Below, piece by piece: positions 1 through 64,000 of a DNA stretch of 64,000 nt. Within the stretch, counting starts at the first letter, position 1. The number at the start of each line of letters is the position of its first letter. The stretch spans positions 5,113 through 69,112 of the forward strand of contig CAYJXA010000002.1 in NCBI GenBank assembly GCA_964373955.1, read 5' to 3'. The notes under the pieces were generated by a model that searched no databases, had not been told where the DNA came from, and worked only from the letters and a program-made list of their open reading frames with translations. The position numbers and the translations under genes were made by a program. This DNA is from an uncultured Methanosarcinales archaeon (GTDB lineage Archaea > Nanobdellota > Nanobdellia > Woesearchaeales > GW2011-AR9).

Positions 1-587
1 AAAACTTTTTCTTGATCTTTGGAAAGAGATCCGAATTCTATCTCTATTTCTTTACGTGCTAATTCTATATCCTGGGCAAGATCTAGTTGCGCTGCTAAGA
101 TCTGAAAAAGACCATAAAGATTATTTTTAGTATTTAGAAGGAAAGAATTCATTTCTCTCAGAAGCTCTAAATATTTTATCCCGTACTCTTTCTGGCGGAG
201 CTCCGCTTCTCTTTTTAATTCTCGTGAAAGGAAAGAGACTATTCGCGTCGAGTAAAGACGCTCTTCCTTTCCGATACCTTTTTCAATATCGATAAGTTTC
301 TTAATTTTGCGCAATTCTTCTAGAAGCTCATCCAGAGCAGATTCTACTTTTTGTTGCAGCTCAAGAACTTCAGAGAGAGAAAGAGCCCTATGGGCTTTAA
401 GACGGGGGTCATAAATACGGGCTTTTATCTCCACGATCAGTTCTTTTAAGCGACTAAAAAGATCAAGCTTTTCATTAAAACGAGCATAATACTGATGAAA
501 TTCTTCAAGTAGACTAGCAATAGCTTCATCTTCGTGAGCTACTTTTTTTCGTATATCAGGACCAAAGATCCTATTCAGGATGGACAT
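1..587 (-). CDS. hypothetical coiled-coil protein, 3' end beyond window edge
   Basis: Own minus-strand translation: ATG at 587 (MSILNRIFGPDIRKKVAHEDEAIASLLEEFHQYYARFNEKLDLF...) stays open to position 1. It is absent from the ORF track because no stop lies in the window. The start overlaps the stop of the upstream gene 571..1080 by 17 nt. Confidence 0.5.
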   Translation of the reverse strand, partial: MSILNRIFGPDIRKKVAHEDEAIASLLEEFHQYYARFNEKLDLFSRLKELIVEIKARIYDPRLKAHRALSLSEVLELQQKVESALDELLEELRKIKKLIDIEKGIGKEERLYSTRIVSFLSRELKREAELRQKEYGIKYLELLREMNSFLLNTKNNLYGLFQILAAQLDLAQDIELARKEIEIEFGSLSKDQEKV

Positions 588-1080
588 ACTGTAACAGAAA
601 TGCGGTGAAGCTTTTATTCCTTTCTGTTAACTGAAGCCTATCCTGCAAGCGATGGATTGATTCGGATCTCCTTGCACTTAGAGTTAAGTTCGTTCTCGAT
701 TCTCCTTGAAAAGTGAAAGTAGAAAAATAGACTTTAACATTTCCTTCTGTTGAATACATTACCCTCTGTTTAGGAATAACCAATCTTGGATCAGGGGGAG
801 TTTCAAAAAGATCAGTAAAACGATGACAATGTAAAAATGAACGTAAAGGATCTTGGCGTGGATCGTTGGGAAATTCAATATGTTGATACATCTCTGAATT
901 CTCAAAAGAACGAAGGAGAACTTTATATTTGACCTTATGGTTATCCCTCAGCTTAAGACTAGCTTTTGGAGACAAGTAAAGATAAGAATCTGTATACGTT
1001 TCTTCGCGTTCCGGACTTCTCCCCGCAAAAGGGTTTTGTACATCAAAAACGCTATACTCTACATTAACATGAAGCCCCAT
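571..1080 (-). CDS. hypothetical protein (169 aa)
   Basis: ORF track. Overlaps the downstream gene (operon-like). No motif recognised. Confidence 0.5.
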   Translation of the reverse strand: MGLHVNVEYSVFDVQNPFAGRSPEREETYTDSYLYLSPKASLKLRDNHKVKYKVLLRSFENSEMYQHIEFPNDPRQDPLRSFLHCHRFTDLFETPPDPRLVIPKQRVMYSTEGNVKVYFSTFTFQGESRTNLTLSARRSESIHRLQDRLQLTERNKSFTAFLLQYVHPE

Positions 1081-1188
1081 AACCCCACAAAACTAGGCTT
1101 TGTTTATAAAGCTTTCTGGAAACACTCCTCAAAAGTAGTTACTTTAGCAACAAATAGTTTAAAAGCAAGAGTTCTTTGTTGATATCCG

Positions 1189-1317
1189 ATGCTCACTTAC
1201 TGCCCTGAATGCAAGAAGCCTTTACACGAAGGCCAGCATAAGTATGCTGATGGAATGTTCTTAGTGCACTACTGCAAAAGCTGCGGATTCAGAAAAGAAA
1301 CGCCGATGAAGGAATGA
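1189..1317 (+). CDS. small zinc-ribbon protein (42 aa)
   Basis: Own translation: MLTYCPECKKPLHEGQHKYADGMFLVHYCKSCGFRKETPMKE. Two CxxC pairs. Below the ORF-track size cutoff. Confidence 0.5.
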   Translation: MLTYCPECKKPLHEGQHKYADGMFLVHYCKSCGFRKETPMKE

Positions 1318-1740
1318 TTACATAATATTAGTAAAGACCGGGGTTGATTTTGCTGCTTTATAGGTTATCATTGTGCCTACAGGAATTTGAGAAGGAGTAG
1401 TTACATGTGGATTCCAATGTTGTAATTGAGCATAAACTCCCTGAAGTTCTTTAGACCTATCGAAGCAAATCCGATCCCACCCCGGTTCTTCTCGGCATTC
1501 TACTCCATCATAAACAGTAAGTACTCTTTGACCAACTAATCTTTCACGTACTAATCTACGAGCAATCGAAGCTAAGGTATCCCCTTCTTCCGTTCTGAGA
1601 GTATAAGTTGTTACTTCTGTAAGATATCCTTGGGTAGGAAAGATCATATTTTGCCGTCTTTCTACAACATCAAATGCAGACGCAGAACTACTCAATCCCA
1701 AACTCAATGCTACAGCTGCAGGCAAATATTTCCAATTCAT
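1318..1740 (-). CDS. secreted protein with LysM-like segment
   Basis: N-terminal signal-like MNWKYLPAAVALSLGLSSSASA. GDTLASIARRL...IPVGTMITY resembles a LysM domain with an insertion. Confidence 0.5.
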   Translation of the reverse strand: MNWKYLPAAVALSLGLSSSASAFDVVERRQNMIFPTQGYLTEVTTYTLRTEEGDTLASIARRLVRERLVGQRVLTVYDGVECREEPGWDRICFDRSKELQGVYAQLQHWNPHVTTPSQIPVGTMITYKAAKSTPVFTNIM

Positions 1741-1849
1741 GAGTGTGATATTGATGTACTTTGACTTATAAAGATTTCGAGATTGAAGTCCCTATTTAAG
1801 AGTAATTTTTCATCGAAACATTTATAATCTTTTAGAGAATAGAAAGAAT

Positions 1850-1966
1850 ATGCCTGAAACACCAAATGCAACGTCTAAGAAATTTCTAGAAACTCTAGTC
1901 TATCTGTTGGCAATAGGTGCAATTGTGTTTACTGTTATAATGATCATAATTGCAGCTCTACGATGA
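1850..1966 (+). CDS. small single-pass membrane protein (38 aa)
   Basis: Own translation: MPETPNATSKKFLETLVYLLAIGAIVFTVIMIIIAALR. ATGA overlap with the next small ORF. Confidence 0.35.
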   Translation: MPETPNATSKKFLETLVYLLAIGAIVFTVIMIIIAALR

Positions 1967-2136
1967 ATAAGAGAGTGTTACAATTTGCATCGCTGTCGCT
2001 GAGTGCCCTTTCATTACTTTATCTTCTTTTTATAAATCTCTGGCGTGGCGATTTTATTTTTAGTGATTGGCTCGTTGTGGCTATTGACTTAACGGTAAAA
2101 GTGATTGTGGAATTATATATTCTCCTAGAGAAATAG
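1963..2136 (+). CDS. small membrane protein (57 aa)
   Basis: Own translation: MNKRVLQFASLSLSALSLLYLLFINLWRGDFIFSDWLVVAIDLTVKVIVELYILLEK. Translationally coupled to 1850..1966. Confidence 0.35.
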   Translation: MNKRVLQFASLSLSALSLLYLLFINLWRGDFIFSDWLVVAIDLTVKVIVELYILLEK

Positions 2137-2137
2137 A

Positions 2138-2566
2138 CTACTTCTTTATCCTATTAACATCCTCAACACTTATCCACGCCGCCATCATGCCAAATCCTTT
2201 CTTATCAATCTCAAACGGTTCTATTTGCTGCACATCTACTAACCGCATTAATATACAATATTTTCGTGCAGAACACCACTCCACCAATTTCTCCATATCC
2301 GTAGTTGTAAAACAAATTGCGGAAGCATACTTCTCCAACAATTCTCCTACATCAACATTGGGTAAGTAAAATTGAAGCACCTCAGAAACAGTTGCTTTTA
2401 CTGCCACTAGCTCGCCAGATTCTTTGAAATAAATCACTTCCCCCTTCTTAATCCTATCCCAAGGAGTTACTTTGGATTTATACCATCTGGATTCAATAGT
2501 TTTCTCCCGAGAGAGAATTTTGGCTAATAATTTTCTTTTCTTGTCAAGAATAGCCACATGATCCAT
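2138..2566 (-). CDS. ASCH domain protein
   Basis: KTIESRWYKSK...GEVIYFKESGE pattern typical of ASCH/PUA-like folds. The start abuts the srp54 stop with no gap. Confidence 0.6.
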   Translation of the reverse strand: MDHVAILDKKRKLLAKILSREKTIESRWYKSKVTPWDRIKKGEVIYFKESGELVAVKATVSEVLQFYLPNVDVGELLEKYASAICFTTTDMEKLVEWCSARKYCILMRLVDVQQIEPFEIDKKGFGMMAAWISVEDVNRIKK

Positions 2567-3919
2567 CTACATCCCCATCATTCCTTTCGGCAGCTTCCCA
2601 CCCATCTTTTTCATGAGTTTGTTAATATCCTGCTCCCCTTTCATCATTTTCATTAACTTCTTCGATTGCCGGTACTGCTTCAATAATTCTCGGATCTCTG
2701 CTACCTTTATGCCAGAACCAGCGGCAATCCGGTCAATCCTGTCCGCAGAAATGATATCGGGATCTTCTAATTCTTCTCGGGTCATGCTATCCATGGCAAT
2801 TTTCCATTTTTCTAATTTGCCTTCCTGCACTTCTAACATTTCCTTCGGTAATTTCAGTGATCCCATCCCCGGAATCATTTCCATAATCTTGCCAAAGGAA
2901 CCCATTTTTTTCAGCGATTTCATTTGCTGATAGAGATCAACGAGACTAAAATCGCCTTTCAAGAACTTATCCTGCATATCCTTCGCTTGTTCTTCAGAAA
3001 TCACTTCTTTCGCTTTCTCAAGTAAAGACTCTAAATCACCCATCCCAATTAATCTTCCCACAAATCGCTGGGGATGGAATAATTCAAAGTCGTCAACTTT
3101 TTCGCCCACGCCAATAAAAGTGATCGGTGCTTTGGTAACTGCACATGCAGACAACGCTCCTCCCCCCTTCGCTGTTCCTTCCAATTTGGTAACGATAACG
3201 CCAGTAACATGACAAGTGTCATGGAAAGCTTGAGCCTGTTTCTGTGCTGCTTGTCCAATATCAGCAGAAATAACCAACAATCGTTCATCCGGAGCGATGG
3301 CAGCATGCAATTGATTTAACTCTGCGATTAGTTCTTCGGAAAGAGCATCCCTTCCCGCGGTGTCAACGATCACCACATCATACTCTTTCAGTTTTCCCTC
3401 AAAAGCATGGTAAATAGTAACCGGGTCTTTTTCCCTTTTGATGCCAAAGAAATCAACGCCAATTGATGCAGCAATTTGTTCCAATTGATCATACGCCGCT
3501 GGCCGCCAAGTGTCGGTTTGCATGACCGCTACTTTATACCCCCGCTTTTTGTAGAATTTGGCAAGTTTTCCAGCAGTAGTTGTTTTTCCTGAGCCAAATA
3601 ATCCCACCAACATTATTTGCGTAGGTTTTTTCGTTATTTTAATTTCATGAGCTTCCTTCCCTAAGAAGGTGGTTAATTCCTCATATACAATCTTAATAAG
3701 CTGTTCTCGTTTGGTTATGCCCGGAGGAGCTTTTTCCTTAGCCCGCTCTTTAATCTTACTGCTCAGATCAAAGACGAGTTGTACATTAGTATCGGATTGC
3801 AGAAGAGCTCGCTGGATGTCTTTCACGAGCTCATTGATGAGTTTCTCATCCACAAAGACGGATTGGGTTATCTTGCTGAGCGTATTCTTCAGGGATTCCC
3901 CTAATTTTTCCAAGACCAT
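2567..3919 (-). CDS. srp54: signal recognition particle protein SRP54
   Basis: GTPase motifs GLFGSGKTTTAGKLA, DTAGR and TKLEGTAKGGGALS, plus a Met-rich C-terminal M domain (KKLMKMMKG...GMMGM). Confidence 0.95.
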   Translation of the reverse strand: MVLEKLGESLKNTLSKITQSVFVDEKLINELVKDIQRALLQSDTNVQLVFDLSSKIKERAKEKAPPGITKREQLIKIVYEELTTFLGKEAHEIKITKKPTQIMLVGLFGSGKTTTAGKLAKFYKKRGYKVAVMQTDTWRPAAYDQLEQIAASIGVDFFGIKREKDPVTIYHAFEGKLKEYDVVIVDTAGRDALSEELIAELNQLHAAIAPDERLLVISADIGQAAQKQAQAFHDTCHVTGVIVTKLEGTAKGGGALSACAVTKAPITFIGVGEKVDDFELFHPQRFVGRLIGMGDLESLLEKAKEVISEEQAKDMQDKFLKGDFSLVDLYQQMKSLKKMGSFGKIMEMIPGMGSLKLPKEMLEVQEGKLEKWKIAMDSMTREELEDPDIISADRIDRIAAGSGIKVAEIRELLKQYRQSKKLMKMMKGEQDINKLMKKMGGKLPKGMMGM

Positions 3920-3981
3920 TCTTTGATTAAAATGAAGCGGTTATATAAAACTTATGAGAAGATTATAGGAAGAAGAAAAGA

Positions 3982-4494
3982 TCATCTTCCCCTATGCGCC
4001 ATGGACTTTCCAGGGTTGTAAAAGAACCAATCCTCTTTCGTAATAGGATGAAAGTAATCGGCTTCTTCTATCAACATTTTAGCGGTTGTTTCTTGGACTG
4101 CAGCAATCTCCACTCTTACTCCTTCAGACTTTAGATGCTTAACTAGGTCGATATAATCAGAATCCCCGGACATGATGATGATCGTATCTACCTTTGGAGC
4201 TAATTGCGTCGCTTTGATGGAAAGCGGAATATCTGCTGATTTATGGCATGGAACGACAGAACCGTAATATTGCTGGTGCAATCGTTCCGCTAGCTTGGAG
4301 GAAATATTCTGCCCTTCTCGAAAATAGATTAAGCGATTTAAGCCTCTTCCATTCAAGAGCTTGGGGATAAGTTTGTCAAAATTAACCATAGTATTGGTAG
4401 ATTTACTCTGCTCGTGAATGCTTCGTTCAATATTATTCCCATCGCAGAGAATTGCTACAGATTGCGTAACCAGAATGCTTTTGTCGGTCGTCAT
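3982..4494 (-). CDS. NYN/LabA-like (PIN-related) domain protein
   Basis: ILCDGNNI...IIIMSGDSDYIDLVKHLKSEGVRVEI matches the NYN (DUF88/LabA) signature. Confidence 0.7.
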   Translation of the reverse strand: MTTDKSILVTQSVAILCDGNNIERSIHEQSKSTNTMVNFDKLIPKLLNGRGLNRLIYFREGQNISSKLAERLHQQYYGSVVPCHKSADIPLSIKATQLAPKVDTIIIMSGDSDYIDLVKHLKSEGVRVEIAAVQETTAKMLIEEADYFHPITKEDWFFYNPGKSMAHRGR

Positions 4495-4521
4495 GATATC
4501 ACCTTTTTTTATAATGATAAA

Positions 4522-4715
4522 TGAGCCTGCCCGGACTTTCGTTCAAGTACACTACTCAGCTTATATCGTGGGGTCGAGTGTCACGAGCGCCCCACTTGAA
4601 TACGACTCGCCTAGTGTAACTGGCGTTCGAACCGGGGTTTAGGGGTTTCCACTTCTTCTAACCGAAGCCCCTCGTCCTCACTGGCATTATCGTATCCAGG
4701 CTAGACTACAGGCCC
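4522..4715 (-). tRNA. tRNA-Arg(UCG) with three apparent introns (D-loop, 37/38, T-loop)
   Basis: Hand fold of the reverse complement gives GGGCCUG UA GUCU AGCCUGGAUA [15 nt, 4692-4678] GGAC G AGGGG CUUCGG [15 nt, 4661-4647] A CCCCU AAAC CCCGG UUCGAA [about 90 nt, 4625-4536] U CCGGG CAGGCUC A. The mature form is 74 nt with all four stems paired (one G2-U71 pair). A TATA-like ATTTATAAAT lies upstream. Confidence 0.7.
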
Positions 4716-4850
4716 ATATTCCACTTGAACGGTTCAACGAGATTTATAAATCTACCTACATTTTCTTTCAGAATATAAATGGTGTAACCAACTTTCTATT
4801 TTGGATAGAGAGAAACCTTAATAAAAGCCAATAGTATCTCTCTCAATGAA

Positions 4851-5408
4851 ATGAAAGAGGCGATCCGAAAAGAAATAGTCTACGATTTAGATAAAGCCAT
4901 TCAAATTCTGCAAGTGCGTGAAACAACCGATGTGGAGGAACTTAAAAATTTAAGTGACCATGCGATTGAAGATATCGCTGCAGAAAGAGATCTGGAGCTG
5001 GTCTCCGTTACCGTGCTCCTGTATTCTTTATACAAAATAATTACCAGCGTTGATGCACCAGTTTATGCAAATTTAGTCCCGGCACTGAAAGCAGCAAAAA
5101 GTGCTTTAGAGCAAAAAAATTTGGGGAAATATAATCAAAGCATTAAGAAAGTCTATGAAATAGTCCGACGCTGTGATAACAAAATAAAAGAGCATCTGGA
5201 TGACGTAATGCAAGCTGCTCGTATTAAAAAAGGAACTTCCCTCTTGCAGCGGGGGCTTTCCATAGGGCAAGCGGCAGGATTGATGGGCTTATCCAATTGG
5301 GATTTACAGCAGTACGCGGGAAAAACTATGGCCCTGGATCAGCATGACGAGAAATTTCCTGCACAAAAGCGAGTAACCATAGCGTTCAAATTGTTTGGGG
5401 TAGCATAA
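4851..5408 (+). CDS. hypothetical protein with C-terminal HTH-like segment
   Basis: ORF track. LLQRGLSIGQAAGLMGLSNWDLQQYAG looks like a helix-turn-helix. The stop lies 1 nt before the next gene. Confidence 0.5.
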   Translation: MKEAIRKEIVYDLDKAIQILQVRETTDVEELKNLSDHAIEDIAAERDLELVSVTVLLYSLYKIITSVDAPVYANLVPALKAAKSALEQKNLGKYNQSIKKVYEIVRRCDNKIKEHLDDVMQAARIKKGTSLLQRGLSIGQAAGLMGLSNWDLQQYAGKTMALDQHDEKFPAQKRVTIAFKLFGVA

Positions 5409-5409
5409 T

Positions 5410-6105
5410 ATGGCTGCTGAAAAAATAATCTTTTTTGATGCTGGGCCAATTATTTCTTTAGTCATGTCCCGCTTAGCGTGGATCTTACCGGAATTAAAAA
5501 AGAAATTTGGCGGGAAATTTTATATTACGCCAGCAGTGCAGCGGGAGTTAGTGGAACGGCCACTTTCGGTGAAACGTTTTGAGTTCGAAGCCCTGCAAGT
5601 GATGAAATTCATTAAAGAAGGCGTGTTAGAAGTGTATTCCAACGTTCCACTCCGCAAAGTGCAGGATTTGCAGAATCTTGCCAATAACTCTTTTAAGCTT
5701 GATGGAAAGAATTTAGAAGTGATTCAATCCGGTGAAATTGAATCAGTGGCAAGTGCTATGGAGATTGGAGCGGGAGCAGTGGTAATGGACGAACGTACTC
5801 TGCGCCTTTTTATTGAGAATTCTGCAGAAATGAAGAAATTGTTAGAAAGCCGATTTCAAAAACAGGTAATTGCTGATAAGAAATCTATCACTCAATTTAG
5901 CAGCCAGTTTCAGGGCTTGACGATTATCCGTTCGATTGAATTGGTTTCCATCGCTTACAAGATGGGGCTTCTCGATTCTTATGTGCCCGCGCTGAAAGAG
6001 GGCAAACAAATTCTCCTGGATTCCGTGCTTTGGGCAACCAAATATAATGGATGTGCGGTTACGGAGCATGAGATTGAAGAGATTAAACAGTATCTGCTGA
6101 AATAA
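5410..6105 (+). CDS. PIN-like domain protein (tentative)
   Basis: N-terminal IIFFDAGPIISL resembles PIN strand 1 with a catalytic Asp. Tightly linked to 4851..5408. Confidence 0.4.
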   Translation: MAAEKIIFFDAGPIISLVMSRLAWILPELKKKFGGKFYITPAVQRELVERPLSVKRFEFEALQVMKFIKEGVLEVYSNVPLRKVQDLQNLANNSFKLDGKNLEVIQSGEIESVASAMEIGAGAVVMDERTLRLFIENSAEMKKLLESRFQKQVIADKKSITQFSSQFQGLTIIRSIELVSIAYKMGLLDSYVPALKEGKQILLDSVLWATKYNGCAVTEHEIEEIKQYLLK

Positions 6106-6118
6106 ATATGTGAATTCA

Positions 6119-7084
6119 ATGAAAGATCTTTTTAAATTAAGAATTGGATTCCATGGTCCCCTTGCAGAAATATCCCACGCCATTTGTAAAGAATATAACC
6201 TTGGAAACCCTGTTAAATCTGAATTTATCCCTGTTGGTTATGAGGACTTTAATTTTTCATTGCAGACTACCACTGGAAAATTCTTCGTGAAAATCTTTGC
6301 TAAATCAAAGAGGATTGGAGATTGCAAAAGAAATGTTGACATTATGCTTGAAGTATTTAAATCCGGCATTCCTATCCCAAAATTATATCCATCATCAACA
6401 GGAAAGTATTTATTTACTCTTCCGGGTGGTAGATTACCATTAAGAGGTTGTGTTATGGAATTCATTGAAGGGAAAGATCTTTTTACGCAAAATAAAGCAA
6501 AAATAAACACGGCTGATATTCACTTTTTAGCTTCTTTAGCCTCTCGCTTAAATTCCCTCCCTATTAACCCTCCTAAAATATATGATTCCTGGGCCATTAC
6601 TAACTTTCCAGAGGAATTTAAGAAAAAAAGCAAATACTTAACTCCAAAAGAGCTGGCCTTGGTGAAACCGCTAATTCGCCAGTTTGAGGAGCTTGATATC
6701 CCTACTTTGCCCCATTGTTTTGTTCATGGAGATATTTTACGAACCAACATTATCAAAGATAAAAATAATAACTTGTGGCTCATAGATTTTTCAGTTTCTA
6801 ATTATTATCCGCGTATTCAAGAATTAGCAGTATTAGCCTGCGAGGTACTATTTGATAAAGATGATCCTTCAAAAAGTGAGCAAAATCTTAACCTTGCTTT
6901 AAACGAATATCAAAAAAGAATAAAATTAACCCCTCGGGAATTATGGTCTCTGCCGATTTATATCAAAATTGCCCATGCCATGCATTTATTATGTGCAAAT
7001 TATGAACTAAAAGTTAATAAGAATAATTCTGCTGAAAATAAATATTTTTTGGCTATTGGAAGAGCAGGGATAAAGCGATATTAA
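6119..7084 (+). CDS. aminoglycoside phosphotransferase/choline kinase-like (APH family) kinase
   Basis: Catalytic loop FVHGDILRTNII and LIDFSVSNY (HxDxxxxN ... DF). The ORF track starts at GTG 6110; the first ATG is at 6119. Confidence 0.65.
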   Translation: MKDLFKLRIGFHGPLAEISHAICKEYNLGNPVKSEFIPVGYEDFNFSLQTTTGKFFVKIFAKSKRIGDCKRNVDIMLEVFKSGIPIPKLYPSSTGKYLFTLPGGRLPLRGCVMEFIEGKDLFTQNKAKINTADIHFLASLASRLNSLPINPPKIYDSWAITNFPEEFKKKSKYLTPKELALVKPLIRQFEELDIPTLPHCFVHGDILRTNIIKDKNNNLWLIDFSVSNYYPRIQELAVLACEVLFDKDDPSKSEQNLNLALNEYQKRIKLTPRELWSLPIYIKIAHAMHLLCANYELKVNKNNSAENKYFLAIGRAGIKRY

Positions 7085-7131
7085 TTAAAAAGCAGAATCT
7101 TTTTAAAATACAACTCCCTTTACAGGCAACA

Positions 7132-7320
7132 ATGACGAAAAAATGCATCATCTGCGGTGAAGAAGCCACTTACAGAATAAAAGATACTCCCGATTATTAT
7201 TGTCCGGGATGCGCGGAAGAAAATTTTGCTGATCTTACGGTGTTAGTCCGAGTTGAGGATGAAGCGCAGCGTTTGAAAGAATTGGTTGATGAAAAAACAG
7301 ACAGCGATGGAGAAGAGTAA
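7132..7320 (+). CDS. small zinc-ribbon protein (62 aa)
   Basis: CIICGEEA...YYCPGCAEENF, with two CxxC pairs. Confidence 0.5.
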   Translation: MTKKCIICGEEATYRIKDTPDYYCPGCAEENFADLTVLVRVEDEAQRLKELVDEKTDSDGEE

Positions 7321-7324
7321 TTCT

Positions 7325-7957
7325 ATGTACCCCACGATTGCGATAGGCAAGATTAAGACTTCTAAAGTTGAGTTGATAGATATTACGAAAGCATGGATCG
7401 TGTTGTCGCTAGCGTTTGCTTTCATTTATGCAGGCGCTAACCTCTTTGACGGCACTATTGCGAATATATTTTCAATTTCTTTCCTGTTTCTCTTTGTTAT
7501 TTCTTCTTTGACTGCTGGATTAGGCTTTCTCTTGCATGAATTATCTCATAAATTTGTTGCCCAGCGTTATGGGTGCGTCGCTGAGTTTAGGGCTTTCGAT
7601 CAAATGTTGTATCTGGCTTTAGGACTGGCTGTTTTGGTGGGGTTTATTTTTGCTGCTCCTGGAGCGGTGATGATCTCGGGCATGATTACTCGGCGAGAGA
7701 ATGGTATGGTAAGCGTTGCCGGGCCTGTTACTAATTATGTCCTGGGGCTTATATTCTTAGGGCTGCGTTTTGTATTTCCAGCCTGGGCTTTCATCTTTTC
7801 GATCGGTTTTAGCATCAACATGTGGCTGGGATTGTTTAACATGATCCCTTTTGGGAATTTAGACGGATTGAAAGTATTCCATTGGAATAAAGCAGTATGG
7901 CTGGGAATGGTTGCCATCGGAATATTTTTCGTGTTTTTTTATGGAAGAATGATATAG
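7325..7957 (+). CDS. site-2 protease family (M50) membrane metalloprotease
   Basis: HELSHKFVAQRYG (HExxH) in a polytopic membrane protein with the downstream NMIPFGNLDG motif. The ORF track starts at 7286; ATG 7325 avoids overlap with the upstream gene. Confidence 0.75.
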   Translation: MYPTIAIGKIKTSKVELIDITKAWIVLSLAFAFIYAGANLFDGTIANIFSISFLFLFVISSLTAGLGFLLHELSHKFVAQRYGCVAEFRAFDQMLYLALGLAVLVGFIFAAPGAVMISGMITRRENGMVSVAGPVTNYVLGLIFLGLRFVFPAWAFIFSIGFSINMWLGLFNMIPFGNLDGLKVFHWNKAVWLGMVAIGIFFVFFYGRMI

Positions 7958-7959
7958 AA

Positions 7960-8964
7960 TTAAGCTGCCCGTAGTACATCCACCATCGAATACACTTTTC
8001 CTTTCTCTCCGGCTTCTACTTTCCTTTGCAAGAAAGTAAGCGCATCTAAAGTTCCTAGAGCATACACTTTTCTCCCATTTACATTGTGAGTTACGCTGAG
8101 TTCTCTGCCAGGATTTTCATCCATTTGAAATACAACTGTTTCATCAGGAGATACTCTCCTCGTGCTCCGCTCAAATGGGCTTTGTGGTTCTTCTCCTAAG
8201 GTGTATGATGAAAAAAAAGGATTCTCCCGTAAGAAGGTTCGTAATTCTTCTGCGAGTTGTTCCAATGCTGCTGTTGATGCAGGAGTTCTAAGGTGATACG
8301 TATGCCAGCCGTGCCCGCCTAAATATGCTTCCGGGATGCCCATTCTGCGCTGTTGTTCCGGATCACGAATTTTTCGAATTTCAGCTGCACGGCAAGGGAA
8401 GCCAAGTCTTCCAAAATGATCCACCATTGCCTTCGCCGTTCCGCTGGTATCTGCTTTCTTTTGTTGGTGACTTTCTGTAATGGCAATGGATCCTCCTCGA
8501 AGTGAATACGAATGAAGTCTAGCATATTCTTCCATAAATGCTTGCAATGCCACAATTTGGGTGGCCATGTTCGGAGCAATCACTGCTACTATTTCAGAAT
8601 CTCTAACTCTTCTTTCTAAAGCTGATCGATCTCCGCCGGTTGTGCCCATTACAAAAGGAATTCTTTGTCGGCAGTAAAAATCAACGTTGTCATTAACTGC
8701 CGCGGGTAAGGTATAATCTACCGCTATGAAAGATCCGCGTTCTTCTCGTACTCTTCTTACTGCTTGTTCCCGTTCTGCCGGCCCTATTAAATAGACCGGA
8801 GCACAAATGGGTTTCCCTAGTAGCCTCATTTTGTCATGGTGTTGTGCGCTAGAGAACGCGACTGAAAGGAGACCTAATCGCTCTTTGGAATCCGGATAGG
8901 GATCAAGGCAATTAGCAACTTCTACTGCCATACTTCCGGGAATACCATTAACCATGACATTCAT
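7960..8964 (-). CDS. dihydrodipicolinate reductase (DapB)-family oxidoreductase
   Basis: VMVNGIPGSMA N-terminus and DYTLPAAVNDNV...PFVMGTTGGD...IAPNMATQIV resemble DapB N- and C-domain motifs. Confidence 0.55.
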   Translation of the reverse strand: MNVMVNGIPGSMAVEVANCLDPYPDSKERLGLLSVAFSSAQHHDKMRLLGKPICAPVYLIGPAEREQAVRRVREERGSFIAVDYTLPAAVNDNVDFYCRQRIPFVMGTTGGDRSALERRVRDSEIVAVIAPNMATQIVALQAFMEEYARLHSYSLRGGSIAITESHQQKKADTSGTAKAMVDHFGRLGFPCRAAEIRKIRDPEQQRRMGIPEAYLGGHGWHTYHLRTPASTAALEQLAEELRTFLRENPFFSSYTLGEEPQSPFERSTRRVSPDETVVFQMDENPGRELSVTHNVNGRKVYALGTLDALTFLQRKVEAGEKGKVYSMVDVLRAA

Positions 8965-9210
8965 TGTTTACTCCTCCACAGAAATCGTGGAATGATTACC
9001 TCTATCACTCCTCTGAAGCCGAGAATTGTACCCTTTTTATAAATATTATTATACACTGTCCTTCAAAACGAGAATTTAGCCTTTTCAATCCCGCATAAAC
9101 TTATTTCCCTTTCTTAAACTTTTTGTTTTTTTTGGTTTTTTAAGGTTCATTTATCCTCGATAAAGAGCAAAACATTTATATACTTGCTTTGTTTTCTTCC
9201 TCGGAGAGGG

Positions 9211-9369
9211 ATGTTTCTAGTAAAAAAAAGAAGGTGATGTAAACTGAAGCAACACGTCTTTCAGGAAGTAAAGAAGTATAAAATCCAGAGGTGTTGTAAA
9301 GGTTGCGGTCAGCGTATCATTGTTGATAATGCTAATCGCTATTATTGCACCAAGTGCCGTGGATACTAA
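9211..9369 (+). pseudogene. small zinc-ribbon ORF interrupted by an in-frame TGA
   Basis: Own translation: MFLVKKRR*CKLKQHVFQEVKKYKIQRCCKGCGQRIIVDNANRYYCTKCRGY. The TGA is at 9235-9237 and no ATG/GTG/TTG follows it in frame. Confidence 0.3.
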
Positions 9370-9377
9370 TTCTTTTT

Positions 9378-9962
9378 TTATATTTTCTTTTTTGTAGATT
9401 CTGTTGTATTCTGTGATAACAGGGATTTTATCTCTTCTAGAAGTGGCCTGAACGTGGTATATCCTGCTTTGGCATTAAAATGCCCAGCCTTTTTGATTAC
9501 CATTAATTTTGCTCCTATTTTCTCAGCAATCTCCTCTGCTTTAGATAAAGGGATATAGGGGTCATTATCCGAATGAAAGACATAAACATTCTTGCAATTG
9601 CTTTTTATCCTCTCATAATCAAAATCTTTAACAAAAGTTCTCATCCCCTCTTTAAACTCATTTTCCGGGAGTGTGCAGAAACCGGCAACAAGAAAACTTG
9701 CTTTTGCTTTGCACTTTTCCAATAAAGAGAGAATAAATGGAACTCCTAAGCTGTGCCCTATGAAGATCGTATCTTGGTCAACTTTATAGTTAGAGAAAAC
9801 CTCCTGCCATTTCTCTAAGGTTTGGTTTTCGGGAGTAGGAAATTGCGGAACAACCACTTCGTGGCCTAGCTTTTCCAGCTCTTGTTTGAGCCAGGGAAAC
9901 CAATTCTCTCCCGGATGCCCGTATGCTCCATGAATAATAAACACGGTTCCCATATTAATCAT
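9378..9962 (-). CDS. alpha/beta serine hydrolase (YdeN/RBBP9-like)
   Basis: VFIIHGAYGHPGENWFPWL and the nucleophile elbow GHSLG. The size (194 aa) is typical of the family. Confidence 0.7.
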   Translation of the reverse strand: MINMGTVFIIHGAYGHPGENWFPWLKQELEKLGHEVVVPQFPTPENQTLEKWQEVFSNYKVDQDTIFIGHSLGVPFILSLLEKCKAKASFLVAGFCTLPENEFKEGMRTFVKDFDYERIKSNCKNVYVFHSDNDPYIPLSKAEEIAEKIGAKLMVIKKAGHFNAKAGYTTFRPLLEEIKSLLSQNTTESTKKKI

Positions 9963-9987
9963 AAAGAAAGAATGGTATTATAAAAAT

Positions 9988-10734
9988 CTACCCAAAAAGA
10001 TTTCGGAAAAATTGAACAATTTTTGCCCAGAATCCTACTTTCGGTTCAGTAGCTTGAGCTCCCGCTTCTCCAACGAGGGCTGGCTGTTGTTCATATGCTT
10101 CTATCGCTTTCTCTTCGGCTGTTGTTTCAGTTGGAGTTTCCTCCGCTTCTACGATCTCAGGAACAAGCTGTGGCGGAGTTCTTACCACGGTTGCTTTTCC
10201 AATGACATAATTCCCTAGTCCCCCTGCAGATGTGCTATAATAAATGTACCCTCTATCCGTGCTAGTGAGGGTAGTAGAAAGTTCGGTTCCCTCAAAATAC
10301 AACTTCACGTCTTCCGGTGCAAGCTTCACTCGGGTAAGATCTTCTTCTTTAATCTTTAGCGTGAAGGTTACTTCCCCTACACTTTCAGGATGATCTGATT
10401 TCACGGAAAATTTAGAATACGCCACACCATCAAAAGGAATGCTTCCATCCCAGGCGATGGTAATCCTATCTTGTTTTATAACTCCCTTTGCTTCAATGGT
10501 AACTGTTTTAATACCGGGAACATCTCCCCGGGTTTCATACGAAACTTGTTTTCCTTCTTGGACAAAAGAAATGGGGAGTACGATGGCATACCCTGTTACT
10601 TTTGAATCTAATGATGAAAAAATAGCTACAGCTGAAAGTAAGAATACGATCGCTAAGCCTATCCAAAATTCTTTATGCTTTAGACCAGTCTCTTTTTTGG
10701 CTAATGGAGTAGAACCTCTTTTTCTCTTGCCCAT
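9988..10734 (-). CDS. membrane-anchored extracellular protein, hypothetical
   Basis: ORF track 9988..10854. The likely start is the internal MGKRKRGSTP..., which is followed by a TM helix (WIGLAIVFLLSAVAIFSS). Confidence 0.5.
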   Translation of the reverse strand: MGKRKRGSTPLAKKETGLKHKEFWIGLAIVFLLSAVAIFSSLDSKVTGYAIVLPISFVQEGKQVSYETRGDVPGIKTVTIEAKGVIKQDRITIAWDGSIPFDGVAYSKFSVKSDHPESVGEVTFTLKIKEEDLTRVKLAPEDVKLYFEGTELSTTLTSTDRGYIYYSTSAGGLGNYVIGKATVVRTPPQLVPEIVEAEETPTETTAEEKAIEAYEQQPALVGEAGAQATEPKVGFWAKIVQFFRNLFG

Positions 10735-10829
10735 TCTTAAAATTAAATGGTTAAAGTATATAAAGTTAACTGGGGTGATAGTGTAGTCTCCTGAGAGATT
10801 ATCAAATAAAAAGAAATAAAATAAAAAGA

Positions 10830-11180
10830 TTACAGTTGCCCCACTAATTGCCATAAATTACGCCTTAAAGCAGATGTAGAACTTGGGATCTCTCCAGTAA
10901 CTTGCGCAAGAACTCGATATCTCCGATGCTCTTCATCAATTGCCGCAAGATAAGATTCTCCCTGCATTGGCGGATCCCAGGGAGATTTTACAAAGCCATA
11001 TCTTCTAGGTCTCTCGAGTGCTTCCGAGTGAATATGTATAATCCCGAGTCGATAATATCCCGGTGCTAGATCGCTCAGTCTAGAGAGCATAGGAACATCT
11101 GCTAGAATTTGCGGTATGCAACCAGATCGGGCGACTCCATCGTAAAGATCGGTCGGTTGAGCGACGGTCACAAGGTCCAT
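10830..11180 (-). CDS. hypothetical protein
   Basis: ORF track 10830..11249. ATG 11180 (MDLVTVAQ...) lies 1 nt after the stop of the upstream wHTH gene. No motif recognised. Confidence 0.45.
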   Translation of the reverse strand: MDLVTVAQPTDLYDGVARSGCIPQILADVPMLSRLSDLAPGYYRLGIIHIHSEALERPRRYGFVKSPWDPPMQGESYLAAIDEEHRRYRVLAQVTGEIPSSTSALRRNLWQLVGQL

Positions 11181-11181
11181 T

Positions 11182-11421
11182 TTATCTCTTATTGTTGATG
11201 TCATTTTTGTTTTCCTCCGGGTTGTATTTTTGATAAAGGAGCTTTCCAATAGAACTGATCTCTAAGGGATTCCCTTTTGGATTATTCTTGAGAATTCCAA
11301 TTCGCTTTAGTTGCCTAATGTTGTTCCATAACGTACTGTGAGAACAGTGCAGATTGATGCTCAACTTGTTAACGAGGCGAGTAACTATTATTTCTTCTCT
11401 ATTATCCGCAATGTAATCCAA
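11182..11421 (-). CDS. winged-helix transcriptional regulator (small)
   Basis: SINLHCSHSTLWNNIRQLKRIGIL is HTH-like. The TTG start is uncertain because the frame stays open upstream (..LTLKQKQILDYI) without a canonical start codon. Confidence 0.5.
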   Translation of the reverse strand: MDYIADNREEIIVTRLVNKLSINLHCSHSTLWNNIRQLKRIGILKNNPKGNPLEISSIGKLLYQKYNPEENKNDINNKR

Positions 11422-11627
11422 AATTTGCTTTTGCTTAAGAGTAAGTCTTTCCTTACAGAACGATTCTAGAACTAGAAGTAAGTCTTGGTTGCTGATCGAA
11501 AAGATATTCAGCGACGTTCATCGCCTTAGCCTCGGTAGCGGATATCATTTTTATGATGTTACTGGTAGGTAATAGCTACTTCTATATAAACTTTTCCTGC
11601 AAGAAAAGTTGGAGTTGCTCTTTTTCC

Positions 11628-11987
11628 CTATTTCCCTATCCTTCCTTCCCAGAGGCAGAACTCTCTTATTTTGCTCCTATACAAAAACACGATTATCATA
11701 AAAAAGACTGTTCCCAGAAGCGATAGTGCGGAATAATTCTCGGCATGAGTCTTTCCATTCATAAGAATAAATGTTAATTCATCCACTACTAAGGCTAAGC
11801 CCACTGCCAAGAGGGGGATTTTCCTGATCGCGAAGGCAATACTAAGTAATACTATCCCATACATCCAATGATGCAGACGAAATCCAGCGATGGTGGGACT
11901 GGAAGTGGGGTAGAAGAACAGAATAAATCTCACCAGGAGTATGGTTCCCAGAAAGATAAGAAAAAAGCGATCTTCTGATTTCGTCAT
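11628..11987 (-). CDS. small integral membrane protein (about 4 TM)
   Basis: ORF track; hydrophobic helices throughout. Confidence 0.5.
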   Translation of the reverse strand: MTKSEDRFFLIFLGTILLVRFILFFYPTSSPTIAGFRLHHWMYGIVLLSIAFAIRKIPLLAVGLALVVDELTFILMNGKTHAENYSALSLLGTVFFMIIVFLYRSKIREFCLWEGRIGK

Positions 11988-12024
11988 TAAAGTCTTCTGT
12001 CCTCTTTTATCATTAGGATAAATG

Positions 12025-12158
12025 TGGAGCCAGTGGGATTTGAACCCACGACGTCATGGTATCTTCGTCAACAAAATTTGTCAACACTTCAGCCATGTGT
12101 TCTTTCCTGCCTGCAGGAAACTGAGTTTTCTGCATGTCCCAGTCTGAACTATGGCTCC
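12025..12158 (-). tRNA. tRNA-Phe(GAA) with two apparent introns (D-loop, 37/38)
   Basis: Hand fold of the reverse complement gives GGAGCCA UA GUUC AGACUGGGA [34 nt, 12136-12103] GAAC A CAUGG CUGAAG [26 nt, 12086-12061] A CCAUG ACGUC GUGGG UUCAAAU CCCAC UGGCUCC A. A TATA-like ATATTTATAAAG lies about 30 nt upstream. Confidence 0.75.
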
Positions 12159-12217
12159 AATATTCAGAATCGACCATCTCTTTATAAATATTATTGGGAA
12201 GGAAACAGTGTAGCTGA

Positions 12218-14407
12218 TTACCCTCCTCCCAATGTCCCTCTCATAATCGTCGCAGCAAATAAATTAAAAAGTATCATGACTGCCCCCGCTAAAAAACAAT
12301 ACAACAAGGTAGAGTTAATAAGATTCTTTCCTAACTCATACCGCTCCCCTAATTTATCTGATCCATTCTCAATGCCGCTCGCTAAAACCGTCAGAATAAA
12401 AGAAATTTGAATTATATATAATCCTACCACGACCTGAAAATGAAAAGTAGGAATCCCAATCCCAAATATGTCCAGCAGATCCGCAAATCCCCCCACCTGC
12501 TCTCCTTGGGATGCAAATTGCCCCAGCTGCGCGCTTAATCTCGTTAAGATCGTGGAAATCATGGAGGTAATCCCAATGACAATTCCGGCAATCGCTGGCG
12601 TTAAGAATTTAATCTGCGCATTCATGGAAGAAATGACGTCCGCCATCAAATCTTTCAACCGTTCCTCCACTCGGTGTATTTCTTTAATATAACGAGACAT
12701 TGAGAGGAGCGCTTGTGCCGCTATCCGGGGACCTTTCTTGATGCTCTCAGCCAATACTTTCATTGATGATTCAATGACTTTACTGGGGAAGCTGGCAATG
12801 GCTCCCACCTTTGGATCAAAGAGCGCCTGCTCTAAGCCCATTCCTAATTTGGTGATGTTCTTCTCTGCAACGGTAAAAAATTCTCCCGACGTAGTGCCCT
12901 GCATGGTTTCCGCCACTTTGGCAAAGGCAATTTCCGCTGGTAAACCATCCCCTAATCTATTTCCCAATTGAAATAAAGCTGAGGAAAACTCGTCCTCTAA
13001 CTCTTTTGTTTTTTCTCTAATCTTGATAACATTCTGTGAACGAAGTTTGTAGTACAATCCTATCGCTAATCCTATCCCGGCAATGAGCACGATGGATAAT
13101 ATTCCTGCTCCCATCCCATACGGCCCTATCTTTTCTAAAGGTTCGCAGATCGGTTTAGTGGGTGGGCACACATAATCCATCAGTTTGAACGTTTCACCCT
13201 GTATCTCAAAGGCGGGATTAACGGCATGAATCAATAACGGACTGAACCCAATAATCAAACTAACTATCAATACCATCGCACAGAAATAGAGCGGATTAAC
13301 GCTGATGGTAACATTTTTTCCAAGTGGGATGTTAACGTTTCGGAATTTCCGCACTCCTGGCTGTTCTCCGATGTCTACCGCCCCATAACCAGCAGGACGT
13401 TTCGAAAGAATGGTTCTGCCTAAATAATAAACACCGATGGGCAAACTAACATTATAGAGCATGGCAATGTAAATAGCAGTTGTAAAAGGACTGGTTCCGC
13501 TCCCTAAAAAGCTAACCACCAAAGGAAGAATGACTAAGCCAAGGATGGGAAGGATAATACCGAGCATATGCAGCATGGTAATGGGAGATTTTAATTGCTG
13601 GGCGTAATGAAGCATGTTTTCATAGGTTCCATTTAAGATAACATCTAAGGCTTTATCCAATAAACTCAAGCGGCGCTCTTCTGACGCTTCAAACAAGGAA
13701 GATTCTATCAGATGAAACGATTCGACAAATTCATGATCCCACTCTTTCCACGTTGCTAAGTATGCTTCCGCTGATTCTTTAATAGTACTATATCGTTCTG
13801 TTTCCACGTCCCATAAAATTTTTCTAAAATCCAATGATAATGGCGGGTCAAGATGATCAGCGGCAAATTCAATTGCCCGTTCTAAGTTAGAGGTATGCCG
13901 CATGTACGTTACCATGTAGAAGACACTCTGCACCATCTGGTTGCTGGCTTTCATCCTCCAAGTGTTGGCCATGAAGTCAGGAACTTTCTGCAGAGCAGGA
14001 ATCAGGATCATTCCCGCAATGGTAAAGAAAATCACAAAAAAGAACATTGGTTCCAGTCCAAATAATACGGGCAGGGCAAACGTGGTGAGGGAACCAATGA
14101 CTATAACCAGAAGGGCTGCCAGAATGGCAAAAGAGGTAACTCCCGAGGGAGTTATATTGAGATGGCAGATATCCAAATTTTTCTGAACTTGGACTGCTTT
14201 CTTTGGATCTGCTTTCAGTTTCAGAATTTGTTCAGAAAGATTGCATGCTTTTTCGTACCAGGAATAACGGGCAGGGTATAATTCTTGTTTAAATTCAAGA
14301 TATTCTTTAGAGCTAACCTTGGGGCTGCTGCTGGGTTTATCTCCAAATTCCTCTTTTACTTTTGCCTTATACTTCTCGAGAATTTTCTGGTATTCGTCCT
14401 GATTCAT
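12218..14407 (-). CDS. large polytopic membrane protein, possible FlaJ/TadC-like (T2SS-F) platform protein
   Basis: 729 aa ORF with many TM helices. Two cytoplasmic helical regions (e.g. ALFQLGNRLGDGLPAEIAFAKVAE...GMGLEQALFD) resemble T2SSF repeats. The functional call is tentative. Confidence 0.45.
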   Translation of the reverse strand: MNQDEYQKILEKYKAKVKEEFGDKPSSSPKVSSKEYLEFKQELYPARYSWYEKACNLSEQILKLKADPKKAVQVQKNLDICHLNITPSGVTSFAILAALLVIVIGSLTTFALPVLFGLEPMFFFVIFFTIAGMILIPALQKVPDFMANTWRMKASNQMVQSVFYMVTYMRHTSNLERAIEFAADHLDPPLSLDFRKILWDVETERYSTIKESAEAYLATWKEWDHEFVESFHLIESSLFEASEERRLSLLDKALDVILNGTYENMLHYAQQLKSPITMLHMLGIILPILGLVILPLVVSFLGSGTSPFTTAIYIAMLYNVSLPIGVYYLGRTILSKRPAGYGAVDIGEQPGVRKFRNVNIPLGKNVTISVNPLYFCAMVLIVSLIIGFSPLLIHAVNPAFEIQGETFKLMDYVCPPTKPICEPLEKIGPYGMGAGILSIVLIAGIGLAIGLYYKLRSQNVIKIREKTKELEDEFSSALFQLGNRLGDGLPAEIAFAKVAETMQGTTSGEFFTVAEKNITKLGMGLEQALFDPKVGAIASFPSKVIESSMKVLAESIKKGPRIAAQALLSMSRYIKEIHRVEERLKDLMADVISSMNAQIKFLTPAIAGIVIGITSMISTILTRLSAQLGQFASQGEQVGGFADLLDIFGIGIPTFHFQVVVGLYIIQISFILTVLASGIENGSDKLGERYELGKNLINSTLLYCFLAGAVMILFNLFAATIMRGTLGGG

Positions 14408-14503
14408 CTATGCACCTGCTTTTGCTGTGAAAGAGCAAGTACGTTTAAAAAGATTACCTGCTCATTTGGAATTCTGTTTCCTTTTATTTCTGCTATCTTT
14501 TTA

Positions 14504-15112
14504 TCATCTAACATGGCGTTCACCCAATAGCTTGTAATATAATTCTCCTCCAAATATAATAATATGCTTTGATAGTGCCTCATTAATGATGTTCATCTCG
14601 TCACGCTTGGCTATCATTTCTTTAAAACTGGCCTGGCTAATTATGTTTAGGTGGCATTTGTGTAAGGATAGAGATAATATTGAATTTAATTCTCGTTGAA
14701 ATGCGTTATCTTTATCTTCTTGAGGAAGAATTGCCAGGATATCCACATCCGAGTCTTTGCGGGGATTACCTTCTGCATAAGACCCAAAGATCAATAATAC
14801 AAAAAAAGAATATCTTGTTCTCTTGAGAAAATCGGCAGCAGCTATTTTGATAGCCTGATGCTTCTGAAAAAATTTTTCTTTGCGGATATTTTCAACATAG
14901 GCCAAATCTTGGATATGGGCAGGGTAATTCAAGTGCAGATGGTGATGTTCATCCTCCCGTAAAAATCCTTGTTGGTGTAACGATTTAATCGAAGTATGAA
15001 CTATTTTAAGGTCTTTTTTGAGCAATCGGGAAATTTCCCTGATGGTAAACTTTCTAATTGGTTTGGAAACGAGGAGTTCCAGGATAAGGATTTCTGTTTT
15101 AGTGAATAACAT
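14504..15112 (-). CDS. wHTH + nucleotidyltransferase (pol-beta superfamily) protein
   Basis: LLIFGSYAEGNPRKDSDVDILAI is the GSx(n)DxD minimal nucleotidyltransferase motif. The N-terminus is wHTH-like. Confidence 0.65.
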   Translation of the reverse strand: MLFTKTEILILELLVSKPIRKFTIREISRLLKKDLKIVHTSIKSLHQQGFLREDEHHHLHLNYPAHIQDLAYVENIRKEKFFQKHQAIKIAAADFLKRTRYSFFVLLIFGSYAEGNPRKDSDVDILAILPQEDKDNAFQRELNSILSLSLHKCHLNIISQASFKEMIAKRDEMNIINEALSKHIIIFGGELYYKLLGERHVR

Positions 15113-15226
15113 GTTGTATCTTAATACTACTTTTGTTGTATTTTATTACAACTATTTAAATCTTTCCTAGCTTCCTTATTGCAGTTTGGCGTGGCAAATG
15201 ACGGATTGATGATAAAGAAAGTGTAG

Positions 15227-15955
15227 TCACTTCGCCAATTTCCACATTTCTAAAAAGAATTGTGTGTATTGATTGGCGATCTGGGTGGAGATTATTTCAA
15301 CAGCAGTGGGACGCTCACCCCAGACAAAATTGATCACTCTATCATTGATAATTACTAAACCCGGGGGGAAATTGTGCTTTGTAAATCGTAATTTTATATT
15401 CTTAATATCCCCATAATTTTTCAGCATATTTCTCTTCACATCCACATGTCCAATTATTCTGTCATCCACTCCCTTTTGATTAAGTTTAACATGGACATCT
15501 CGCAAAAAGCGCGAGGCTAAAGCCAAATCTTTATACTCCCTGCGAAAAGCAAAAACATAATAATAGTTGTCCTGATTCAAATTTTCCGTAAGCGAATTAT
15601 AAAGTCCCTTGACTGCTTTATATCCCTCGTACACTTTGGCCACCTGTCTTTCTTGTGAAAATATTCTGCGCTGCTGCAGTTCACCCAAAATATCCCTCAG
15701 GGCTTTTTCTTTTTCTTTAAGGAGATTCAGTATTTCCTGTGGATCCTGAGCTTGGAAATGTTTTATTTTTGATTTTAAAACAAAAGTAACTAATCCTTTA
15801 TCAATCAGCTTTTCTAGGGTTTCGTATATCTTTGCCGGCTGAAGCCTGGTCTTTGCGGCAAGTGGACCTATTTTTGTTTCTCCCAAATCTATGAGCGCTA
15901 AATATACTTTCGTTTCACGTTCGGTAAACCCCAGTTCTCTGAAAACCTTTTCCAT
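15227..15955 (-). CDS. trmB: TrmB family transcriptional regulator
   Basis: The N-terminus LGFTERETKVYLALIDLGETKIGPLAAKTRLQPAKIYETLEKLIDKGLV is the TrmB wHTH signature. Confidence 0.8.
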   Translation of the reverse strand: MEKVFRELGFTERETKVYLALIDLGETKIGPLAAKTRLQPAKIYETLEKLIDKGLVTFVLKSKIKHFQAQDPQEILNLLKEKEKALRDILGELQQRRIFSQERQVAKVYEGYKAVKGLYNSLTENLNQDNYYYVFAFRREYKDLALASRFLRDVHVKLNQKGVDDRIIGHVDVKRNMLKNYGDIKNIKLRFTKHNFPPGLVIINDRVINFVWGERPTAVEIISTQIANQYTQFFLEMWKLAK

Positions 15956-16064
15956 ATATTAAAATAAAAAATACCCCTCTATTTAAATATTTCTAACTAG
16001 TACCTCCAAAGGGGGTAAATAACTATTATATAAGATCGCTCCACTCCAGAGAGAGGTTCGGGGT

Positions 16065-16706
16065 GTGGAGGAACATACAATGATACCTGTATTTGCGTTT
16101 GATGCCTATAAAACAATTGTTGATTGTCCTAGCTGGGATCGATTAAAACAAGAAGATCCTGAGGTAAGAGAATTGTTTGAACAATTTCAATCTGACCGGG
16201 CTACTTGGAGCCGGCCTTTTATGGCGAAAATGGATGAATATATTGCACAAGGTAAAGTAGGCGGTGTCGAGGTGCCAGGAACAGTGGATGCACTGGAACA
16301 ACTTGCTGCTGCTGGTTCTTTGGCAGTTTATTCTACTGCAACTGAAAAGTCTCTTCCAATCCTTTTGGAGACCGCAGGATTAGGGCATCTTTTTAGGGAT
16401 CATCGTTTAGTTATTCCGGTTGAGCGACTGGATAATATTCCTAAAACCTCACCCGTGGGTTTTCAAAAGCTCGATGCCTACCTAAAACACCTTGGCTTTA
16501 AGCTGCAGGCCTATGTTGATGATGAATTAGCGGTCATTAGTGCAGGATTGCAAGCAGGAATCTCATTTCCTGAAGATGCTCTGTCGGGATTTTATCATCT
16601 TGATAGAAATGCTGATTTGCAAACGCGAGAATCAGGGAAAGAATACACTCGCATTAGTAAACTGGGTCACATGATTGCAAAATCACGGAATTTTCCACCG
16701 GTTTAG
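16065..16706 (+). CDS. hypothetical, weakly HAD-like hydrolase
   Basis: ORF track. VFAFDAYKTIVD is only a degenerate HAD motif I. The last 20 nt or so overlap the 5' strand of the structured RNA element. Confidence 0.4.
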   Translation: MEEHTMIPVFAFDAYKTIVDCPSWDRLKQEDPEVRELFEQFQSDRATWSRPFMAKMDEYIAQGKVGGVEVPGTVDALEQLAAAGSLAVYSTATEKSLPILLETAGLGHLFRDHRLVIPVERLDNIPKTSPVGFQKLDAYLKHLGFKLQAYVDDELAVISAGLQAGISFPEDALSGFYHLDRNADLQTRESGKEYTRISKLGHMIAKSRNFPPV

Positions 16707-16922
16707 TCAGGTCACTACGTTCGTGACGTTCCTTCGGAACGAACCGGTGGCGTAAGGCTTCGCTCACTCACCGGTTGCGGAGGAAAATTCCGGGACAAGA
16801 AGGGCACTGCCCTTCTGTCCAGAAGGACCCGGTCCTTCTTGGACTCAAAAGGAAATAGCCCTGGGCGAAGCGAGTATCCCGCCGGTCTTTGACTGGTGGT
16901 AGACGATTTCCTTTTTGAGGAG
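16687..16922 (+). ncRNA. GC-rich highly structured RNA element or leader of unknown class
   Basis: Dense nested helices in an AT-rich context. Hairpins at 16711-16727, 16727-16741 (UUCG-type), 16794-16819, 16820-16842 and 16882-16896. A 13-bp long-range helix pairs 16844-16856 with 16906-16919. A 7-bp loop-loop complement pairs GCUUCGC 16757-16763 with GCGAAGC 16865-16871. CCGGUGG 16744-16750 can pair with either 16695-16701 or 16769-16774. Confidence 0.5.
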
Positions 16923-16929
16923 TGAAATT

Positions 16930-17991
16930 ATGAATGAGATCCCCCCCTTGGATAAAGATTGGGTGCATTATCTCACCAGGCCATTTTCGTTACTCGGTGC
17001 TTCCATTTGGCATTCATGGTATGCCTCGGCAGAATTTAAAAATTTATTCTCCCTTCCTGAACCAGATGCCCTAATGGTGGAAGAACCGCGAGGGATAGTT
17101 CGGCATTATCGCTCCAAGACGCAGCTTGATCACTATTGGGAAGCGGGAAGAAAATTGGTTCTCCAAAATCCAGACTATTGTGCGGGGCTACTTTTGGAAG
17201 GGATACGGTTAAATGCTCGAGCAGAACTCTATCTTTCAGGGAAGGACAATTTTCCAAGCTTTCCTGCTGCTATTGATTTCCTCAAAGTGTTATTTATTAA
17301 AGCAACGCTTCTACCCTACCTTGTTTTGAAAGTATTAGACGAATCTGGAAACGTAAATGATAAAGAACTGGATTTCCTCTCCAAAAAACTACGATCAAGT
17401 TCATATTATCACGCATTTATTGACCAGGTCATTGTCCCTTTCAGTATTGAGGGAATATCACCACAAAACCTGCCTAATTCCGCGGAAGTAGTGTCTATGC
17501 TTACACTATCAGAAATTTTTTCTCAACAATGGGATAAGGTTGAAGAGAGGATACATCAGCAAAAAGAAGGAAAGCACTTTATCTACCAAGTTATAAACGG
17601 TAAAGAAAAAGTAGATTGGACGGCTAATGTGGCGAGCATTACTTCCAGCATAGAAAAGGAAAACTTCTGCAATGAAATTAATGGTCAAATAGCCTATCCA
17701 GGCATAGTCAAAGGAATAGCTCGGGTAGTTCTCTCCCTGAACTCATCAAGAATATTTAATCCAGGAGACATTCTCGTTACTATCAATTCCAATCCAGATT
17801 TGCTTCCCATCATCAAAAAAGCATCCGCCATCGTAACCGACGAAGGCGGCATAACGTGTCATGCGGCCATCATCTCAAGAGAACTTAAAATACCCTGTAT
17901 CATTGGCACGAAAAATGCTACCAAAGTATTGAAAGATGGAATGATGGTTGAGATTGACGCTGAACAAGGAGTAGTTAGAATAATTTCTTAA
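16930..17991 (+). CDS. PEP-utilising enzyme mobile (swivelling phosphohistidine) domain protein
   Basis: The C-terminus GDILVTINSNPDLLPIIKKASAIVTDEGGITCHAAIISRELKIPCIIG matches the PEP-utilizer mobile domain with a catalytic His. ATG 16930 is preceded by GAGGAG. Confidence 0.7.
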   Translation: MNEIPPLDKDWVHYLTRPFSLLGASIWHSWYASAEFKNLFSLPEPDALMVEEPRGIVRHYRSKTQLDHYWEAGRKLVLQNPDYCAGLLLEGIRLNARAELYLSGKDNFPSFPAAIDFLKVLFIKATLLPYLVLKVLDESGNVNDKELDFLSKKLRSSSYYHAFIDQVIVPFSIEGISPQNLPNSAEVVSMLTLSEIFSQQWDKVEERIHQQKEGKHFIYQVINGKEKVDWTANVASITSSIEKENFCNEINGQIAYPGIVKGIARVVLSLNSSRIFNPGDILVTINSNPDLLPIIKKASAIVTDEGGITCHAAIISRELKIPCIIGTKNATKVLKDGMMVEIDAEQGVVRIIS

Positions 17992-18094
17992 ATATTTACG
18001 CTGGCTGGGCATATCACAATAATTCCGTGATTACTGCAGGCATGCTCACCAAGAACAAGTAATTTTTTAAATCCTTATCGTTTGTGTAACAGTT

Positions 18095-19237
18095 ATGTCA
18101 CAAAAATTTCAATTTACCATCATTCATCGAGATAAGCACACCAAAGCACGCACTGGAATTCTTAATACTCCCCATGGGGAAATTCATACTCCCGCTTTCA
18201 TTCCCGTTGCTACTCAAGCAGCGATCAAAGGACTTTCCCCTGCACAGATGCAAGAAATTGGTTTTGATGCACTCTTATGCAATACGTATCATCTCTATCT
18301 CCGTCCAGGTGAGAAAATAGTAAAAAAGCTGGGTGAACTACATTCTTTCATGGGATGGAAGAAGCCCATCTTTACTGATTCGGGCGGATTTCAGGTATTC
18401 AGCCTGAATGAGGGTATGTGTACAGTTAATGATGATTGTGTTGAATTTAAGTCCCATATTGACCAATCAAAACATATTTTTACCTCGGAGAAATCAATGC
18501 AGATTCAGCGTGCTTTGGGAGCAGATATTATCTTTGCCTTTGATGAATGTTTGGATATTAATGCCGATTACGAAACGACCAAGAAATCTTTATCCCGAAC
18601 ACACGCATGGGCTCTCCGCAGTTTGAAGGCGTTTACTGCCTTAAACAAAGATAAAAAGCAGGCTTTGTATGGGATTGTGCAAGGGGGAAGGTTTAAAGAT
18701 TTGCGGGAAGAGAGTGCAAAATTCATTGCGTCGCTTCCCTTTGATGGCATTGGCATTGGCAGTGTTTTTGGTGACCCTAAAGATGAAAGTCAAAAACTTA
18801 TCCAGCATACGATGAAATTTCTCCCGGAAGAAAAAGCCAAGCATCTGCTGGGGATAGGGGGAGTGGACGATTTATTTGCCTATGTTGAGATGGGGCTGGA
18901 TACCTTTGATTGTGTCCTGCCTACAAGATTGGCCCGGGTGGGGTACATCTTTATTCATCCTGAGTCCGGAGGAAAAATAAGCAATAAATTTCGCTATCGG
19001 ATTTTGAATTCCAAATTCAAAGAAGACAAACGTCCTTTAGATATAAATTGCCAATGTTATACTTGCACCAATTTTTCTCGTGCTTACCTCCGCCATTTGT
19101 TTAAAGCAGAAGAATTGTTGGCGTATACATTAGCTACGTATCATAACTTATGGTTCTTTCGGAAATTGATGGAAGAGATAAGGGAGAGTATTGAGAAGGA
19201 TGAGTTCAAGAAGTTAAAGAAGAAGTGGGTACGATAG
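18095..19237 (+). CDS. tgt: tRNA-guanine transglycosylase, bacterial-type length (380 aa)
   Basis: DSGGFQVFSL, GIGSVFG and the zinc site CQCYTCTNFSRAYLRHL. Confidence 0.9.
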   Translation: MSQKFQFTIIHRDKHTKARTGILNTPHGEIHTPAFIPVATQAAIKGLSPAQMQEIGFDALLCNTYHLYLRPGEKIVKKLGELHSFMGWKKPIFTDSGGFQVFSLNEGMCTVNDDCVEFKSHIDQSKHIFTSEKSMQIQRALGADIIFAFDECLDINADYETTKKSLSRTHAWALRSLKAFTALNKDKKQALYGIVQGGRFKDLREESAKFIASLPFDGIGIGSVFGDPKDESQKLIQHTMKFLPEEKAKHLLGIGGVDDLFAYVEMGLDTFDCVLPTRLARVGYIFIHPESGGKISNKFRYRILNSKFKEDKRPLDINCQCYTCTNFSRAYLRHLFKAEELLAYTLATYHNLWFFRKLMEEIRESIEKDEFKKLKKKWVR

Positions 19238-19316
19238 CATCAGGAAAAGAGAAGGGTGCTATTCCTAAGTAGCAATTAAATATATTTAAATAGTTCTGGT
19301 GTTAGGAATCTATGTT

Positions 19317-21011
19317 ATGAAGACCAAAGTCGTGCATTACATTCCTACGGGAGGAACCATTGGTAGTGCTACAAAAGGTGATGGCGCGCGGGACGTAGAC
19401 CCATCAGCACAGGGAAGAATTCTGGAATTATTACAACGAATCCCTCATGTTCGCTATTCCCCCGTCCAAGTTCAAATGCGTGGTGATAGTTCTGCCCATC
19501 CACGAGTACATCTCTTAGATCTAGTAGGAAAGGCTTTGGATCATGCTAATAGTGGCGAGGGGATGATTGTTTCTTATGGCACTGATACCATGAACTTAGC
19601 AACGAGTACTATTGCCTTGGCAGGTAATGAAGTATGGCGATATCCCGTTGTAGCCTTAGGTTCAATTAAAGGTCCAGAGAAAAAGAATTCTGATGCTCCA
19701 TACAACACTATCACCGCTGGCTTCTTTGCAGCATACGGAAATGGCTCCGGTGTTTTTGCAGTGAGGCCAAATGGAGTTATAATCACCAGCAGGCACGACA
19801 CCCCTGGCGGATCAGTTGATTGGCATGGGAGGGGCATACCTCAAGCAGAAAAAGCCTTTTTTGCTCGGGTAGCTTTGGATAAATTGATTGATCAGGATTG
19901 TAATATTACTTTTGATTTCCGAAGAAGGAAACACCGTAACCTGCGGGCAGAATTAGAGCAGTTGATAGAATATCAACGACAAGTAGAAGATGGTACCCTT
20001 GATTCCCCTGACGAAGTTGTGGTGGGAGGAAGGGGCAGGCTTCCCAACCTTAGCATCCTTGGCTTAGGGATGAGTAAGATTACAAACTTCAAAAGAAGGC
20101 CCACTGATGACACTGTCGAAAGAGTTTTAATTGACATGAATGCTTTAGTAGGGGAACAAAAGCTTCATGGACGTTTGGTAGGGAAGGTAATTCAGCAGGT
20201 GGCATTACTTGAACATGTACGACGGCATAAAGAGAAAGAGAGTCATCTCTCTGATTCTGCACGACTTGCGGAAAAATGGGAAAGTGTAATGGAGCAATTT
20301 TTCCGGTCTTTGTTAGGAAATAAAGGATACTTTTCTTACGAAATAACCCGATTTTGGAAAAAATATTCCGGAATACGAAACGACCAGATGGATTTCACAG
20401 GAATAGTAAGCTTTGATGTCTCTTCCGATCCGGAGTTGCTTTATCGCGCTTTTCAAACGGTTCCACCACGAGGATTAATATTGAAAGCAACGGGCGCTTC
20501 CGGCATGCGCCTTCGCGATGATTTTGGAGAAAGTTATCGGCCCCTTCTTACCTACTGTCGTGACGGTGGAATTCCCGTAGTTCTTACTTCCAGCTCCCGG
20601 GGAGAAGTTACGTCCTTTGAGTATGGCCCAGGTTTAGAGCTACTTGAACAGGATTTATGCTTCTTTGCCGGAACCATGGATTCAGACTTAGTCCAGCCGA
20701 GGATGGCTTTGCTTAATTCTGCCGAGAATAGAACCTTCCTCGGTCAACTAGTAGATAAATTAGATGTTGCAGATTCAGTAAAAACACAGGTAAGGAGAAA
20801 TATTTATCGTCAGCTCTTGTCCGGCAGCCATTATCGTCGCCATGAGGGAGAGGGCCAATCAGATAGGAAAAGAGTGGAATCATTATATCAAATAGAAACC
20901 AGGGTGGACTTGTTAACTGGGATACATGTCCGTAAAGCAGTATTGGCTTCGTATCTTCATGAAATTTCTCAGCGCAAATTAAATCTTCCTGAAGGAATTG
21001 AAACAATTTAA
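19317..21011 (+). CDS. L-asparaginase/GatD-family protein with a large internal insertion
   Basis: IPTGGTIGS and YGTDTM asparaginase motifs at the N-terminus. A C-terminal lobe-like region (ATGASGMRL...GIPVVLTSSSRGEV) is separated from them by about 180 aa of unrecognised sequence. The ORF track starts at GTG 19299. Confidence 0.55.
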   Translation: MKTKVVHYIPTGGTIGSATKGDGARDVDPSAQGRILELLQRIPHVRYSPVQVQMRGDSSAHPRVHLLDLVGKALDHANSGEGMIVSYGTDTMNLATSTIALAGNEVWRYPVVALGSIKGPEKKNSDAPYNTITAGFFAAYGNGSGVFAVRPNGVIITSRHDTPGGSVDWHGRGIPQAEKAFFARVALDKLIDQDCNITFDFRRRKHRNLRAELEQLIEYQRQVEDGTLDSPDEVVVGGRGRLPNLSILGLGMSKITNFKRRPTDDTVERVLIDMNALVGEQKLHGRLVGKVIQQVALLEHVRRHKEKESHLSDSARLAEKWESVMEQFFRSLLGNKGYFSYEITRFWKKYSGIRNDQMDFTGIVSFDVSSDPELLYRAFQTVPPRGLILKATGASGMRLRDDFGESYRPLLTYCRDGGIPVVLTSSSRGEVTSFEYGPGLELLEQDLCFFAGTMDSDLVQPRMALLNSAENRTFLGQLVDKLDVADSVKTQVRRNIYRQLLSGSHYRRHEGEGQSDRKRVESLYQIETRVDLLTGIHVRKAVLASYLHEISQRKLNLPEGIETI

Positions 21012-21170
21012 AGATGATTACTCTCGAGAAATCATCTTTAATCTCGCTTTCCTGCCCTGTACTAACTCCTATTCTCTAGTGCAACCTGCCTATTCTATTA
21101 TAATAATCTATTTAAACTAACTAGTCTCCTCTATCCCCTACCAGTATACACAATAGTATCCCTCCTGCCC

Positions 21171-23084
21171 ATGATAACCTTTATCGAAGATTTTGGGGTA
21201 CTTCTCCTTATAATTGTGGGTGTATCCTTTCTAGTGAAATTGATAAAGCAACCCATTATTGTAGGATACGTCCTCTCGGGGCTCTTATTCTCCTACATCT
21301 TGGGTTCACAAATCGGAAGCGGGGAACTGATTATTGTTATGTCAGAGCTAGGGATCACTTTTCTATTATTTTTAATGGGTTTAGAATTCGATCTAGGCAG
21401 CCTTCGATATTTGGGAAAAGATATTATTCTCTCGATTATCCCCCAGTCAGTTATTTTCTTTCTTCTCCCTTTCATCCTTTCAGGATTTTTTGGATTTACG
21501 TTTATTGAACGAATTTATCTTTCCCTCCTCTTCATGTTTAGCAGCACTCTACTCGTAGCAAAATGGTTAGAGGATACGAAAGAAACAACTACTTTACATG
21601 GGAAACTTATCCTTGGCACGCTCATTTTACAGGACGTTTTGGCTATACTTGCTCTCACTTTGCTAGCCGTAAGCAGGGAAGCATCAAAAGTTGAGCTGAT
21701 TACGTCTCCTCTTAAAGGGATAGTTCTCATAATTATCGCATTTATCTTAGCAAAGTATATCCTTAACCGAATCTTAAAATTCTCGAGCAGGTATCCAGAA
21801 TTGCTATTCATAATGAGTTTGGGTGTATGTTTTCTTTTTGTTACCATTGCTCCGTACTTCGGGTATTCAACCACCATTGGCGCTTTTATTGGAGGAATAA
21901 CTCTTGCGAATACTATCTATAAAAATGAAGTTTCCGGAAGGTTACGTCCATTAATTGTTTTTTTTAACATGCTCTTTTTTGTAGGTTTAGGGTTTCAGAT
22001 GAACTTAAATTTGGGACTTGATCACATCATTCTCATAGGCCTATTGTTACTGATGACTTTACTTATCAAGCCACTGGTTATTTATTGCACACTCCGCCTT
22101 CGTAACTATGATATAAAAACTTCTTTTATTACTGGACTCCATTTGGCTCAGCTCAGCGAATTTGGGATAATTATTATTGCTGGTGGAACTATTACGGGGA
22201 CTTTGGATCCGGATATTGGATCAATTGCCATTATTCTCGTTATCCTCACTATGATTATTTCTTCTTATTTCATCAAATATGATGACCGCATATTCAAATT
22301 CTGCGAACCTTATTTACGAAGGGTGGATAGGAAAGCATTTTCAGTTAAAGAAGTGAGGCCTCCCACATTGGATCCAGGATACAATATGCTTTTTTTTGGG
22401 TATTACGATCTAGGATCGGACTTGTATAATCGTATTAAAGAAATGGGGAAAAAGATAATGGTAATTGAAAATGATCCTGAGAATATTGGGATGTTAAAGC
22501 GAGAAGGAATCCCCCATATTTATAATTCTGTGAACAATCCAGACTTTTTTGAAAATTTAAACCTTCAGAATATTGAATTAGCGGTTTCCAGTTTGGCTAG
22601 TGTTGATGATAACAAATCCATCATCCATACTATCAAGAAAGCAAATCCAAACTCCGTGGTTATCGTGACTGCTAAAAACTTAAAAGAGTCGCTGGAATTA
22701 TACAATCATCACGCTGATTATGTGCTTTATCCCTCTTATTTGAACCATCGGCATGTATCGGTCTTACTGGAAGATTATACTACTGACATCAAAAGAGTCT
22801 TGGCAAAGAAAATCGAGGATGTGGCTAAGTTTAAACAGATTGAGCAGAAGCGGAGGGAAGTAAATAAAGAAATAAATAAGTTAGTTGATATTGATTCTTT
22901 TTTTACACTCATCACTGAAAAGCAGAAAAAATTAAGAAAAGGCATCAAAGAAAAACGTTTAAGTAAAGAAGCATATCGGGAATTAAGCAAGTTATGGGAT
23001 ATTGACAGTTTCTTCCATCGACTATCTAACCGAGAAAAAGAAAGAGGTGAAGATTATGATAGAAAGTTGGAGCTGAAGAAGTAA
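21171..23084 (+). CDS. Kef-type (CPA2) cation:proton antiporter with RCK/TrkA-N domain
   Basis: A 12-13 TM Na/H-exchanger-like N-terminal half and an RCK-like MLFFGYYDLGSDL...VIENDPEN region. The C-terminal tail carries a tandem DIDSFF repeat. Confidence 0.85.
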   Translation: MITFIEDFGVLLLIIVGVSFLVKLIKQPIIVGYVLSGLLFSYILGSQIGSGELIIVMSELGITFLLFLMGLEFDLGSLRYLGKDIILSIIPQSVIFFLLPFILSGFFGFTFIERIYLSLLFMFSSTLLVAKWLEDTKETTTLHGKLILGTLILQDVLAILALTLLAVSREASKVELITSPLKGIVLIIIAFILAKYILNRILKFSSRYPELLFIMSLGVCFLFVTIAPYFGYSTTIGAFIGGITLANTIYKNEVSGRLRPLIVFFNMLFFVGLGFQMNLNLGLDHIILIGLLLLMTLLIKPLVIYCTLRLRNYDIKTSFITGLHLAQLSEFGIIIIAGGTITGTLDPDIGSIAIILVILTMIISSYFIKYDDRIFKFCEPYLRRVDRKAFSVKEVRPPTLDPGYNMLFFGYYDLGSDLYNRIKEMGKKIMVIENDPENIGMLKREGIPHIYNSVNNPDFFENLNLQNIELAVSSLASVDDNKSIIHTIKKANPNSVVIVTAKNLKESLELYNHHADYVLYPSYLNHRHVSVLLEDYTTDIKRVLAKKIEDVAKFKQIEQKRREVNKEINKLVDIDSFFTLITEKQKKLRKGIKEKRLSKEAYRELSKLWDIDSFFHRLSNREKERGEDYDRKLELKK

Positions 23085-23141
23085 ATTTATTGAGCTCTTG
23101 ATAATCCAAGCTTTTCTATGCTTCATCGAGAAATCATCTAT

Positions 23142-24461
23142 TCATCTATAATACTTCCTTACTTTCTCCGTAAATCCAGTTACCTGAGCAGCATTTTTTC
23201 CCGGGAACACTTCCATCTTTAGTTCTCTGGGCTTGGTCATTTGCACCAGCAGAGTGCCCAGCACTTCGTTCGTATTTTCAGTTATCAACGCCTTGCCTTG
23301 TGAAGCGAATCCTCTTTCCACAGTGATGTCTTTCAATTTTACTAATTCGTATTTCACTGAACCTGTCGCAACAGTTATCTGTTCAGGAAAGGAGACGTAC
23401 CCTTTTACTCCATACGGTCCTTGGTCTCCTAGGCCGGCGTCATAGCCAATACTTACGCGAATATTATTGAGAGGTTGAACAAAATCGTAGACAAAAGCCA
23501 GATGTCCGCTCCAATAGGGGCAGATATAATCACCACAAAATGGTTGAGTTTTGTCTCCAGCATAATCTGTTCCCTCCAAAAACCAGTTTCCAGCTAAGGT
23601 TCCATCAACATCAAAATCGATTTTGCCTCCCCGAGGTTCTTTCGTTCTCGGGTTCTTCAGCATCAATTGCTTTTGTAATGGTTCGATGAAGTAGGTAAAT
23701 GCAGGAACGGCATGCACTTTCCAGGGCTCTCCTGCATAGAGTTGGGGAGTGATAAAGCCAGTTAAATTTTTTGTCGTGTCAACGGTAAGCATTCCTAGTA
23801 ATCCCCATTTCTCGGTTTTACCGATAACTTGACCCGCTCGGATAGGAATCCGAACCAGAATATTTCGGTTATCCTCAGGCACTTCGGTAAATCCATCCAG
23901 TTCCCGTAATTTATTGTCTGCCTGCAATAATTCCGGTGCTATTTCAGTAACATGGACGTAACTTCCAAACAGGGTGCAGGAATATTCAACGTAGAGATGG
24001 TAGTTTTTCGTGCCTATTCCAAAATACCCCGGATTTCGTTCTACTCGTACCAGGTAGCCATCTGCTAACGCATATACACTTGTCGCTGGTGCTTCTTTAT
24101 CATACTGAAAGCCAACATGATCTCCTGGAGTTATATGTCCGGAAACAAAACCAGTTAGTTCTCCTTGCGGTTCAACAACGGTAATTGTCGCAAGATCCAA
24201 GGGAGGAAAAGTAAACGTAACACTCTCTTTCTCTTCACATCCTTCTAAAGGTGTAAAGAGAGGTGAAAAAGAATACCGCTTATTTTCTTGTTCGTGGTTT
24301 TCAATATCACTCTCTTGCTCTTCAACTGCCATGGGGATAACTGCTGATTCATTCTCCCGTGGAGGAGCAAATTCTTGCGATGGGCTTTCAACAGGTGAAC
24401 ATCCCTGTATTAAGATGACTGTAAAGAAGAACAATATCATTAATTTATGTCTCACGGGCAT
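23142..24461 (-). CDS. secreted lipoprotein-like hypothetical protein
   Basis: MILFFFTVILIQGCSP is a lipobox-like signal. No catalytic motif was recognised with confidence. Confidence 0.5.
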   Translation of the reverse strand: MPVRHKLMILFFFTVILIQGCSPVESPSQEFAPPRENESAVIPMAVEEQESDIENHEQENKRYSFSPLFTPLEGCEEKESVTFTFPPLDLATITVVEPQGELTGFVSGHITPGDHVGFQYDKEAPATSVYALADGYLVRVERNPGYFGIGTKNYHLYVEYSCTLFGSYVHVTEIAPELLQADNKLRELDGFTEVPEDNRNILVRIPIRAGQVIGKTEKWGLLGMLTVDTTKNLTGFITPQLYAGEPWKVHAVPAFTYFIEPLQKQLMLKNPRTKEPRGGKIDFDVDGTLAGNWFLEGTDYAGDKTQPFCGDYICPYWSGHLAFVYDFVQPLNNIRVSIGYDAGLGDQGPYGVKGYVSFPEQITVATGSVKYELVKLKDITVERGFASQGKALITENTNEVLGTLLVQMTKPRELKMEVFPGKNAAQVTGFTEKVRKYYR

Positions 24462-25428
24462 ACACCTCTGGATTTACTATCATCTTTGGTTTTTTGCCTT
24501 GCAAGACCGCTAGTATATTCTCCGCTGCATCCAAAGACATTTCTGACCTAGCCTCAATCGTTGCGGAGGCAATATGGGGAGTAAGAACAACGTTAGACAG
24601 CCCGGTTAATCCAGGAGCTAGTTTTGGTTCGAACTCATACACATCAATCCCTGCTCCGGCAATCTGCTTTTTCTTTAACGCTTGCACCAATGCTTTCTCA
24701 TCCACCACTGGGCCACGAGAAGTGTTAATAAGATAGGCACTCTTCTTCATCAGGGCTAATTCTTTCTTTCCAATTAGATGATGTGTTGTTGGCAATAAAG
24801 GCACGTGGAGAGAAACAACATCTGAACTCTTCAGCAAATCCGGTAGGGAAAGGTACTGCGCTTTAAATTCTGATTCAAATCCGGCATTTCGTTTGATATC
24901 AGTATATACTACTTTCATCCCCATGGCTTTAGCTCTCTTTGCAACTCCTGATCCGATTCTTCCTAATCCTACGATGCCGATAGTTTTCCCCACCAATTCC
25001 ATCCCTAATAATAATAGGGGTTCCCATCGTTGATATTTACCTTTCCTCACGAATTGGTCTGCTTCGCAGATTCGTTTAGTAATCGCAAACAGTAAGGCAA
25101 TAGTATGTTCCGCAACTGCCTCCACGATTGCTCTGCCCGGAGTATTAGTCACGGGAATACCTCTCTTGGTTGCATATGCTACATCGATATTATTAAACCC
25201 GATGGCGTAATTAGAAATGATTTTTAATTTTGGATTAACGTTAATAACTTCTTTATCTATAGTATCAGTAAGCAGGCAAAGAAGAGCATCACACTGCTTG
25301 ACTTCCCGGATCAATTCTCTTTTAGGGATAATTTGATCGTAAGGATAAATCTTCACCCGGCAGTGCTTCTGGAGCAGCTGTATGCCTTTCTCGGCAATTT
25401 TTCGGGTTACAAATACTCTCGGTTTCAC
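24445..25428 (-). CDS. D-2-hydroxyacid dehydrogenase (glyoxylate/hydroxypyruvate reductase family)
   Basis: GIVGLGRIGSGVAKRA NAD-binding motif, NTSRGPVVDE and TPHIASAT. Confidence 0.9.
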   Translation of the reverse strand: MKPRVFVTRKIAEKGIQLLQKHCRVKIYPYDQIIPKRELIREVKQCDALLCLLTDTIDKEVINVNPKLKIISNYAIGFNNIDVAYATKRGIPVTNTPGRAIVEAVAEHTIALLFAITKRICEADQFVRKGKYQRWEPLLLLGMELVGKTIGIVGLGRIGSGVAKRAKAMGMKVVYTDIKRNAGFESEFKAQYLSLPDLLKSSDVVSLHVPLLPTTHHLIGKKELALMKKSAYLINTSRGPVVDEKALVQALKKKQIAGAGIDVYEFEPKLAPGLTGLSNVVLTPHIASATIEARSEMSLDAAENILAVLQGKKPKMIVNPEVYARET

Positions 25429-25467
25429 GAAAGGAAAGAAAGAACCAAGATATTTAAATGTTGTTGA

Positions 25468-26067
25468 CTATTTCTGAAGCAGTACGTTTGGCAAGTCTGC
25501 CGGTGATTTCAGTAAAAACGTTCTAAACCCTGCTCTCTTAGGAATGGTCCCATCTTCTTGAGGATGATCTCCGATAACGATGCACTCTTCTGGTTTGAGT
25601 TTTTGTAGTAGTAGTAATTTCTTCCAGTATTGTACTTTATCTTTAGTGCATCCCGCATCTTCTGGCGTAAACACAAAATCCACAAACCGATGTAATTCGT
25701 ATCGCTGGAGGTATAATTCAATGGTCTTCTTCATGGAATTGGAAACAATCCCCACTTTTTTTCGGTGCGCTTTTAATTCTTGAAAAAGAGCAATGCTTTG
25801 GACGTGGAGAACTGGGATGATGGAGATATGCTCCCGCAGGATACGGTAGTACTCTTCCAGTAGCCCTAAGTGTCGGCATAATTCACCGCTATCCCAGCGT
25901 CCGAACTTATTTTTCTTCAATCCGAATTGGCGAGCTTTCTGATCAATTTCTGGTTGCTTTAATCTCCTCTTATTCTCAATCATTTCTAAGACGAGGGGGT
26001 AGATCTCAGCGTAGATGGTGGTACTGATAATAGTATCATCAAAATCAAACAAATATACGTTGAACAT
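25468..26067 (-). CDS. HAD superfamily hydrolase
   Basis: Motif I LFDFDDTI, VSNS, and the C-terminal IGDHPQED. Confidence 0.75.
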   Translation of the reverse strand: MFNVYLFDFDDTIISTTIYAEIYPLVLEMIENKRRLKQPEIDQKARQFGLKKNKFGRWDSGELCRHLGLLEEYYRILREHISIIPVLHVQSIALFQELKAHRKKVGIVSNSMKKTIELYLQRYELHRFVDFVFTPEDAGCTKDKVQYWKKLLLLQKLKPEECIVIGDHPQEDGTIPKRAGFRTFLLKSPADLPNVLLQK

Positions 26068-26160
26068 TTGATAATAATAAGACTGAGAAATATTTAAACC
26101 TTGGCCTAACCTTTATATAACAGCGGCATCACCCTATTCATAAAACGGAGGTAGAACATC

Positions 26161-26565
26161 ATGAGTTATTTTGAAACGAAATATGGAGATTATCTTTATG
26201 TGATCTTTCGGATAGGTATCGGCGCACTATTTCTCTTGTTTGGTGTGCAAAAATTATTTGGATTATGGGGTATGCCCGGTGGTCCAGCAGCTTTTGGAAC
26301 TTTAATTTGGTATGCTGGTGCAGCTGAATTATTGATTGGGGTAGCTTTGGTTTTAGGGGTATTAACACGCTTAGCTTCCTTTTTTGGGGTTGTTCAGATG
26401 ATTGTAGCCTACTACCTAGGGCATGTTTCCGTTGGCGGATGGAATCCAGCAGTAAATATGGGGGCTCCTGCTCTCTTGTTCCTGCTTGCATTCTTAATCA
26501 CCTTTGTGTATGGTGCGGGTAAAGCCTGTTTGGAACGAGTTGTCTTTAAAAAAGAACTCTTCTGA
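26161..26565 (+). CDS. DoxX family membrane protein
   Basis: 4-TM protein with RIGIGALFLLFGVQKLFG, typical of DoxX. Confidence 0.75.
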   Translation: MSYFETKYGDYLYVIFRIGIGALFLLFGVQKLFGLWGMPGGPAAFGTLIWYAGAAELLIGVALVLGVLTRLASFFGVVQMIVAYYLGHVSVGGWNPAVNMGAPALLFLLAFLITFVYGAGKACLERVVFKKELF

Positions 26566-26658
26566 ACTTATTCCTTTTTTCTATCTTTTTGACTTTAGCG
26601 TATCACTTCCTTGAACTCAGGAACAAAGATATATAAAACGTGAAATTTTTACAGAGGT

Positions 26659-29217
26659 ATGGCTCCAAAAGAGGTGATCGTGCCCTGGGCAGTATCTCCA
26701 AAGATACTTTTCTCTCATTTTAACACCAATCCTCAGGGATTATCACATAAAGAAGCACTTCATCGGCAGGAACATTACGGCTATAACGATGTCAGCAAGA
26801 AAGAAGAGCGGCATGGCCTTACCATATTTCTCTCCCAATTTAAGAATCCTCTCATCCTCATCCTGCTTGCCGCTACGCTTATCTCCCGATTTCTGGGAGA
26901 AAACGTCAATGCTTTGGTTATTCTCCTGATGGTGCTATTAAATGTGTTTCTGGGCTTTTTTCAAGAGTACCGGGCTGAACGAACTATCAGGGAATTGAAG
27001 AAATATGTATCCTACCAAGCCAAAGTTCTGAGAGATGGTGAATTGGTAGAACTCGATGCCAAAGAACTTGTTCCAGGAGACATTGTCCACCTTTCCATTG
27101 GTGATTTGGTTCCAGCGGACCTTCGTCTTCTGGCAGAAGAAGATCTTACTGCTGATGAATCTTCCCTTACTGGCGAATCTCTGCCGGTATCCAAACAAAC
27201 TAGCTCGGTATCAAAGTATCGTTCTCTCCCCCAGGAATTACGCAATATGGCTTTTATGGGGACGTCAATTGCTGCTGGATTTGGAAAGGGGATGGTAGTC
27301 GCAACGGGGGGGAGGACTTTCTTTGGGAAAACAGCTGCCTATCTCCAGAAAAAAGAGCCGGAAGCAGACTTTCAGAAAAGCATTCATCGCTTCAGCAACT
27401 TTTTATTAATGGTGGTAGTGGTCATGACTGTTTTCATTTTCATTGCCAATGCCTTGCTGGGGAAAGGCTATTTGATTTCGTTCATGTTCGCCTTAGCCTT
27501 AGCAGTGGGTATTACTCCGGAGATTTTGCCAGTGATCATGACTGTTACTTTATCCAAAGGAGCATCGCAGATGGCCCGGGAGAAAGTTATCACGAAGAGA
27601 CTCTCTTCAGTAGAAGATTTAGGGAATATTGACACGCTCTGCTGTGATAAAACTGGCACGTTAACTGAGGGGAAATTAGAATTGCAAGATTATCGTGACG
27701 TAGAGGGAAAGAGAGATACGAAAGTCGTTTTGTATAGCATGTTATGTTCCTCAGTCCCGCACCTCAAAACGGCTGCTCTGGGAAATCCTTTAGATAAAGC
27801 CATCTGGGAAAGTTCTGCTGGGAAAGGACTAGCGACGGACGCTCGTGAATACACTTTCTTGGATCAGAATGAGTTTGATTATCATCGCCGCAGGATGAGC
27901 GTATTGGTTGAGCATGCATCATCTACGTTGCTTATTGCTAAAGGAGCGCCGGAATCTATTTTTTCCATATGCCAGAATGTTTCTCTTAAGGGAAAGAGTA
28001 TACCTTTTACTGCGAAACTCCACCATGCTCTACGGGTCAGAGTTCATCAATATGAAAAAGATGGTTATAAAGTAATTGCCATTGCAGAAAGAAAAGTGCA
28101 GCAGAAGAAAATGAATCGCTCTGATGAACAGAAATTAACGCTCATTGGATTTTTATTGTTCCTCGATCCTCCCAAGAAATCAGCAAAAGAAGCGTTAGCC
28201 TTGCTGAAACAGTTAGGAGTACATATAAAAGTAATTAGCGGGGATAGTCCCGTGATTACTGAGAAGATTTGCCGGGAAGTGGGTTTAGTCCTTAAAGATA
28301 GGATAATAACTGGTGAGGAGCTGGAGAGACTAACTCCTACTGAAATGGAAGAATACAGCCAGCGTTATACCGTTTTCGCACGTGTTTCCCCGGAACAAAA
28401 ATATAAAATCGTTGCTTCGTTAAATAAAGAGGGACACATCGTCGGCTTCTTGGGCGATGGCGTGAATGATGCCCCGGCTTTACGTGCAGCAGATGTAGGT
28501 ATTTCCGTTGATACGGGCGCAGGTATTGCCAAAGAAGCAGCGGATATCATTTTACTTAAGAAAAGTTTGCATGTGCTCATTGATGGAATCATGCAGGGCA
28601 GAAAAATATTTAGTAATATTACCAAATATATTTTGAACACTATCAGCGCTAATTATGGGAATATGTTTACGGTAGCTATCTCTTCTCTCTTTTTGCGATT
28701 TATTCCTTTGTTGCCTTCCCAAATTCTCTTGAATAATTTTATCAGCGATATTCCCAACCTCACTATTTCTACTGATAATGTAGACGCAGAGTTATTGCAC
28801 AAGCCGAAACGATGGAACTTTAAACTTATCTCCCGCTTTATGATCTATTTTGGGCTGTTAAGTTCAGTATTTGATTTAATTCTTATCTTGGCAATGCTCT
28901 TGATTTTTCAATCTACTCCTGCTGAATTTAGAACAGGCTGGTTTGTGATGTCTGCCATCTCGGAGATTATTATTTTGTTTTCTCTACGAACTCATGTGTC
29001 TTTCTTTAAAAGCAGGCCCAGCATGTGGCTGATTGCGGTGTCCTTTATAACCATCTTCACGACCTTAGCTTTGCCTTACTTCCTCTTCGGTCAGCGATTC
29101 TTTGAATTAGTTCCTTTGTCTGGGGAATTGATGTTGCTGATAGGAATCGTTTTGCTAGGCTATTTTATTGCGGCGGAAATTGCTAAGAGATACTTTTTTA
29201 GGAAGTTTGCGGAGTAG
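26659..29217 (+). CDS. P-type ATPase, MgtA-like (type IIIB) cation transporter
   Basis: DKTGTLT, TGES, GDGVNDAPAL and the MgtA-like SDIPNLTISTDNVDAELLHKPKRWN. Confidence 0.9.
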   Translation: MAPKEVIVPWAVSPKILFSHFNTNPQGLSHKEALHRQEHYGYNDVSKKEERHGLTIFLSQFKNPLILILLAATLISRFLGENVNALVILLMVLLNVFLGFFQEYRAERTIRELKKYVSYQAKVLRDGELVELDAKELVPGDIVHLSIGDLVPADLRLLAEEDLTADESSLTGESLPVSKQTSSVSKYRSLPQELRNMAFMGTSIAAGFGKGMVVATGGRTFFGKTAAYLQKKEPEADFQKSIHRFSNFLLMVVVVMTVFIFIANALLGKGYLISFMFALALAVGITPEILPVIMTVTLSKGASQMAREKVITKRLSSVEDLGNIDTLCCDKTGTLTEGKLELQDYRDVEGKRDTKVVLYSMLCSSVPHLKTAALGNPLDKAIWESSAGKGLATDAREYTFLDQNEFDYHRRRMSVLVEHASSTLLIAKGAPESIFSICQNVSLKGKSIPFTAKLHHALRVRVHQYEKDGYKVIAIAERKVQQKKMNRSDEQKLTLIGFLLFLDPPKKSAKEALALLKQLGVHIKVISGDSPVITEKICREVGLVLKDRIITGEELERLTPTEMEEYSQRYTVFARVSPEQKYKIVASLNKEGHIVGFLGDGVNDAPALRAADVGISVDTGAGIAKEAADIILLKKSLHVLIDGIMQGRKIFSNITKYILNTISANYGNMFTVAISSLFLRFIPLLPSQILLNNFISDIPNLTISTDNVDAELLHKPKRWNFKLISRFMIYFGLLSSVFDLILILAMLLIFQSTPAEFRTGWFVMSAISEIIILFSLRTHVSFFKSRPSMWLIAVSFITIFTTLALPYFLFGQRFFELVPLSGELMLLIGIVLLGYFIAAEIAKRYFFRKFAE

Positions 29218-29290
29218 AGTACTGGGTACATAAAGCAAACCGATTCATTTAAATAACTCCTTCCCCTTTCTCACTACAAAAAGAGGCCTT

Positions 29291-30655
29291 ATGAAATCAT
29301 TCGATCTTATCGTTATTGGAGCTGGTTCAGGATTAGATGTAGCGGTAGAAGCTGCCAACCGGGGATTGAAAACAGCGATTATTGAAGCAGGTCCGATGGG
29401 AGGAACGTGCCTGAATCGGGGCTGTATCCCCAGTAAAATGATAATTCATGCTGCTGATCTGGCGGAAGAGATTACACGAGCACATGTATTTGGGTTGAAA
29501 GCATCATTCTCCGGAACAGATTTTAAGAAAATTACCGGTAGGGCTAGCCATACTGTGGATGAAGATGCCAGTTCGATTGAGAAATCGTTACGTCAGGGCA
29601 AAAATCCAGTTCTTTTCAAAGGGAAAGCTAAATTTATCGGAATTAAAGTTTTAGAGATTAATGGTGAGAAAATTCAGGGGAAGAAAATAGTCATTGCTGC
29701 TGGTGCCCGTCCAGCAATTCCACCCATTCCCGGCTTACAAAAAACTCCTTATCTGACGAGCACGGAAGCCTTGCGTCTTACCACCTTTCCGAAGAGCATG
29801 GTTATCATTGGCGGAGGATATATTGGCGCAGAATTAGGACATTTCTATTCTGCATTGGGTTGTAAGGTTACAATTATTCAGCGTGGCCCTCTGTTAATCC
29901 CCCGGGAAGATAAAGATGTTGCTGCTCTCTTTACCGAGTTATGGAGAAAGAAATATGGTGTGGTGTGTAATTGTGATGTTCTCAAGGTAGAACAAAAAGG
30001 GGAAATGATTGTAGTGCATACGAAACATAACGGGAACATGAAGAAGTTTATTGCAGAGAAATTACTTATTGCTACTGGAGTAACACCCAACTCCGATACC
30101 TTAGATTTGGGTAAAACGGGAGTGAACGTTACCGAAAATGGTTTTGTGATTGTGAATCATTTTATGGAAACTTCCGCTAAGGATATTTATGCGTTAGGGG
30201 ACATAGCTGGTGTCTATTTGTTTAAACATTCCGCAAATTTGGAAGCAGAGTATGTTCTGGCCAATCTTTTTGAGGAAAGAAAAGCGGTTGACTATCATCC
30301 CATGCCTCACGCTATTTTTACTAATCCCCAGATTGCCGGCGTAGGAATGACCGAACAGGAAGCTCGGGAGAAGAAGTATGATTACGTGGTGGGGAAGTAC
30401 GAATATAAAAACACGGGGATGGGTGTAGCCCTTGCTGAAGAGAATGGTTTTGTGAAATTTATCGTTGACAGGAAGAGTAAAGAAATTCTGGGCTGCCATA
30501 TTATTGGACCGGATGCGTCTACGCTGATTCATGAAGTGGTGGTAGCGATGAAAGCAGATCGAAAGAAAGCATTGGATATCTTACGAAGTGCGGTGCATGT
30601 GCATCCTGCTTTGTCTGAAGTAGTGCAGAGAGCGGCGTTGAGGGTGCCGGTGTGA
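29291..30655 (+). CDS. pyridine nucleotide-disulfide oxidoreductase (dihydrolipoamide dehydrogenase/mycothione reductase family)
   Basis: GAGSG FAD motif, redox-active GGTCLNRGCIPSK, and the C-terminal dimerisation HVHPALSEVV. Confidence 0.85.
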   Translation: MKSFDLIVIGAGSGLDVAVEAANRGLKTAIIEAGPMGGTCLNRGCIPSKMIIHAADLAEEITRAHVFGLKASFSGTDFKKITGRASHTVDEDASSIEKSLRQGKNPVLFKGKAKFIGIKVLEINGEKIQGKKIVIAAGARPAIPPIPGLQKTPYLTSTEALRLTTFPKSMVIIGGGYIGAELGHFYSALGCKVTIIQRGPLLIPREDKDVAALFTELWRKKYGVVCNCDVLKVEQKGEMIVVHTKHNGNMKKFIAEKLLIATGVTPNSDTLDLGKTGVNVTENGFVIVNHFMETSAKDIYALGDIAGVYLFKHSANLEAEYVLANLFEERKAVDYHPMPHAIFTNPQIAGVGMTEQEAREKKYDYVVGKYEYKNTGMGVALAEENGFVKFIVDRKSKEILGCHIIGPDASTLIHEVVVAMKADRKKALDILRSAVHVHPALSEVVQRAALRVPV

Positions 30656-30656
30656 G

Positions 30657-30797
30657 ATGGTCATTAAAAAGAAAGGCTACAAATGGATTCTGTATACAAG
30701 AGATGGTCGGAAGAAATTGGGTGAGTTCAGGCCTAAGAAGGCAGCATTGAAGAGAGAAAGGCAAATTATTTATTTTAAGAATTTGAGAAAGAGATAG
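30657..30797 (+). CDS. small basic protein (46 aa), hypothetical
   Basis: Own translation: MVIKKKGYKWILYTRDGRKKLGEFRPKKAALKRERQIIYFKNLRKR. The ATG lies 1 nt after the upstream stop. Confidence 0.3.
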   Translation: MVIKKKGYKWILYTRDGRKKLGEFRPKKAALKRERQIIYFKNLRKR

Positions 30798-30857
30798 GTG
30801 ACTACCACAACAATCTTTATAAGTATTAATCTATTTACATAATCAAAGAGGGCAGCC

Positions 30858-31199
30858 ATGAGAACAGAAATTATTCTTACCTTACAGAAATCATTTGAAG
30901 GGTATGCTCATACCACCGACGGTGTTGAATTCTGGTATGCAAGAGACCTGCAAAAGTTGTTGGATTATGATGAGTGGAGGAATTTTCTACATGTTATTGA
31001 GAAAGCTAAAATCTCTTGTAAAAATTCAAATCAAAGAATAGATAATCATTTTGTTGGCACCAACAAAACGATAGCCATGCCTAAAGGTGCTTCTAAAGAG
31101 GTAGATGATTTCATGCTCACCCGTTACGCTTGTTACCTTATTGCTCAAAATGGCGATCCTCGGAAAGAGCAGATTGCTTTTGCTCAAAGCTATTTATAG
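30858..31199 (+). pseudogene. DinD (DNA damage-inducible protein D)-like, N-terminal fragment only
   Basis: FWYARDLQKLLDY..W.NF...I.KA...C and LTRYACYLIAQNGDPRKEQIAFAQSY align with the first 110 aa or so of roughly 275-aa DinD, as recalled. The ORF stops where DinD continues (..YFA.QTR). Confidence 0.55.
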
Positions 31200-31289
31200 T
31201 TCGTATACACATTCTCTCATAAAGGGGATTAGTTATACCTTGGATTCATAATTCCTCTACAAAAATAACCAAGAAAAAAAATAAAACCC

Positions 31290-31385
31290 TCACGCCTCAC
31301 ACTCACAGCATCCAGCACAATTTCCGCATTTGTCACATTCCTCCTTCCTTCCCATCTCCTCTCCACAGGTAGGACATTCTCTCAT
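31290..31385 (-). CDS. tiny Cys-rich protein (31 aa)
   Basis: Own translation: MRECPTCGEEMGRKEECDKCGNCAGCCECEA. The start lies 5 nt after the transketolase C-section stop. Confidence 0.35.
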   Translation of the reverse strand: MRECPTCGEEMGRKEECDKCGNCAGCCECEA

Positions 31386-31390
31386 GCTGT

Positions 31391-32377
31391 TCACCCCCGT
31401 ACTAATCTCATGGTTTCTTTGAAAATATGCTCGGCACTTAATCCAAACTTCTTCAATAATTCATCAGGCTCTCCCGACTCACCGAAATGATCCCGGACCC
31501 CAATCCGTTTCAATTTGGTAGGATATTCCTCCGCTAATACTTCCGCCACCGCCCCCCCTAATCCGGCATTAATCTGGGCTTCTTCAACCGTCACTACTTT
31601 TTTACACTTCTTTGCTGCCATCAGTATCGTATTTTTATCCAACGGTTTAATAGTATGACTATTAATAACCATTGCTTCCACTCCTTTTTCATGTAATAAT
31701 CCAGCAGCCAACAAACATTCATATAATAATGGTCCTGCCGCAATCAGAGCCACATCATTCCCTTCTTTTAACACCTGCGCTTTGCCAATTTCAAAGGGAG
31801 TTTTAATGGTGGTCATCTGTTCCGTTTTCTCCCGCGCAAACCGCATGTAGCACGGCCCTTTATAGGCTGCCAGAGCTTTCGTCGCCTTTTTAGTCTGCTC
31901 ATAATCTGCAGGAACTACCACTATCATATTCGGTAGCGCCCTCATAAGTGCAATATCTTCCAGCATTTGATGCGTTGCTCCATCCGGGCCAACGGAAATG
32001 CCGGCATGCGCGCCAATGATCTTAACATTATTATTATTATAACAAATGGTAGTTCTAATTTGTTCCCAGCATCGTCCCGGGCAGAAACAAGCATACGAGG
32101 AAACAAAGGGAATCTTTCCCACATGGGCTAATCCAGACGCAACCGTCACCAAGTTCTGTTCCGCTACTCCCACTTCAATAAATTGCTGCGGAAACTTTGC
32201 TCGGAATTTATCAACTCTCGTTGACTCCGTCAAATCTGCGCATAATACCATGATTTTTTTATCTTTTCCCAATTCTAGCAGTGCATCTCCATATCCATCC
32301 CGGGTAGGCACTTTATCTCTTTTGAAATTCAATTCCATGTCCTTTTGCAGTCCTGGTAATGAAGGTAAGTACATCAT
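31391..32377 (-). CDS. tkt: transketolase, C-terminal section (pyrimidine-binding + C-terminal domains)
   Basis: RDGYGDALLELG, FIEVGVAEQN and PDGATHQ motifs. The ATGA overlap with the N-terminal section fixes the start at 32377; the ORF track extends to 32428. Confidence 0.9.
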   Translation of the reverse strand: MMYLPSLPGLQKDMELNFKRDKVPTRDGYGDALLELGKDKKIMVLCADLTESTRVDKFRAKFPQQFIEVGVAEQNLVTVASGLAHVGKIPFVSSYACFCPGRCWEQIRTTICYNNNNVKIIGAHAGISVGPDGATHQMLEDIALMRALPNMIVVVPADYEQTKKATKALAAYKGPCYMRFAREKTEQMTTIKTPFEIGKAQVLKEGNDVALIAAGPLLYECLLAAGLLHEKGVEAMVINSHTIKPLDKNTILMAAKKCKKVVTVEEAQINAGLGGAVAEVLAEEYPTKLKRIGVRDHFGESGEPDELLKKFGLSAEHIFKETMRLVRG

Positions 32378-33279
32378 TTTTTCTTCTTCGCGTGAACTGG
32401 TTTTAATTTGAGATGTTTCAAATACCAATCCCCCCGTTCTTTACTTTCTTTCTCATGCAATTCCCGCCAGGCTACCTCCGCTTCATTCGGCTTAGGAGGT
32501 TTCCCATGCCATTCGTATTTCCCTTCCATGAAAGAAACTCCTTTTCCCGGAGTAGTCTTGGCGATGATCATTAAAGGTTTGCTTTTATTATTTCTTGCTT
32601 TTGCTAGTGTTTTGACAATTTCAGTCATATCGTTCCCTTTTATGATGATGACATTCCAATTGAAAGCTTTATATTTTGCTTCCACTGAATCGAGGGGCAT
32701 GATATCTTCAGTGTTCCCATCAATTTGAATATAATTCCTATCTAAGATGGCAATCACATTATCCAGTTTATATTTCGCAGCGAAAAGTACTGCTTCCCAG
32801 GTATTTCCTTCATCGTGCTCCCCATCACTCATCACACAAAATACTCTATTCTTTTTCTTATCCATCCTTAAACCGTAGGCCATTCCACAGGCTTGGCTTA
32901 ACCCAGAGCCAAGAGGACCGGAGGTGGTTTCCAATCCGGGTAAGGATTCCCGATGGGGATGACCTTGTAATCTTGTTCCTAATTTACGTAAACTCAATAA
33001 TTCTTTTTTAGAAAAATAGCTGGCATTTGCAAGCGTAGCATAAAGAACAGGACAGATGTGGCCATTGGATAACACCAGATAATCTCTTCCTTCCCAGTGC
33101 GGGTTTTCTGGGTTATGCTGTAAAACGTTAAAATATAAAGCGGTGAAAATATCCGCCATGCCTAAAGGTCCAGCGGAATGACCCGACTTAGCGGCAACTA
33201 ATGCTGAGATAATGTCTTCCCGGATGACATCTGCCATCATCTGGAGGTCTTTAATTGAGGTTAGTTTTTTGAAAGTCAT
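32374..33279 (-). CDS. tkt: transketolase, N-terminal section (TPP-binding)
   Basis: SGHSAGPLGMADIF, GHPHR and SDGEHDEGNTWEA (the GDG-type TPP motif variant). Confidence 0.9.
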   Translation of the reverse strand: MTFKKLTSIKDLQMMADVIREDIISALVAAKSGHSAGPLGMADIFTALYFNVLQHNPENPHWEGRDYLVLSNGHICPVLYATLANASYFSKKELLSLRKLGTRLQGHPHRESLPGLETTSGPLGSGLSQACGMAYGLRMDKKKNRVFCVMSDGEHDEGNTWEAVLFAAKYKLDNVIAILDRNYIQIDGNTEDIMPLDSVEAKYKAFNWNVIIIKGNDMTEIVKTLAKARNNKSKPLMIIAKTTPGKGVSFMEGKYEWHGKPPKPNEAEVAWRELHEKESKERGDWYLKHLKLKPVHAKKKK

Positions 33280-33461
33280 TTTTCTTCTTGCAATACCTTG
33301 ATATTAAGTATGAACGTTATTATAGCTATGATAACGTAAACATAGTTGTACGCCAATTCAATATTATCGATTCCTTTGGATAAGCCAAACAAAATCCAAC
33401 CTCCAGTCATAATGAGCAACACCATATCAAGGTAAATTATAGTTTTTTTTACACTAATCAT
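33276..33461 (-). CDS. small membrane protein (61 aa)
   Basis: ORF track. Two hydrophobic helices. ATGA overlap with the transketolase start. Confidence 0.4.
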   Translation of the reverse strand: MISVKKTIIYLDMVLLIMTGGWILFGLSKGIDNIELAYNYVYVIIAIITFILNIKVLQEEK

Positions 33462-33462
33462 A

Positions 33463-33570
33463 CTAAACTACTCCCAGCGCATGTAAAGCTAAAATAATGA
33501 CGGCAATGATTCCTATTATACTTAAAACTATAGCGAGCCAAGAAATCCATTGTTGCTCCTGTTTGGACAT
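33463..33570 (-). CDS. small single-pass membrane protein (35 aa)
   Basis: Own translation: MSKQEQQWISWLAIVLSIIGIIAVIILALHALGVV. The stop lies 1 nt before the next ORF's start. Confidence 0.3.
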   Translation of the reverse strand: MSKQEQQWISWLAIVLSIIGIIAVIILALHALGVV

Positions 33571-33694
33571 ATTGTTAGGAATATTTTGTCGTTAATAAAC
33601 GTTGTGTTACCACTTTTTATTCAATATGGAAAAGAATCGTGAAATGTGTATATTATGGCCAGCTTCTTTGGTTTCTTAAACTTATGAGTGATTT

Positions 33695-33799
33695 CTAGCA
33701 ATACTCACACACATTTTTTCCCTTTTTCATCATTGCTTTTGCCGGTTTCTTGCTTTTCTTGGCAACGACTTTCTTTTTTCCTGCTTTTTTCTTTGCCAT
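33695..33799 (-). CDS. Lys-rich small protein (34 aa)
   Basis: Own translation: MAKKKAGKKKVVAKKSKKPAKAMMKKGKNVCEYC. Confidence 0.3.
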   Translation of the reverse strand: MAKKKAGKKKVVAKKSKKPAKAMMKKGKNVCEYC

Positions 33800-33813
33800 G
33801 TCTTTCACCCCCT

Positions 33814-34338
33814 TTAGATATTGTATCCGAAATATAATCCTGCCACTACCATAAGTATCCCCAGAATCCACCATCGAAACTTCGTAAAGATTTGGGAGAA
33901 CTGTGCTTTATTTGCTTCTGCCTTCCAGAGCATACTTGATAAAACTAAAGTTATAACCACAATACTATGAACAACCGTGCAATAAATGCACAGTGATTTT
34001 AGGATAAATTCGGCAGTGACCATATACACTACGAACGCTATTCCTGCCACATTCCACCAAAATAATCCTGCCACGGAAGCTTCTTCCGCTTTCAGTGCTT
34101 TCCAGCTCAATACTATTGATACTAAAAACCATAAGATCCCAAACCAGGCCACGGGAATGTCCAATAATTCCGAGTAGGTACTGGTATTAGTAAGAAGACA
34201 GGAAACAACATTATTAATATCGCAAATTCCTTCTGCGGGATTGAGATGGATTTGTAATAAATAGCCTGAAACGAGCAAGCCAAGTACGCTAAGAGCACTA
34301 ATTCCAATCAAAATCTTTTTTTGTGTGTGTTCTTCCAC
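33814..34338 (-). CDS. vitamin K epoxide reductase (VKOR) family membrane protein
   Basis: 4-5 TM protein with a loop Cys pair (CDINNVVSC) and a membrane-embedded CIYC (CxxC). Confidence 0.7.
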   Translation of the reverse strand: MEEHTQKKILIGISALSVLGLLVSGYLLQIHLNPAEGICDINNVVSCLLTNTSTYSELLDIPVAWFGILWFLVSIVLSWKALKAEEASVAGLFWWNVAGIAFVVYMVTAEFILKSLCIYCTVVHSIVVITLVLSSMLWKAEANKAQFSQIFTKFRWWILGILMVVAGLYFGYNI

Positions 34339-34496
34339 GCCTGTCGTTTCCCCTTTAGTAATTACCCCTGTAAATCATGATGAAAATGCTTAATCTACTT
34401 CCGGCAATCTGAATATTTTGCTGCTGGTGTATCTCTCTCGCCTCTTTCTTGTTTTAATTTTTGAATTGTATATAAACATTTTGATGCCCATTTTTT

Positions 34497-34630
34497 AGGG
34501 AAGCGGAGTTAACGATGTTAACTTCCCCCGACTTTACGTCGGGGTCGAGGCATAGCCGAGAAGTTTTTCCCGCGCGCCAAATATCTCCTGAAACCGTCGA
34601 TTAATTAAGTGAGAAAATTCCGCCACAGTC
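34497..34630. repeat. island intergenic repeat module A (inverted relative to module B)
   Basis: TGAGAAAATTCCGCCAC 34610-34626 and TTTTTCCCGCGC 34564-34575 are exact reverse complements of 36102-36118 and 36157-36168. It also holds TTAACGATGTTAA 34509-34521, the helix GGGAAG/CTTCCC and the hairpin CCCCGAC-TTTAC-GTCGGGG. Confidence 0.75.
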
Positions 34631-34695
34631 GTTAAGTTGTATTACGTGCACTTTTTAACGAAAGTTTTAAATAGGGGTGTGCCCATACACTTATT

Positions 34696-35643
34696 ATGAC
34701 CTACGTTGAGACTATTAAAAGAGGAAACAAAGAGTATTACTATCTCACTAAGAATCTTAGAGTGGGGGTTAATAATTGGAAAAAGATTAGGGTATACATT
34801 GGTGATAAGAAGCCGACAAAATCAGGCATAAAAAAATATGCTGAGGAAATTGAGAAAAAGATAGAGCAAGAGGGCTTGACAAGACCTGAATATTCTTATC
34901 TTTCTGATGAAGATTCTGAAACGCTCCAAGATCTTAAAGAAAGCTTTAAAGGATGGTTAAAACAGACACCTGAAAGTTTAAAGAAAAAACTCTATGATGA
35001 TTTTGTGATTCGATTTACGTATCATTCCAACGCTATTGAGGGAAATAGGCTTACGTTACGTCAAACTGCTCTAATTCTTAAAGATAAAGTCATTCCCTCT
35101 GGAGTTAGGGCTTCTGATTATCACGAGGCTGTCAACGGGAAGGAGTGTTTAGATTATTTGAAAGAATATGCCGGGGAATTAAACAATCGCTTGCTGGAAA
35201 AAGTGAATGGAATTTTAACTAAAAATACAGGAGTTGTTTATGGGGGAAGAATTCGCTTTTTTGATGTTCAAATTGAAGGTTCTAAACACGTTCCTCCACC
35301 AAATGAAGAAGTGAAAAAGCATTTGTTAAATATGTACAAATGGTACAGTGCAAATAAACATAAATTGCATCCGTTTGAATTGGCTACTCTCATTCATGCA
35401 AGATTAACCTGGATTCATCCGTTTGAGGATGGAAATGGAAGGACTTCCCGGACAATTATGAACTGGATTTTAATGAAGAATGGTTATCCTATGTTCTTTA
35501 TCCCATTTGAAAAGCGGGAAGATTATTATATGACTTTGGAAGAAGCGGATAAAGAGAACTTTAAAGAGTATGTTGCTCGTATGCTTCGGCTGATTATTGA
35601 CCAAGTGAGAAGTTACGGGCACAAAGAGAAGAAAGAAAAGTAG
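34696..35643 (+). CDS. Fic family protein (AMPylase/Doc-like)
   Basis: Canonical Fic motif HPFEDGNGRTSR. Confidence 0.9.
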   Translation: MTYVETIKRGNKEYYYLTKNLRVGVNNWKKIRVYIGDKKPTKSGIKKYAEEIEKKIEQEGLTRPEYSYLSDEDSETLQDLKESFKGWLKQTPESLKKKLYDDFVIRFTYHSNAIEGNRLTLRQTALILKDKVIPSGVRASDYHEAVNGKECLDYLKEYAGELNNRLLEKVNGILTKNTGVVYGGRIRFFDVQIEGSKHVPPPNEEVKKHLLNMYKWYSANKHKLHPFELATLIHARLTWIHPFEDGNGRTSRTIMNWILMKNGYPMFFIPFEKREDYYMTLEEADKENFKEYVARMLRLIIDQVRSYGHKEKKEK

Positions 35644-35662
35644 TGTATGGGCACAAAATTAG

Positions 35663-36085
35663 TCAGGGCGTTATTAAGTAATCAAGCGGATTTCCATACT
35701 GTTTACCTAATTCTTCATAATATTTTCTCCATTCAGGATCAAATTGAAAATGAAGTTCAACTGGTTTTTCTTTTCTCATAGCAATGTTTGCTTCTTGCAA
35801 CGTACCATGGGATATCCCAAAAATCTAAAATCTATCAGGTATCTCAACTGTGCGAAAACAAAATTCCATTGCTTTTTCTCTTCCAATTGCTGGATTACCT
35901 TCAAATCGTTTATATGAGAAAGCTTGAAATGGATGAAAAGGAGCAAGGCCGCGCTCAGTTACATAGTCCATAATTTCTTCAATCTTATCAACAAGGCGTG
36001 AAGGTGTCGCACAATAAATTAATTCTGTCATCCTGTCGGCATATACGAAAGTTCTTATTAAAAATTGTTGTATCATAAACGTCAA
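35663..36085 (-). pseudogene. hypothetical gene interrupted by one in-frame TAG
   Basis: The ORF-track protein 35825..36085 ends ...EIPDRF at TAG 35825-35827. The same frame continues IFGISHGTLQEANIAMRKEKPVELHFQFDPEWRKYYEELGKQYGNPLDYLITP to TGA 35663-35665. Confidence 0.5.
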
Positions 36086-36099
36086 GTCTGCGTTTTGGT

Positions 36100-43623: not shown

Positions 43624-44472
43624 ATGAACATCACTGAACTCATAACCAAAACTGGGCTGCGACAGGGCCTGAGCAGGAATACCCTCAAAACATACTGTTA
43701 TTGCGTGGAAAGATTTTTTCGAATTTGCCGCAAAAATCCCTATGCACTCCGTAAGCAGGACCTTCTGGAGTATATGGACAAACTCATTGAACATAATGCC
43801 CCCGGAAATACTGTAAATGTGCAAATCAATGCATTAAAATTCTTTTACGAACAAGTATTGCATCGCCGACTTACAATTAATCTTCCCATCCAGAAAGTTC
43901 CAAAACGGTTGCCTTATTTTCTGCAGAAAGAACAAGTAATGCTCATGTTGCATCATATTGACAATCCCAAGCACCAGTTGATGATTGCATTATTATATGG
44001 CACTGGCATGCGGGTAAGCGAATTAACTCATCTGAGAGTGCAAGATTTTGTATTCTCTTCCAATTATGGCTGGGTAAGGCAGGGTAAAGGAAAGAAAGAC
44101 CGTTTGTTTATTATTCCTGAGAAATTAAAAGAAAAATTGCAGGAGTATATTATCAGCAACAATTTATCTGCGGAAGATTGGCTCTTCCTTGGTCGGGAGA
44201 ATAATCATTATTCCGATCAGAGTGTGCGTGAGATTCTCAAAAATGCAAAGAAAAAAGCCCGCTTGCAGCAACATGTCTACCCCCATATGCTCCGGCATTC
44301 CTTTGCTACTCACTTCATAGAGAATGGGAACTCCGTGCTTGAGCTTCAGCCCTTGCTGGGGCACAGTAAAATTGAAACAACAATGGTCTATTTGCACTGC
44401 GCCGCACCAAAATTATTGAATTTGAAAAGCCCCCTAGATTCCCTCCCCGAAACCACTCCACAATTCTTATAA
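43624..44472 (+). CDS. tyrosine recombinase, IntI/XerD-like (no IntI-specific insertion evident)
   Basis: [12 protein letters not shown] (Arg I), [10 protein letters not shown] (His-x-x-Arg), [14 protein letters not shown] (catalytic Tyr) and the C-terminal LKSPLDSL tail. Sits 42 nt downstream of the tRNA gene. Confidence 0.85.
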   Translation: [282 protein letters not shown]

Positions 44473-44497
44473 AGATGCCTCCCCGTTAATATTTCCA

Positions 44498-47374
44498 ATG
44501 ATTACTCGAATAGAACAGCCCTATACTGAACTCCAGCTAAAATCCATTCTTCATCCCTTACTTAACCAGTGGTTCTTCTCAAAATTTAAAGAATTTTCCC
44601 TGCCCCAGCTCTATGGTGTTATGGAAATTCATAACCGACGAAATGTATTAATCTCCGCTCCCACCGGTGCAACGAAAACCCTCACTGGATTTCTCGCTAT
44701 TTTAAATGAACTTATTGATTCGGCAAAGAAACAAATCCTGGAAGACAAAGTGTATTGCATTTACATCAGCCCGCTCAAAGCGCTGAATTACGATATTCAA
44801 TACAATTTACTCACCCCCCTGCACGAAATAGAAAAACTAGCGGATAAAAAGCTGGGCATTCGAGTAGGGGTAAGAACCGGTGACACAACGGCAACGGAAA
44901 AAGCCAAAATGCTCAAGCATACTCCACACATTCTCATCACCACTCCTGAAAGTTTAGCGATCATGCTCAATTCTCCTAAATTCAAAGAAAAATTAACGAG
45001 TATTCAATGGGTGATTGTGGATGAAATTCATGCTTTAGCAGAAAACAAGCGGGGAGTGCATCTCAGCCTGACCTTGGAACGACTCCAACGAATTTCACCG
45101 GGGTTAACCAGAGTGGGATTAAGTGCCACGATTGCTCCGCTGGAAGAAATAGCCCGGTATTTGGTGGGGTACATGGGAGACACGGAAAGAGAATGCCGGA
45201 TCATTGACGTGCAGTTCCTCAAACAAATGGATTTACAAGTGCTCAGCCCCGTGCGAAGTTTAGTAGATACTGACTACTTGCTCAAGCATCATAAGATGTA
45301 TGAGCTTATAGATCAGCTCATTCAGGAGCATAAAACGACGCTCATTTTTACGAATACGAGAAGCGCGACGGAACGAGTCGTGCACAACCTGAAAGAGATG
45401 TTCCCTCAGCATTATCATGATAATGTTGCTGCTCATCATGGAAGCTTAAGCAAAATGAGCAGACTACATACGGAGCAAAGTCTGCGCGAAGGAAAGTTGA
45501 AAGTAGTGGTTTCTTCTACTTCCTTGGAATTAGGAATTGATATTGGGTATGTTGATTTAGTGCTCTGCCTGGGAAGTCCAAAATCGGTTGCCCGGTTTTT
45601 ACAGCGGGCAGGAAGAGCCGGGCATCAATTACATTCGACCGTCAAAGCACGAATCATCGTCATGGATCGGGACGATTTGGTGGAATGTGCGTTGTTATTA
45701 AAAGCAGCAAAAGAAAAAAAGATTGATCGTATTCAGATCCCCACCAATGCCTTAGACGTGTTAGCACAGCAGATTTACGGCATTGCCATTAATGAAGTCA
45801 TCAATGTATATGAACTCTTTAATTTCATTAAAAATAGTTATTGTTATCATAGCTTAACGTGGGATGATTTCTTTGAAGTCATCAAATATTTATCTGGGCA
45901 GTACGCTAGCTTGGAGGAGAGGCATGTCTATGCCCGCATTTGGTACGATGCTGAGACAGGGGATATTGGCAGAAGAGGAAAAATGGCCCGGATCATTTAC
46001 ATGACTAATATTGGTACGATCCCTGAAGAAACCTATGTTACTGTTAAAGTAGGTGAACAGACCGTAGGCATGATCGATGAAGGATTTCTGGAGAGATTAC
46101 GTCCAGGCGATGTCTTTGTCTTGGGAGGAAATGTCTATATGTTTAAGTTTTCCCGGGGCATGACCGCGCAAGTAAGCACTTCAGTTAATAGGCCCCCCAC
46201 CGTTCCCAGTTGGTTTTCAGAGATGCTTCCTCTTTCCTTTGATTTAGCGATGGAAATTAGCCGTTTCCGCAGGTTAATGGAAGAGAAATTTGCTGCTCAA
46301 AAGAGTCAGGAAGAGATGCTAGGATTCATTCATTCCTATCTCTATGTGGATGAGAAAGCCGCAGAAAGCATTTATCACTATTTTGATGAGCAATACCGCT
46401 TCAGCAAGATTCCCTCCGATCGCAGGATTTTGATTGAGAATTTTGTAGACCGAGGGAGATCATACGTCATCTTTCATACGCTCTTCGGACGACGAGTGAA
46501 TGATAGTTTATCTCGAGCATTAGCGTTTGTAATTGGAAGAAGCCAGCATCGAGATGTGGAGATAGGAGTAACGGATAATGGGTTCTATTTATCTGCTGAT
46601 AAAGCATTTAACGCGGTCAGAGCATTTGAATTGCTCAAGACCGAGAATTTTCGATCGATTGAAGAGCAGGCCATTGAACGGAGTGAAATCTTAGCCAGAC
46701 GCTTCCGGCATTGCGCTGCCCGCTCTTTAATGATCCTTCGGGAGTACATGGGACGAAAGAAGCATGTGGGCAGGATGCAGGTAGGAAGCAAGATTTTGTT
46801 TAATGCGGTTAAAAGAATAAGTGAGCAGTTTCCAATATTAAAAGAAGCTCGTCGCGAGGTACTGGAGGATTTGATGGATTATATCCATGCGCAGCAAATC
46901 ATTGATGGAGTAGTTGACGGGATGATTACTGTTGAAGAGGCGCATACTCCTACACCTAGTCCCTTTGCCTTTGGATTAATTATGGCGGGATATAGTGATG
47001 TCATTAAAGTTGAAGATAAACAAGAATTTCTGCGCAGGATGCACCAGCAGGTATTAGCGAGGATTGCGCTGAAAGAAGGGAAGAAGATGCTTCAGGAGAA
47101 ACAAGCAGAATTTTCCTATAGTTCTTTCTGGGATGATGTGCAGAAGAAACAGGAGAATGAAAAAGATGCGTATAAAGAAAAGTTGAAGATGCAAGCATGG
47201 GGATTAAAACATGTGCCGATTTATGCCAAAGAAGAATTGGTGAAATTAATCGAATTTGGATCGATGAGGAAGGAAGTGTGGGAGGAAGTGAGGAAATATA
47301 AGAAAGAGATTGAAGAGAATTGGCCTAAAGAATTGAAGGAGTTTGTGTTGGGGAAGATGGATGAAACAGTATAA
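44498..47374 (+). CDS. lhr: Lhr-like ATP-dependent DEAD/DEAH helicase
   Basis: Walker A APTGATKT, the DEIH box (VDEIHAL), and helicase C motifs (SSTSLELGIDIG, QRAGRAGH), followed by a long DEAD-associated C-terminal region. Confidence 0.85.
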   Translation: MITRIEQPYTELQLKSILHPLLNQWFFSKFKEFSLPQLYGVMEIHNRRNVLISAPTGATKTLTGFLAILNELIDSAKKQILEDKVYCIYISPLKALNYDIQYNLLTPLHEIEKLADKKLGIRVGVRTGDTTATEKAKMLKHTPHILITTPESLAIMLNSPKFKEKLTSIQWVIVDEIHALAENKRGVHLSLTLERLQRISPGLTRVGLSATIAPLEEIARYLVGYMGDTERECRIIDVQFLKQMDLQVLSPVRSLVDTDYLLKHHKMYELIDQLIQEHKTTLIFTNTRSATERVVHNLKEMFPQHYHDNVAAHHGSLSKMSRLHTEQSLREGKLKVVVSSTSLELGIDIGYVDLVLCLGSPKSVARFLQRAGRAGHQLHSTVKARIIVMDRDDLVECALLLKAAKEKKIDRIQIPTNALDVLAQQIYGIAINEVINVYELFNFIKNSYCYHSLTWDDFFEVIKYLSGQYASLEERHVYARIWYDAETGDIGRRGKMARIIYMTNIGTIPEETYVTVKVGEQTVGMIDEGFLERLRPGDVFVLGGNVYMFKFSRGMTAQVSTSVNRPPTVPSWFSEMLPLSFDLAMEISRFRRLMEEKFAAQKSQEEMLGFIHSYLYVDEKAAESIYHYFDEQYRFSKIPSDRRILIENFVDRGRSYVIFHTLFGRRVNDSLSRALAFVIGRSQHRDVEIGVTDNGFYLSADKAFNAVRAFELLKTENFRSIEEQAIERSEILARRFRHCAARSLMILREYMGRKKHVGRMQVGSKILFNAVKRISEQFPILKEARREVLEDLMDYIHAQQIIDGVVDGMITVEEAHTPTPSPFAFGLIMAGYSDVIKVEDKQEFLRRMHQQVLARIALKEGKKMLQEKQAEFSYSSFWDDVQKKQENEKDAYKEKLKMQAWGLKHVPIYAKEELVKLIEFGSMRKEVWEEVRKYKKEIEENWPKELKEFVLGKMDETV

Positions 47375-47400
47375 TTTCTGAGAAGAAATTTAACCAAATC

Positions 47401-47410
47401 TTTTTAAAGA
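47401..47410 (+). promoter_or_regulatory. TATA-box-like element upstream of the initiator tRNA
   Basis: TTTTTAAAGA lies 23-32 nt upstream of the tRNA 5' end at 47433. Confidence 0.4.
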
Positions 47411-47432
47411 GGCTAGGGTTTTCTGGAGTTAA

Positions 47433-47533
47433 AGCGGGGTAGGGAAGCTAGGAGTACCCGATGGGCTCATACCATTAGGATAAATCTAGTGCAAGAAACC
47501 CATAGATCGGTGGTTCAAATCCACCCCCCGCTA
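47433..47533 (+). tRNA. initiator tRNA-Met(CAU) with a canonical 37/38 intron (26 nt)
   Basis: AGCGGGG UA GGGA AGCUAGGAGU ACCC G AUGGG CUCAUA [47472-47497] A CCCAU AGAUC GGUGG UUCAAAU CCACC CCCCGCU A. A1:U72 and the GGG/CCC anticodon stem are archaeal initiator hallmarks. Confidence 0.85.
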
Positions 47534-47608
47534 TTCTTACTATTTGCGAAGCCTGGGGTTGATAAGGGGCGAAGCCACTTATGTGAGAATCCACCCCCCG
47601 CTATTCTT
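47518..47608 (+). repeat. 21-nt exact direct repeat of the initiator-tRNA 3' end
   Basis: AATCCACCCCCCGCTATTCTT occurs at 47518-47538 (T-loop through discriminator plus 5 nt of trailer) and again at 47588-47608. Confidence 0.9.
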
Positions 47609-47966
47609 TTCCTTTAAATCCTTCTAATGGATTAGTATGAATTCCCTTTACTTTCTCTAGAGGATACTTTTTTCTGTTCTTCTCGATTTTTTCTTCGATC
47701 GCTGTAAAGATATCTATGTTAGTCTTGTACGAAAGAATGATGAGGTACATCATAATATCTGCAATCTCTTCTTCTACTTTTTTCTTCTTGAAAGGGTCAG
47801 AGTGAATAGTAAATAATTCTTTTTCACTCAACCAACGGTAACATTCAGCTAATTCTCCCACTTCACTCACCAAGGCAATGAGCAAATCTTTAGGATTATG
47901 ATATTTATCCCAATCTCTCTCAAGATTAAATTGCTTGATTTTTTCTTTTAGGTCATTTAGTTCCAT
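47601..47966 (-). CDS. MazG-like nucleotide pyrophosphohydrolase (DCTPP1-type)
   Basis: RDWDKYHNPKDLLIALVSEVGELAECYRW and EEEIADIMMYL (the EExxE/D metal motifs). Confidence 0.8.
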   Translation of the reverse strand: MELNDLKEKIKQFNLERDWDKYHNPKDLLIALVSEVGELAECYRWLSEKELFTIHSDPFKKKKVEEEIADIMMYLIILSYKTNIDIFTAIEEKIEKNRKKYPLEKVKGIHTNPLEGFKGKE

Positions 47967-48019
47967 TTAGAATAATGTAAAAATCAACTTTAATAATCTT
48001 TTCGCTTGTGGAACCGTTT

Positions 48020-48445
48020 TTATCCCAACATCCATCCCAGCATCTGGTCAATAGAATAACTACCTGCACCAAGCAAGAATAAAGCAACTAATCCGCCAAG
48101 GATGATGAAGTCCCATTCCCAGCCGGCATCATTGCCTTTGCTGAAAGGAACTTTCCATTTGGTCATTTTAAGAAGAGTTGCAACAACCATGCTGATGATT
48201 AACAATCCGGCTGCCACTCTCGTGGCAAATCCTGCCAAAAGGGCAATTCCACCAAAGAATTCAGTTAATCCCAAGACTGCTGCCCAGAAGATTCCCGGTT
48301 TAAAGCCTTGACTCGCCAACCATTCAGCCGTCCCTTTCAAATTTTTTAGCTTTGGGAAACCATGAAGTAGAAATTCAACTCCCAACACTAACCGCAAGGC
48401 TACCGAGGCCCACTCAATTCCAAACACCACCATGAATCGTATCAT
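48020..48445 (-). CDS. DoxX family membrane protein
   Basis: 4-TM protein with LRLVLGVEFLLHGFPKL, typical of DoxX. Confidence 0.75.
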   Translation of the reverse strand: MIRFMVVFGIEWASVALRLVLGVEFLLHGFPKLKNLKGTAEWLASQGFKPGIFWAAVLGLTEFFGGIALLAGFATRVAAGLLIISMVVATLLKMTKWKVPFSKGNDAGWEWDFIILGGLVALFLLGAGSYSIDQMLGWMLG

Positions 48446-48534
48446 TTCTTGTTTCTATTTAAATGTTTCTTTTTTGTTTGCGCAGAACTAAATCATCCAA
48501 AAAATTAAATAGGTCTTACTCTTCCTCTCTTCTA

Positions 48535-48921
48535 ATGTCCATTATCCATAAAGTAGGAGCAATCATCCTCAAGGACAGAAAGATTCTCGTCGCCAAGAAA
48601 AAAGATACGTTTATCATGCCCGGTGGTCGAGTAGAAGCAGAAGAAGATGACCTAGACTGTCTGCGTCGGGAGCTTGAGGAAGAACTGCAAGTGCAACTCC
48701 AGTCTGCTCACTATTTCCACACATTTGAAGATGCTGCTGCGCTTGATCCGGGAATGAAAGTAAGCATGAAAGTCTACTTTGTAACGATCTGTGGAGAACC
48801 AACACCTTCCCAAGAGATTACGGAAGTAGCGTATGCTAATTCTCACTTTACCGGAAAAATGGGTTCCATTGTTCAGAAACAGATTATTCCCCGGTTAGTG
48901 AAGCAAAAGTTGGTAGATTAA
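48535..48921 (+). CDS. Nudix hydrolase
   Basis: Nudix box GGRVEAEEDDLDCLRRELEEELQV. The ORF track starts at 48463; ATG 48535 (MSIIHKVGAIIL) is the likely start. Confidence 0.75.
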   Translation: MSIIHKVGAIILKDRKILVAKKKDTFIMPGGRVEAEEDDLDCLRRELEEELQVQLQSAHYFHTFEDAAALDPGMKVSMKVYFVTICGEPTPSQEITEVAYANSHFTGKMGSIVQKQIIPRLVKQKLVD

Positions 48922-48965
48922 TCGGAGCAAAATGATTATATATCCCTATTACTCTTATTGAGACT

Positions 48966-49907
48966 ATGAATTTGAGCATAACTCACGTAAAAGGCCTTAT
49001 AGGTAAGTATCCTGTTGGGAATTTTCTTGCCTTTGAGAAAATTAAAGAACAAGGTTTTATGAATCATATGTTCCTAGTAAAGACTGACCAAGGAAAGTTC
49101 GTCCTCCGAGTTTCAAAGAATACTAAATCCAAAAAGGATCTACTGTTTGAGATTAATTTGTTACATTCTTTGCATAATCTCCCTGTCCCTAACTATATTA
49201 GAGGTAATGATGGGCAATATCTCCATCGCTTTCAGGGAAAGTATTATTCTTTTTATAAGTATCTTCCAGGAAATATGCCTCCTCAGTTAACTCCTTTATT
49301 AAGAAGAGAGATGGCTTTTTTTCTAGCTAAATTCCATACCCAAACCAAGAATTTTAACAATAATCAGCAACGATTTGCCTGGTACACTTTTACCACTGCA
49401 AGAGCAAATGAACTTGAGAGACAGATGCTTCCAAAATTACAAAATTATAAAGAAGAAATACAATATTTAGAATCAATGATACTCAAAAATAGGCTGCCTA
49501 CCGGCCTTCCCAGGGGTCCCATCCATGTAGATATCCGAAGAGAAAATTCTCTCGCCATAGGTAATATACTAACGGGTATTGTTGATTTTGATAATTGCCA
49601 GATTGGCCCGTATATCTTGGATCTGGCGATGTCCATTGCCTGGATTTGTACGAAAGAGGGTCACCTAAATTATAAAAGAACTTATCAATTTGTCAAATGT
49701 TATGAAAGATATAGGACACTGAATGGCTTTGAGAAGAAAAATCTGTTTAAAGCAATTAAATATGCCTACGCTACCCAAGTTTTCGTTAATCATTACGTTT
49801 ACACTCAGCGATTGGTAACCAAGAAGCATTTTCATTTTGGAAGACGGAACTTTTTAACCGCGTTAAAGAATCTAAGCCCCGAGCAATTTTCAAAGCAAGT
49901 ATTCTGA
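48966..49907 (+). CDS. APH/homoserine kinase type II-like phosphotransferase
   Basis: PIHVDIRRENSL catalytic loop and GIVDFDNC. Confidence 0.65.
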   Translation: MNLSITHVKGLIGKYPVGNFLAFEKIKEQGFMNHMFLVKTDQGKFVLRVSKNTKSKKDLLFEINLLHSLHNLPVPNYIRGNDGQYLHRFQGKYYSFYKYLPGNMPPQLTPLLRREMAFFLAKFHTQTKNFNNNQQRFAWYTFTTARANELERQMLPKLQNYKEEIQYLESMILKNRLPTGLPRGPIHVDIRRENSLAIGNILTGIVDFDNCQIGPYILDLAMSIAWICTKEGHLNYKRTYQFVKCYERYRTLNGFEKKNLFKAIKYAYATQVFVNHYVYTQRLVTKKHFHFGRRNFLTALKNLSPEQFSKQVF

Positions 49908-50008
49908 GAAGGGGGAGTTGACCTTTTTGTCCCACTTTTCTGCACAAGAAATTTAAGTACAATTCCCTTTCTAAAGCGGGTAGTGATAGTCCTGTCACAC
50001 TAAACAAT

Positions 50009-50329
50009 ATGTACACCGCACCTCATTATCGGACAGTCCTAGCAGGGATGTCGGAATATCTTCCCGACGCCCAAGCAGGGAGGGATTTTTACTTCTTAGG
50101 TAGATCGCAGGCTACCACTCTTAATCCCGTAGTGAATATTGGCGCAGGATATGTAGATCGTGCGCATTTGCTTCAGCCCTCTTCTTCCAGAACGGGTTAT
50201 GGTTCACGAATAGCAGCAACCATAGCTGATGTCGTAAAGTACGAAGGGATACGAAAAGGAAAACCAGCCTCGGATGGAATACCTCTTCCCCAGCCTCCTA
50301 AAGATCCCTTTGAGAGATTGTATCATTAA
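50009..50329 (+). CDS. hypothetical protein (106 aa)
   Basis: ORF track only. Ser/Gly/Tyr/Pro-rich segments. Confidence 0.35.
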   Translation: MYTAPHYRTVLAGMSEYLPDAQAGRDFYFLGRSQATTLNPVVNIGAGYVDRAHLLQPSSSRTGYGSRIAATIADVVKYEGIRKGKPASDGIPLPQPPKDPFERLYH

Positions 50330-50340
50330 ATATTTAAAAG

Positions 50341-50643
50341 ATGTCTAATTCTATTGCCCATGAAGAGAACTTCGCCCGGCAACGGTACTTCCGAGACATG
50401 ATTCGGGATTATTCGGGCATACAGCAGAAGCCAAGTTACGTGGATTCAATCCAAAAGATCGCCATGGCTCAGACGGTTCTTAATCCCCCGGGAATTTCTT
50501 CTTCGTATTCTTCCAAACCTTTCTTCGGCGATGGGAAAGACGTCACCTCGGCTTTGTATCAGAAAACTGGTACTTCTTCCTATCAACATCCAGGAATATT
50601 AAATCCGCGAGTGTTAGACTCATTATTGCAGTATAAACAATAA
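50341..50643 (+). CDS. hypothetical protein (100 aa)
   Basis: ORF track only. Ser/Tyr-rich (GISSSYSSKPFFG, TGTSSYQHPG). Confidence 0.35.
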   Translation: MSNSIAHEENFARQRYFRDMIRDYSGIQQKPSYVDSIQKIAMAQTVLNPPGISSSYSSKPFFGDGKDVTSALYQKTGTSSYQHPGILNPRVLDSLLQYKQ

Positions 50644-50654
50644 AAATCAGAGCA

Positions 50655-51776
50655 TTAAATCTTACGCAAATGAGCAATGATCTCTTGAAGAGCCCTAATC
50701 ACGATGTCCAATTCTCTCTTTGTTGTCCATCTTCCCAGGGTGAAACGAACACTTCCAATCCTATCCTTTGCACCTATCGCTTGCAGTACGTGGCTAGCGG
50801 TAATTTCGTCGGAACTACAAGCACTTCCCGTTGAAACATAAATCCCTCTCTGATTCAAATAGCGAACTACTGCTTCGGCCTCCACCCCCGCAAAAGAGAG
50901 ATTAATATTATTTGGCAATCGCTGGCGAGCGTGTCCATTCAGAGTAACATGAGGCATGGTTCCCATCGCTTTTTTGATGAAATAATCTCGAAGGGAAAGT
51001 AATTTTTTATTTTCTGGATGATGTTGTATCAATTGTAACGCCTTTGCCAATCCCACAATCCCCGACACATTCTCCGTTCCCGATCGTAGGCCAAACTCCT
51101 GCCCCCCACCATGCTGTAAGGGGATTAGCGGCACACTTTTCCGTTGATAGAGGATCCCAACTCCTTTTGGCCCATACATTTTGCTTCCATTGAGCGTCAT
51201 CAAGTCAACGTTGAGTGAATTAACATTTAAATTCAAAGAAGCTGCTTGGCAAGCGTCGGTGTGGAAAGGAATGTTTTTCTTGCTGGCAATTCGTCCTATC
51301 TCTGCCAGAGGTTGAATGGTTCCAATCTCATTGTTTGCGTACATAATTGAAATAAGAATAGTATCCTTTCGGATGGCTTTCTCTACTTTCTGTGCAGAGA
51401 TAAGCCCCCATTTATCCGGTGGGAGGTAGGTGATGGTAAATCCTTTTTGTTCTAAAGATTTGCACGTTTCTAATACGGAAGGATGTTCTATTTGGGAAGT
51501 GATAATATGCCCTTTCCCCTTTGCGAACGCTACCCCCTGGATAGCAAGATTGTTACTTTCCGTTCCTCCCGAGGAGAAGATAATTTCTTCTGGTTTTGCA
51601 TGGAGAATGTTGGCAATGGCAGTTCTTGCTCTTTCCACGGCTTCTCTTGCTCTTTGCCCAAGATCATGGATACTGCTGGGATTGGCGTAGATTTTCGTAA
51701 AATAAGGCAACATCTCTTTCAAAACTCTTGGATCTACAGGAGTAGTCGCAGCATGATCAAGATAGATTGGTTTCAT
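50655..51776 (-). CDS. iscS: cysteine desulfurase (NifS/IscS class)
   Basis: SGGTESNN, HTDACQA, the PLP-lysine region NGSKMYGPKGVG and the catalytic SGSACSS loop. Confidence 0.9.
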   Translation of the reverse strand: MKPIYLDHAATTPVDPRVLKEMLPYFTKIYANPSSIHDLGQRAREAVERARTAIANILHAKPEEIIFSSGGTESNNLAIQGVAFAKGKGHIITSQIEHPSVLETCKSLEQKGFTITYLPPDKWGLISAQKVEKAIRKDTILISIMYANNEIGTIQPLAEIGRIASKKNIPFHTDACQAASLNLNVNSLNVDLMTLNGSKMYGPKGVGILYQRKSVPLIPLQHGGGQEFGLRSGTENVSGIVGLAKALQLIQHHPENKKLLSLRDYFIKKAMGTMPHVTLNGHARQRLPNNINLSFAGVEAEAVVRYLNQRGIYVSTGSACSSDEITASHVLQAIGAKDRIGSVRFTLGRWTTKRELDIVIRALQEIIAHLRKI

Positions 51777-51837
51777 TATTGCATCAGTTTGCGCACGGTA
51801 GTTATAAATTCTTTGGCGAGTGGATTAACCACACTTC

Positions 51838-52014
51838 TCACGCACCAGGGCATCCCCTACACCTCTGTCCCCGGCTAAAAGAGCCACAACAGATTGATTT
51901 CGGTTTTACCGTATATAGGTTGGAAGTGGAAGCAGAATATCCACCTGAAGAACAGGAATAATCACTTCGAGAAGAGGAATAACCTGATGGACCACCAGTG
52001 ACATATGATACCAT
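51838..52014 (-). CDS. small Ser/Gly/Tyr-rich protein with a Cys-rich C-terminus (58 aa)
   Basis: Own translation: MVSYVTGGPSGYSSSRSDYSCSSGGYSASTSNLYTVKPKSICCGSFSRGQRCRGCPGA. Just below the ORF-track cutoff. Lies upstream of iscS on the same strand. Confidence 0.3.
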   Translation of the reverse strand: MVSYVTGGPSGYSSSRSDYSCSSGGYSASTSNLYTVKPKSICCGSFSRGQRCRGCPGA

Positions 52015-52100
52015 ACTCCTATAAATACAAATAAAGTTTAAATTTCTTGCGGGACATTTTCATCAATAGAATTATCCAATACTCGTATCTCCAGACTTAT

Positions 52101-52538
52101 TCAAATATCGATCAACACTTGCGCTTTCCAGCCATCTTTGACTTTTTCTACTTTAAATTCGTGCATGGTAATGGCTTTGACATCCACTTTGGGATCATGT
52201 CGAGTGAAATCAATTTTTTCTCCCGAGGCAAAACAGGCTAACGTGTATTTCCCCTGTTCTTCTTTGATGTCCATCTCAAAAGAGGTAAAGACTAATTGTT
52301 TATAATCTTTAAAGAATAATAATTCATCCAGAAAATCGAAGAGCAAGTTTTCAATTTTGCTTGCTTCCCCCAGGATCTTAACTTTCTCCTTCGCTTTTAC
52401 TTTGGTTACATCCACCATGGTTTCTTCTACTGCTAAAGCGCACTCGTTAAAGAGCGCTGGTAATGTATCTGCTTTCGCTACGAAAAACACATCCGCAGTA
52501 TGATCCAGGAATTTGTGGAAGGGTTTCATTTTAAGCAT
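52101..52538 (-). CDS. archease
   Basis: FLDHTADVFFVAKADTLPALFNECALA, with a size of about 145 aa from the internal Met. The ORF track extends to 52616, overlapping the DedA gene. Confidence 0.8.
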   Translation of the reverse strand: MLKMKPFHKFLDHTADVFFVAKADTLPALFNECALAVEETMVDVTKVKAKEKVKILGEASKIENLLFDFLDELLFFKDYKQLVFTSFEMDIKEEQGKYTLACFASGEKIDFTRHDPKVDVKAITMHEFKVEKVKDGWKAQVLIDI

Positions 52539-52549
52539 AGAGAAGGGCG

Positions 52550-53200
52550 TTAGATTAAATACTTTATGGCTAAATATCCCAGTACCATCAATACAAACAA
52601 TCCCAGGCTTAACCAATTGAAATACTTGTCAATAAATACTTTAACCCGTTCACCAAAGAAATACGTTAACACTGCGATGGCAAAAAATCGTAATCCCCTG
52701 CCCAGAATAGAAGCAGTTATCAAAGGGAATAAACCTACTTGCCACACTCCGGCAGCGATGGTGAAGACTTTATACGGAATGGGAGTTAAAGCCGCAGCAA
52801 AAATAGCCAGGAAAGCATTCTCTTTGAACATTGCTCCCACCAATACAAATTGCTGTTCATAGCCTAAGCTTTGGATAATCAACCGACCTACACTTTCAAA
52901 GAGAAAAAGGCCAATAAAATATCCCAGAATACCGCCCAGGACAGAAAAACATAAAGCAATACATGCATACCAAAAAGACCGCTTTGGTTTTGAGATAGAG
53001 AGTGCAATTTGCAACACATCCGGCGGGATGGGAAAGAATGAAGATTCAATAAATGCCAATACGGCTAAGGCATAAGCACCATATGTTGATTCCGCCCAAG
53101 ATAGAACCCAATCGTATAACCTTTTGAGAAGGCCAAACGAGTAGAAGTGAAGTCCCTGCACTATGCGATGATCTTTTAGCTGGGTGATCTTCTCTTTCAT
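52550..53200 (-). CDS. DedA/YqaA (SNARE-associated) family membrane protein
   Basis: ESSFFPIPPDVLQ and LTPIPYKVFTIAAG motifs. Confidence 0.8.
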   Translation of the reverse strand: MKEKITQLKDHRIVQGLHFYSFGLLKRLYDWVLSWAESTYGAYALAVLAFIESSFFPIPPDVLQIALSISKPKRSFWYACIALCFSVLGGILGYFIGLFLFESVGRLIIQSLGYEQQFVLVGAMFKENAFLAIFAAALTPIPYKVFTIAAGVWQVGLFPLITASILGRGLRFFAIAVLTYFFGERVKVFIDKYFNWLSLGLFVLMVLGYLAIKYLI

Positions 53201-53240
53201 GTTTTAGGGATAAAAAGAAGTATACTTTTAAAGATATGGG

Positions 53241-54170
53241 TTACACCGCTAGCCTGAGCACAATTTTCTGGTTCGTGATAGTGTAATCTACTAGTTTATC
53301 TCGTTTTAATTTTTCACACAGTTCACGTAACCAAGGTTCATCTTTCTTAGTATAATCTTCCTTAATTGCGTTTCCCAGGGTAGTCAGGGAAAGTTCTTTC
53401 ATTTCATTCTTTCTGACGAATTCAACAATTCTACCCCTGAAAATGCGGTTGGGAATAAATTTGCCTTGCTCAACTACACCCGGTTCGGCTCTTTTCTCCA
53501 TCACAAATAACACTTTCTCTTTCTGTGTCGAATATAATGGAAAAAAGCAACAGCTTTTTTGCAGAGGACATTGTTTACAAGAAGGCGTATCACGAGTGCA
53601 TACCAACGATCCAAAGTCCATCAGAGCATTATGAAACTCCGCGCTTTTTCCCCCGGGAATCATTGATTTGATCTGCTGATAAAGCCCTTGCTCTTCTTTC
53701 TTTCCCATGGGCAAGCCTTGATCTTTACCCTGAAAGAAGCGCATAAAAATTCTCCGCACATTCACATCAATCGCTGGTTCAGGTTGGTTATAGGCAAAAC
53801 TTGCTAGGGCTCCAGCAGTATATGGCCCAATTCCAGGAAGTGTCCGTAAAGTTTCTGAGGAGTCAGGAATAATGCCATTATACTTTTCTACTACTTCCTG
53901 CGCAAAAGCATGGAGCAATAGTGCTCTTCTATTATATCCCAACCCACTCCAGGCTTTGATGATGTCTGCTTTGCTCGCTCTAGCTAAATCTTGAATGGTG
54001 GGGAAAAGAGTAATAAATTCTTGAAATTTCTCAATCACTCTCGGCACTTGCGTCTGCTGCAGCATAATTTCAGAGACGAGAACGTGGTAAGGTGTAGGAT
54101 TTTTACGCCAAGGGAGGTCACGTTTGGAGGTGGAGTACCAGTGTAAGAGCCTTTCGGAAAATGTTTTCAT
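53241..54170 (-). CDS. HhH-GPD DNA glycosylase, MutY/EndoIII family
   Basis: LPWRKNPTPYHVLVSEIMLQQTQV, the HhH motif LPGIGPYTAGA, and the Fe-S cluster CTRDTPSCKQCPLQKSC. Confidence 0.8.
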   Translation of the reverse strand: MKTFSERLLHWYSTSKRDLPWRKNPTPYHVLVSEIMLQQTQVPRVIEKFQEFITLFPTIQDLARASKADIIKAWSGLGYNRRALLLHAFAQEVVEKYNGIIPDSSETLRTLPGIGPYTAGALASFAYNQPEPAIDVNVRRIFMRFFQGKDQGLPMGKKEEQGLYQQIKSMIPGGKSAEFHNALMDFGSLVCTRDTPSCKQCPLQKSCCFFPLYSTQKEKVLFVMEKRAEPGVVEQGKFIPNRIFRGRIVEFVRKNEMKELSLTTLGNAIKEDYTKKDEPWLRELCEKLKRDKLVDYTITNQKIVLRLAV

Positions 54171-54343
54171 GTTCTAGCATCGTGTATAAAATCAACTATC
54201 ATCTTGGTAATAAGGGCAGAAAAATATCCTAAATTAATAATTAATTCGATGAGGTTAAAACCTTTATACAAACCGTATGCCACTATGACGATCGTTAACA
54301 AGAATATAAGAATATCAAGGAAAATTTTCAGTTGCCGTAACAC
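54167..54343 (-). CDS. small membrane protein (58 aa, GTG start), tentative
   Basis: Own translation: VLRQLKIFLDILIFLLTIVIVAYGLYKGFNLIELIINLGYFSALITKMIVDFIHDART. The stop overlaps the glycosylase ATG (ATGA). Confidence 0.3.
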   Translation of the reverse strand: MLRQLKIFLDILIFLLTIVIVAYGLYKGFNLIELIINLGYFSALITKMIVDFIHDART

Positions 54344-54346
54344 TTT

Positions 54347-54460
54347 TTATCCCCGAATTATACTCACTAATATGAGGGCGAGGGTAATTACTGCCAGAAT
54401 AATACCAATAATAGCAATAACAGAACCAACTATTTCCAGTTTATTTACATATTCGGTCAT
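54347..54460 (-). CDS. small single-pass membrane protein (37 aa), tentative
   Basis: Own translation: MTEYVNKLEIVGSVIAIIGIILAVITLALILVSIIRG. Confidence 0.3.
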   Translation of the reverse strand: MTEYVNKLEIVGSVIAIIGIILAVITLALILVSIIRG

Positions 54461-54501
54461 AGGTTCTGAAAGTTCTTGTTATTTAAATAATTTTCGATGG
54501 A

Positions 54502-56250
54502 TCACTCTACGATCGCCTTAATCCTTCTCACTCCTGCTGCACAGGCTTCTTCTTTCATAATTTTAAAATGGCCAATTTCAGCAGTGTGGTCCACATGAGG
54601 CCCGCCGCAGAATTCTTTGGAATAATCGCCGACAAAATAAACCGACACTATCTCCGGGTACTTCTGTCCAAATTCTTTTTCCGCACCTAATTTCTCTGCT
54701 TCATCTCGTTTCATTTCTTTACGTATTACTTTCAAATCCATTCGTATTACCCGATTGACTTCATCTTCTACTTTTTTTACTTCTTCAGGAGTTAATTTTC
54801 GTTCAAAGCTGAAATCAAATCTCAATCGCTCTGGAGTAATGTTACTTCCCCGCTGATGGATCGCTGGAGAGATTACTTTTCGCAAGGCTTCATTTAATAG
54901 ATGCGTCGCAGTATGCATTCGTATAACCTCTGGAGAAGCGTCGGCTAATCCTCCTTTAAACTTTTTCTCCGCTCCTACCCGAGATAATTCTTTGTGTTTT
55001 TCATATTCTGAGAGGAATCCTTTTACTTCAACTTTAATTCCTTTCTCTGCAGCCAGTTCTTCTGTCATCTCTAGCGGAAAACCATAACTTTGAAACAAGA
55101 GGAAAGCATCTACGCCGGAAATGTTGCTTTGATTGGCCAAGCGTTCAAATTCTTTTAAACCATGCTCCAGAGTTTTCTCGAATTTCTCTTCTTCTTTTTG
55201 CAGCTCGCTATAACTCTGCTCTTTATTCTTCTCTAATTCTGGATATAACTCCTGATACTCATTAATAACCACTTTTGCTAATTCTACAGTGAAAAGCGTT
55301 TTCACTCCAATCATTTTTCCATACCGAACTATTCGGCGGATGAGACGACGTAAAATATACCCCCTATCCACGTTAGAAGGCAGTACGGCATTTTCATCTC
55401 CAAGAATAAAGACTGCTGCTCGGATATGATCTGCAATGATTCTCATGGAGCGAGTTTCCTGGGCATAGCTTTTGCCAGAAATTTGTTCTATTTTTTGAAT
55501 AACCGGCAAGAACAGATCTGTTTCATATGCACTTTTTCTGCCATTCAATACTGCTAACGTTCTTTCTAATCCCATTCCCGTGTCTACATTTTTTTTCGTG
55601 AGGGGAACAACAGAACCGTCTTCTTTTTTATTATACGCCATAAATACATCATTCCAAATTTCTACCCACTGATTATCTTCTGGATCAAAACAGGCAGGAG
55701 GATTACCTTCCCCTTTCCAATAGAACATTTCAGTGCTTGGTCCGCAAGGGCCAGTCTCACCAGCAATCCAAAAATTATCTTTACCAAGGAAGGCGATTCT
55801 CTCTTCAGGAATTCCCGAACTCCGCCAGAGAGCGTAGGATTCCTCATCCCTAGGAACGGATTTATCTCCTTGGTACACGGTTACTGCCAACTTTTTCAGA
55901 GGAATATTTAACCATTTCTTGCCAGTTAAAAACTCAAAACTCCAGGTGATCGCTTCTTTCTTGAAATAATCGCCGAGGCTCCAATTGCCTAACATTTGAA
56001 AGAAGGTATGGTGAGTATTATCACCAATATTCTCAAAGTCTACTGTGCGTAGACATTTTTGGACATTTGCTAAGCGCTTGCCTAGGGGATGGGGAGTTCC
56101 CATCAGATAAGGGACTAAAGGTTGCATGCCCGCGGTATTGAATAATACGGAAGCATCATTGGCTGGGATTAACGAAGCGGAGGGAATGATGGCATGCTGT
56201 TTACTCTTGAAGAAATCAAGGTATTTTTGGATGAGTTGTTTGGCGTTCAT
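54502..56250 (-). CDS. alaS: alanyl-tRNA synthetase, bacterial-type catalytic and editing domains, no C-Ala domain (582 aa)
   Basis: FNTAGMQP, HHTFFQMLGNWSLGDYFK and the editing-site HTATHLLNEAL...CGGPHV. The protein ends shortly after the editing domain. Confidence 0.9.
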   Translation of the reverse strand: MNAKQLIQKYLDFFKSKQHAIIPSASLIPANDASVLFNTAGMQPLVPYLMGTPHPLGKRLANVQKCLRTVDFENIGDNTHHTFFQMLGNWSLGDYFKKEAITWSFEFLTGKKWLNIPLKKLAVTVYQGDKSVPRDEESYALWRSSGIPEERIAFLGKDNFWIAGETGPCGPSTEMFYWKGEGNPPACFDPEDNQWVEIWNDVFMAYNKKEDGSVVPLTKKNVDTGMGLERTLAVLNGRKSAYETDLFLPVIQKIEQISGKSYAQETRSMRIIADHIRAAVFILGDENAVLPSNVDRGYILRRLIRRIVRYGKMIGVKTLFTVELAKVVINEYQELYPELEKNKEQSYSELQKEEEKFEKTLEHGLKEFERLANQSNISGVDAFLLFQSYGFPLEMTEELAAEKGIKVEVKGFLSEYEKHKELSRVGAEKKFKGGLADASPEVIRMHTATHLLNEALRKVISPAIHQRGSNITPERLRFDFSFERKLTPEEVKKVEDEVNRVIRMDLKVIRKEMKRDEAEKLGAEKEFGQKYPEIVSVYFVGDYSKEFCGGPHVDHTAEIGHFKIMKEEACAAGVRRIKAIVE

Positions 56251-56272
56251 GTATCAGTACAATTAGGGAAGG

Positions 56273-56286
56273 TTTTATATATTTTT
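56273..56286 (+). promoter_or_regulatory. TATA-box-like element upstream of tRNA-Ala
   Basis: TTTTATATATTTTT lies 21-34 nt upstream of the tRNA 5' end at 56307. Confidence 0.45.
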
Positions 56287-56306
56287 AGCTAAAAAAGGAG
56301 ACTAAT

Positions 56307-56450
56307 GGGCCTGTAGTCAAACGGCTACGATACATCGTTCGCAACGATGAGGTCCGGGTTCGACACAGATCTCCCAGATCTGGTAGGGGGATTCGCGGTC
56401 ACTGCGTTCCCGCTCATACATTTGGGAATACGAAAATCCCGGCAGGTCCA
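56307..56450 (+). tRNA. tRNA-Ala(CGC) with a T-loop intron (about 72 nt)
   Basis: GGGCCUG UA GUCA AACGGCUA CGAU A CAUCG UUCGCAA CGAUG AGGU CCGGG UUCGA [56364-56435] AU CCCGG CAGGUCC A. The G3:U70 identity pair is present. The intron holds the hairpin CAGATCT-CCC-AGATCTG. Confidence 0.8.
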
Positions 56451-56513
56451 TAAACGAAGTGCATGGATCCTGACGGCTCAAAGGGCGCACCCTTTGTTTG
56501 CCGGCAGGTCCAT
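56439..56513 (+). repeat. 13-nt exact direct repeat of the tRNA-Ala 3' end
   Basis: CCGGCAGGTCCAT occurs at 56439-56451 and again at 56501-56513. The hairpin CAAAGGG-CGCA-CCCTTTG (56479-56496) lies between the copies, and a T6 run follows the second copy. Confidence 0.85.
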
Positions 56514-56524
56514 TTTTTAATTAC

Positions 56525-57292
56525 ATGGACCACATCCATTCCTATGATTTTGGACCAAGAGTTCTTAATGGTATAGATATATCAATACCGCAGCCGAATT
56601 ACTTTGTTAAATATGGTGCAGATGCTATTAATTCTCAAAAGAGGTTTCTCCAGAGATTGGGCATAGGACATTTATTTGAACGGAGAGTTATGATTGCTTC
56701 CAATTTTGATAGTAAAATTGTCACCATCAATGACCTCTCTTTCTCAGGGTATGAAACAGAATCAAGAAGCAAGTGCAACGGATTTGATGGAGTTATTGTT
56801 ACGGAACCTGTAATTCCTCTGCTATCAGGTTGGGGAGACTGCCCATGGTTGATGATTGCTTCTGATTCAGTTGTAGGAACGGTCCACGCCGCCAGAAAGA
56901 CGCTCGATAATTATATTTTAAATTCATTTTTCGATGTTTTATCAAAAATTACCCCGCTCAGTTCTTTAAAAATAGGCTTATCCCCTTTTATACCCACACA
57001 CTTGTTTGGCCATCAGCAAGTTCACCTTGAGCGAAGAAGAGAGTGGGAAGATTGCGGGGCAATTCATCACGAACGAGGACAATTTTATATTGATCTTTAT
57101 AGAATGATCTGCGCAGATTTGGAAAAGATTGGCATTGCTAGGGAGCAAATTATGAATGCCGAGTTAAGTAGTTTTGCCCTATCGGAAAGCTCCCATCAAC
57201 ATGGAGGTTACGCCATTTCCCATCGGCATGCGCTGCAAACTCAAAATGCTCGGGAAGGAAGGGGAGCATTCTGTATTATGTTAAAGGATTAG
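56525..57292 (+). CDS. hypothetical, weakly DUF152/PgeF (YfiH)-like
   Basis: DGVIVTEP...GWGDCPWLMI...VGTVHAARKTL loosely resembles the ADCxP and HAGWRG motifs. The ORF track starts at TTG 56498, inside the tRNA 3'-end repeat. Confidence 0.4.
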   Translation: MDHIHSYDFGPRVLNGIDISIPQPNYFVKYGADAINSQKRFLQRLGIGHLFERRVMIASNFDSKIVTINDLSFSGYETESRSKCNGFDGVIVTEPVIPLLSGWGDCPWLMIASDSVVGTVHAARKTLDNYILNSFFDVLSKITPLSSLKIGLSPFIPTHLFGHQQVHLERRREWEDCGAIHHERGQFYIDLYRMICADLEKIGIAREQIMNAELSSFALSESSHQHGGYAISHRHALQTQNAREGRGAFCIMLKD

Positions 57293-57298
57293 TTGGTA

Positions 57299-57826
57299 AT
57301 GGACATCATGAACCTAAAAACCATCGCTTTCACAGGCTTGTTATATCTCTTTCCTATAGAAAGGACTTATGCTAAACTTCCCACCCTCGGAAATGAGCTT
57401 AAAGATTTGGCAGAGCTAGCAATGAAATGCGGAAAAAAAGCAAGCTTTGAGGATTCCGGTTCTCAGAATGGCGTCTCCGGCCGTTACCGAGTAGATAAGT
57501 ACACGCTAGATATTCCCGTAATCCCTGATGGAAATAAGAATTTGGGATTACCTTTTTCTGAAACCATTTCTTTCCATTTTCGAGATGGCAGTGTTCAAAT
57601 GGCTCCTAATAGGGTGATAGACGAAACGGAGAGTGTTGAGGTTATAGGCGGAGGGGTAGGGTATTTTAGATGCACCTATCAGCGTAAACGAAGTTCTCCT
57701 GGATCAACCTGCACTGCGCCATTTATGAATGATTCACTCGAGGCAAGAATACGTAAAGCGATTAAATTCATTAAGGAGAATGCTCCTACTCATTGTTACG
57801 GTGAAAATAATTTTCCCTGTGTCTAA
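57299..57826 (+). CDS. secreted hypothetical protein
   Basis: ORF track 57293..57826. Signal-like MNLKTIAFTGLLYLFPIERTYA. Several Cys residues. Confidence 0.45.
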   Translation: MDIMNLKTIAFTGLLYLFPIERTYAKLPTLGNELKDLAELAMKCGKKASFEDSGSQNGVSGRYRVDKYTLDIPVIPDGNKNLGLPFSETISFHFRDGSVQMAPNRVIDETESVEVIGGGVGYFRCTYQRKRSSPGSTCTAPFMNDSLEARIRKAIKFIKENAPTHCYGENNFPCV

Positions 57827-57846
57827 AATAAATTATTTGAACCTTT

Positions 57847-57984
57847 TTAATACGCATCTCTCATCTCATGGATATTCTTGAAATGCTGGTCTTCATACTG
57901 ATCATAATGGTCCTGGCAGACCCATCTCCCGCCCCATTTCTTCGCAGCAGGATTATGGCATCGAGGCTCTTGGCATTCTTCCAT
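57847..57984 (-). CDS. small Cys/His zinc-finger-like protein (45 aa)
   Basis: Own translation: MEECQEPRCHNPAAKKWGGRWVCQDHYDQYEDQHFKNIHEMRDAY. Confidence 0.35.
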   Translation of the reverse strand: MEECQEPRCHNPAAKKWGGRWVCQDHYDQYEDQHFKNIHEMRDAY

Positions 57985-58106
57985 AACTCTCCCAAAAGGG
58001 AGCGTTTTATTTAAATTTTACCCTCGGAAAATACTATGCTTCTCCCTCGCGTTTTTCTAGTCAAGAATCAACGGATTTATAAACTATAACTTATTTTTCA
58101 AGCGGG

Positions 58107-58964
58107 ATGGTTAACCAGCAAGTTATCATCTGGATTCTTGTTCCTATTGTTATTGGATGGTTTTATCAATGGTATAGAAAACATCTGAAGAAAACCAGGC
58201 AGAAAGATATTCATCTCGAGATAATGCATGCTAAAAAGTATGCGCATTATCGAAAAAAAGAGATGATGCTTGCCTATGCCTACCTGGGGATGGTGCTTGG
58301 AAGCGGGATTGGCTCTTTATTTTTAATCCCCCTTATTCGGCGGTGGACCTTAGCAAGTCCAGAAGTTATGTACATTGATGCACGAATGAGCGCAGTAACA
58401 ATGCTTCCCCTTTTTTTTCTAAGTATGCTCTTGTGGGCTTGGCCCTATGAACGGCTGCAATTTCATTTCTTTCCGGACATTCTGACGGAAGAACAAAAAA
58501 GAAGGCAACGGAGAGCAACGTATAGGAGCATGGCAATTGCTCTTTTGTTGTTAATTCCTCCAGCATATCTTCTCTATGATAATTACACTTTGGTTTCTAC
58601 TACGGACATAATAAGAGATCCACTGTTGGGGTTTAGACAGGAAAAGTACCATCTCCAGGACATCAGCCAAATAGATATAAAAAGCGGTGCGCGAAATACT
58701 GATTTTTATATTACTATCACTGCTGCCGTCCCGGAGAAAGAAATAGTCTTGTGGGGAAAAAACCCCACTCTTTCTGAAGAAATGATGAATACTCTTACTT
58801 ATTTTAAGGAGATTAACATTCCCATTATTCTTCAGAGCGAACCAACAGCGGAGGAATACGATCACATCGCGAGCATTAAGAAAACAAACAGAGGTAGAAC
58901 GGGAGTGGAGGCAGTGCATCGATTGAGAGAAACAATGATAAAGTTAAAAGAGATTAGTACTTAG
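58107..58964 (+). CDS. membrane protein, hypothetical (285 aa)
   Basis: ORF track. About 4 TM helices in the N-terminal half. Confidence 0.5.
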   Translation: MVNQQVIIWILVPIVIGWFYQWYRKHLKKTRQKDIHLEIMHAKKYAHYRKKEMMLAYAYLGMVLGSGIGSLFLIPLIRRWTLASPEVMYIDARMSAVTMLPLFFLSMLLWAWPYERLQFHFFPDILTEEQKRRQRRATYRSMAIALLLLIPPAYLLYDNYTLVSTTDIIRDPLLGFRQEKYHLQDISQIDIKSGARNTDFYITITAAVPEKEIVLWGKNPTLSEEMMNTLTYFKEINIPIILQSEPTAEEYDHIASIKKTNRGRTGVEAVHRLRETMIKLKEIST

Positions 58965-60141
58965 TTTCGCGTAAGACTTCTGCAACCGCTGGGCGAGCTT
59001 CAGCAATGCCAATTAACCGATTGGTCATATATCGTAATGGATTTTGGCGTTTATACACTTTAATATCATCTGGTACTAAAAGTGCTTTTTCAGCGCGAAT
59101 AGTTCCATCCCCGTCCATATATCCTCTCTCTTGAAGAGCTTGATAGAAACAATCCATCCTTCGTTGAGCGGTGAGAGAATCCAGAAGCGCACGGTCAATA
59201 ACAACATTTTTCATCTGGCGAAAGGCATTTACTCGCTGTGAAACCACTCGTTCAAGATCTCGTCGAGTGAATCTTTTCTCTCCCTGTGCAGCAAGGTGCA
59301 CAACATATTCTCCTGCCAGCTGTGAGGTGGTGAGAGTGTTAAGATCCATGAACTGATCTTGAATTAGGCGACAGAAATTTGCTTTATCTCTGGCTCGATA
59401 GGTGAGATCTGGTTCTCTGTGTTCACGTGCTACATGTTGGTAGTAGAATGGCATTCCAAAATTAACAAATACCAGATCGCGGGGATGCCCAAAGATATTT
59501 TTGTCTCCCGACATGAAATCATACGTATTTCCAAAAGGAATAATCTGCACATCCGGCTGACAAAGATCATATGCACCACTCTTGATTGCAGAAATCCTGC
59601 CATCAGTCTTGGTAGTTCCTTCGGGCATAATAGCAATATGAATACCCTGGCGATAAAGATTTTGTAATTGAAGAATAGTCCTCTTATTTTGTTCTCGGAG
59701 ACCTGCTACTTCCGGCCTGGGAAGATCAGCCATTAAGCTCGTTCGGTGAACTTCGTGAAAGATAGTATTGCGCATCACCCAGCTCAGAGCAGAAGAAAGG
59801 TAGCGAGAGAGAGTGGGATGGGTTGAAATTTTAATGTATTCCGTTCTGGACACTCCTCGAAGGGAAGGCAAGCCAGGAAGTTGAAACCAGAGCGGGGGAA
59901 GATTTAATCCGTCCATCATCGCATCATGCTTTCCTAGCCACAAAGCTCCCCATTTAGAATTAACTTTTCCTTCTAAATTGTCAATTCCCGTTACTTGGGT
60001 TTCTTCTGTGAAAAGAGGTCGAGTGAGCGCAGTAATGCCTGCATAGAGGCCAAGCATGGTCCTTTTTGTCAGATGAGCTGGAAGAAGAGCCATCGCGTAC
60101 AAAGAAGGGATTCTCTTTATAAAATTTACCTTGATACTCAC
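58954..60141 (-). CDS. PlsC/GPAT-type glycerolipid acyltransferase family protein
   Basis: HX4D motif (KHDAMMDG) and block III IAIMPEGTTKTDGR. Confidence 0.65.
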   Translation of the reverse strand: MSIKVNFIKRIPSLYAMALLPAHLTKRTMLGLYAGITALTRPLFTEETQVTGIDNLEGKVNSKWGALWLGKHDAMMDGLNLPPLWFQLPGLPSLRGVSRTEYIKISTHPTLSRYLSSALSWVMRNTIFHEVHRTSLMADLPRPEVAGLREQNKRTILQLQNLYRQGIHIAIMPEGTTKTDGRISAIKSGAYDLCQPDVQIIPFGNTYDFMSGDKNIFGHPRDLVFVNFGMPFYYQHVAREHREPDLTYRARDKANFCRLIQDQFMDLNTLTTSQLAGEYVVHLAAQGEKRFTRRDLERVVSQRVNAFRQMKNVVIDRALLDSLTAQRRMDCFYQALQERGYMDGDGTIRAEKALLVPDDIKVYKRQNPLRYMTNRLIGIAEARPAVAEVLRETKY

Positions 60142-60230
60142 TTAAAAGTAGTTAATCCTTCTCTCTCCTGCAGCCGAGATATAATCAGAGAAATCTTTAT
60201 AAAAGAATGAAATGGTGAGCGGCTTTCCTC

Positions 60231-61022
60231 ATGAAAAGATTACCCTTGGTGTTAGATATGTACACTCCAGTAATTTCTAATGCGGTGTATACCTCGCCGC
60301 CAACGAGGCTTGTCAGACAAGGAATTCCTGACGCAGCATTAGAGGTTGTACTCTTAACTCGCTATACTATGCCTACTCGGTCGCAAATTCTTACCAGAAT
60401 ACAGGAGAAAGCAGAAAGAGTCCAGCAAGAATTATTACCAATAGTACATAGTGGTGAACCGGTTCTCGCAACGAAGTTAGAAGGCTTGCTCTTACTCGAG
60501 TGTACGCCTTTTTTAAATGAGCTTAAAGGAAGAGATCAGTCACATTTTCCTCTCATAGAGAGTTGTCTCCCAACAGCACTTACTAATGGCGCTCCCGAAG
60601 CAGTGTACGTGAAGTCAGGGTATCTAACTCTAGAAAAATTAAAACAACGGACTACATCGGCAGAACGAGAATGGTATACGAGGAATCTACATGAGCGTTG
60701 GATCATGACTATTCCTATCGAGGGGGGGAAATTAGTCAGTCTTCCTTTCTTTGAGGAAGATCCCTTACGGAAAAAAGTGATTAAAGTAACTTCATTACGG
60801 GAGGGAGTTCCTTCAGCAGAATTAGTACATTTTGTATGCACTCTCTATAAGAAACCTCCTACCATGGAACAAGTACAAGACATTCCGAATGTAACTGAAC
60901 AGGTCTGTGAGCAAATTGCCTTTGAAACATTAGAGAGAGCTTTGCCGTATATTGCTTCCTATAGGTCTTTGCTGTCTAGAACGTCTTCTTCGTTAGGAAG
61001 AACTACTCACGTGGAAGCATAA
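60231..61022 (+). CDS. hypothetical protein (263 aa)
   Basis: ORF track only. Confidence 0.45.
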   Translation: MKRLPLVLDMYTPVISNAVYTSPPTRLVRQGIPDAALEVVLLTRYTMPTRSQILTRIQEKAERVQQELLPIVHSGEPVLATKLEGLLLLECTPFLNELKGRDQSHFPLIESCLPTALTNGAPEAVYVKSGYLTLEKLKQRTTSAEREWYTRNLHERWIMTIPIEGGKLVSLPFFEEDPLRKKVIKVTSLREGVPSAELVHFVCTLYKKPPTMEQVQDIPNVTEQVCEQIAFETLERALPYIASYRSLLSRTSSSLGRTTHVEA

Positions 61023-61024
61023 TC

Positions 61025-61621
61025 TCAAAATGAATCTAAACGCTGCTGCTTGTTGATTTCAATAACACGCAAAACGGTCTTAAAATCTTGTTTCATCTGT
61101 TCCAGTAGTTCTGGATTTCGTCCGTTATAAAGATAATTTGCAGGATGAATAACGGGAACAACTTTTATTTTCTGATTGTGGATGGATATTGGAAATATTT
61201 TTCCCCGTAACTGAGTAATGCCTTTCTTTCCCAGAACTCGTTCCGTGGCAAAATTACCAATAGTAACAATAACTTTCGGTTTCATCAACGAAATGAGTTG
61301 ATCCAGGCGTTCCCGGCAATTTTCTACTTCTTGTTTTTCCGGATTTCGATTGTTTTCCGGCCGGCAAAGAATGGTGTTAGTAATGAACACATCCTCCCGA
61401 GTTAAGGCAATGGATTGCAATAATTCCTGCAACACTTTTCCTGATGCGCCGCAGAAAGGAATGCCTTGTTTGTCTTCTTCTGCTCCAGGAGCTTCTCCGA
61501 CAAAGAGAACTTCCGCTTGGGGATTGCCTGAGCCAAACACAACTTTTGTTCTGGATTTGCAAAGGGAAGGACAGCGCTGGCACTGGGAATATTCTTGCTG
61601 GAGATTAAAAAAAAGCTTCAT
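61025..61621 (-). CDS. uracil-DNA glycosylase, family 4
   Basis: CQRCPSLC, GEAPGAEEDKQGIPFCGASGKVL and VIHPANYL. Confidence 0.85.
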   Translation of the reverse strand: MKLFFNLQQEYSQCQRCPSLCKSRTKVVFGSGNPQAEVLFVGEAPGAEEDKQGIPFCGASGKVLQELLQSIALTREDVFITNTILCRPENNRNPEKQEVENCRERLDQLISLMKPKVIVTIGNFATERVLGKKGITQLRGKIFPISIHNQKIKVVPVIHPANYLYNGRNPELLEQMKQDFKTVLRVIEINKQQRLDSF

Positions 61622-61663
61622 TCACGAAAAGAGATAAAAAGAATATTTAAGAGTTATGGAGAA

Positions 61664-61876
61664 TTACGCTTTCTTCACATACTCCACATACTTGCACTTC
61701 CCACACACCATTCTGTCTTTGTGCAAGCCCATAAACACGCCTGCCCCACATTTGGGACAGAATTTATTCTTTCGCTCTGCTTTCGTCCCGGTAAGATTGT
61801 ACAAAGCACTTAACTTCTTTCCAGCCTTCTTGGCTGGTTTCTTCCCAGCAGCAGGTTTCTTTTCAGGAGCAGCCAT
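61664..61876 (-). CDS. rps27ae: ribosomal protein eS31 (S27ae) with a Lys/Ala-rich N-terminal extension
   Basis: Zinc ribbon KFCPKCGAGVFMGLHKDRMVCGKCKY. The start abuts the rps24e stop. Confidence 0.85.
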   Translation of the reverse strand: MAAPEKKPAAGKKPAKKAGKKLSALYNLTGTKAERKNKFCPKCGAGVFMGLHKDRMVCGKCKYVEYVKKA

Positions 61877-62197
61877 TTACTTCTTGCCTCCTTTCGCTGG
61901 GGCTGCAGCTTTCTGTTCTGATTTATCCTTCTTCTTCAAATGAGGAGGAACAACTTCTGCTCGCTGCTTAGCTTCAGGCGTAGCATACACTACTGCTTCA
62001 ACATTAGCATCCTGGTGCCCAAAACGAGTGTAAATATGTTTCATGACTACCTGAGCAGACTCCGCTTTCATTGCTTTGGCAAGAGCATCGGCAACTTGCG
62101 CATTGCTGGGAGTGACTCCTTCAAAGGTAACTCTCCCTTTAACTTCTATACGATTAAGTAAAGAGTTTTCAGTTTTATTGTTAATGGTAATATTCAT
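61877..62197 (-). CDS. rps24e: ribosomal protein eS24 (S24e)
   Basis: NSLLNRIEVKGRVTFEGVTPSNAQVADALAK, typical of S24e. Lys-rich C-terminal tail. Confidence 0.85.
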   Translation of the reverse strand: MNITINNKTENSLLNRIEVKGRVTFEGVTPSNAQVADALAKAMKAESAQVVMKHIYTRFGHQDANVEAVVYATPEAKQRAEVVPPHLKKKDKSEQKAAAPAKGGKK

Positions 62198-62198
62198 C

Positions 62199-62387
62199 TT
62201 ATCGTACCTTTATCGCATATTCTCCTTTTATTTTAAGCCCAACTTTTTCCGCGATGAGCGAAGAAGCTGCATCATGGACGTATAACCGCCCCTGCCAACT
62301 GGTGCTAAATGAAGTGGATGCGCAACTGGGACAGGTATCTCCTTCTACAAATAACCGGCAGCGTTTGCATGCTTTCTTTTTACTCAT
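62199..62387 (-). CDS. spt4: transcription elongation factor Spt4 (RpoE'')
   Basis: Zinc ribbon CKRCRLFVEGDTCPSC plus SWQGRLYVHD...YAIKV. Confidence 0.8.
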   Translation of the reverse strand: MSKKKACKRCRLFVEGDTCPSCASTSFSTSWQGRLYVHDAASSLIAEKVGLKIKGEYAIKVR

Positions 62388-62931
62388 GTTTTACCTCTTC
62401 TTTTTGCTGTTCAAGCCATTCTAATTTCCCTAATCCTTCTTGACGCATGGTTAAGCCGATCTTAGGATTATTTAAATCTTTATAACTTACGGCAATAATG
62501 CGAACTTTACATTTATCACTCACTTTCACGGACTGTCCAGTTTTTTTTCCTTGAAGCACTTTATCTTTGCTAAACGAAACAAAATCATCCATGCTCTGTG
62601 AAATGTGAATCATTCCCTCTGCCCCGCCTAAGTCGGCAAATGCGCCAAAGTCGGTAATATCCCTAATCTTCCCAAAGGCCAACTCATTCATTTCCGGTTT
62701 AAATGTTAATAATTCAAATTCAGTTTCATAATACGCTGCGCCGTCACCAGGCACGATCACTCCTTCTTTAACCGTGCCCACGTCAACCACATTAACCACA
62801 AATCCCAAATCTTTGGAAATGTACGATTCATAAGTAGATTTAACATTCGCGAGTACGGATTCCTTCTTGCTGAGGTTAAACATAGCCGGAGGAACCCGGA
62901 TGTAATCTTTGACTTTGACGCGATAGAACAT
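62380..62931 (-). CDS. rpoE: RNA polymerase subunit Rpo7 (RpoE')
   Basis: MFYRVKVKDYIRVPP N-terminus and an S1 domain (GKIRDITDFGAFADLGGAEGMIHISQ). The ORF track extends to 63000; ATG 62931 is the likely start. Confidence 0.85.
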   Translation of the reverse strand: MFYRVKVKDYIRVPPAMFNLSKKESVLANVKSTYESYISKDLGFVVNVVDVGTVKEGVIVPGDGAAYYETEFELLTFKPEMNELAFGKIRDITDFGAFADLGGAEGMIHISQSMDDFVSFSKDKVLQGKKTGQSVKVSDKCKVRIIAVSYKDLNNPKIGLTMRQEGLGKLEWLEQQKEEVKHE

Positions 62932-63008
62932 TTTAGTCTTATTTGAAGTGGCCCCTTTATAAAGATTTCCAAAAAATCTTTTATAACCCTGCACTTGCAA
63001 ACCCGGAA

Positions 63009-63686
63009 ATGGGTCTCGCAGCGCTCCTACGCCGCACTAATAGGATAATACATCATCCGGAACGTGGTATTTCAGTTAAAATCTATAGAGATTTCCCTTA
63101 TACTGTTGTACCCCAAGTTGCGTTAGGACTGCGACCATGGCGAGCGCTGCATGCAGAGTATCGATGCCGGACTGAGAAACGAAAAGTAGCAAGTCTACAA
63201 GAAGCAGGATTTCCTTTAGCACAAGAGTATCTGTATTTTGAAGTCAGCAAGTATGAACCAATGGTTATCATGCGTTACGCCGCTGATTTTATGACCGTTG
63301 AGGATAAACTCCGCCAGGGGATGACCAGAGAAGAGGCTTTTGCACTTGTAGGAAGATGCGCTGCGCAATTAAAGGAACTTCATCAGGTACGAGGTAGATC
63401 AACGGAGCTAACTCATGGGGATCCATACTTGGAGAATGCACGATATTATGCTAATGGCTCAGTACGATGGTTTGATTTTGAGCACGAGCATAGATGTACT
63501 GGAAGCGATGCCAGAGCTATGGATGGGGCTATTTTTTTAGGGCATGCGTTTCAAGTATTGGGTAGTTGTGGCCAGCTCCAGAGTACGCAAGATCGTGCTG
63601 ATTTAAAAGATGCAATTGAGCAGTATTATCCGGGATTGAGAACTGAGGCATCGAGAGGAAGATTGTATTTGTGGTTACGCTTCTAG
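63009..63686 (+). CDS. protein kinase-like fold protein (Bud32/RIO/Kdo-kinase-like), tentative
   Basis: LTHGDPYLENARY and VRWFDFEH resemble the HxDxxxxN and DFE/DFG kinase motifs. The start is uncertain (62943 or 63009). Confidence 0.4.
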   Translation: MGLAALLRRTNRIIHHPERGISVKIYRDFPYTVVPQVALGLRPWRALHAEYRCRTEKRKVASLQEAGFPLAQEYLYFEVSKYEPMVIMRYAADFMTVEDKLRQGMTREEAFALVGRCAAQLKELHQVRGRSTELTHGDPYLENARYYANGSVRWFDFEHEHRCTGSDARAMDGAIFLGHAFQVLGSCGQLQSTQDRADLKDAIEQYYPGLRTEASRGRLYLWLRF

Positions 63687-63773
63687 AGAATATCGAACTA
63701 TCACTAATTTATTCTCCCACCTTTTCACGAGGAACAGAAGATTTTATAAACTTGCTTTCTTTGGTAAAGAAAG

Positions 63774-64000
63774 ATGGAGTTGCGTGAATTAAAAAAAGAG
63801 GTACAGAACTTACCCAGCATTCAGGAAAATCTCAAACGGTTTCAAGAAAACTGGATCAGGCCCCTGCGTTCTAACACCAATTCTCATTTGCCTTTCCTGC
63901 AAAAAGTGGATCCCCTTACCAGAAAAGAAATAAATCAGCGATTGGGAAAATTAAACAAAACCTTTGAGGAATTGGAATCAAGCCAGCTCATTAACGAGAA
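63774..64000 (+). CDS. hypothetical protein, 5' part only (runs off the window)
   Basis: Own translation: MELRELKKEVQNLPSIQENLKRFQENWIRPLRSNTNSHLPFLQKVDPLTRKEINQRLGKLNKTFEELESSQLINE..., open to the window end. A TATA-like TTTTATAAA lies about 27 nt upstream. Confidence 0.4.
   Translation, partial: MELRELKKEVQNLPSIQENLKRFQENWIRPLRSNTNSHLPFLQKVDPLTRKEINQRLGKLNKTFEELESSQLINE

Follow-up and report, generated by a model that had tools for sequence, protein, structure and literature searches.

A predicted three-intron tRNA-Arg(UCG) gene of a Woesearchaeote and a family of T-loop introns at position 59/60 of several tRNAs

Multiple-intron tRNA genes have been described in the Thermoproteales (Sugahara et al. 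2008, as summarised in PMC4033280 and PMC8450103), where tRNA genes carry 0.84 introns on average; the record is that of Pyrobaculum calidifontis, with 71 introns in 46 genes, or 1.54 per gene (PMC8450103). This order is also already known for tri-intron tRNAs, for intron sites outside the canonical one, 59/60 among them, and for intron families that different tRNAs share (PMC4033280, PMC8450103). For the 'transposition' of tRNA introns within it, PMC4033280 cites Fujishima et al. 2010, and Sugahara 2012 (PMC3293823) provides a further precedent for intron mobility. In DPANN archaea, raised tRNA gene disruption has been reported together with multi-intron tRNAs and incomplete tRNA sets, and lineages with many disrupted tRNAs have an alpha4-type splicing endonuclease (EndA) with an L3 loop (Kaneta et al. 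2018, PMC5829648). That study concerns the same superphylum as the present work and includes one Woesearchaeota MAG; it gives genome-level proportions only. We found in the searched literature no description of the tri-intron Arg gene, of Woesearchaeota ortholog intron turnover, or of the 59/60 intron families.

The DNA examined is a single stretch of 64 kb, which we refer to as the window. Its SRP54 gene (2567-3919, minus strand) encodes a protein with 86-87% identity to those of MAGs labelled Woesearchaeota, Nanoarchaeota or Nanoarchaeia and, because of this identity and of the A1-U72 pair of the initiator tRNA, we take the host to be a DPANN archaeon; as judged from sequence it is a Woesearchaeote, outside the Thermoproteales and Crenarchaeota. 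An earlier note on this DNA had looked mainly to the Thermoproteales for comparison: multi-intron precedents are indeed found there, but the SRP54 identity places the present host elsewhere. Several MAGs with SRP54 80-87% identical are labelled 'uncultured Methanosarcinales archaeon' or as CPR (Staskawiczbacteria, Nomurabacteria), and these are probably mislabelled or mis-binned Woesearchaeota contigs.

The features shared with the Thermoproteales are up to three bulge-helix-bulge (BHB) introns per tRNA, the use of D-loop and 59/60 sites, relaxed hBH motifs and high intron density. The host, however, is a mesophile-type, low-GC (~40%) DPANN Woesearchaeote and no crenarchaeote, and the local density of 1.8 introns per gene lies above the record of 1.54, in a sample of five genes only.

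The tRNA-Arg(UCG) gene and its splice sites

The gene is read on the minus strand from 4715 to 4522 (GGGCCTG...CAGGCTCA); the plus-strand reading of the locus was rejected, as it yields nothing tRNA-like. In the following lines, and throughout, a slash within a three-base bulge marks the cut.

4522..4715, minus strand: whole tRNA-Arg(UCG) gene, 194 nt, with G1 at 4715, discriminator A73 at 4522 and no encoded CCA
4694..4715, minus strand: exon 1, acceptor 5' strand, D-stem 5' strand and D loop to U20a, GGGCCTGTAGTCTAGCCTGGAT
4679..4693, minus strand: intron 1, 15 nt, D loop, site 20a/21; central helix CUGG/CCAG, bulges AU/A and UG/A
4662..4678, minus strand: exon 2, A21, D-stem 3' strand, G26, anticodon-stem 5' strand and C32-G37 with anticodon UCG
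4647..4661, minus strand: intron 2, 15 nt, canonical site 37/38, TTAGAAGAAGTGGAA; relaxed BHB, CUUC/GUGG with 3/4 pairs
4626..4646, minus strand: exon 3, A38, anticodon-stem 3' strand, 4-nt variable loop, T-stem 5' strand and T loop U54-A59
4536..4625, minus strand: intron 3, 90 nt, T loop, site 59/60; hBH, helix UUCG/CGAA on the 5-bp T stem, bulges AA/C and AG/U
4522..4535, minus strand: exon 4, U60, T-stem 3' strand, acceptor 3' strand and A73
4743..4750, minus strand: candidate TATA-box-like element TTTATAAA, read from the sequence, ending 27 nt upstream of G1

Counted along the gene, the exons occupy positions 1-22, 38-54, 70-90 and 181-194, and the introns positions 23-37, 55-69 and 91-180. 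The joined exons give a product of 74 nt, to which ARAGORN assigns the identity tRNA-Arg(tcg). This product has an acceptor stem of 7 bp with a G2-U71 pair, a D arm with a 4-bp stem (GUCU/GGAC) and the D loop AGCCUGGAUA, an anticodon arm with a 5-bp stem (AGGGG/CCCCU) and the loop CUUCGGA (anticodon UCG, G37), a variable loop of 4 nt, and a T arm with a 5-bp stem (CCCGG/CCGGG) and the loop UUCGAAU. The earlier note had held that three introns must be removed, 15 nt from the D loop, 15 nt at 37/38 and about 90 nt from the T loop; in-silico splicing, BHB geometry at the D-loop and T-loop junctions and ortholog comparison agree on this, and place the introns at 4693-4679, 4661-4647 and 4625-4536. 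On these comparisons we consider it confirmed, at the level of sequence, that 4715 to 4522 is a real tRNA-Arg(UCG) gene with three introns.

In its unspliced form, the gene escapes standard searches. ARAGORN in default mode reported no tRNA in the whole window and left the locus uncalled in intron mode, and the Rfam tRNA model (RF00005, gathering threshold 29 bits) had no match to the unspliced locus even at E<=10. Intron-poor foldings, which the earlier note had put forward as an outcome that would count against it, were looked for, and none was obtained from ARAGORN in canonical-intron mode or from the Rfam tRNA model at E<=10. Group I and group II ribozyme models likewise had no Rfam match at E<=10 between 4400 and 4850.

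We enumerated the BHB registers at each site; a register consists of a 4-bp helix H with a 3-nt bulge on either side, each bulge being cut after its second base. The D-loop intron forms CUGG[AU/A]...CCAG[UG/A], in which H is complete (4/4) and is flanked by short helices on both sides (h 1, h' 2). The T-loop intron forms UUCG[AA/C]...CGAA[AG/U], also with H 4/4; here h comprises the 5 bp of the T stem and h' is 0, so that the 5' bulge has no directly abutting inner helix and the motif is of the hBH type. The intron at 37/38 forms CUUC[GG/U]...GUGG[AA/A], with H 3/4 owing to a U-U mismatch, and stacks on the 5-bp anticodon stem.

The 37/38 intron departs from the canonical archaeal BHB at this position. 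In orthologs with an intron at 37/38, CUUC pairs with GAAG and is accompanied by NN/A bulges, giving a canonical central helix between two 3-nt bulges. GAAG is also present in the window gene and pairs with CUUC, but its distance from the 3' splice site is 3 nt too great, and a 3' bulge of 6 nt would result if GAAG pairs. Because GAAG is out of register, CUUC/GUGG (3/4) is the best BHB register at this junction and the only one that fits. Thus, the CUUC/GAAG helix proposed in the earlier note does pair, and is canonical in the orthologs, but in the window gene it fails to put both cut sites within 3-nt bulges. Alternative cuts at 36/37, at 38/39 or two bases after GAAG were rejected, as they alter position 38 or yield a 10-nt anticodon loop. 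We kept the site at 37/38 because all orthologs with an anticodon-loop intron are cut there according to curated junctions, with the exception of L046 (35/36).

The centroid fold of the precursor recovers all four tRNA stems together with the CUGG/CCAG and UUCG/CGAA helices, and pairs UUC with GAA at the 37/38 intron. The minimum free energy of the precursor is unremarkable (z = -0.99).

The element TTTATAAA at 4743..4750 is a candidate for the archaeal promoter of tRNA-Arg. Between it and the gene, the 5' leader contains TTCAAGTGG (4721-4729, minus strand, 6 nt upstream of G1); it is identical to 9 nt within the conserved core of the T-loop intron of this gene, and orthologous leaders lack it.

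Intron content of orthologous genes

Orthologs of the tRNA-Arg(UCG) gene were found in the SRP54 loci of related MAGs, upstream of an NYN-domain gene that is followed by SRP54. They carry between zero and three introns, at sites 19/20, 20a/21, 21/22, 35/36, 37/38, 46/47, 53/54 and 59/60, with the following distribution (examples only for two introns).

No intron: L009 (72 nt), L075 (74 nt)
One intron: L002, L005, L007 and L028 (46/47); L010, L011, L034 and L085 (59/60)
Two introns: L033, L051, L057 and L078 (D loop and 37/38); L053 and L044 (37/38 and 59/60); L035 and L089 (46/47 and 59/60); L043 (46/47 and 53/54)
Three introns: the window gene, L004, L012, L041, L046, L015

Orthologs that lack a given intron read through the junctions predicted for the window gene. 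L053, which has no D-loop intron, reads exactly the predicted junction, CTGGATAGGAC, and its intron-free D arm is identical to exon 1 of the window gene; L057 and L078, which have no T-loop intron, read TTCGAAT as predicted. The D-loop site 20a/21 also holds homologous introns in L078 and L004.

All 22 spliced orthologs were called as tRNA-Arg(tcg) by ARAGORN, and the Rfam tRNA model gives 61.1 bits for L075 and 59.0 bits for L009, both of them intron-less. The spliced product of the window gene is identical at 72 of 74 positions to that of the two-intron ortholog L057, and a compensatory exchange of one anticodon-stem pair accounts for the whole difference. When 15 distinct spliced orthologs were aligned, pairing held in 99.4% of cloverleaf cells, and 10 of the 21 pairs show compensatory (double) changes; none of 500 shuffles matched the observed covariation, and sliding the partners collapses the pairing. 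A caveat is that the junctions in this alignment were chosen by the analyst, although the stems lie within the exons; the automatic dynamic-programming parse mis-split L033, L051, L048 and L023, which were re-parsed by hand where used. Support for the cloverleaf of the spliced orthologs far exceeds chance.

Other tRNA genes, splicing genes and neighbours in the window

Four further tRNA genes were parsed by hand, and their spliced sequences were then submitted to ARAGORN.

12025..12158, minus strand: tRNA-Phe(GAA), with a D-loop intron of ~31-33 nt whose junction is ambiguous and a 26-nt intron at 37/38
43405..43582, plus strand: class II tRNA-Leu(UAA), with a 62-nt intron within the 5' strand of the anticodon stem (~29-31) and a second one, of 32 nt, at 37/38
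47433..47533, plus strand: initiator tRNA-Met(CAU), with A1-U72 and a 26-nt intron at 37/38
56307..56450, plus strand: tRNA-Ala(CGC), with G3-U70 and a 72-nt intron at 59/60, UUCG[AC/A]...CGAA[AA/U]

No intron-less tRNA was detected within the 64-kb window, in line with the earlier note, in which every tRNA seen is disrupted (Phe twice, initiator Met once, Ala once in the T loop, and the class II tRNA, here Leu(UAA), at least once and in fact twice). The five genes contain nine introns, five of them non-canonical, where at least eight and at least four had been counted in that note. Rfam at its gathering threshold missed three of the five genes and ARAGORN in default mode missed all five.

The discriminator of tRNA-Leu(UAA) is G73; in tRNA-Leu it is usually A73. 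The 62-nt first intron of this gene contains two separate hairpins and might represent two nested or adjacent introns. A tyrosine recombinase gene (43624-44472, plus strand; Phage_integrase and SAM-like N domain, E=8e-40) begins 42 nt downstream of it, and a 6-kb low-GC block (~36000-42000, GC 0.30-0.34 versus ~0.41 elsewhere) lies just upstream of the tRNA-Leu and recombinase genes; this could be an integrated element or the XerA homolog. At the tRNA-Ala(CGC) gene, the last 12 nt (CCGGCAGGTCCA, 56439-56450) recur 62 nt downstream (56501-56512, plus strand), with the hairpin CAAAGGGCGCACCCTTTG between the two copies and a terminator-like T-run after the second copy only; in its sequence, this repeat looks like an insertion or recombination scar.

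The genes with a bearing on tRNA processing, or adjoining the tRNA genes, are as follows.

52101..52616, minus strand: archease homolog (PF01951, E=9e-39), the sole splicing-related gene found in the window
18095-19237, plus strand: tRNA-guanine transglycosylase of archaeosine or queuine type (PF01702)
54502-56250, minus strand: short alanyl-tRNA synthetase, divergently oriented next to tRNA-Ala
3982-4494, minus strand: NYN-domain gene (PIN-like nuclease fold) between tRNA-Arg and SRP54

The order tRNA-Arg, NYN, SRP54 is conserved across many related loci. Archease proteins are cofactors of the RtcB tRNA-splicing ligase; RtcB itself was not found in the window or in the related loci. EndA was absent from Pfam scans of 46 window ORFs and from a phmmer search of all ORFs of the window and of 90 loci, in which the query was an approximate M. 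jannaschii EndA sequence. The claim of the earlier note that introns at such sites require an alpha2-beta2 or epsilon2 EndA appears too narrow, because Kaneta et al. 2018 (PMC5829648) link tRNA disruption in DPANN to an alpha4 enzyme with an L3 loop.

The 90-nt T-loop intron and the reading of the locus

On sequence comparison, the 90-nt intron is a member of a conserved family at 59/60 of several tRNAs. A metagenome pattern scan and nhmmer recovered the family at this site in Arg-UCG, Ala-GGC, Ser-GCT and another class II tRNA, in copies that are 87-98% identical to one another, with more diverged copies in L039 and L041. The window copy is ~76-81% identical to the other copies, and differs from the consensus in the apical loop and the 3' half; over its first 45 nt it matches the T-loop intron of L035 at ~98% identity, as against 77% for the tRNA exons and just 45% for the SRP54 third codon positions of the same two genomes. 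The eight closest copies, spread over different genomes and different tRNAs, agree at every base of a 31-nt block. The consensus fold of the family is a long rod with conserved bulges, and in the core hairpin 5 of 7 stem positions show compensatory changes across 16 instances.

4566..4597, minus strand: core hairpin of intron 3, AAGTGGGGC...GACCCCACGA

The 3' end of the intron tracks the T loop of its host, with CGAA where the T loop has UUCG and UGAA where it has UUCA. Among candidate 59/60 introns with H of at least 3/4 in the examined loci, the pair of T-loop position 57 with its intron partner is G-C in 31 cases and A-T in 13, with 5 exceptions. The intron partner thus follows position 57, which constitutes direct covariation for the 59/60 BHB helix.

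The window holds no second copy of the 90-nt family, no Rfam family matched the intron, and two pattern scans of viral contigs gave no match. The core hairpin, on the other hand, is found outside tRNAs, again with no match in Rfam or in viral contigs: in several relatives it stands directly after the SRP54 stop codon and is followed by a duplicate of the last 30-55 nt of SRP54, and in L090 a 117-nt unit of this kind is repeated in tandem to give four copies. Two further intergenic contexts contain the hairpin as well. The loci with the hairpin and duplicated SRP54 ends are as follows.

L015, 2643-2807
L020, 2207-2398
L077, 7310-7538
L055, 1430-1680
L090, 1560-1950

Other 59/60 families are common to several tRNAs and genomes. 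Introns that start with (A/T)CAGATCTCCCA occur in the Ala gene of the window (56365-56436), in L018 and in L065, and introns that start with AGAGTCACTGCG occur in the Arg gene of L004 and in another tRNA of L010.

We consider the locus to be a functional Woesearchaeota tRNA-Arg(UCG) gene with three protein-spliced introns, of which the 90-nt intron is a copy of a family that has spread to 59/60 of several tRNAs, and give this reading a probability of roughly 0.85. Weighing against it are the imperfect junction at 37/38, the missing inner helix beside the 5' bulge of the T-loop intron, the ordinary folding energy of the precursor, and searches of the window and the related loci that turned up neither EndA nor RtcB. 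The 194-nt precursor would be transcribed, with a short leader and trailer, from the TATA-like promoter. At each intron, the flanking exon would pair with the intron 3' end to form a 4-bp helix with two 3-nt bulges, both of which EndA would cut; an RtcB-type ligase, aided by the archease encoded in the window, would then join the four exons into the 74-nt tRNA, with CCA added after ligation.

The presence of the 90-nt intron at this site in several tRNAs may have its answer in an element that is primarily selfish and mobile, as DNA or as RNA, that invades tRNA T loops and other sites, and that persists because it can be removed as a BHB intron. This proposal elaborates the reading above and does not replace it, and by analogy it would parallel the 'intron transposition' of the Thermoproteales; we hold it only tentatively. 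It accords with the copies of 87-98% mutual identity at one structural position of four tRNA species, and with the first 45 nt of the intron being far better conserved between the window and L035 than the tRNA exons or the SRP54 third codon positions. The occurrence of the core hairpin beside duplicated gene ends and in a tandem array, and the sharing of other 59/60 families among several tRNAs, point the same way. In the part of the record on Fujishima et al. 2010 that PMC4033280 conveys, and in Sugahara 2012 (PMC3293823), there are precedents. The transposition families cited from Fujishima et al. 2010 are likewise near-identical introns at equal structural positions of different tRNA species; they differ from the family here in lineage and in intron sequence, which is unrelated, and in that the core hairpin here is also found outside tRNA genes, beside duplicated gene ends. 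Against a selfish element stand the lack of a linked transposase or homing enzyme, the lack of target-site duplication at the tRNA sites, where the 3' end of the intron complements the T loop of each host rather than repeating it, the single copy in the 64-kb window and the lack of a match in viral contigs; moreover, an RNA function could instead explain the high conservation.

Such a function, in which the excised 90-nt intron acts as a stable, possibly circular small RNA or as a protein-binding RNA, is in our view improbable. The 31-nt block shared across genomes and tRNAs, the rod-like fold with its conserved bulges and the compensatory changes in the core stem all speak for it, but the apical loop is changed in the window copy, no Rfam family matched, and the window contains no site complementary to the intron. 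The latter observation also led us to rule out antisense control of SRP54 by the intron. Introns that carry C/D-box sRNAs, of the tRNA-Trp type, have the C box RUGAUGA and the D box CUGA. By inspection of the alignment, CUGA occurs in the window copy only and neither the C nor the D box is conserved between copies; no ACA box follows the hairpin, and C/D box, H/ACA and K-turn readings of the intron were rejected, as their motifs are not conserved.

Least of all do we expect a pseudogene or crippled copy, in which the 90-nt insert or the degenerate 37/38 junction blocks maturation and tRNA-Arg(UCG) comes from another gene: the BHB at 37/38 is imperfect, the window T-loop intron is more diverged than the other copies are from each other, and the visible genome is 64 kb, so that a second, intron-free tRNA-Arg(UCG) gene could lie elsewhere, but the four exons are intact and differ from those of L057 by a compensatory change, the central helices of the D-loop and T-loop BHBs are perfect, several genomes carry this intron at this site in tRNAs that are otherwise intact, and the position of the locus is conserved and accompanied by a TATA-like box.

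For the tRNA genes of Woesearchaeota, these results may mean that BHB introns are being gained and lost at present and that the 90-nt intron is a conserved, structured mobile element that colonises 59/60 of several tRNAs, with its hairpin also outside tRNAs beside duplicated gene ends, a view to which we give less than even credence. If true, the hairpin beside duplicated gene ends would tie intron gain to DNA-level insertion or recombination. As standard finders missed intron-bearing tRNAs of the window, DPANN genomes may look tRNA-poor partly for that reason, as was suspected by Kaneta et al. 2018 (PMC5829648). The series of orthologs with zero to three introns would offer a natural experiment on the rate of BHB intron gain and loss, and the conserved 59/60 family a handle on how introns spread and on the endonuclease architecture that tolerates them outside the Crenarchaeota.

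Follow-up and report, generated by a model that had tools for sequence, protein, structure and literature searches.

A family of small structured repeats in DPANN archaea, probably mobile, and its enlarged copy before a PEP-utilising mobile-domain gene

Among the described systems closest to the locus analysed here, the prokaryotic MITEs are exemplified by the Correia/NEMIS elements of Neisseria, REP/BIME elements can serve as terminators or mRNA stabilisers, and elements of the PATE/IS200/IS605 type are common in archaea. To our knowledge, almost nothing is known of the non-coding repertoire or the small mobile elements of DPANN archaea, which have tiny, tightly packed genomes. In the stretch of DNA that was analysed (64 kb in total, hereafter the window) we found a member of an uncatalogued family of small structured repeats that is scattered in the genomes of tiny DPANN archaea. 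We read positions 16679-16919 as one copy of a dispersed, probably mobile structured repeat of the MITE or REP kind, and give this reading a probability of about 0.55.

With MITEs the element has in common its small size (about 50-240 nt), its lack of coding sequence and its dispersal over intergenic sites. It has sharp ends, occurs in internal-deletion size classes that preserve these ends, differs in presence between close relatives, has A/T dinucleotides at its flanks, is often placed directly against a start or stop codon and would fold strongly when transcribed. Unlike in MITEs, each end pairs with an internal copy and not with the other end, which makes two foldback units side by side; inverted repeats at the termini are weak, only a minority of copies show a target duplication, the element has no known parent transposon, and extensive compensatory change together with a strand bias of wobble pairs points to selection on the single-stranded fold. 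With the REP/BIME and REPIN doublets of bacteria the element shares imperfect palindromic units set as inverted doublets (unit 1, GUCGRAA../..UUYCGAGC; unit 2, GCUCAAAA../..UUUUGAC), an intergenic and apparently multi-copy distribution, and a single-stranded hairpin as the probable form under selection. It differs from them in the large conserved apical domains of its units (H2, H3 and H5), in its archaeal host and in an apparently low copy number (few per genome versus hundreds for REP). Structured boundaries, strand-specific constraints and seamless presence or absence without clear duplication recall PATEs and the IS200/IS605 ends with omega/reRNA, whereas the hairpins of IS200/IS605 are subterminal and those of the element start at its very ends, with extra sequence inside the hairpin loops and not between the hairpins. 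Neither tnpA nor tnpB lay near the element, the loci examined contained neither a transposase nor any other partner, and Rfam gave no IS605-orfB or HEARO match.

The copy in the window and its fold

The whole element spans 16679-16919 of the plus strand (241 nt). Its relatives form three clades (A, the window type; B, AT-rich; C, represented by locus L108), to which mini forms of 50-57 nt are added. Two foldback domains are common to all clades: helix H1 closes a junction of H2 and H3, and helix H4 closes a domain that contains H5. The conserved unit starts eight bases 5' of the start given in an earlier note on this DNA (16679 versus 16687). The parts of the window copy and its neighbours are as follows.

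16065-16706, plus strand: upstream open reading frame, 213 aa, no Pfam family; stop codon TAG at 16704-06
16679-16919, plus strand: whole element, clade A copy; both ends sharp
16679-16683, plus strand: 5' tail AAAAU, kept in clades A and B; UAAUGU in clade C
16683-16696, plus strand: 5' strand of H1, U CACGGAAUUUUCC; closes domain 1
16697-16703, plus strand: 5' strand of H2, ACCGGUU; 7 bp with 16742-16748
16704-16741, plus strand: lineage-specific insertion in the H2 loop, with two hairpins (GUCAC/GUGAC, 16711-27; GUUCC/GGAAC, 16728-40)
16742-16748, plus strand: 3' strand of H2, AACCGGU; overlaps the mid strand CCGGUGG, whose alternative partner is 16769-74
16749-16774, plus strand: H3 region, GGCGUAAGGCUUCGCUCACUCACCGG; variable hairpin; in clade A, CACCGG on its 3' side is an alternative partner of the mid strand
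16775-16781, plus strand: junction UUGCGGA between H3 and the 3' strand of H1
16782-16795, plus strand: 3' strand of H1, GGAAAAUUCCGGGA
16792-16842, plus strand: twin hairpins GGGACAAGAAGGGC/GCCCUUCUGUCC and CCAGAAGGA/UCCUUCUUGG (16792-820 and 16819-42); lineage-specific insertion between the domains
16844-16856, plus strand: 5' strand of H4, CUCAAAAGGAAAU; closes domain 2
16857-16878, plus strand: variable interior of domain 2, including GCGAAGC; not conserved in relatives
16879-16899, plus strand: hairpin H5, CCGCCGGU-CUUUG-ACUGGUGG; the most conserved module of the family
16906-16919, plus strand: 3' strand of H4, AUUUCCUUUUUGAG; U5 tract at 16912-16916
16930-17991, plus strand: downstream gene for a PEP-utilising mobile-domain protein; GAGGAG at 16917-22, of which only GAG lies in the element

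The description of this region as GC-rich and heavily folded was borne out: local GC is 0.57 compared to about 0.36-0.47 in the surroundings, and the plus strand folds at -107.8 kcal/mol (z = -5.5; 0 of 200 shuffles were as stable). As the minus strand folds equally well (z = -6.6), the fold alone gives neither the strand nor proof of an RNA. H1 pairs 16683-16696 with 16782-16795 through 13 standard pairs and one A.G mismatch, and it contains the pairing of GGAATTTTCC (16687-96) with GGAAAATTCC (16782-91) that had been noticed before. H4 is the long-range helix already drawn between CTCAAAAGGAAAT (16844-56) and ATTTCCTTTTTGAG (16906-19); it has 13 bp and one bulged U, and its outer part, UCAAAA/UUUUUGA, is invariant across all clades. 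H5 has 8 bp on the plus strand, two of them G.U. The 5' and 3' ends of the element do not pair with each other.

Much of what makes the window copy conspicuous is absent from its relatives. Either 16700-16742 or 16700-16770 is missing from these, with a loop of 7 nt (UCUUGGA, UCUACGA or UCUCUGA) in its place; the twin hairpins are missing from clades B and C, and relatives fuse GGGAC straight to UCAAAAG (joint 16796>16871). All complementarities quoted by the earlier note were found at its coordinates. Of the five local hairpins that it listed, near-twins included, four (16711-27, 16728-40, 16792-820 and 16819-42) are missing from relatives. Similarly, GCTTCGC (16757-63) is indeed complementary to GCGAAGC (16865-71), and the pseudoknot built on it finds no comparative support: one relative replaces all of 16797-16870, the region with the 3' strand, and clades B and C have no counterpart. 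The mutually exclusive pairings proposed for CCGGTGG (16744-50), with either CCACCGG (16695-701) or CACCGG (16769-74), exist in the window and recur in clades A and B, where the mid strand ..GUGG can pair with the 5' or the 3' CCAC. Neither clade C nor the mini forms have them, which makes a defining switch unlikely. In clade A variants of H3 the mid strand changes from GGUGG to GGGGG together with a change of the 3' strand from CACC to CCCCC; elsewhere H3 is GGCG/CGCC (clade B) or GUAAGUA/UACUUGC (clade C).

The two flanking genes are co-directional. The final 28 nt of the upstream reading frame and its stop codon lie within the element, and a hairpin with the U5 tract lies 14 nt before the downstream ATG. 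GAGGAG does precede this ATG, as had been pointed out; only its GAG is part of the conserved unit. Excision of 16679-16919 would join the flanking reading frames in frame. We treated this sign of a split gene or intron as chance, because the upstream protein had no similarity to any of 240 proteins compared with it, including longer PEP-domain homologues. Model R1 matched 16679-16816 (E = 5e-5) and, separately, H5; a profile of clades B and C (nhmmer) barely detected the window copy (E = 4.7). A scan of the 64-kb window with R1, filters off, gave one copy only, and this single occurrence counts against a repeat.

Relatives, genomic contexts and covariation

Conservation outside this genome, on which the earlier proposal had been made to depend, is seen in relatives in other contigs belonging to the three clades. 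Contigs in sequencing runs X1-X4 match only inside 16678/9-16918/9, and their flanks are unrelated (at least three different sequences on the 5' side and at least three on the 3' side); in relatives the sequence after ...UUUUUGAG is unrelated as well. The ends are preserved through a size series of 241, 169, 154, 146, 105 and 50-57 nt, the shortest of which, the mini forms, retain only helix bases. H5 reads CCACCAAU-CUAUG-AUUGGUGG in clade B and CUACCCGU-CUGUG-AUGGGUGG in clade C, so that its loop, U-CUNUG-A, is conserved across the three clades, and every copy has an oligo-U tract at its 3' end. A central palindrome, GAGCAUGCUC, lies between units 1 and 2 in clade B and in L128; it is imperfect in clade C, L122 and L109, and clade A has none. 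The element is known from groundwater and wastewater metagenomes, where it is common, and the carriers would be Woesearchaeota-like DPANN archaea from these habitats.

The search for a known family gave no match. At gathering score, Rfam 15 returned nothing relevant for the whole window, and a search of the region and four related loci at E <= 10 gave no match for clades A, B, C or the mini forms. Checked by eye against the three-clade consensus, SRP RNA, 5S rRNA, H/ACA and C/D box RNAs did not fit, nor did K-turn/K-loop, hammerhead and hairpin ribozyme cores; none of these was found by Rfam. In the GTDB species genomes the 18-mer AAAATCACGGAATTTTCC had 81 matches, mostly bacterial and none extending past about 26 nt, with no homologue among them. 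IMG/VR gave no true matches (the H5 pattern occurs three times, in what looks like coding sequence and without an R1 match) and no family member was found in phage and plasmid records; a viral or plasmid origin was therefore dropped. In L110, the stretch without genes that lies upstream of Pop5 does not belong to the family and has no significant structure (z -1.5 and -1.1).

Seven clade B copies and one clade C copy adjoin unrelated genes in all orientations. Neighbours of homologous elements include YjeF_N, glucokinase, an RNase H-like exonuclease, an oxidoreductase and Pop5, and the arrangements are sense, antisense, divergent and convergent; several copies begin 4-9 nt from the start codon of a divergent gene. 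In run X14 the contigs sum to a depth of 8-19 at the flanks and of 200-530 across the element, and beyond its 3' end at least 15 contigs run on into differing flanks. Flank depths in this run were 13.1/13.0 for L099, 12.4/11.8 for L101 and 4-6 for L102, and two more contigs starting inside the 3' part of the element had a depth of 11.6 each. The equal depth of L099 and L101 in one metagenome suggests one genome with several copies, the copy number being read here from a single sample and not from a closed genome.

In one case the family shows a clean polymorphism of presence and absence: the mini copy of L128 (55 nt; R1 E = 7e-6) is exactly the segment that L129 lacks, while the flanks are 55/58 and 91/99 identical (95% and 92%), with AT on both sides. 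The indel could be a precise deletion rather than an insertion. AT on both sides was likewise seen in L103 and L099, and was not seen in L086, L096, L101, L102, L105 or the window. A duplication of 2 bp (AT) is present in only about 3/10 copies, and its restriction to a minority of copies counts against a repeat. Presence versus absence at the Pop5 start was also found in L109 compared to L108. In L109, L122-126 and L128 a mini copy separates the leader hairpin of Pop5 from the start codon; in L109 and L122 it has another position and another orientation than in L128. Full-length copies lie 100 nt from Pop5 in L096 and between Pop5 and the proteasome alpha gene in L108. Altogether, the element adjoins Pop5 in 5/9 distinct Pop5 neighbourhoods examined; random insertion does not predict that, and the adjacency counts against a repeat.

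Cross-clade MAFFT alignments were unreliable, and a covariance model from clade B and hand-checked pair lists were used instead. In the fold alignment 98.1% of cells were paired and 11 pairs had changed on both sides, compared to 1.9 +/- 1.2 in shuffles (0/500 reached 11) and 0-2 with slid partners; the changes come from few lineages and the alignment is fitted to the model. Covariation, which the earlier note had named as a check, is in this sense present. The compensatory changes back H1, H2 and H5. H1 has six double changes between clades B and C (6/15 pairs) and is 100% paired; in H2, U-A of clade B becomes C-G and A-U becomes G-C in the window, and C-G becomes U-A in clade C; in H5, double changes distinguish the window from clade B and are also seen among clades B and C. 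Judged by these substitutions, the structure is under selection. On the plus strand there are about 12 G.U wobble pairs versus 4 A.C, R1 scores L108 at 72.9 bits on one strand and 41.8 bits on the other, and TATA-like boxes occur about 25 nt upstream (-20 to -30) in the unrelated flanks of four clade A copies, while the minus strand of copies often folds as well or better. The imbalance of G.U over A.C favours plus-strand RNA as the selected form, with single-stranded DNA during transposition an equally possible one. When the 40-nt ends (GTC...GAC) were aligned in inverted orientation the similarity was weak, 1-3 sd above shuffles, with GTCRRAA..CCAC-hairpin-GTGG as the shared pattern. The sequence thus appears to have a rough two-fold symmetry with both strands foldable; the weakness of the terminal inverted similarity counts against a repeat.

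Mobile repeat, RNA gene or leader

On the reading that we prefer, each element would consist of two adjacent foldback units in rough two-fold symmetry. H1 (GUCGRAA.../...UUYCGAGC) would form unit 1 by closing the junction with hairpins H2 and H3, AU between the palindromic GAGC and GCUC would be the linker, and H4 (GCUCAAAA.../...UUUUGAC) would form unit 2 by closing a variable interior with H5 at its end. The bases of H1 and H4 alone would be indispensable, and the contents of the loops could be expanded or deleted; the window copy would be a family member enlarged by GC-rich insertions, and the 105-nt and 50-57-nt copies would be reduced ones. Such an element would be spreading, or would once have spread, both inside a genome and from one genome to another; it would be a mobile or repeat element of the non-autonomous kind, like MITEs or REP/BIME doublets, and would land in the short intergenic gaps of compact genomes. 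In the window it would supply the stop codon of the upstream reading frame, and a hairpin and U5 tract before the next start. If the copy came to its place by landing in this gene pair, any effect on the PEP-domain gene would be a by-product.

The strongest competing reading is that the copies are stand-alone small-RNA genes, paralogous to one another, each with its own plus-strand promoter and an end at the U5 tract, which would act in trans as a structured RNA or RNP, use H2 and H5 as repeated putative protein-binding hairpins and disperse by duplication and not by transposition. It overlaps with the mobile repeat, as an RNA gene may itself be mobile, and we hold it to be a serious though unlikely alternative. 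Strand-biased wobbles (two G.U in the window H5 among them), TATA-like boxes and extensive compensatory change in H1, H2 and H5 are expected of a genuine RNA gene and count against a repeat; the strand preference of R1 in L108, the 3' oligo-U of every copy and the H5 loop kept in three clades point the same way. A separate promoter, however, has no room where copies lie 4-9 nt from a divergent start codon, the sequencing runs that contain the sequence are all DNA with no RNA run among them, and small-RNA genes do not readily account for mini forms reduced to helix bases, for a mini copy that is an indel between near-identical loci, or for a minus strand that often folds as well or better. The stand-alone ncRNA to which the earlier note had fallen back stands in so far as the unit is autonomous, conserved outside this genome, covarying and not in Rfam, whereas one dedicated gene gives way to a dispersed, probably mobile repeat. 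Both properties could be combined in a new class of structured archaeal RNA, mobile and functional, that recruits or titrates Pop5 or exosome/Pop5-operon factors or serves as guide-type RNA in a DPANN mobile system so far unrecognised; H2 and H5 (CCAC..-U-CUNUG-A-..GUGG) would then be putative protein-binding sites. We regard this as improbable.

Quite improbable is an RNA tied to RNase P, that is, a reduced, circularly permuted RNase P RNA (with H1 as P4, H2 as capped P1/P2 and H3 as P3) or a Pop5-bound RNA or mimic of its mRNA leader. With the RNase P RNA of archaea (the reduced type T of Pyrobaculum included) the element has a structured fold and a size of 100-250 nt in common; full-length (L096, L108) and mini copies lie beside Pop5, and the three-way junction would fit a permuted P4/P2/P3. 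The string GAGGAAAAUUCCGGG of clades A and B resembles CR-I of RNase P (GAGGAAAGUCCGGG), and AAAAUCACGGAAUUUU bears a looser resemblance to CR-V. Most copies lie away from Pop5, however, the motifs come in inverted order when compared with RNase P RNA, there is no P1 and the ends do not pair as P1, and no RNase P model (RNaseP_arch, RNaseP-T) matched the window region or L096, L103, L108, L109 and L126 at E <= 10. RNase P RNA, including the circularly permuted model, was rejected because clade C drops the CR-I-like string (its H1 is GGUGUAUUUUCGAG) and does not conserve CR-V, because H1 is a continuous helix of 13-16 bp without the universal bulged U of P4, and because the element has 105-nt and 50-57-nt forms and is probably multi-copy. 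The reading that the earlier note had put forward, in which the leader of the PEP-utilising gene holds a riboswitch or attenuator that acts in cis, with alternative helices hiding or exposing the ribosome-binding site, fared worst. A multi-helix fold, alternative pairings, an H4 that covers the GAG of GAGGAG, and a position between co-directional genes, with the U5 tract shortly before the ATG, are what such a leader would have. Yet clade C and the mini forms do not share the alternative pairings, the conserved unit does not include the ribosome-binding site, no conserved core resembling a ligand pocket is evident, and Rfam gave no riboswitch match. The two closest homologues of the PEP-utilising gene (60% and 52% identity) have no element upstream, contrary to the conservation that had been expected there, and homologous elements, without fixed gene association or orientation, lie beside unrelated genes, often on the opposite strand. 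These genomic contexts contradict a riboswitch or attenuator, which we consider hardly credible.

Consequences for DPANN genomes

For the window the message is negative, as there is no evidence of a metabolite-sensing leader before the PEP-domain gene. The element family itself is well defined and easy to recognise, with three clades and mini forms, a covariation-supported fold and no Rfam entry. It can break assemblies, because Logan contigs fragment at the element, and gene callers can mishandle it: the upstream reading frame of the window runs 28 nt into it and stops there. If the element is mobile, it would offer a handle on an unknown transposition system of DPANN archaea; if it is an RNA gene family, it would be a new archaeal ncRNA with a curious link to an RNase P protein gene.

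Limits and fold of the element

We compared the region with Logan contigs from four metagenomes at 80% likeness. The likeness ended at 16678/9 and 16918/9, with unrelated flanks outside, and several other contigs matched only blocks within 16679-16919. Relatives have no counterpart of 16700-16742 (or as far as 16770) and carry a plain 7-nt hairpin loop in its place; some also lack 16797-16870. Thus the two hairpins in the loop of H2, a helix of the first domain, and the 'near-twin' hairpins pointed out in the earlier note are present in the window copy but are insertions peculiar to its lineage. In metagenome run X4 the variants were found and the window's own flanks were absent, indicating that these variants come from other genomes. 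The upstream ORF enters the element by 28 nt and has its stop codon in the H2 loop. When the element is excised exactly (16065-16678 joined to 16920-17991), this 213-aa ORF is in frame with the PEP-domain ORF (561 codons, no internal stop). Since no known fusion is related to these two proteins, the shared frame is probably fortuitous (a chance of about 1 in 3).

The strings and complementarities from which the earlier note had drawn a GC-rich multi-helix RNA are all present at the stated coordinates. The GC content of the element is 0.57, compared to roughly 0.36-0.47 in its surroundings. The plus strand folds with -107.8 kcal/mol (z = -5.5, 0 shuffles equally good) and the minus strand equally well (z = -6.6), so that the fold alone cannot tell which strand matters. 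Rfam 15 gave no match to the element, either in the whole window at gathering scores or in 16500-17100 at E <= 10. Elsewhere in the window, two tRNA genes with long inserts (43405-43582, about 103 nt; 47433-47533, about 28 nt) were matched only by the Rfam tRNA model; ARAGORN reported 0 tRNA across the whole window. The neighbouring genes, and the taxa in which their homologues occur, mark the host as a DPANN archaeon of the Woesearchaeota/Nanoarchaeota type; among these genes are the two tRNA genes and those for a TrmB-family regulator, TGT, a GatD-like protein and the PEP-utilising mobile-domain protein.

Relatives and paired changes

A metagenome scan with both strands of the closing helix yielded 23 loci, seven of which are true relatives (clade B: L086, L096, L099, L101, L102, L103, L105) on AT-rich DPANN contigs. 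Their copies, 105-154 nt long, share the plan of the window copy: a 5' tail AAAAU, helix H1 closing a junction with H2 and H3, a short linker, and a second domain closed by helix H4 (UCAAAAA/UUUUUGA). This domain ends in hairpin H5, which is CCACCAAU-CUAUG-AUUGGUGG in clade B and recurs in the window (16879-16899) as CCGCCGGU-CUUUG-ACUGGUGG. Tracing Pop5 homologues to their contigs added a divergent copy between Pop5 and the proteasome alpha gene, which represents a third clade, C (L108:2918-3086, minus strand), and mini copies of 50-57 nt that comprise only the bases of H1 and H4 plus the linker. The mini copies in L109, L122-126 and L128 follow a conserved leader hairpin of Pop5 and precede its start codon. 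The element is conserved outside the window genome, in clade A (window-type) variants, clades B and C and the mini copies. It has a rough two-fold symmetry, with outer ends GUCGRAA.. and ..UUUUGAC, inner ends ..UUYCGAGC-AU-GCUCAAAA..., and with H2 and H5, which resemble each other, adjoining the left and the right end respectively. Separately, 81 genomes, mostly bacterial, contain the 18-mer AAAATCACGGAATTTTCC (L003-L083), and in about 40 of them (Lachnospiraceae, Oscillospiraceae, Sphingomonadales and others) the identity extends over 19-22 nt; this distribution suggests a string of coding or regulatory sequence that is conserved and would have no relation to the element.

Matches of R1, the covariance model made from clade B
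16679-16816, window copy: 24.2 bits, E = 5e-5
Window H5, separate match: E = 0.7
Rest of the 64-kb window, filters off: no second copy
L108, minus strand: 72.9 bits
L108, plus strand: 41.8 bits
L128 mini copy: E = 7e-6

Pairs were counted in A8, a model-made alignment of clade B and L108, in which 98.1% of cells held standard pairs. Both-sided changes affected 11 pairs against 1.9 +/- 1.2 in shuffles (0/500), although these changes stem from few lineages and the alignment is itself fitted to the model. Sliding the partners by 1-3 columns left 0-2 such pairs; H1 by itself had six double changes and 0 broken pairs. The window copy has double changes in H2 (U-A to C-G, A-U to G-C) and in H5, and in clade A variants a change of the mid strand from GGUGG to GGGGG is coupled with CACC to CCCCC. 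The alternative pairing of CCGGUGG proposed earlier is shared by clades A and B and absent from clade C, and no relative supports the 7-bp GCUUCGC/GCGAAGC link. On the plus strand, wobble pairs stand to A.C mismatches at about 12 to 4, which mildly favours this strand as the selected single strand.

Neighbouring genes and Pop5

Genes next to copies encode YjeF_N, glucokinase, an RNase H-like exonuclease, an oxidoreductase, Pop5 and other proteins, and the copies are sense, antisense, divergent or convergent to them; none lies upstream of the closest homologues of the PEP-domain gene (60% and 52% identity). We therefore rejected a leader element of that gene, as the earlier note would have it; a riboswitch is very improbable. 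A copy commonly fills the whole intergenic gap: the distance to a divergent start codon is 4 nt in L099 and 9 nt in L101, and the L105 copy overlaps the 3' end of a gene that converges on it. Toxin-antitoxin-like small genes occur near copies or Pop5 (L103:155-400, L103:811-1104, L116:3426-3854), among them a ParE-family toxin (Pfam) and genes that look RelE/ParE-like and DUF433-like by eye. A PIN-domain gene lies upstream of the L129 Pop5 locus, which has no copy.

The element adjoins Pop5, the RNase P protein gene, in 5 of 9 distinct Pop5 neighbourhoods; the clade B copy in L096 is 100 nt from it. Around the start of Pop5, L128 and L129 share 92-95% identity and differ by one 55-nt indel that is exactly the mini copy, with AT on either side, and the L109 mini copy sits at a different point in the other orientation. 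Because of this adjacency and a CR-I-like string (GAGGAAAAUUCCGGG) we considered an RNase P RNA. This was rejected: clade C does not retain the string, a bulged U is missing from H1, a circular permutation would be needed to explain the motif order, RNase P models gave 0 matches, and some forms measure only 105 nt or 50-57 nt.

A conserved TTTAAATA box precedes every Pop5 gene examined, followed just upstream of the start codon by the leader hairpin CAACAGAGAGAAGAGAAAGG..(loop)..TTTCTTCTCA; the two may form a leader that regulates the Pop5/exosome operon. Downstream of Pop5, several lineages have a further conserved intergenic motif in common, AATGGCA..GTTTAATGCGYTGTGTAAGA, which could represent a small RNA or else the promoter region for proteasome alpha.

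Conserved motifs around Pop5
Box and leader hairpin: L096:1676-1775; L107:2400-2500; L108:2420-2500; L109:1945-2030; L110:3920-4000; L116:3920-4000; L122:3870-3940; L127:160-250; L128:475-545; L129:3020-3095
AATGGCA..GTTTAATGCGYTGTGTAAGA motif: L108:3150-3190; L109:2476-2515; L122:4400-4440; L128:995-1020

Two Pop5 genes (L127:189-623, L129:3001-3468) were called with N-terminal extensions (144 and 155 aa versus about 122 aa); these calls begin within the leader hairpin region, so their starts are likely mis-called. A 476-nt gene-free gap upstream of Pop5 (L110:3524-4000, same in L111-L115) contains three A(A/T)TGTCG(A/G) motifs resembling the 5' end of the element; no significant structure and no model match were found in this gap.

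Dispersal and nature of the element

In X14, a wastewater metagenome, summed contig depth was 8-19 in the flanks and climbed to 200-530 across the element, and at least 15 contigs parted at its 3' end into differing flanks. The near-equal flank depths of L099 (13.1/13.0) and L101 (12.4/11.8) and of two further contigs starting inside the 3' part (11.6 each) suggest, as no proof, several copies of different size in one genome; L102 had a depth of 4-6. Searches of viral, phage and plasmid collections turned up no copies.

We read the element as a dispersed, probably mobile, non-autonomous structured repeat (probability roughly 0.55), closest among known kinds to MITEs and REP/BIME doublets. The main rival, a family of paralogous small-RNA genes, is compatible with the repeat but clearly less likely. 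The repeat leaves the striking Pop5 association unexplained; a function linked to Pop5 or RNase P would account for it, yet we consider such a function improbable. The window copy is best read as a dispersed repeat enlarged by GC-rich hairpin insertions. Its selected form would be a single-stranded fold, either RNA or DNA during movement.

Follow-up and report, generated by a model that had tools for sequence, protein, structure and literature searches.

The gene at positions 43624–44472 (forward strand) of the window, as we call the whole 64,000-nt stretch of DNA analysed here, encodes a catalytically intact paralogue of the XerA family of tyrosine recombinases from Woesearchaeota-type DPANN archaea. 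Sequence comparisons point to a role as a dedicated cassette recombinase as the most likely one for this paralogue, which we denote type A. The gene stands at the end of an array of co-oriented sites, each formed by a core and a hairpin, with exchange of flanking sequence at the core. The host genome is an assembly of 1.38 Mb in 32 contigs, estimated to be about 93% complete.

The open reading frame specifies 282 residues, in which Pfam recognizes a Phage_integrase domain and an N-terminal SAM-like domain. In an alignment with IntI1 (plasmid NZ_MK047610.1), Escherichia coli XerC and XerD, a relative from a Clostridium plasmid and the XerA-type protein encoded on contig 12 of the same genome, residues R130, K155/K158, H221, R224, H247 and Y256 are all kept, which makes the R-K-H-R-H-Y catalytic set complete. 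A confident AF2 model (pLDDT 89.1) and its structural matches show the tyrosine-recombinase fold, and the model has only short strands at the position of the IntI insert. Foldseek places the integron integrase VchIntIA (TM 0.80) at the top for this model, ranked together with the XerA structures 5hxy and 4a8e, and the fold therefore cannot discriminate between IntI and XerA.

A preliminary description of the gene had listed four motif matches to IntI1, among them GKGKKDR against GKGSKDR, and all four are present in the real IntI1 sequence. The special closeness to IntI that was read from them does not follow, as the quoted hallmarks are common to the whole group of IntI and XerA-like proteins that share an SPLD tail; the contig-12 XerA and the Clostridium protein carry the same motifs, including the tail in the form KSPLD. 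True IntIs and archaeal proteins have this tail, as do many short recombinases from bacteria (Bacteroidota, Patescibacteria, Bacillota and Pseudomonadota), and among the sequences compared an HPR C-terminus is found in XerC/XerD-type proteins only. The short forms, which have no insert, are numerous in Bacteroidota and Patescibacteria, and the one on the Clostridium plasmid lies immediately beside an IS91-family transposase.

Between the beta-hairpin lysine motif GKGxKxR and HxLRH, IntI1 has about 45 extra residues, a block that is missing from the aligned window protein. GKG and HxLRH are 67 residues apart in the window protein and 107 apart in true IntIs, with 65–68 in the short relatives and about 72 in XerC/XerD-type proteins. 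The models TIGR02249 and NF011946 and the VchIntIA structure 2a3v each align in two pieces that skip the insert. Alignment, spacing and split matches thus bear out the earlier proposal that the IntI-specific extra domain is missing. The spacing is indeed shorter than in IntI1, but the shortfall had been put at roughly 30 residues and, at 67 against 107 residues, comes to about 40. In the solved VchIntIA–attC complex (MacDonald et al. 2006, as cited in PMC8138268), the insert is reported to contact extrahelical (flipped-out) bases of the folded site; having no insert, the type A enzyme probably does not use or read folded DNA of the attC type. All six published archaeal IntIs contain the insert (PMC9668308).

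The contig-12 gene is a second XerA of the host genome and scores 267 bits against the NCBIfam model for archaeal XerA, NF040815, above its cutoff of 220. Across 40 genomes of the same family, matches to the window protein are bimodal, with type A at 43–56% identity and type B at 31–39%; the contig-12 gene belongs to type B and is likely to be the genome's housekeeping XerA. A strict scan of the draft genome for 11-N(5-7)-11 palindromes yielded no convincing canonical dif site. Those few database relatives of the window protein that have a name carry the label Candidatus Woesearchaeota.

Comparison of IntI and XerA profile HMMs, which had been suggested as a check on the IntI-like reading, puts archaeal XerA first and IntI second. 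NF040815 gives the window protein 213.8 bits, just under the cutoff, followed by the IntI model TIGR02249 with 187.9 bits in two pieces, which does not reach its cutoff of 265; a further IntI model, NF011946, gives 120.7 bits where 435 are required. The other type A proteins score 214.8–236.5 bits against NF040815, and four of the six type A proteins scored pass its cutoff. The order of XerA above IntI recurs in five type A relatives and in five canonical XerA-like (type B) proteins, and the curated HMMs show no systematic shift of type A scores towards IntI relative to type B. No IntI match above cutoff was found among 301 genomes sampled from the phylum, and a tblastn search of plasmids with IntI1 retrieved IntI1 copies only and no further IntI references.

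In a 49-row tree, type A forms a clade with support of 100/99, and the single IntI included, IntI1, lies next to it on a branch of length 2.2 (support 93/51). This placement, the VchIntIA structure at the top of the Foldseek ranking and the exact presence of a core string of the cassette sites, AACGATGTTA, in repeat DR1 of attI1 would fit an integron integrase that either is degenerate, having lost the insert, or preserves an ancestral state from before the insert arose. We consider such an origin very unlikely: a tree with IntI1 outside all archaeal sequences is not rejected by the AU test (p = 0.31), so no adjacency of IntI1 and type A is needed; types A and B are equally IntI-like in their HMM scores; and XerA structures do equally well in Foldseek. 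A 99-row tree, enlarged by 20 true IntIs and by about 40 of the short forms from bacteria, separates the two groups. Its IntI clade (support 100) comprises the 20 IntIs and one sequence first binned as short, whereas type A (support 100), which now includes one 'Nanoarchaeota archaeon' sequence, lies beside B1, an archaeal XerA-like group that holds the contig-12 gene (SH-aLRT 83); the short bacterial forms are a group apart from type A. On the basis of the AU test and the larger tree, we rejected the sister placement of IntI1 and type A as a probable long-branch effect. Since the IntIs form a clade of their own and type A falls next to XerA-like sequences, the window protein is a paralogue within the XerA family rather than an IntI, and the suggestion that it could be an intermediate towards IntI is not upheld.

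A clear place in a XerA or other chromosome-dimer-resolution clade had been foreseen as the alternative to the IntI-like reading. The XerA family is where the protein belongs, but it is a paralogue distinct from the copy that is likely to resolve dimers. Could it nonetheless be an ordinary chromosome-dimer resolvase, with cassettes that hitch-hike on the host Xer machinery as IMEX and Acinetobacter dif modules do? XerA is its best HMM, the XerA cutoff is exceeded by four of six type A proteins, and the cores of the cassette sites are short palindromes of dif type. The contig-12 XerA, however, scores higher and groups with other DPANN XerA-like genes, and several near-complete relatives keep type B with no type A found. 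We regard this alternative as unlikely, and the genomic arrangement described below also speaks against it.

A blastn-short comparison of the island's intergenic DNA with the genome found no high-identity repeat family; the cassette sites were identified by a motif and a covariance model. The 53 non-redundant sites from nine genomes align cleanly and share one architecture. A left flank, AATTnnnCW, precedes the core TAACGATGTTA; next come a hairpin of 7 bp whose loop reads TTTAY, another short stem and finally AGTTTT. The hairpin covaries strongly, with 94.6% of cells paired as compared with 55.8% in shuffled alignments; compensatory double changes occur at all 7 of its pairs, and the observed score is reached in 0 of 500 shuffles. 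The hairpin beside each core is clearly under selection. The exact 11-mer core TAACGATGTTA has only two copies in the 1.38-Mb genome, which are co-oriented and bracket a cassette with a Fic gene.

The array in the window is small, with three cassettes and a third site that is altered. Site 1 (34496–34579, forward strand; 59 bits with the covariance model) has the TAACGATGTTA core, the covarying hairpin and AGTTTTT. It is the most distal site and the only aligned one whose left arm has no AATT motif, for which reason it may mark the distal boundary of the array, as an integration model predicts. Site 2 (36162–36248, forward strand) scores 39.7 bits and site 3 (38636–38781, forward strand) 36.3 bits, the latter with a core one base longer (TAACGGTTGTTA) and a 64-nt insertion in the loop. 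This insertion (38672–38740) recurs in the metagenomes examined within a different site that has the core TAACGAGGTTAAG and another stem, and it looks like a small element moving between site hairpins.

Cassette 1 (34580–36161) contains the Fic gene (34696–35643) and a short antisense region. It is also bounded by sites in a relative, G039, upstream of the type A orthologue, where the Fic proteins are 81.5% identical and the recombinases only 50%. Just inside the two ends of the cassette lies a 17-nt perfect inverted repeat (34610–34626 and 36102–36118). Cassette 2 (36249–38635, forward strand) consists of three overlapping genes with no Pfam match. Cassette 3 (38782–43146) is low in G+C. Besides a Type ISP/IIG restriction-modification gene and a gene for a coiled-coil membrane protein, it includes a conserved cassette end of 188 nt (42977–43164), which shares 82% identity with one in G007. 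A similar conserved noncoding block closes both cassette 2 and cassette 3 (38494–38601 and 42948–43164) with an inverted degenerate copy of the core. Metagenome contigs of three sequencing runs match the window up to 39573 and again from 41667 and differ in between, from which we deduce that the Type ISP restriction-modification gene co-exists with a variant that has another middle part. Over all loci, the cargo comprises Fic, Type ISP/IIG restriction-modification, PIN toxin, SAM methyltransferase and LD-carboxypeptidase genes and several genes without a Pfam match, and the cassette genes lie in both orientations.

The array ends in a candidate docking-type site (43147–43175, forward strand), where a left half of cassette type, AAAAATTACGCA-TAAC, is joined to a different right half, TCCC-TATATCC. 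The general pattern is a cassette-type left half followed by TAAC-N4-TATAWGY, and in its strict form it is found just upstream of the recombinase at 8 of 11 type A loci. The 700 nt upstream of the 11 genes (7.7 kb in total) contain 8 occurrences where 0.06 are expected, and the other 399 kb contain 3, although this statistic is generous since the pattern was derived from the same loci in which it was then counted. In seven relatives the docking site lies 170–430 nt before the start codon; in the window it is at −463 because a tRNA-like gene intervenes. Between docking site and recombinase there is also a promoter-like element, a conserved box with a TATA sequence (43343–43380, forward strand), which directly precedes the recombinase gene in three other genera (G007, G012 and G003) and the tRNA-like gene here. 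The 38-nt promoter-like module (CCACTCCCGCACTGGACAAC..GGCTAGAATATATAAA) also precedes several unrelated genes of the host genome, at C7:2097, C1:288325 (reverse strand) and C1:194382.

Downstream of the recombinase, a gene for an Lhr-type helicase (44498–47374, forward strand) forms a conserved chromosomal flank that is syntenic in G007, G024 and G022. Farther on lies an intron-containing tRNA with anticodon CAU (47433–47533); an exact 21-nt copy of its 3′ end is found at 47588–47608, 70 nt downstream. On the far side of the island is a gene for a Bro-N domain protein (30858–31199), the homologue of which is immediately next to the recombinase in G024 and 12 kb upstream in G039.

The tRNA gene of the preliminary description (43405–43582, forward strand) is tRNA-like and is recognized by Rfam only (30.6 bits for a threshold of 29); its anticodon region contains a 103-nt insertion, and ARAGORN called no tRNA in the window. 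A tRNA-like gene directly upstream, a low-G+C stretch from 36 to 43 kb and cargo of defence type might together suggest that the recombinase is the integrase of a single element, a provirus or island, integrated at this gene. We find this quite unlikely. No duplicated tRNA end bounds the island, which is split by three co-oriented sites of a family that extends across genera; the Lhr flank is syntenic in three other genera; and at the orthologous loci of G007, G012 and G003 no tRNA separates the promoter-like box from the recombinase gene.

The arrangement of array and recombinase recurs in relatives. In the window, all three significant covariance-model sites are upstream of the recombinase and on its strand. 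We scanned the neighbourhoods of ten type A orthologues (139 kb) with the same model, and all 27 significant matches, distributed over eight of the ten loci, are upstream of and co-oriented with the recombinase gene. A hand tally over 41 family genomes, made on the contigs that carry type A, agrees: at 11 loci, each of the 36 sites lies upstream of the gene and in its orientation. In G010 a dozen sites follow one another, the last of them 1.7 kb before the recombinase. At the orthologous loci the downstream Lhr helicase is syntenic in three genera, and the upstream gene content is completely variable, which a motif search attributes to the site array. The repeat-punctuated cassette array noted earlier beside the recombinase is thus real, and since the arrangement recurs in relatives, 'alternative cassette-recombination chemistry' is a fair description of the system. 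Such strict adjacency and polarity with respect to type A would be unexpected of the housekeeping resolvase considered above, because a dif site is usually unlinked to its recombinase gene (PMC2958812).

Gene and sites also tend to be present or absent together. Among well-assembled genomes, G010, G018 and G039 have both type A and arrays, and G027, G023, G005, G009, G040 and G006 have neither. Sites occur with no type A gene found in six drafts (G028, G029, G016, G020, G032 and G038), and a type A gene or fragment occurs with no site found in seven genomes (G002, G003, G008, G011, G017, G030 and G033). Most of these exceptions come from fragmented assemblies, with contig breaks close to the gene; on their upstream side, 14 of 24 type A genes are no more than 2 kb from a contig end.

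The sites carry a footprint of recombination. In 10 pairs of sites, identity is at least 90% in one flank and does not exceed 55% in the other, and the points at which identity switches bracket core positions 4–10 (GATGTTA). Eight pairs match in the right flank, with identity running leftward into the core. The first difference falls between −4 and +3 in seven of them; in the eighth, a pair from different genera, a point difference at +14 comes first. Where the left flanks match, identity extends through the core and breaks at +11. Two of the ten pairs link different genera, and several represent duplicated cassettes within one array. These switch points place the exchange within the 7 bp at positions 4–10, and a 7-bp overlap is of the size used by tyrosine recombinases. 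A cassette or the start of one is repeated two to three times, each with a different left neighbour, in the array of G010 (4131–5030 and 8088–8987) and in G028 (at 75, 769 and 2686).

Might the enzyme instead be a DNA invertase that flips segments, with phase variation of the Fic or the restriction-modification region? The 17-nt inverted repeat just inside the ends of the Fic cassette (34610/36102) and the variant middle of the restriction gene that co-exists in three runs could be seen in this light. Every significant site in the window and in the relatives is nevertheless in direct orientation, and the flank-swap pairs point to excision and insertion, which makes inversion extremely unlikely. 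Logan contigs from four public metagenome runs in which this stretch occurs, inspected over 33000–45000, contain no deletion or circle joints, but rare products are invisible in contigs, so that this absence is no evidence against activity. Loose ends in the same contigs (X4 at 36273 and others) are not interpretable as cassette junctions.

We infer from these sequence patterns that the type A enzyme, not the housekeeping XerA, most likely recombines the cassette sites and that recombination would still be going on. The dif-like cores could also be substrates of the housekeeping XerA. In the mechanism that we propose, the type A enzyme would bind the core as a dif-like duplex, with AATTnnnCW-TAAC as the left arm and GTTAWG as the right arm, and strands would be exchanged inside the 7-bp GATGTTA overlap. 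A cassette that lies between two directly repeated sites would be released as a circle, and insertion would take place at the docking site beside the recombinase gene or at another cassette site. The lateral hairpin may act as folded DNA, bind a partner protein or terminate transcripts.

Integrons and Acinetobacter dif modules are the closest published analogues, and we found no published description of the type A system. Acinetobacter dif modules use the host XerC/XerD, are plasmid-borne and have sites in alternating (inverse) orientation. Here, by contrast, the recombinase is a dedicated paralogue and the array is chromosomal, with directly oriented sites that each have a hairpin. Common to both are accessory modules that are bounded by Xer-type sites and shuffled between replicons (PMC6449649).

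The likeness to integrons, including the archaeal ones of Ghaly et al. 2022 (PMC9668308), lies in a tyrosine recombinase gene that has next to it both a fixed docking site and a co-oriented array of cassettes with accessory genes; in cassette sites made of a short conserved core and a hairpin that is conserved in structure and variable in sequence; and in cargo that includes toxin, defence and methyltransferase genes. The core also has GATGTTAYG in common with the IntI1-binding repeats of attI1. In class 1 attI1, AACGATGTTA is exact in DR1 (107–116) and has a near copy, TTTGATGTTATGG, in DR2, a match of a short string that was noticed post hoc; DR1 and DR2 are supplementary binding sites of IntI1 (PMC8946536). 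Unlike integron integrases, type A is without the IntI insert and outside the IntI clade. Whereas the boxes of attC are separated and paired, those of the core here, one inverse-core-like and one core-like, are adjacent (CATAAC-GAT-GTTATG) and the hairpin is lateral. The recombinase is co-directional with the array, in contrast to its divergent orientation in integrons, and the cassette genes run both ways.

With archaeal XerA and its dif site (Cortez et al. 2010, PMC2958812; 4a8e, 5hxy), type A shares its family by HMM, its fold, its catalytic residues and a short palindromic core. It differs in forming a paralogous clade of its own, found alongside a better-scoring XerA, and in being linked to many sites arrayed beside its own gene rather than to one dif. 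In addition, archaeal dif has 11-bp arms and a 6-bp spacer (PMC2958812), whereas the palindrome halves here are 3 nt apart, with a 7-bp exchange window. Smyshlyaev et al. (2021), who distinguish an 'integron-like' subgroup of tyrosine recombinases, noted that IntI-like proteins may lack the insertion, with no cassette array or site described for them (PMC8138268). In our 99-row tree, type A stands apart from the short bacterial forms. We found no publication that combines Woesearchaeota, a tyrosine recombinase and cassettes, and a review of archaeal tyrosine recombinases mentions neither DPANN nor such arrays.

Integrons, which are defined by IntI with its special domain, are the textbook example of how accessory genes are stockpiled and shuffled. 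For annotation, type A genes should be called neither 'integron integrase' nor presumed housekeeping XerA. We see about an even chance that they serve as dedicated integrases for the cassettes of a gene-capture platform widespread in DPANN archaea, which would have been derived from Xer/dif independently of integrons, with a duplex core and a lateral hairpin in place of a folded attC. If so, cassette capture evolved more than once or predates the IntI insert, and the GATGTTAYG shared with attI1 would reflect an old mode of DNA reading in the SPLD-tail group of IntI and XerA proteins. This would offer a testable model for the origin of integrons and, for biochemistry, a small recombinase with a defined 11-bp core. 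Such a platform would also account for part of the hypervariable, hard-to-assemble regions of DPANN genomes.

Follow-up and report, generated by a model that had tools for sequence, protein, structure and literature searches.

A conserved module related to T-loop introns lies between two copies of an initiator tRNA 3' end in an archaeal genome fragment

The locus described here belongs to a window of 64,000 nucleotides of DNA from an uncultured archaeon, and comprises an initiator tRNA gene, a short spacer, a further copy of the tRNA 3' end and a convergent protein-coding gene. The tRNA gene (plus strand, 47433-47533) is complete when the first copy of the repeat is included. It was called by Rfam (RF00005, 48.4 bits, a full-length match, 1-71) in place of ARAGORN, which found no tRNA in the window in its default mode and which, with introns allowed, found the gene but typed it wrongly as Ser. 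Its CAT anticodon, its A1:U72 pair, the three G:C pairs that close the anticodon stem (GGG/CCC, read, like the other features, from the sequence) and a canonical 26-nt intron at 47472-47497 identify it as an archaeal initiator tRNA-Met (iMet). The 5' strand of the T-stem (GGTGG) and T-loop nucleotides 54-57 (TTCA), located at 47509-47517 on the plus strand by motif scan and constrained folding, run directly into the repeat AATCCACCCCCCGCTATTCTT, which a search of the window found exactly at 47518-47538 (copy 1, R1) and at 47588-47608 (copy 2, R2), both on the plus strand. A third copy was absent from the window at up to three mismatches, and 100 shuffles led us to expect zero second copies by chance. 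An initial sequence-only reading had reported this exact 21-nt second copy and had also described its parts correctly: T-loop nucleotides 58-60 (AAT), the 3' strand of the T-stem (CCACC), the 3' strand of the acceptor stem (CCCCGCT), the discriminator A and the 5-nt trailer TTCTT, that is, tRNA nucleotides 58-73 followed by the trailer. The tRNA body and R1 together form a complete tRNA with a full cloverleaf, for which R2 is not needed. A weak T-tract (TTCTTACTATTT) stands after R1, and TTCTTTTCCTTT after the last R. Downstream, a gene for a MazG-like nucleotide pyrophosphohydrolase (minus strand, 47601-47966; Pfam PF12643, E = 4.6e-13) converges with the tRNA gene, and its TAG stop codon (47601-47603) lies inside R2, where it coincides with tRNA nucleotides 71-73, an overlap that had likewise been noted. 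A gene for a XerA-like tyrosine recombinase, which scores as a housekeeping XerA, is found 3 kb upstream.

The two copies are separated by a spacer, S, of 49 nt (plus strand, 47539-47587), in which the motif GCGAAGCC was found twice, as first described. The earlier statement that almost nothing lies between the copies holds for length and for coding capacity, since there is no ORF in these 49 nt, but the spacer proved to be a member of a conserved module family. It consists of an invariant core (47555-47582), within which lies a hairpin (ATAAG-G-GGC-GAA-GCC-A-CTTAT, 47562-47582), and of a terminal TGAG (47584-47587) that pairs with TTCA of the T-loop. The 28-nt core, GGGGTTGATAAGGGGCGAAGCCACTTAT, gave 13 exact matches in 12 metagenome contigs from JGI/ENA, and in all 12 contigs the core is located at tRNA genes; a relaxed search added diverged copies. 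Across 15 aligned copies of the module, GGGGTTGATAAGGGG and CTTAT are invariant and the hairpin varies with compensation (GGC-GAA-GCC, GGG-AAG-CCC, GGC-ACC-GCC). No Rfam family matched S, a literature search for the core sequence returned solely unrelated primer matches with no relevant context, and IMG/VR, the one such collection covered, held no contig with R, the S core or the protein of the cassette found at locus L027 (see below). The ends of S carry no visible terminal inverted repeats, and no autonomous partner was found. The duplications that accompany the module are not of one fixed length, as those of a MITE or a cut-and-paste element are; they measure 12-13, 18, 19, 21 or about 40 nt, a spread that matches no single known transposase. 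Readings of the core as a C/D box, a K-turn, a promoter or a dif-like site were dropped by eye, their defining boxes being missing.

At tRNA genes the module is found in two arrangements. In the first, which we call class I, it lies antisense inside the T-loop, inverted at position 59/60, and the end of the tRNA is not duplicated. This class comprises 10 T-loop introns, which belong to 9 different tRNA genes (three on L028 and one each on L026, L031, L032, L034, L036 and L037; the tRNA-Thr gene of L033 is the same gene as one of those on L028). The introns measure 49-54 nt, apart from that of L037, which has 173 nt and consists of three tandem copies of the module. The tRNA types called, on 9 contigs, include Thr, Asp, Lys, Gly, Val and others. 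The standard archaeal bulge-helix-bulge (BHB) motif has the order 5'-h, H (4 nt), bulge NN|N ... H' (4 nt), bulge NN|N, h'-3'. By motif scan, all ten class I introns fit this geometry perfectly, with h of 5 bp, H of 4 bp and the bulges placed for a cut at 59/60, and the 4-nt partner supplied by the intron covaries with nucleotides 54-57 of the host T-loop (TTCG with CGAA in five of five, TTCA with TGAA in five of five). When the introns were removed in silico, ARAGORN found a tRNA in 8 of the 10 cases, most of which have a canonical intron too. Near-identical intron sequences thus occur in different tRNA species, as in a mobile intron family. Judged by these features, the class I sequences are genuine T-loop introns and belong to a single family that has spread recently.

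The genome under study has introns at the same position whose sequences are unrelated to the module. One interrupts the T-loop of tRNA-Ala(CGC) at 59/60 (56365-56436), and a second 59/60 T-loop intron is found in a minus-strand tRNA at 4715-4522. Because of these two introns, we infer that the splicing endonuclease of this organism must handle the 59/60 site. T-loop introns had been proposed for both tRNA-Ala and tRNA-Arg; the former was found again, while the T-arm of tRNA-Arg is uninterrupted. The XerA-like gene adjacent to tRNA-Arg is not accompanied by a further copy of the tRNA-Arg 3' end.

In the second arrangement, class II (the window locus, L027, L029, L030, L035 and L047-L049), a complete tRNA is followed by a T-rich trailer, the module in the sense orientation of the tRNA, and then a duplicate of the 3' part of the tRNA. 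The duplicate starts in the variable arm (L029, L030 and unit A of L027), at nucleotide 58 (the window and tRNA-Leu) or at the end of the T-stem (L035), and its end falls 1-10 nt into the trailer. Read in reverse complement, the class II module equals a whole class I intron, from splice site to splice site (TTTTCAGTTT...CTTAT). S in the window is a shortened class II variant without the second hairpin; it stands after a complete gene, inverted with respect to the introns, and is not itself an intron inside a tRNA. The junction CTTATG-TGAG-AAT is identical on tRNA-Leu and in the window. At most of the sister loci a run of T5-T9 separates copy 1 from the module, so that the downstream copies there are probably not co-transcribed. 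One tRNA-Leu(GAG) locus, recovered in four independent assemblies (L047, L049, L048 and L027), contains 1, 1, 2 and 3 units, respectively, the units differing slightly from one another. The L027/L047 lineage has one more module and repeat, in degenerate form, 1.1 kb downstream, on the far side of three small genes that have no Pfam hit, and the flank past this degenerate repeat is orthologous to the flank that directly follows copy 2 in L030. The three genes, which also occur elsewhere with neither module nor tRNA, may be cargo or may merely have been bracketed.

Four public metagenome runs from two studies (X1-X4) contain the region of the window, and we examined their k=31 unitigs. In all four runs a unitig path continues from the end of copy 2 (47608) into the opening bases of the spacer, ACTATTTGC..., and unitigs place TTATGTGAG, the last bases of the spacer, directly before copy 1 (47518). 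In X3 and X4 the unit appears as a single cyclic unitig of 100 nt (70 + k-1 = 70 + 30). The depth of the spacer unitig is 2-6 times that of the entry and exit unitigs across the four runs: 31-35 against 7-9 in X1; 10.8 against 3.5-5.1 in X2, with the loop-back unitig at 9.6; 11.8 against 3.8-6.2 in X3; and 33.1 against 4-6.8 in X4. No contig that skips the 70 nt was seen in any of the four. Depth over the flanking protein-coding DNA is as low as that over the tRNA body, which indicates DNA libraries, so that an RNA circle is not the explanation. At the iMet locus there is probably a tandem array of the form (R-S)n-R, in which n is about 2-6 depending on the sample and which assembly collapsed to n = 1, as indicated by k=31 unitig topology and depth rather than by spanning reads. 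Head-to-tail identical units of variable number, the mark of a tandem repeat, are seen both in the 70-bp cyclic unitig and at the tRNA-Leu locus, and the variation in unit number at tRNA-Leu lends independent support to a dynamic array at the window locus. The count of two copies is thus true of the window sequence, but these copies probably stand for a longer array. The MazG gene was also considered as strain-variable cargo, and this was rejected: the zero depth at 47611-47930 in X3 and X4 reflects the break-up of contigs where coverage is 2-7x, and there are no loose ends.

A BHB fold across the two junctions, proposed from the letters as a check on splicing, can be drawn in full as GGTGG-TTCA-AA|T ... 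TGAG-AA|T-CCACC. Here the stretch 47509-47517 of the tRNA would supply the 5' side, and the first nucleotides of R1 and of R2 would be bulges A and B. TTCA (47514-47517) and TGAG (47584-47587) form the central helix H of 4 bp, with one G.U pair, flanked by two 3-nt bulges, AAT at 47518-47520 and AAT at 47588-47590. The outer helix pairs GGTGG (47509-47513) with CCACC (47591-47595), which is automatic, since R2 equals R1. Cutting AA|T twice in silico removes exactly 70 nt (plus strand, 47520-47589), equal to one tandem unit and to one predicted RNA circle, and restores the same tRNA. The module hairpin ends 1 nt before H on the contiguous strand and lies, on its other side, 41 nt from bulge A; in class I introns the hairpin adjoins the other bulge, in a mirror image of the arrangement in the window. 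With ViennaRNA, the BHB conformer reached -51.8, the R1 cloverleaf -52.8 and the unconstrained fold -54.4 kcal/mol, values so close that all conformers would be accessible, and splicing to copy 2 is possible in this model. A search of RNA runs for this stretch gave no match. The pairing of TGAG with TTCA has a chance of about 1/64 with G.U allowed, to be multiplied by the chance that a duplication starts exactly at nucleotide 58. CTTATGTGAG is the module's own right end, also present before a repeat that starts in the variable arm (GTGCCTACACAGG...). TGAG was therefore not shaped at the window locus, and its pairing with TTCA could be coincidental. Moreover, the segment does not interrupt a gene as an intron does, the body and R1 being a complete tRNA already.

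The 3' end of the MazG-like gene bears on where the duplication was made. Its product ends in ...EGFKGKE, homologues with 77-83% identity share the same last residues, and in the closest homologue ...EGFKGKE is encoded with AAAGAATAA, without a tRNA nearby. Read in antisense, the TTCTT trailer of the repeat corresponds to the conserved last K-E codons of MazG; the tRNA adjoins MazG with a 2-nt overlap, and copy 1 has a duplicate of the last 5 nt of MazG plus its stop codon. Since TTCTT is the antisense of ancestral MazG codons, these sequences favour a duplication that arose at the iMet locus itself, as target duplications do, rather than an attP imported from outside, with the caveat that T-rich trailers are common to any tRNA. 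A local duplication is also indicated by L035, where the 19-nt repeat includes 10 nt of trailer, and by the 13-nt repeat at tRNA-Ala in the window (see below), while the downstream copy in L030 differs at 2 acceptor positions, which points to import rather than local duplication there. We looked for the orthologous iMet locus through its neighbours and did not find it via either Lhr or MazG: the 9 loci of 4 close MazG homologues have neither tRNA nor S and no conserved neighbours, and 25 Woesearchaeota/Nanoarchaeota loci reached via the upstream Lhr-type helicase have no iMet or MazG nearby. The nearest relatives of this helicase are in Woesearchaeota/Nanoarchaeota MAGs (57-92% identity over the matched segment), so that the host, as far as these relatives tell, is a DPANN archaeon (Woesearchaeota-like, about 40% GC). 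Metagenome contigs whose iMet 3' part is at least 90% identical diverge at 47533-47538 into other T-rich trailers; they come from different organisms and are not the same locus, and the S insert is absent from these related iMet genes in the same metagenomes.

An analogous layout is present in the window at tRNA-Ala(CGC) (plus strand, 56439-56513). Here CCGGCAGGTCCAT, of 13 nt, occurs at 56439-56451 and 56501-56513, the copies are separated by an unrelated 49-nt spacer that also bears a hairpin, and a T6 run stands after copy 2 only. This spacer had no other copy in the sequences searched. As in L035, L029 and L030, the tRNA-Ala copies start outside the T-loop and no BHB is formed.

We lean towards the explanation that a small, mobile module without coding capacity, related to T-loop introns, left its footprint here, that it duplicated the end of the tRNA and that it is probably present as a tandem array, and we regard this as somewhat probable. 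Such a module, whose mobility we infer, would have inserted at the 3' end of iMet, duplicating the last 16 nt of the tRNA together with 5 flanking nucleotides. The living population would have about 2-6 repeats of the 70-bp unit (R + S), arranged as (R-S)n-R, and their number would drift by slippage or by unequal recombination between the 21-bp repeats. Normal tRNA would be made by 3' processing after R1, the downstream units being dispensable. In a read-through transcript, GGTGG-TTCA would pair with TGAG...CCACC to form the BHB, with the module hairpin stacked as h', and the splicing endonuclease could cut AA|T twice to yield the same mature tRNA and a 70-nt circle with the predicted junction ...CUUAUGUGAGAA|UCCACCCCCCGCUAUUCUUACUA.... 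Because the mature tRNA would be the same after cutting, the insertion would be harmless, and hence tolerated. A different course had been proposed at first, in which T-loop introns arise from 3'-end duplications. This finds no support in the module family: the nine genes with module introns all have it in the opposite orientation, with no remnant of a 3' exon at the start of the intron, and no intron of the kind expected after decay of copy 1 was seen among the module-bearing T-loop introns.

One alternative, which we consider rather unlikely, is that the downstream copies are functional alternative 3' exons: transcription would regularly read through past R1, the body would be spliced to a downstream R, and the array would be selected, for example as a spare end or as a source of a 70-nt circular RNA. 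R1 is transcribed first and completes the tRNA, strong terminators precede S at the sister loci, and the copies at tRNA-Ala, L035, L029 and L030 give no BHB, all of which argue against such a function. It would, on the other hand, be consistent with the perfect h-B-H-B geometry in which the module hairpin would serve as h', with the near-equal energies of the two conformers, with the T-tract after R1 (TTCTTACTATTT), weak next to the TTCTTTTCCTTT that follows the last R, with the sole T6 at tRNA-Ala being placed after copy 2, and with the presence of 59/60 introns in the genome. The original suggestion that copy 2 is a spare 3' exon therefore stands insofar as the fold is found in silico and the module forms 59/60 introns at other loci, and is weakened by the completeness of the tRNA with copy 1, by the oligo-T runs of the sister loci and by the derivation of TGAG from the module.

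Another possibility is a classical att scar, in which a virus or plasmid with a tyrosine integrase recombined in the T-loop of iMet and was later almost wholly deleted, leaving attL, 49 nt and attR, with S as the conserved terminus of the element beside attR; we hold this to be unlikely. The repeat, which extends from the T-loop to the 3' end plus 5 nt, has the anatomy of the identity block typical of tRNA-targeting integrases (PMC3293823, PMC9897764). Such blocks were reportedly described by Williams in 2002. The absence of S from related iMet genes in the same samples also fits an insertion of this kind, as would the XerA-like recombinase gene 3 kb upstream were it not for its housekeeping score. 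In the L027/L047 lineage the 1.1-kb segment of three genes, located between the array and a further S-R' and absent at the orthologous site of L030, could be read as the body of such an element, but other genomes have this cassette with neither S nor a tRNA, and 3 T-stem positions distinguish R' from R. Between the copies in the window there is no ORF and no integrase-like sequence, and no viral contig in IMG/VR has R or S. Independent decay would not be expected to leave near-identical tandem units of 49-125 bp, nor would a scar account for the same core inside T-loops without duplication. The integrase footprint seen in the initial reading is thus borne out by the anatomy of the repeat and by the related iMet genes that lack S, and is opposed by the lack of any integrase or viral match, by the spacer being itself a conserved module, and by the five nucleotides antisense to MazG.

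A more far-reaching interpretation, which we find quite improbable, is that the module is a mobile BHB intron with two outcomes: inverted in a T-loop, it would be rescued by splicing, and at a terminator it would be rescued by duplication of the 3' end, the excised 70-nt circle (R+S) or intron RNA being the transposition intermediate, copied back into DNA, and the arrays arising by rolling circle. If true, the locus would be the first mechanistic snapshot of archaeal tRNA intron gain, and the rolling circle would explain the arrays. A related proposal for the origin of the insert, and one that we consider distinctly improbable, is that excised intron RNA was copied into DNA at a T-rich nick of the tRNA terminator, again with rolling-circle arrays. 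The predicted product would have the order tRNA, T-run, reverse-complemented intron and a target duplication of variable length; the downstream module corresponds to a complete T-loop intron in reverse complement, splice site to splice site (TTTTCAGTTT...CTTAT), and adjoins an oligo-T trailer, and the same strand in the T-loop introns also follows ATT, the antisense of the T-loop. Repeats of variable length that end in or near the T-run, and a unit equal to the predicted circle, would fit as well. No reverse transcriptase was identified, however, S in the window lacks an A-rich end, 4-9 filler nucleotides at the right junction are left unexplained, and the exact right junction at nucleotide 58 is not predicted. 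Finally, a chance repeat, a simple slippage duplication or an assembly artefact is hardly credible, since, even if short tandem duplications do arise by slippage and the window shows just 1.3 units, zero chance matches are expected, four runs from two studies contain the structure, the exact spacer core is found in 12 unrelated contigs, all at tRNA genes, and the last element left by a simple tandem duplication of R+S would be S instead of R.

The explanation that we prefer, a mobile module related to T-loop introns that duplicated the tRNA end, has points of contact with several known systems. Non-canonical BHB introns at position 59/60 of the T-loop, found in tRNAs with multiple introns, are best known from Thermoproteales (PMC4033280, PMC4090602). 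The window locus shares with them the two 3-nt bulges, the 4-bp helix and the outer helix formed by the T-stem, and a cut at copy 2 would restore the T-loop. Unlike in those cases, the gene in the window is uninterrupted, the would-be intron opens with 19 nt that make up a full second 3' exon and trailer, the module has the opposite orientation to that in true introns, and the host is a DPANN archaeon. Families of transposed tRNA introns were described by Fujishima et al. (2010), as summarised in PMC4033280 and PMC4090602, where the mechanism is stated to be unknown. As far as these summaries go, the likeness lies in a near-identical intron in many tRNA species, which implies recent spread; our module would differ in its lineage and sequence, in its single insertion position and in its second, downstream mode with duplication and arrays.

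Duplications of att sites by integrases at tRNA genes, such as the 44-bp one of SSV1 and those of the pNOB8 type (PMC3293823, PMC9897764), resemble the window repeat in running from a tRNA loop to the 3' end. In contrast to them, the iMet locus has 49 nt without genes between the copies, tandem units and flank-specific nucleotides, and no attP element was found. For tRNA-Thr of Caldiarchaeum subterraneum there is a model of intron gain via a mobile element, observed as population heterogeneity (PMC3293823). The two cases would be alike in linking mobile-element recombination at a tRNA gene, tRNA fragments as direct repeats and intron gain, but there the insert is of 1.8 kb, bears a recombinase and is accompanied by a 5' fragment, whereas here a 49-nt non-coding module is accompanied by a 3' fragment. 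Split and permuted tRNA genes, in which pieces separated in the DNA are joined under BHB guidance and circular RNAs are by-products (PMC3218864, PMC3978253), differ from the window gene in that the latter misses no piece: copy 2 is redundant, in cis, and has just 16 nt of tRNA.

What appears to be new is that one and the same module would be an intron in one orientation and, in the other, an insert that duplicates the 3' end and forms arrays. We found no description of this, nor, in the literature, of such a module family in DPANN archaea. According to reviews, how archaeal BHB introns spread from one tRNA gene to another is unknown, and "snapshots" of insertion are called for (PMC4033280, PMC4090602). 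A 28-nt module that occurs in closely related uncultured DPANN archaea in two states, as a spliceable T-loop intron and as a 3'-end-duplicating insert, would link att-like tRNA duplication and intron gain, formerly separate ideas, and the window locus may show how archaeal tRNA introns spread. Loci of this kind escape standard tRNA finders and collapse in short-read assemblies. The alternation of a 21-nt repeat with a 49-nt spacer also bears a superficial likeness to a CRISPR array, a reading we rejected because all spacers are identical and the repeat is the end of a tRNA.

The module first met between the 21-nt repeats at the initiator-tRNA end is found three times in tandem, the copies joined by the linker AAGAAACTTCGTATGRAAG, in a 173-nt T-loop intron of L037, one of the other module-bearing sequences (feature at 1139-1320, plus strand), and we therefore conclude that it multiplies within an intron too. 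In L035, another such sequence, the module lies 3' of a multi-intron tRNA that neither Rfam nor ARAGORN detected, and is followed by a 19-nt copy of the tRNA end comprising the acceptor 3' strand and 10 nt of trailer, T5 included (400-625, plus strand). Further, module-plus-repeat copies bracket, in one lineage, a conserved three-gene cassette (L027 742-1775, minus strand, from the tRNA-Leu(GAG) locus; also in the compared sequences L047-L053), whose neighbours differ from genome to genome. Its products, of 60, 67 and 214 aa, have no Pfam match; an H-G...C pattern in the sequence of the 214-aa protein is reminiscent of caspase-fold peptidases.

Within the window, the sequence-only reading had placed T-loop introns in tRNA-Ala and tRNA-Arg. 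That of tRNA-Ala(CGC) is present (72 nt, 56365-56436), in a plus-strand locus that includes a duplicated end (56307-56513). The last 13 nt of this tRNA, CCGGCAGGTCCAT, occur at 56439-51 and again at 56501-13, separated by a 49-nt spacer of unrelated sequence with the hairpin AAAGGGCGCACCCTTT, and the only oligo-T of the locus, T6, follows the second copy. The T-arm of tRNA-Arg(TCT) (43405-43582, plus strand) proved to be uninterrupted, its insertions being 103 nt in the anticodon region and 11 nt ahead of the T-arm. No second copy of its end was found anywhere in the window. The same strand carries, 42 nt downstream of this tRNA gene, the gene for a XerA-like tyrosine recombinase (282 aa, 43624-44472; NCBIfam NF040815, 213.8 bits, below the cut-off of 220). 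A further tRNA gene, on the minus strand (4715-4522) and with no Rfam match at the gathering threshold, has a 90-nt T-loop intron at 59/60 as well as a canonical intron.

A low-GC stretch (34696-42115; 30-34% versus about 41%) may be a foreign island; it encodes a restriction-modification fusion, Type ISP-like and 1010 aa long, and also contains a Fic-domain gene and three ORFs without Pfam match.

Follow-up and report, generated by a model that had tools for sequence, protein, structure and literature searches.

Several described systems come close to the locus reported here. When elements with archaeal tyrosine integrases of the SSV or pNOB8 type enter a tRNA gene, the foreign DNA comes to lie between two direct repeats of the gene's terminal part (the att duplication), the tRNA stays intact on one side, the displaced original end and its flank lie on the other, and the inner edge of the repeat is in or near a tRNA arm. 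The disruption of a tRNA-Thr gene in Caldiarchaeum is a kilobase-scale analogue of such a tRNA-targeting element (PMC3293823). All of these features are found again at the tRNA-Ala(CGC) gene described in this study. However, the inserts here are 37-111 nt long and free of genes, whereas att sites bound kilobases of DNA together with an integrase. Further differences from att duplications are the conserved hairpins and the inverted target copy inside the modules, the occurrence of one core at different tRNAs with their own duplications, and the use of 5' ends as often as 3' ends. Casposons that integrate at the 3' ends of tRNA genes are reported to give a 14-15-bp target duplication (PMC5137440), and a long target duplication over the tRNA 3' end is likewise seen here. 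Unlike casposons, the modules have duplications of 10-30 nt and show neither casposon terminal repeats nor casposon genes, and Cas1 is absent from the genome (no PF01867 match in an assembly that is 93% complete). The non-canonical bulge-helix-bulge (BHB) introns and the 'intron transposition' of Thermoproteales, and those at 59/60 of ARMAN/DPANN archaea, also place small structured inserts in tRNA transcription units. A hairpin core is common to the module and to 59/60 and anticodon-loop introns of relatives, and related sequences are found at several tRNAs. In contrast to these introns, the module lies outside the mature tRNA, has no strict BHB at its boundaries and is flanked by a duplication. 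MITEs, REP/BIME and the Rickettsia palindromic elements are tiny non-coding hairpin repeats in many copies, as the modules are, and a related hairpin sits in an element with terminal inverted repeats in one relative (genome G050). The tRNA-Ala module, however, has no terminal inverted repeats of its own and has target-derived arms, and the modules as a whole show a strong preference for tRNA ends and long duplications of variable length. Full-text literature searches returned no published description of such tRNA-end modules. They are set apart from att duplications, casposons and BHB introns by their miniature size, their lack of genes, the inverted target copy, the variable duplication and their occurrence at both gene ends. 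Among them, the tRNA-Ala module is well conserved and has formal support from covariation.

The findings bear on how archaeal tRNA genes come to have introns, splits and fragments; a 2026 census of the introns in Asgard tRNAs detected no general way in which they arrive (bioRxiv 10.64898/2026.10.13.758758). The tRNA-end inserts of this lineage are many and small, and their boundaries can still be recognized as exact duplications. Close relatives show such sites both filled and empty, and real introns contain the same hairpin cores. With these features, population metagenomics and small-RNA mapping could test the insertion process directly. Extra copies of tRNA ends are also at risk of being misannotated as att sites or tRNA fragments.

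The tRNA-Ala(CGC) locus and its second 3' end

The window, that is, the whole 64,000-nt stretch of DNA analysed, corresponds to positions 5113-69112 of contig C2 of a genome (G000) of 1.38 Mb with 41% G+C, assembled in 32 contigs. Archaeal marks in this genome are an initiator tRNA with A1:U72, an archaeal RNase P RNA and BHB-type tRNA introns. Within the window the sequence CCGGCAGGTCCAT occurs twice with a start-to-start distance of 62 nt (Table 1). Copy 1 consists of the last 12 nt of tRNA-Ala(CGC) and one trailer base and is followed by AAACG; copy 2 runs into a T-run. The first-pass annotation had described this duplication, the perfect hairpin in front of copy 2 and the T-run after copy 2 rather than copy 1, and our analysis confirms all three at the coordinates in Table 1. 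What it had overlooked is an imperfect inverted copy, X', of the repeat X inside the spacer. Once the intron is removed, ARAGORN recognizes a 72-nt cloverleaf, tRNA-Ala(CGC), with G3:U70. In unspliced form the gene is overlooked by both ARAGORN and Rfam because of its 72-nt T-loop intron. The 3' exon that had been proposed is real, but the BHB rule gives it a length of 14 nt instead of 15, an immaterial shift of one base.

Table 1. Coordinates of the features of the tRNA-Ala(CGC) locus (window positions) and of tRNA-gene ends with outside copies in G000 (window positions or contig:position).
Feature	Position	Strand	Remarks
TATA-like box (TTTTATATAT)	56273..56282	+	read from sequence; centre about 29 nt 5' of tRNA position 1; putative promoter
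tRNA-Ala(CGC) 5' exon, positions 1-59	56307..56364	+	ARAGORN on spliced sequence
T-loop intron at 59/60	56365..56436	+	BHB rule: TTCG/CGAA central helix, 3-nt bulges
tRNA-Ala 3' exon, positions 60-73	56437..56450	+	BHB rule; discriminator A at 56450
Proximal repeat X	56439..56451	+	T-stem 3' strand from position 62, acceptor 3' strand, discriminator, one trailer base
Linker (AAACGAAGTGC)	56452..56462	+	single-stranded in predicted fold
X' (ATGGATCCTGACGG), imperfect inverted X	56463..56476	+	12 pairs, one bulged T, one A-G mismatch; covaries with X across genomes
Cap hairpin CAAAGGG-CGCA-CCCTTTG	56479..56496	+	with preceding CT, family motif CTCAAAGG..CCTTTG
Linker TTTG	56497..56500	+	four-base linker ending TG in 6 of 8 tRNA-Ala modules; AT in G068, AA in G211
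Distal repeat X, exact copy	56501..56513	+	helix 1 with X'
T-run TTTTTT	56513..56518	+	earliest run of at least 5 T past the tRNA; likely terminator
3' type, initiator tRNA	47518 / 47588		21-nt copy
3' type, tRNA-Ala	56439 / 56501		13-nt copy
3' type, tRNA	C20:4673-4499		13-nt copy
5' type, tRNA	C7:29924		19-nt copy
5' type, tRNA-Thr	C1:152361		18-nt copy
5' type, tRNA	C2:88641		two upstream copies, 10 and 11 nt

The module unit is made up of a 49-nt spacer and the 13-nt copy, 62 nt in all. Where the spacer begins, the tRNA is already complete through its discriminator, and the proximal copy alone keeps the tRNA-Ala gene whole. In the predicted fold X' pairs with the distal X, the A-G mismatch falls at the junction of acceptor and T-stem, and the CAAAGGG hairpin forms the cap. 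The resulting long hairpin, as predicted, mimics the acceptor-plus-T-stem 'top half' of tRNA-Ala, with A3-U70 instead of G3:U70. Spacer and distal copy together have a predicted folding energy of -29 kcal/mol (z about -4 against dinucleotide shuffles). An Rfam E-value search over 11 module loci identified no family that matches the module.

One explanation for such an arrangement is that the unit is an intron with ambiguous boundaries, or that a duplication of the 3' exon gave birth to the T-loop intron, since splicing that joins a point within copy 1 to the matching point in copy 2 would leave the tRNA unchanged. In agreement with this, the hairpin core is also present in real T-loop and anticodon-loop introns of relatives, and the inner edge of the repeat (position 62) lies only 2 nt from the 59/60 intron site. 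However, a BHB scan for strict motifs, which recovers the 59/60 introns at C20 and C2:88641 and misses the relaxed 59/60 motif of tRNA-Ala, finds no motif that would remove exactly one unit at any of the six loci. Inspection by hand shows that the repeat contains a single self-complementary 4-mer, CCGG, and that the helices beside it have 1 and 0 pairs. Furthermore, the tRNA is already completed by the proximal copy, the distal copy has a G where C61 is needed, and the module also stands behind tRNA-Ala genes that clearly lack a T-loop intron in five genomes (G008, G073, G016, G068 and G211). The intron reading is largely refuted and in our judgement highly improbable. The link to T-loop intron birth that had been suggested for both loci of the window does not survive these intron-less genes either, nor the finding that the initiator tRNA of G000 has an anticodon-loop intron only and that 5'-end versions of the module exist.

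Two further observations concern the surroundings of this gene. The T-loop intron of tRNA-Ala (56365-56436) is itself multi-copy, with copies of 81-91% identity in G001 (two), G023 (three) and G015, G008 and G017 (one each). Upstream and divergent from tRNA-Ala, a 582-aa ORF on the minus strand (54502-56250) reads like a bacterial-type alanyl-tRNA synthetase when its translation is inspected by eye. This adjacency was not found in the relatives examined, and a search of relatives for synteny of the alanyl-tRNA synthetase and Cu-oxidase_4 neighbours found none.

Copies of tRNA ends across the genome

To our scan, which required a T-arm, acceptor pairing and U8 and allowed T-loop introns, the genome yields 38 tRNA genes, a list that may be incomplete. 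ARAGORN reports 6 tRNA genes, and the Rfam tRNA model has 11 matches at E<=1, of which 5 exceed the cut-off, compared with about 38-40 in the home-made scan. Standard finders thus detect 6 to 11 of about 40 tRNA genes in G000, in which a T-loop intron is present in around three quarters and intact T-arms number about 11. Outward exact copies of at least 13 nt are found at 5 of the 76 tRNA-gene ends, where about 0.08 are expected (binomial P about 2e-8). The background for this comparison comes from random 35-mers, 0.1% of which are copied outward over at least 13 nt within a distance of 400 nt. An exact copy of the gene's own end, outside the gene and within 400 nt, occurs at 6 of the 38 tRNA genes (Table 1). 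The duplication of the initiator-tRNA 3' end, with copies 70 nt apart, had been reported before and holds. The genome-wide survey of tRNA ends, which the first-pass annotation had proposed, reveals that the enrichment goes beyond its two initial cases. Its idea of a recurring mechanism at tRNA ends is supported by the six genes, by the involvement of both 3' and 5' ends, by conservation in relatives and by a unit-sized indel (see below).

The genome contains 44 exact direct repeats with a length of at least 13 nt and a spacing of 20-300 nt, and a 13-mer repeat alone is therefore not rare; the longest of those outside tRNA genes are coding repeats. When the 13-mer search was extended genome-wide to distant copies of tRNA ends, chance matches swamped the result. 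This frequency of short-range repeats would suit a reading in which the repeat is a chance event, or in which copy 2 is the promoter or 5' region of the downstream gene of the Cu-oxidase_4 family (56525-57292), whose ATG lies 12 nt past the end of copy 2. Such a reading is hard to reconcile with the enrichment at tRNA ends, or with the presence of the module behind tRNA-Ala in 8 genomes with unrelated neighbours. In addition, contigs of a related strain from the source samples keep the module (5 substitutions, 2 indels) although the tRNA has another intron, of 36 nt, in the same place and the downstream flank differs, so copy 2 is part of the tRNA unit and not of the Cu-oxidase_4 gene. We consider this explanation refuted and the least probable of all, with a likelihood close to nil. 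The earlier statement that chance is unlikely is correct for the position of the repeats at tRNA ends but not for a bare 13-mer repeat. That copy 2 might belong to the 5' region of the downstream gene had been named as a possible objection, and the comparative data, in which copy 2 travels with the tRNA, answer it.

The modules follow a common order. In the 3' type, the tRNA end X is followed by a short linker, X', a hairpin, a short linker, X again and a T-run. The 5' type is its mirror image, with a TATA box, the distal X, one or more hairpins, X', a leader and the true tRNA. At tRNA-Ala and the initiator tRNA the T-run, the likely terminator, comes after the distal copy, and at C7 the distal copy is preceded by the TATA box. 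This would place the module inside the transcription unit. A strong fold closed by the X/X' helix is predicted for 4 of 6 modules (z -4 to -5.2), and the initiator-tRNA and tRNA-Thr modules fold weakly. The duplicated length ranges from 10 to 30 nt across modules, and two or more units are present at the loci C16 and C2:88641.

The module in related genomes

We searched the family (114 genomes) and the remainder of the order (394 genomes) for the tRNA-Ala module with the pattern GGCAGGTCCA, 35-65 nt, GGCAGGTCCA. The module is present in 7 of the 114 family genomes, belonging to 6 of 58 genera (G000, G008, G073, G016, G021, G068 and G122), and in 1 of the 394 others (G211, from another family). 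The tRNA-Ala genes of the congener G001 and of G024 are without it. All eight modules share the predicted fold, with spacers of 37-60 nt, and the genes around them are unrelated between loci. In a structural alignment of the eight modules, 92.7% of cells are paired, compared with 39-60% in slid controls. Two-sided, compensatory changes are seen at 8 pairs, 6 of them among the 7 hairpin pairs, in what is an alignment of eight sequences only that was fitted to the model. Differences in the T-stem between genomes (CCCGG, CTCGG, TCGG) are tracked by both the distal copy and X'. In every genome the distal copy equals that genome's own tRNA end, and exact identity reaches into 1 to 8 trailer bases, differing between genomes. 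In the DNA contigs from four runs we saw no joint that skips the 62-nt unit, a result that concerns contigs only and is no evidence of absence.

These data could also be explained if the module were a selected cis-acting element of the pre-tRNA and not primarily an insertion, with the trailer minihelix and T-run acting as a terminator, a processing aid or a decoy of the tRNA top half. The fold with compensatory changes across eight genomes, the identity of the distal copy with each genome's own tRNA end and the T-rich run behind the helix at most loci all fit this proposal. So does one part of a strand-asymmetry test that weighs an RNA-level against a DNA-level fold: among 12 modules of the 3' type there are 10 in which the antisense strand does not fold better than the sense strand. 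In the 5' type the asymmetry is mixed, and the test as a whole does not separate the two levels of folding. The restriction to 7 of 114 family genomes and the absence from the congener indicate that the tRNA-Ala module is dispensable. Archaeal termination requires no hairpin. The proposal also leaves unexplained why mirror-image modules stand at 5' ends, why unrelated tRNAs have cores in common, and why copies are found in introns or stand alone. As an explanation for the locus as a whole we regard it as unlikely, although it deserves more weight than the intron reading.

A comparison of filled and empty sites is possible at C20. In G001 the order is tRNA, TTTATTGTCCT, tRNA-Lys, and in G000 a 59-nt unit follows the tRNA and precedes TTTAGATTCCT and tRNA-Lys. 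The two genomes differ here by exactly one unit between homologous flanks. The homologous C20 unit of G003, which belongs to another genus, keeps these linkers, and its hairpin differs in a compensated way. This indicates that the C20 module is old, and the empty site of G001 may represent a precise secondary loss between direct repeats. No syntenic empty site was found for tRNA-Ala, as G001 and G024 lack the module but have flanks that are not alignable with those of G000. The tRNA-Ala flank of G001 resembles the flank after copy 2 over about 10 A/T-rich bases only, which is too weak to call an empty site.

Another interesting aspect is the reuse of spacer cores at different tRNAs. The 16-nt core AAAGGGCGCACCCTTT is identical at two loci of G000, tRNA-Ala and the C7 5' module, and genome-wide at these only; a generic genome-wide search for CAAA..TTTG hairpins was too unspecific. 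The spacer core of the initiator-tRNA module (GGGGTTGATAAGGGG..TTATGTGAGA) is found in G001 behind another tRNA, flanked by a 21-nt duplication of that host tRNA's own end and trailer, and the initiator tRNA of G001 has no module. A partial copy of the same core is located behind the C14 tRNA of G000. Across the 114 family genomes the motif CTCAAAGG..CCTTTG has 47 matches, compared with about 10 for the control pattern, an excess of about 5-fold. Its contexts include the 3' modules that follow tRNA-Ala and a second tRNA (G058, G120), the 5' modules of an Arg-like tRNA, where the duplications measure 14-30 nt (G059, G113, G118), genuine introns in the T-loop at 59/60 (G121) and in the anticodon loop (G123), and a stand-alone copy (G122). 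The motif is also part of the G050 element, which is about 125 nt long, has terminal inverted repeats and is present in at least 4 copies. We observed that this element (C26, C53, C68 and C86) contains four hairpins between the inverted repeats TATACTAAAA...TTTTAGTATA at its ends, and that its hairpin CTCAAAGGGATATTCTTCCCTTTG recurs in 5' tRNA modules of other genera.

Proposed insertion and trimming, and candidate enzymes

Our preferred reading of these results is that the repeat encloses a single unit, and that this unit belongs to a family of small non-coding hairpin modules that are specific to the lineage and located at tRNA ends. We judge, with somewhat better than even confidence, that the 62-nt unit is a small non-coding insertion module that would duplicate its target, be transcribed as part of the trailer and be trimmed by RNase Z. 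The duplication would arise at insertion, as a target duplication. Because the duplicated segment spans the T-arm interior, from position 62, to just past the gene end, the tRNA gene stays intact, and its old end, now the distal copy, and the original terminator would be shifted 62 nt downstream. Transcription would then run from the TATA-like box to the T-run, the module would form the 3' trailer of pre-tRNA-Ala, and an RNase Z cut after A73 would free the structured trailer. At 5' modules RNase P may have the equivalent trimming role. Both RNase P RNA and RNase Z are encoded in G000, so ordinary end trimming is available. Units would be gained and lost whole, with recombination or slippage between the direct repeats leading to an 'empty' site. 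Any function of the predicted minihelix is one that we infer.

X' is target-specific, so a generic mobile sequence does not explain it, and it must either arise at insertion or evolve later. The maintained identity of the distal copy and its complementarity to X' have several possible explanations. Selection may act on the minihelix, for example if it sequesters a copy able to mispair with the 5' strand of the tRNA. Homogenisation in a fluctuating tandem array is possible because loci with at least two units exist at C16 and C2:88641. X' may also have a guide role in targeting. Conservation of the module with its X' across genera and the perfect identity of the copies are no less compatible with a selected function or concerted evolution than with a recent insertion. 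We speculate further, and consider it quite doubtful, that the modules are active self-targeting mini-elements in which X', as an RNA or single-stranded DNA guide, pairs with a tRNA end and directs insertion, and that the same machinery puts related hairpins into T-loops and anticodon loops. If this were true, these loci would represent a visible intermediate in the origin of archaeal tRNA introns and disrupted tRNA genes.

Another rival view is that the two copies are attL and attR of an element which targeted the T-arm and 3' end of tRNA-Ala through a tyrosine integrase and has since lost nearly all of its interior. The repeat does extend from the T-stem to just past the gene end, like classical tRNA att sites, and the Caldiarchaeum case (PMC3293823) is a known analogue at the kilobase scale. 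At C16 of G000, and also in G001, two tandem 114-nt units lie behind a tRNA (C16:4365-4568) and are followed by an abutting 419-aa integrase. This protein is a tyrosine recombinase, and all nine of its homologues with enough upstream sequence lie directly behind a tRNA. Within the C16 units the tRNA end is present in imperfect copies (11-12 matches out of 13; p about 0.001 in G000 and G001). However, a tblastn search with the three integrases of G000 has no match closer than about 1.5 kb to the 8 tRNA-Ala modules, and spacers of 37-60 nt with a conserved architecture and compensatory changes do not look like remnants of random deletion. A 62-bp unit is also probably below the size that can be excised as a double-stranded circle. 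Moreover, one core is found at different tRNAs with their own 21-nt duplications that include trailer bases, which a copy carried on attP cannot give, and 5'-end versions exist as well. The expectation of one element for one target does not hold for the sister module, that is, the initiator-tRNA core in G001. We therefore consider an integrase scar unlikely, to about the same degree as the cis-acting element. The integration and excision suggested in the first pass can be retained in a loose sense only, given that neither integrase nor cargo is present between or near the copies at any of the eight tRNA-Ala loci and that an attP-borne copy cannot account for one core with target-specific duplications at different tRNAs.

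For the insertion module that we favour, the search of G000 yielded no candidate for a mobilising enzyme: neither a Y1/IS200 transposase nor Cas1 was found there, and the lone reverse transcriptase shows no link to the modules. This protein has 551 aa with RVT_1 and a C-terminal HTH_40 (C15:2712-4367; L088:1213-2868, minus strand), and next to it are two ORFs of unknown family.

Some minor observations on integrase-adjacent tRNAs and hairpin elements were also made. The proposal that an X'-hairpin-X arrangement is general at integrase-adjacent tRNAs was rejected by a shuffle test, except in G000 and G001. Only the C16 locus thus shows an association with an integrase, and at the homologues of this integrase in other genomes the pattern lacks significance. 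In the window, a tRNA-Arg(UCU) gene with a 103-nt anticodon-loop intron has a 287-aa tyrosine recombinase 43 nt behind it (43405-44490), and a second copy of the end of this tRNA was not found on the contig. The units at C16:4365-6061 (L060, L061) also carry an inverted piece of the tRNA 3' end and a CCCC..GGGG hairpin. Finally, a hairpin element of about 75 nt (GTCATAAAAATGCGGGAAATCGCC...CCCCGCATTTTTAGG) is present in five copies in G000 (C10:19228, C18:8940, C21:46, C22:7892 and C25:1908). Its 3' arm and T-run are like the 3' end of the C14 tRNA, and a second conserved hairpin lies behind it. This five-copy element may be a stand-alone tRNA-end mimic or a MITE.
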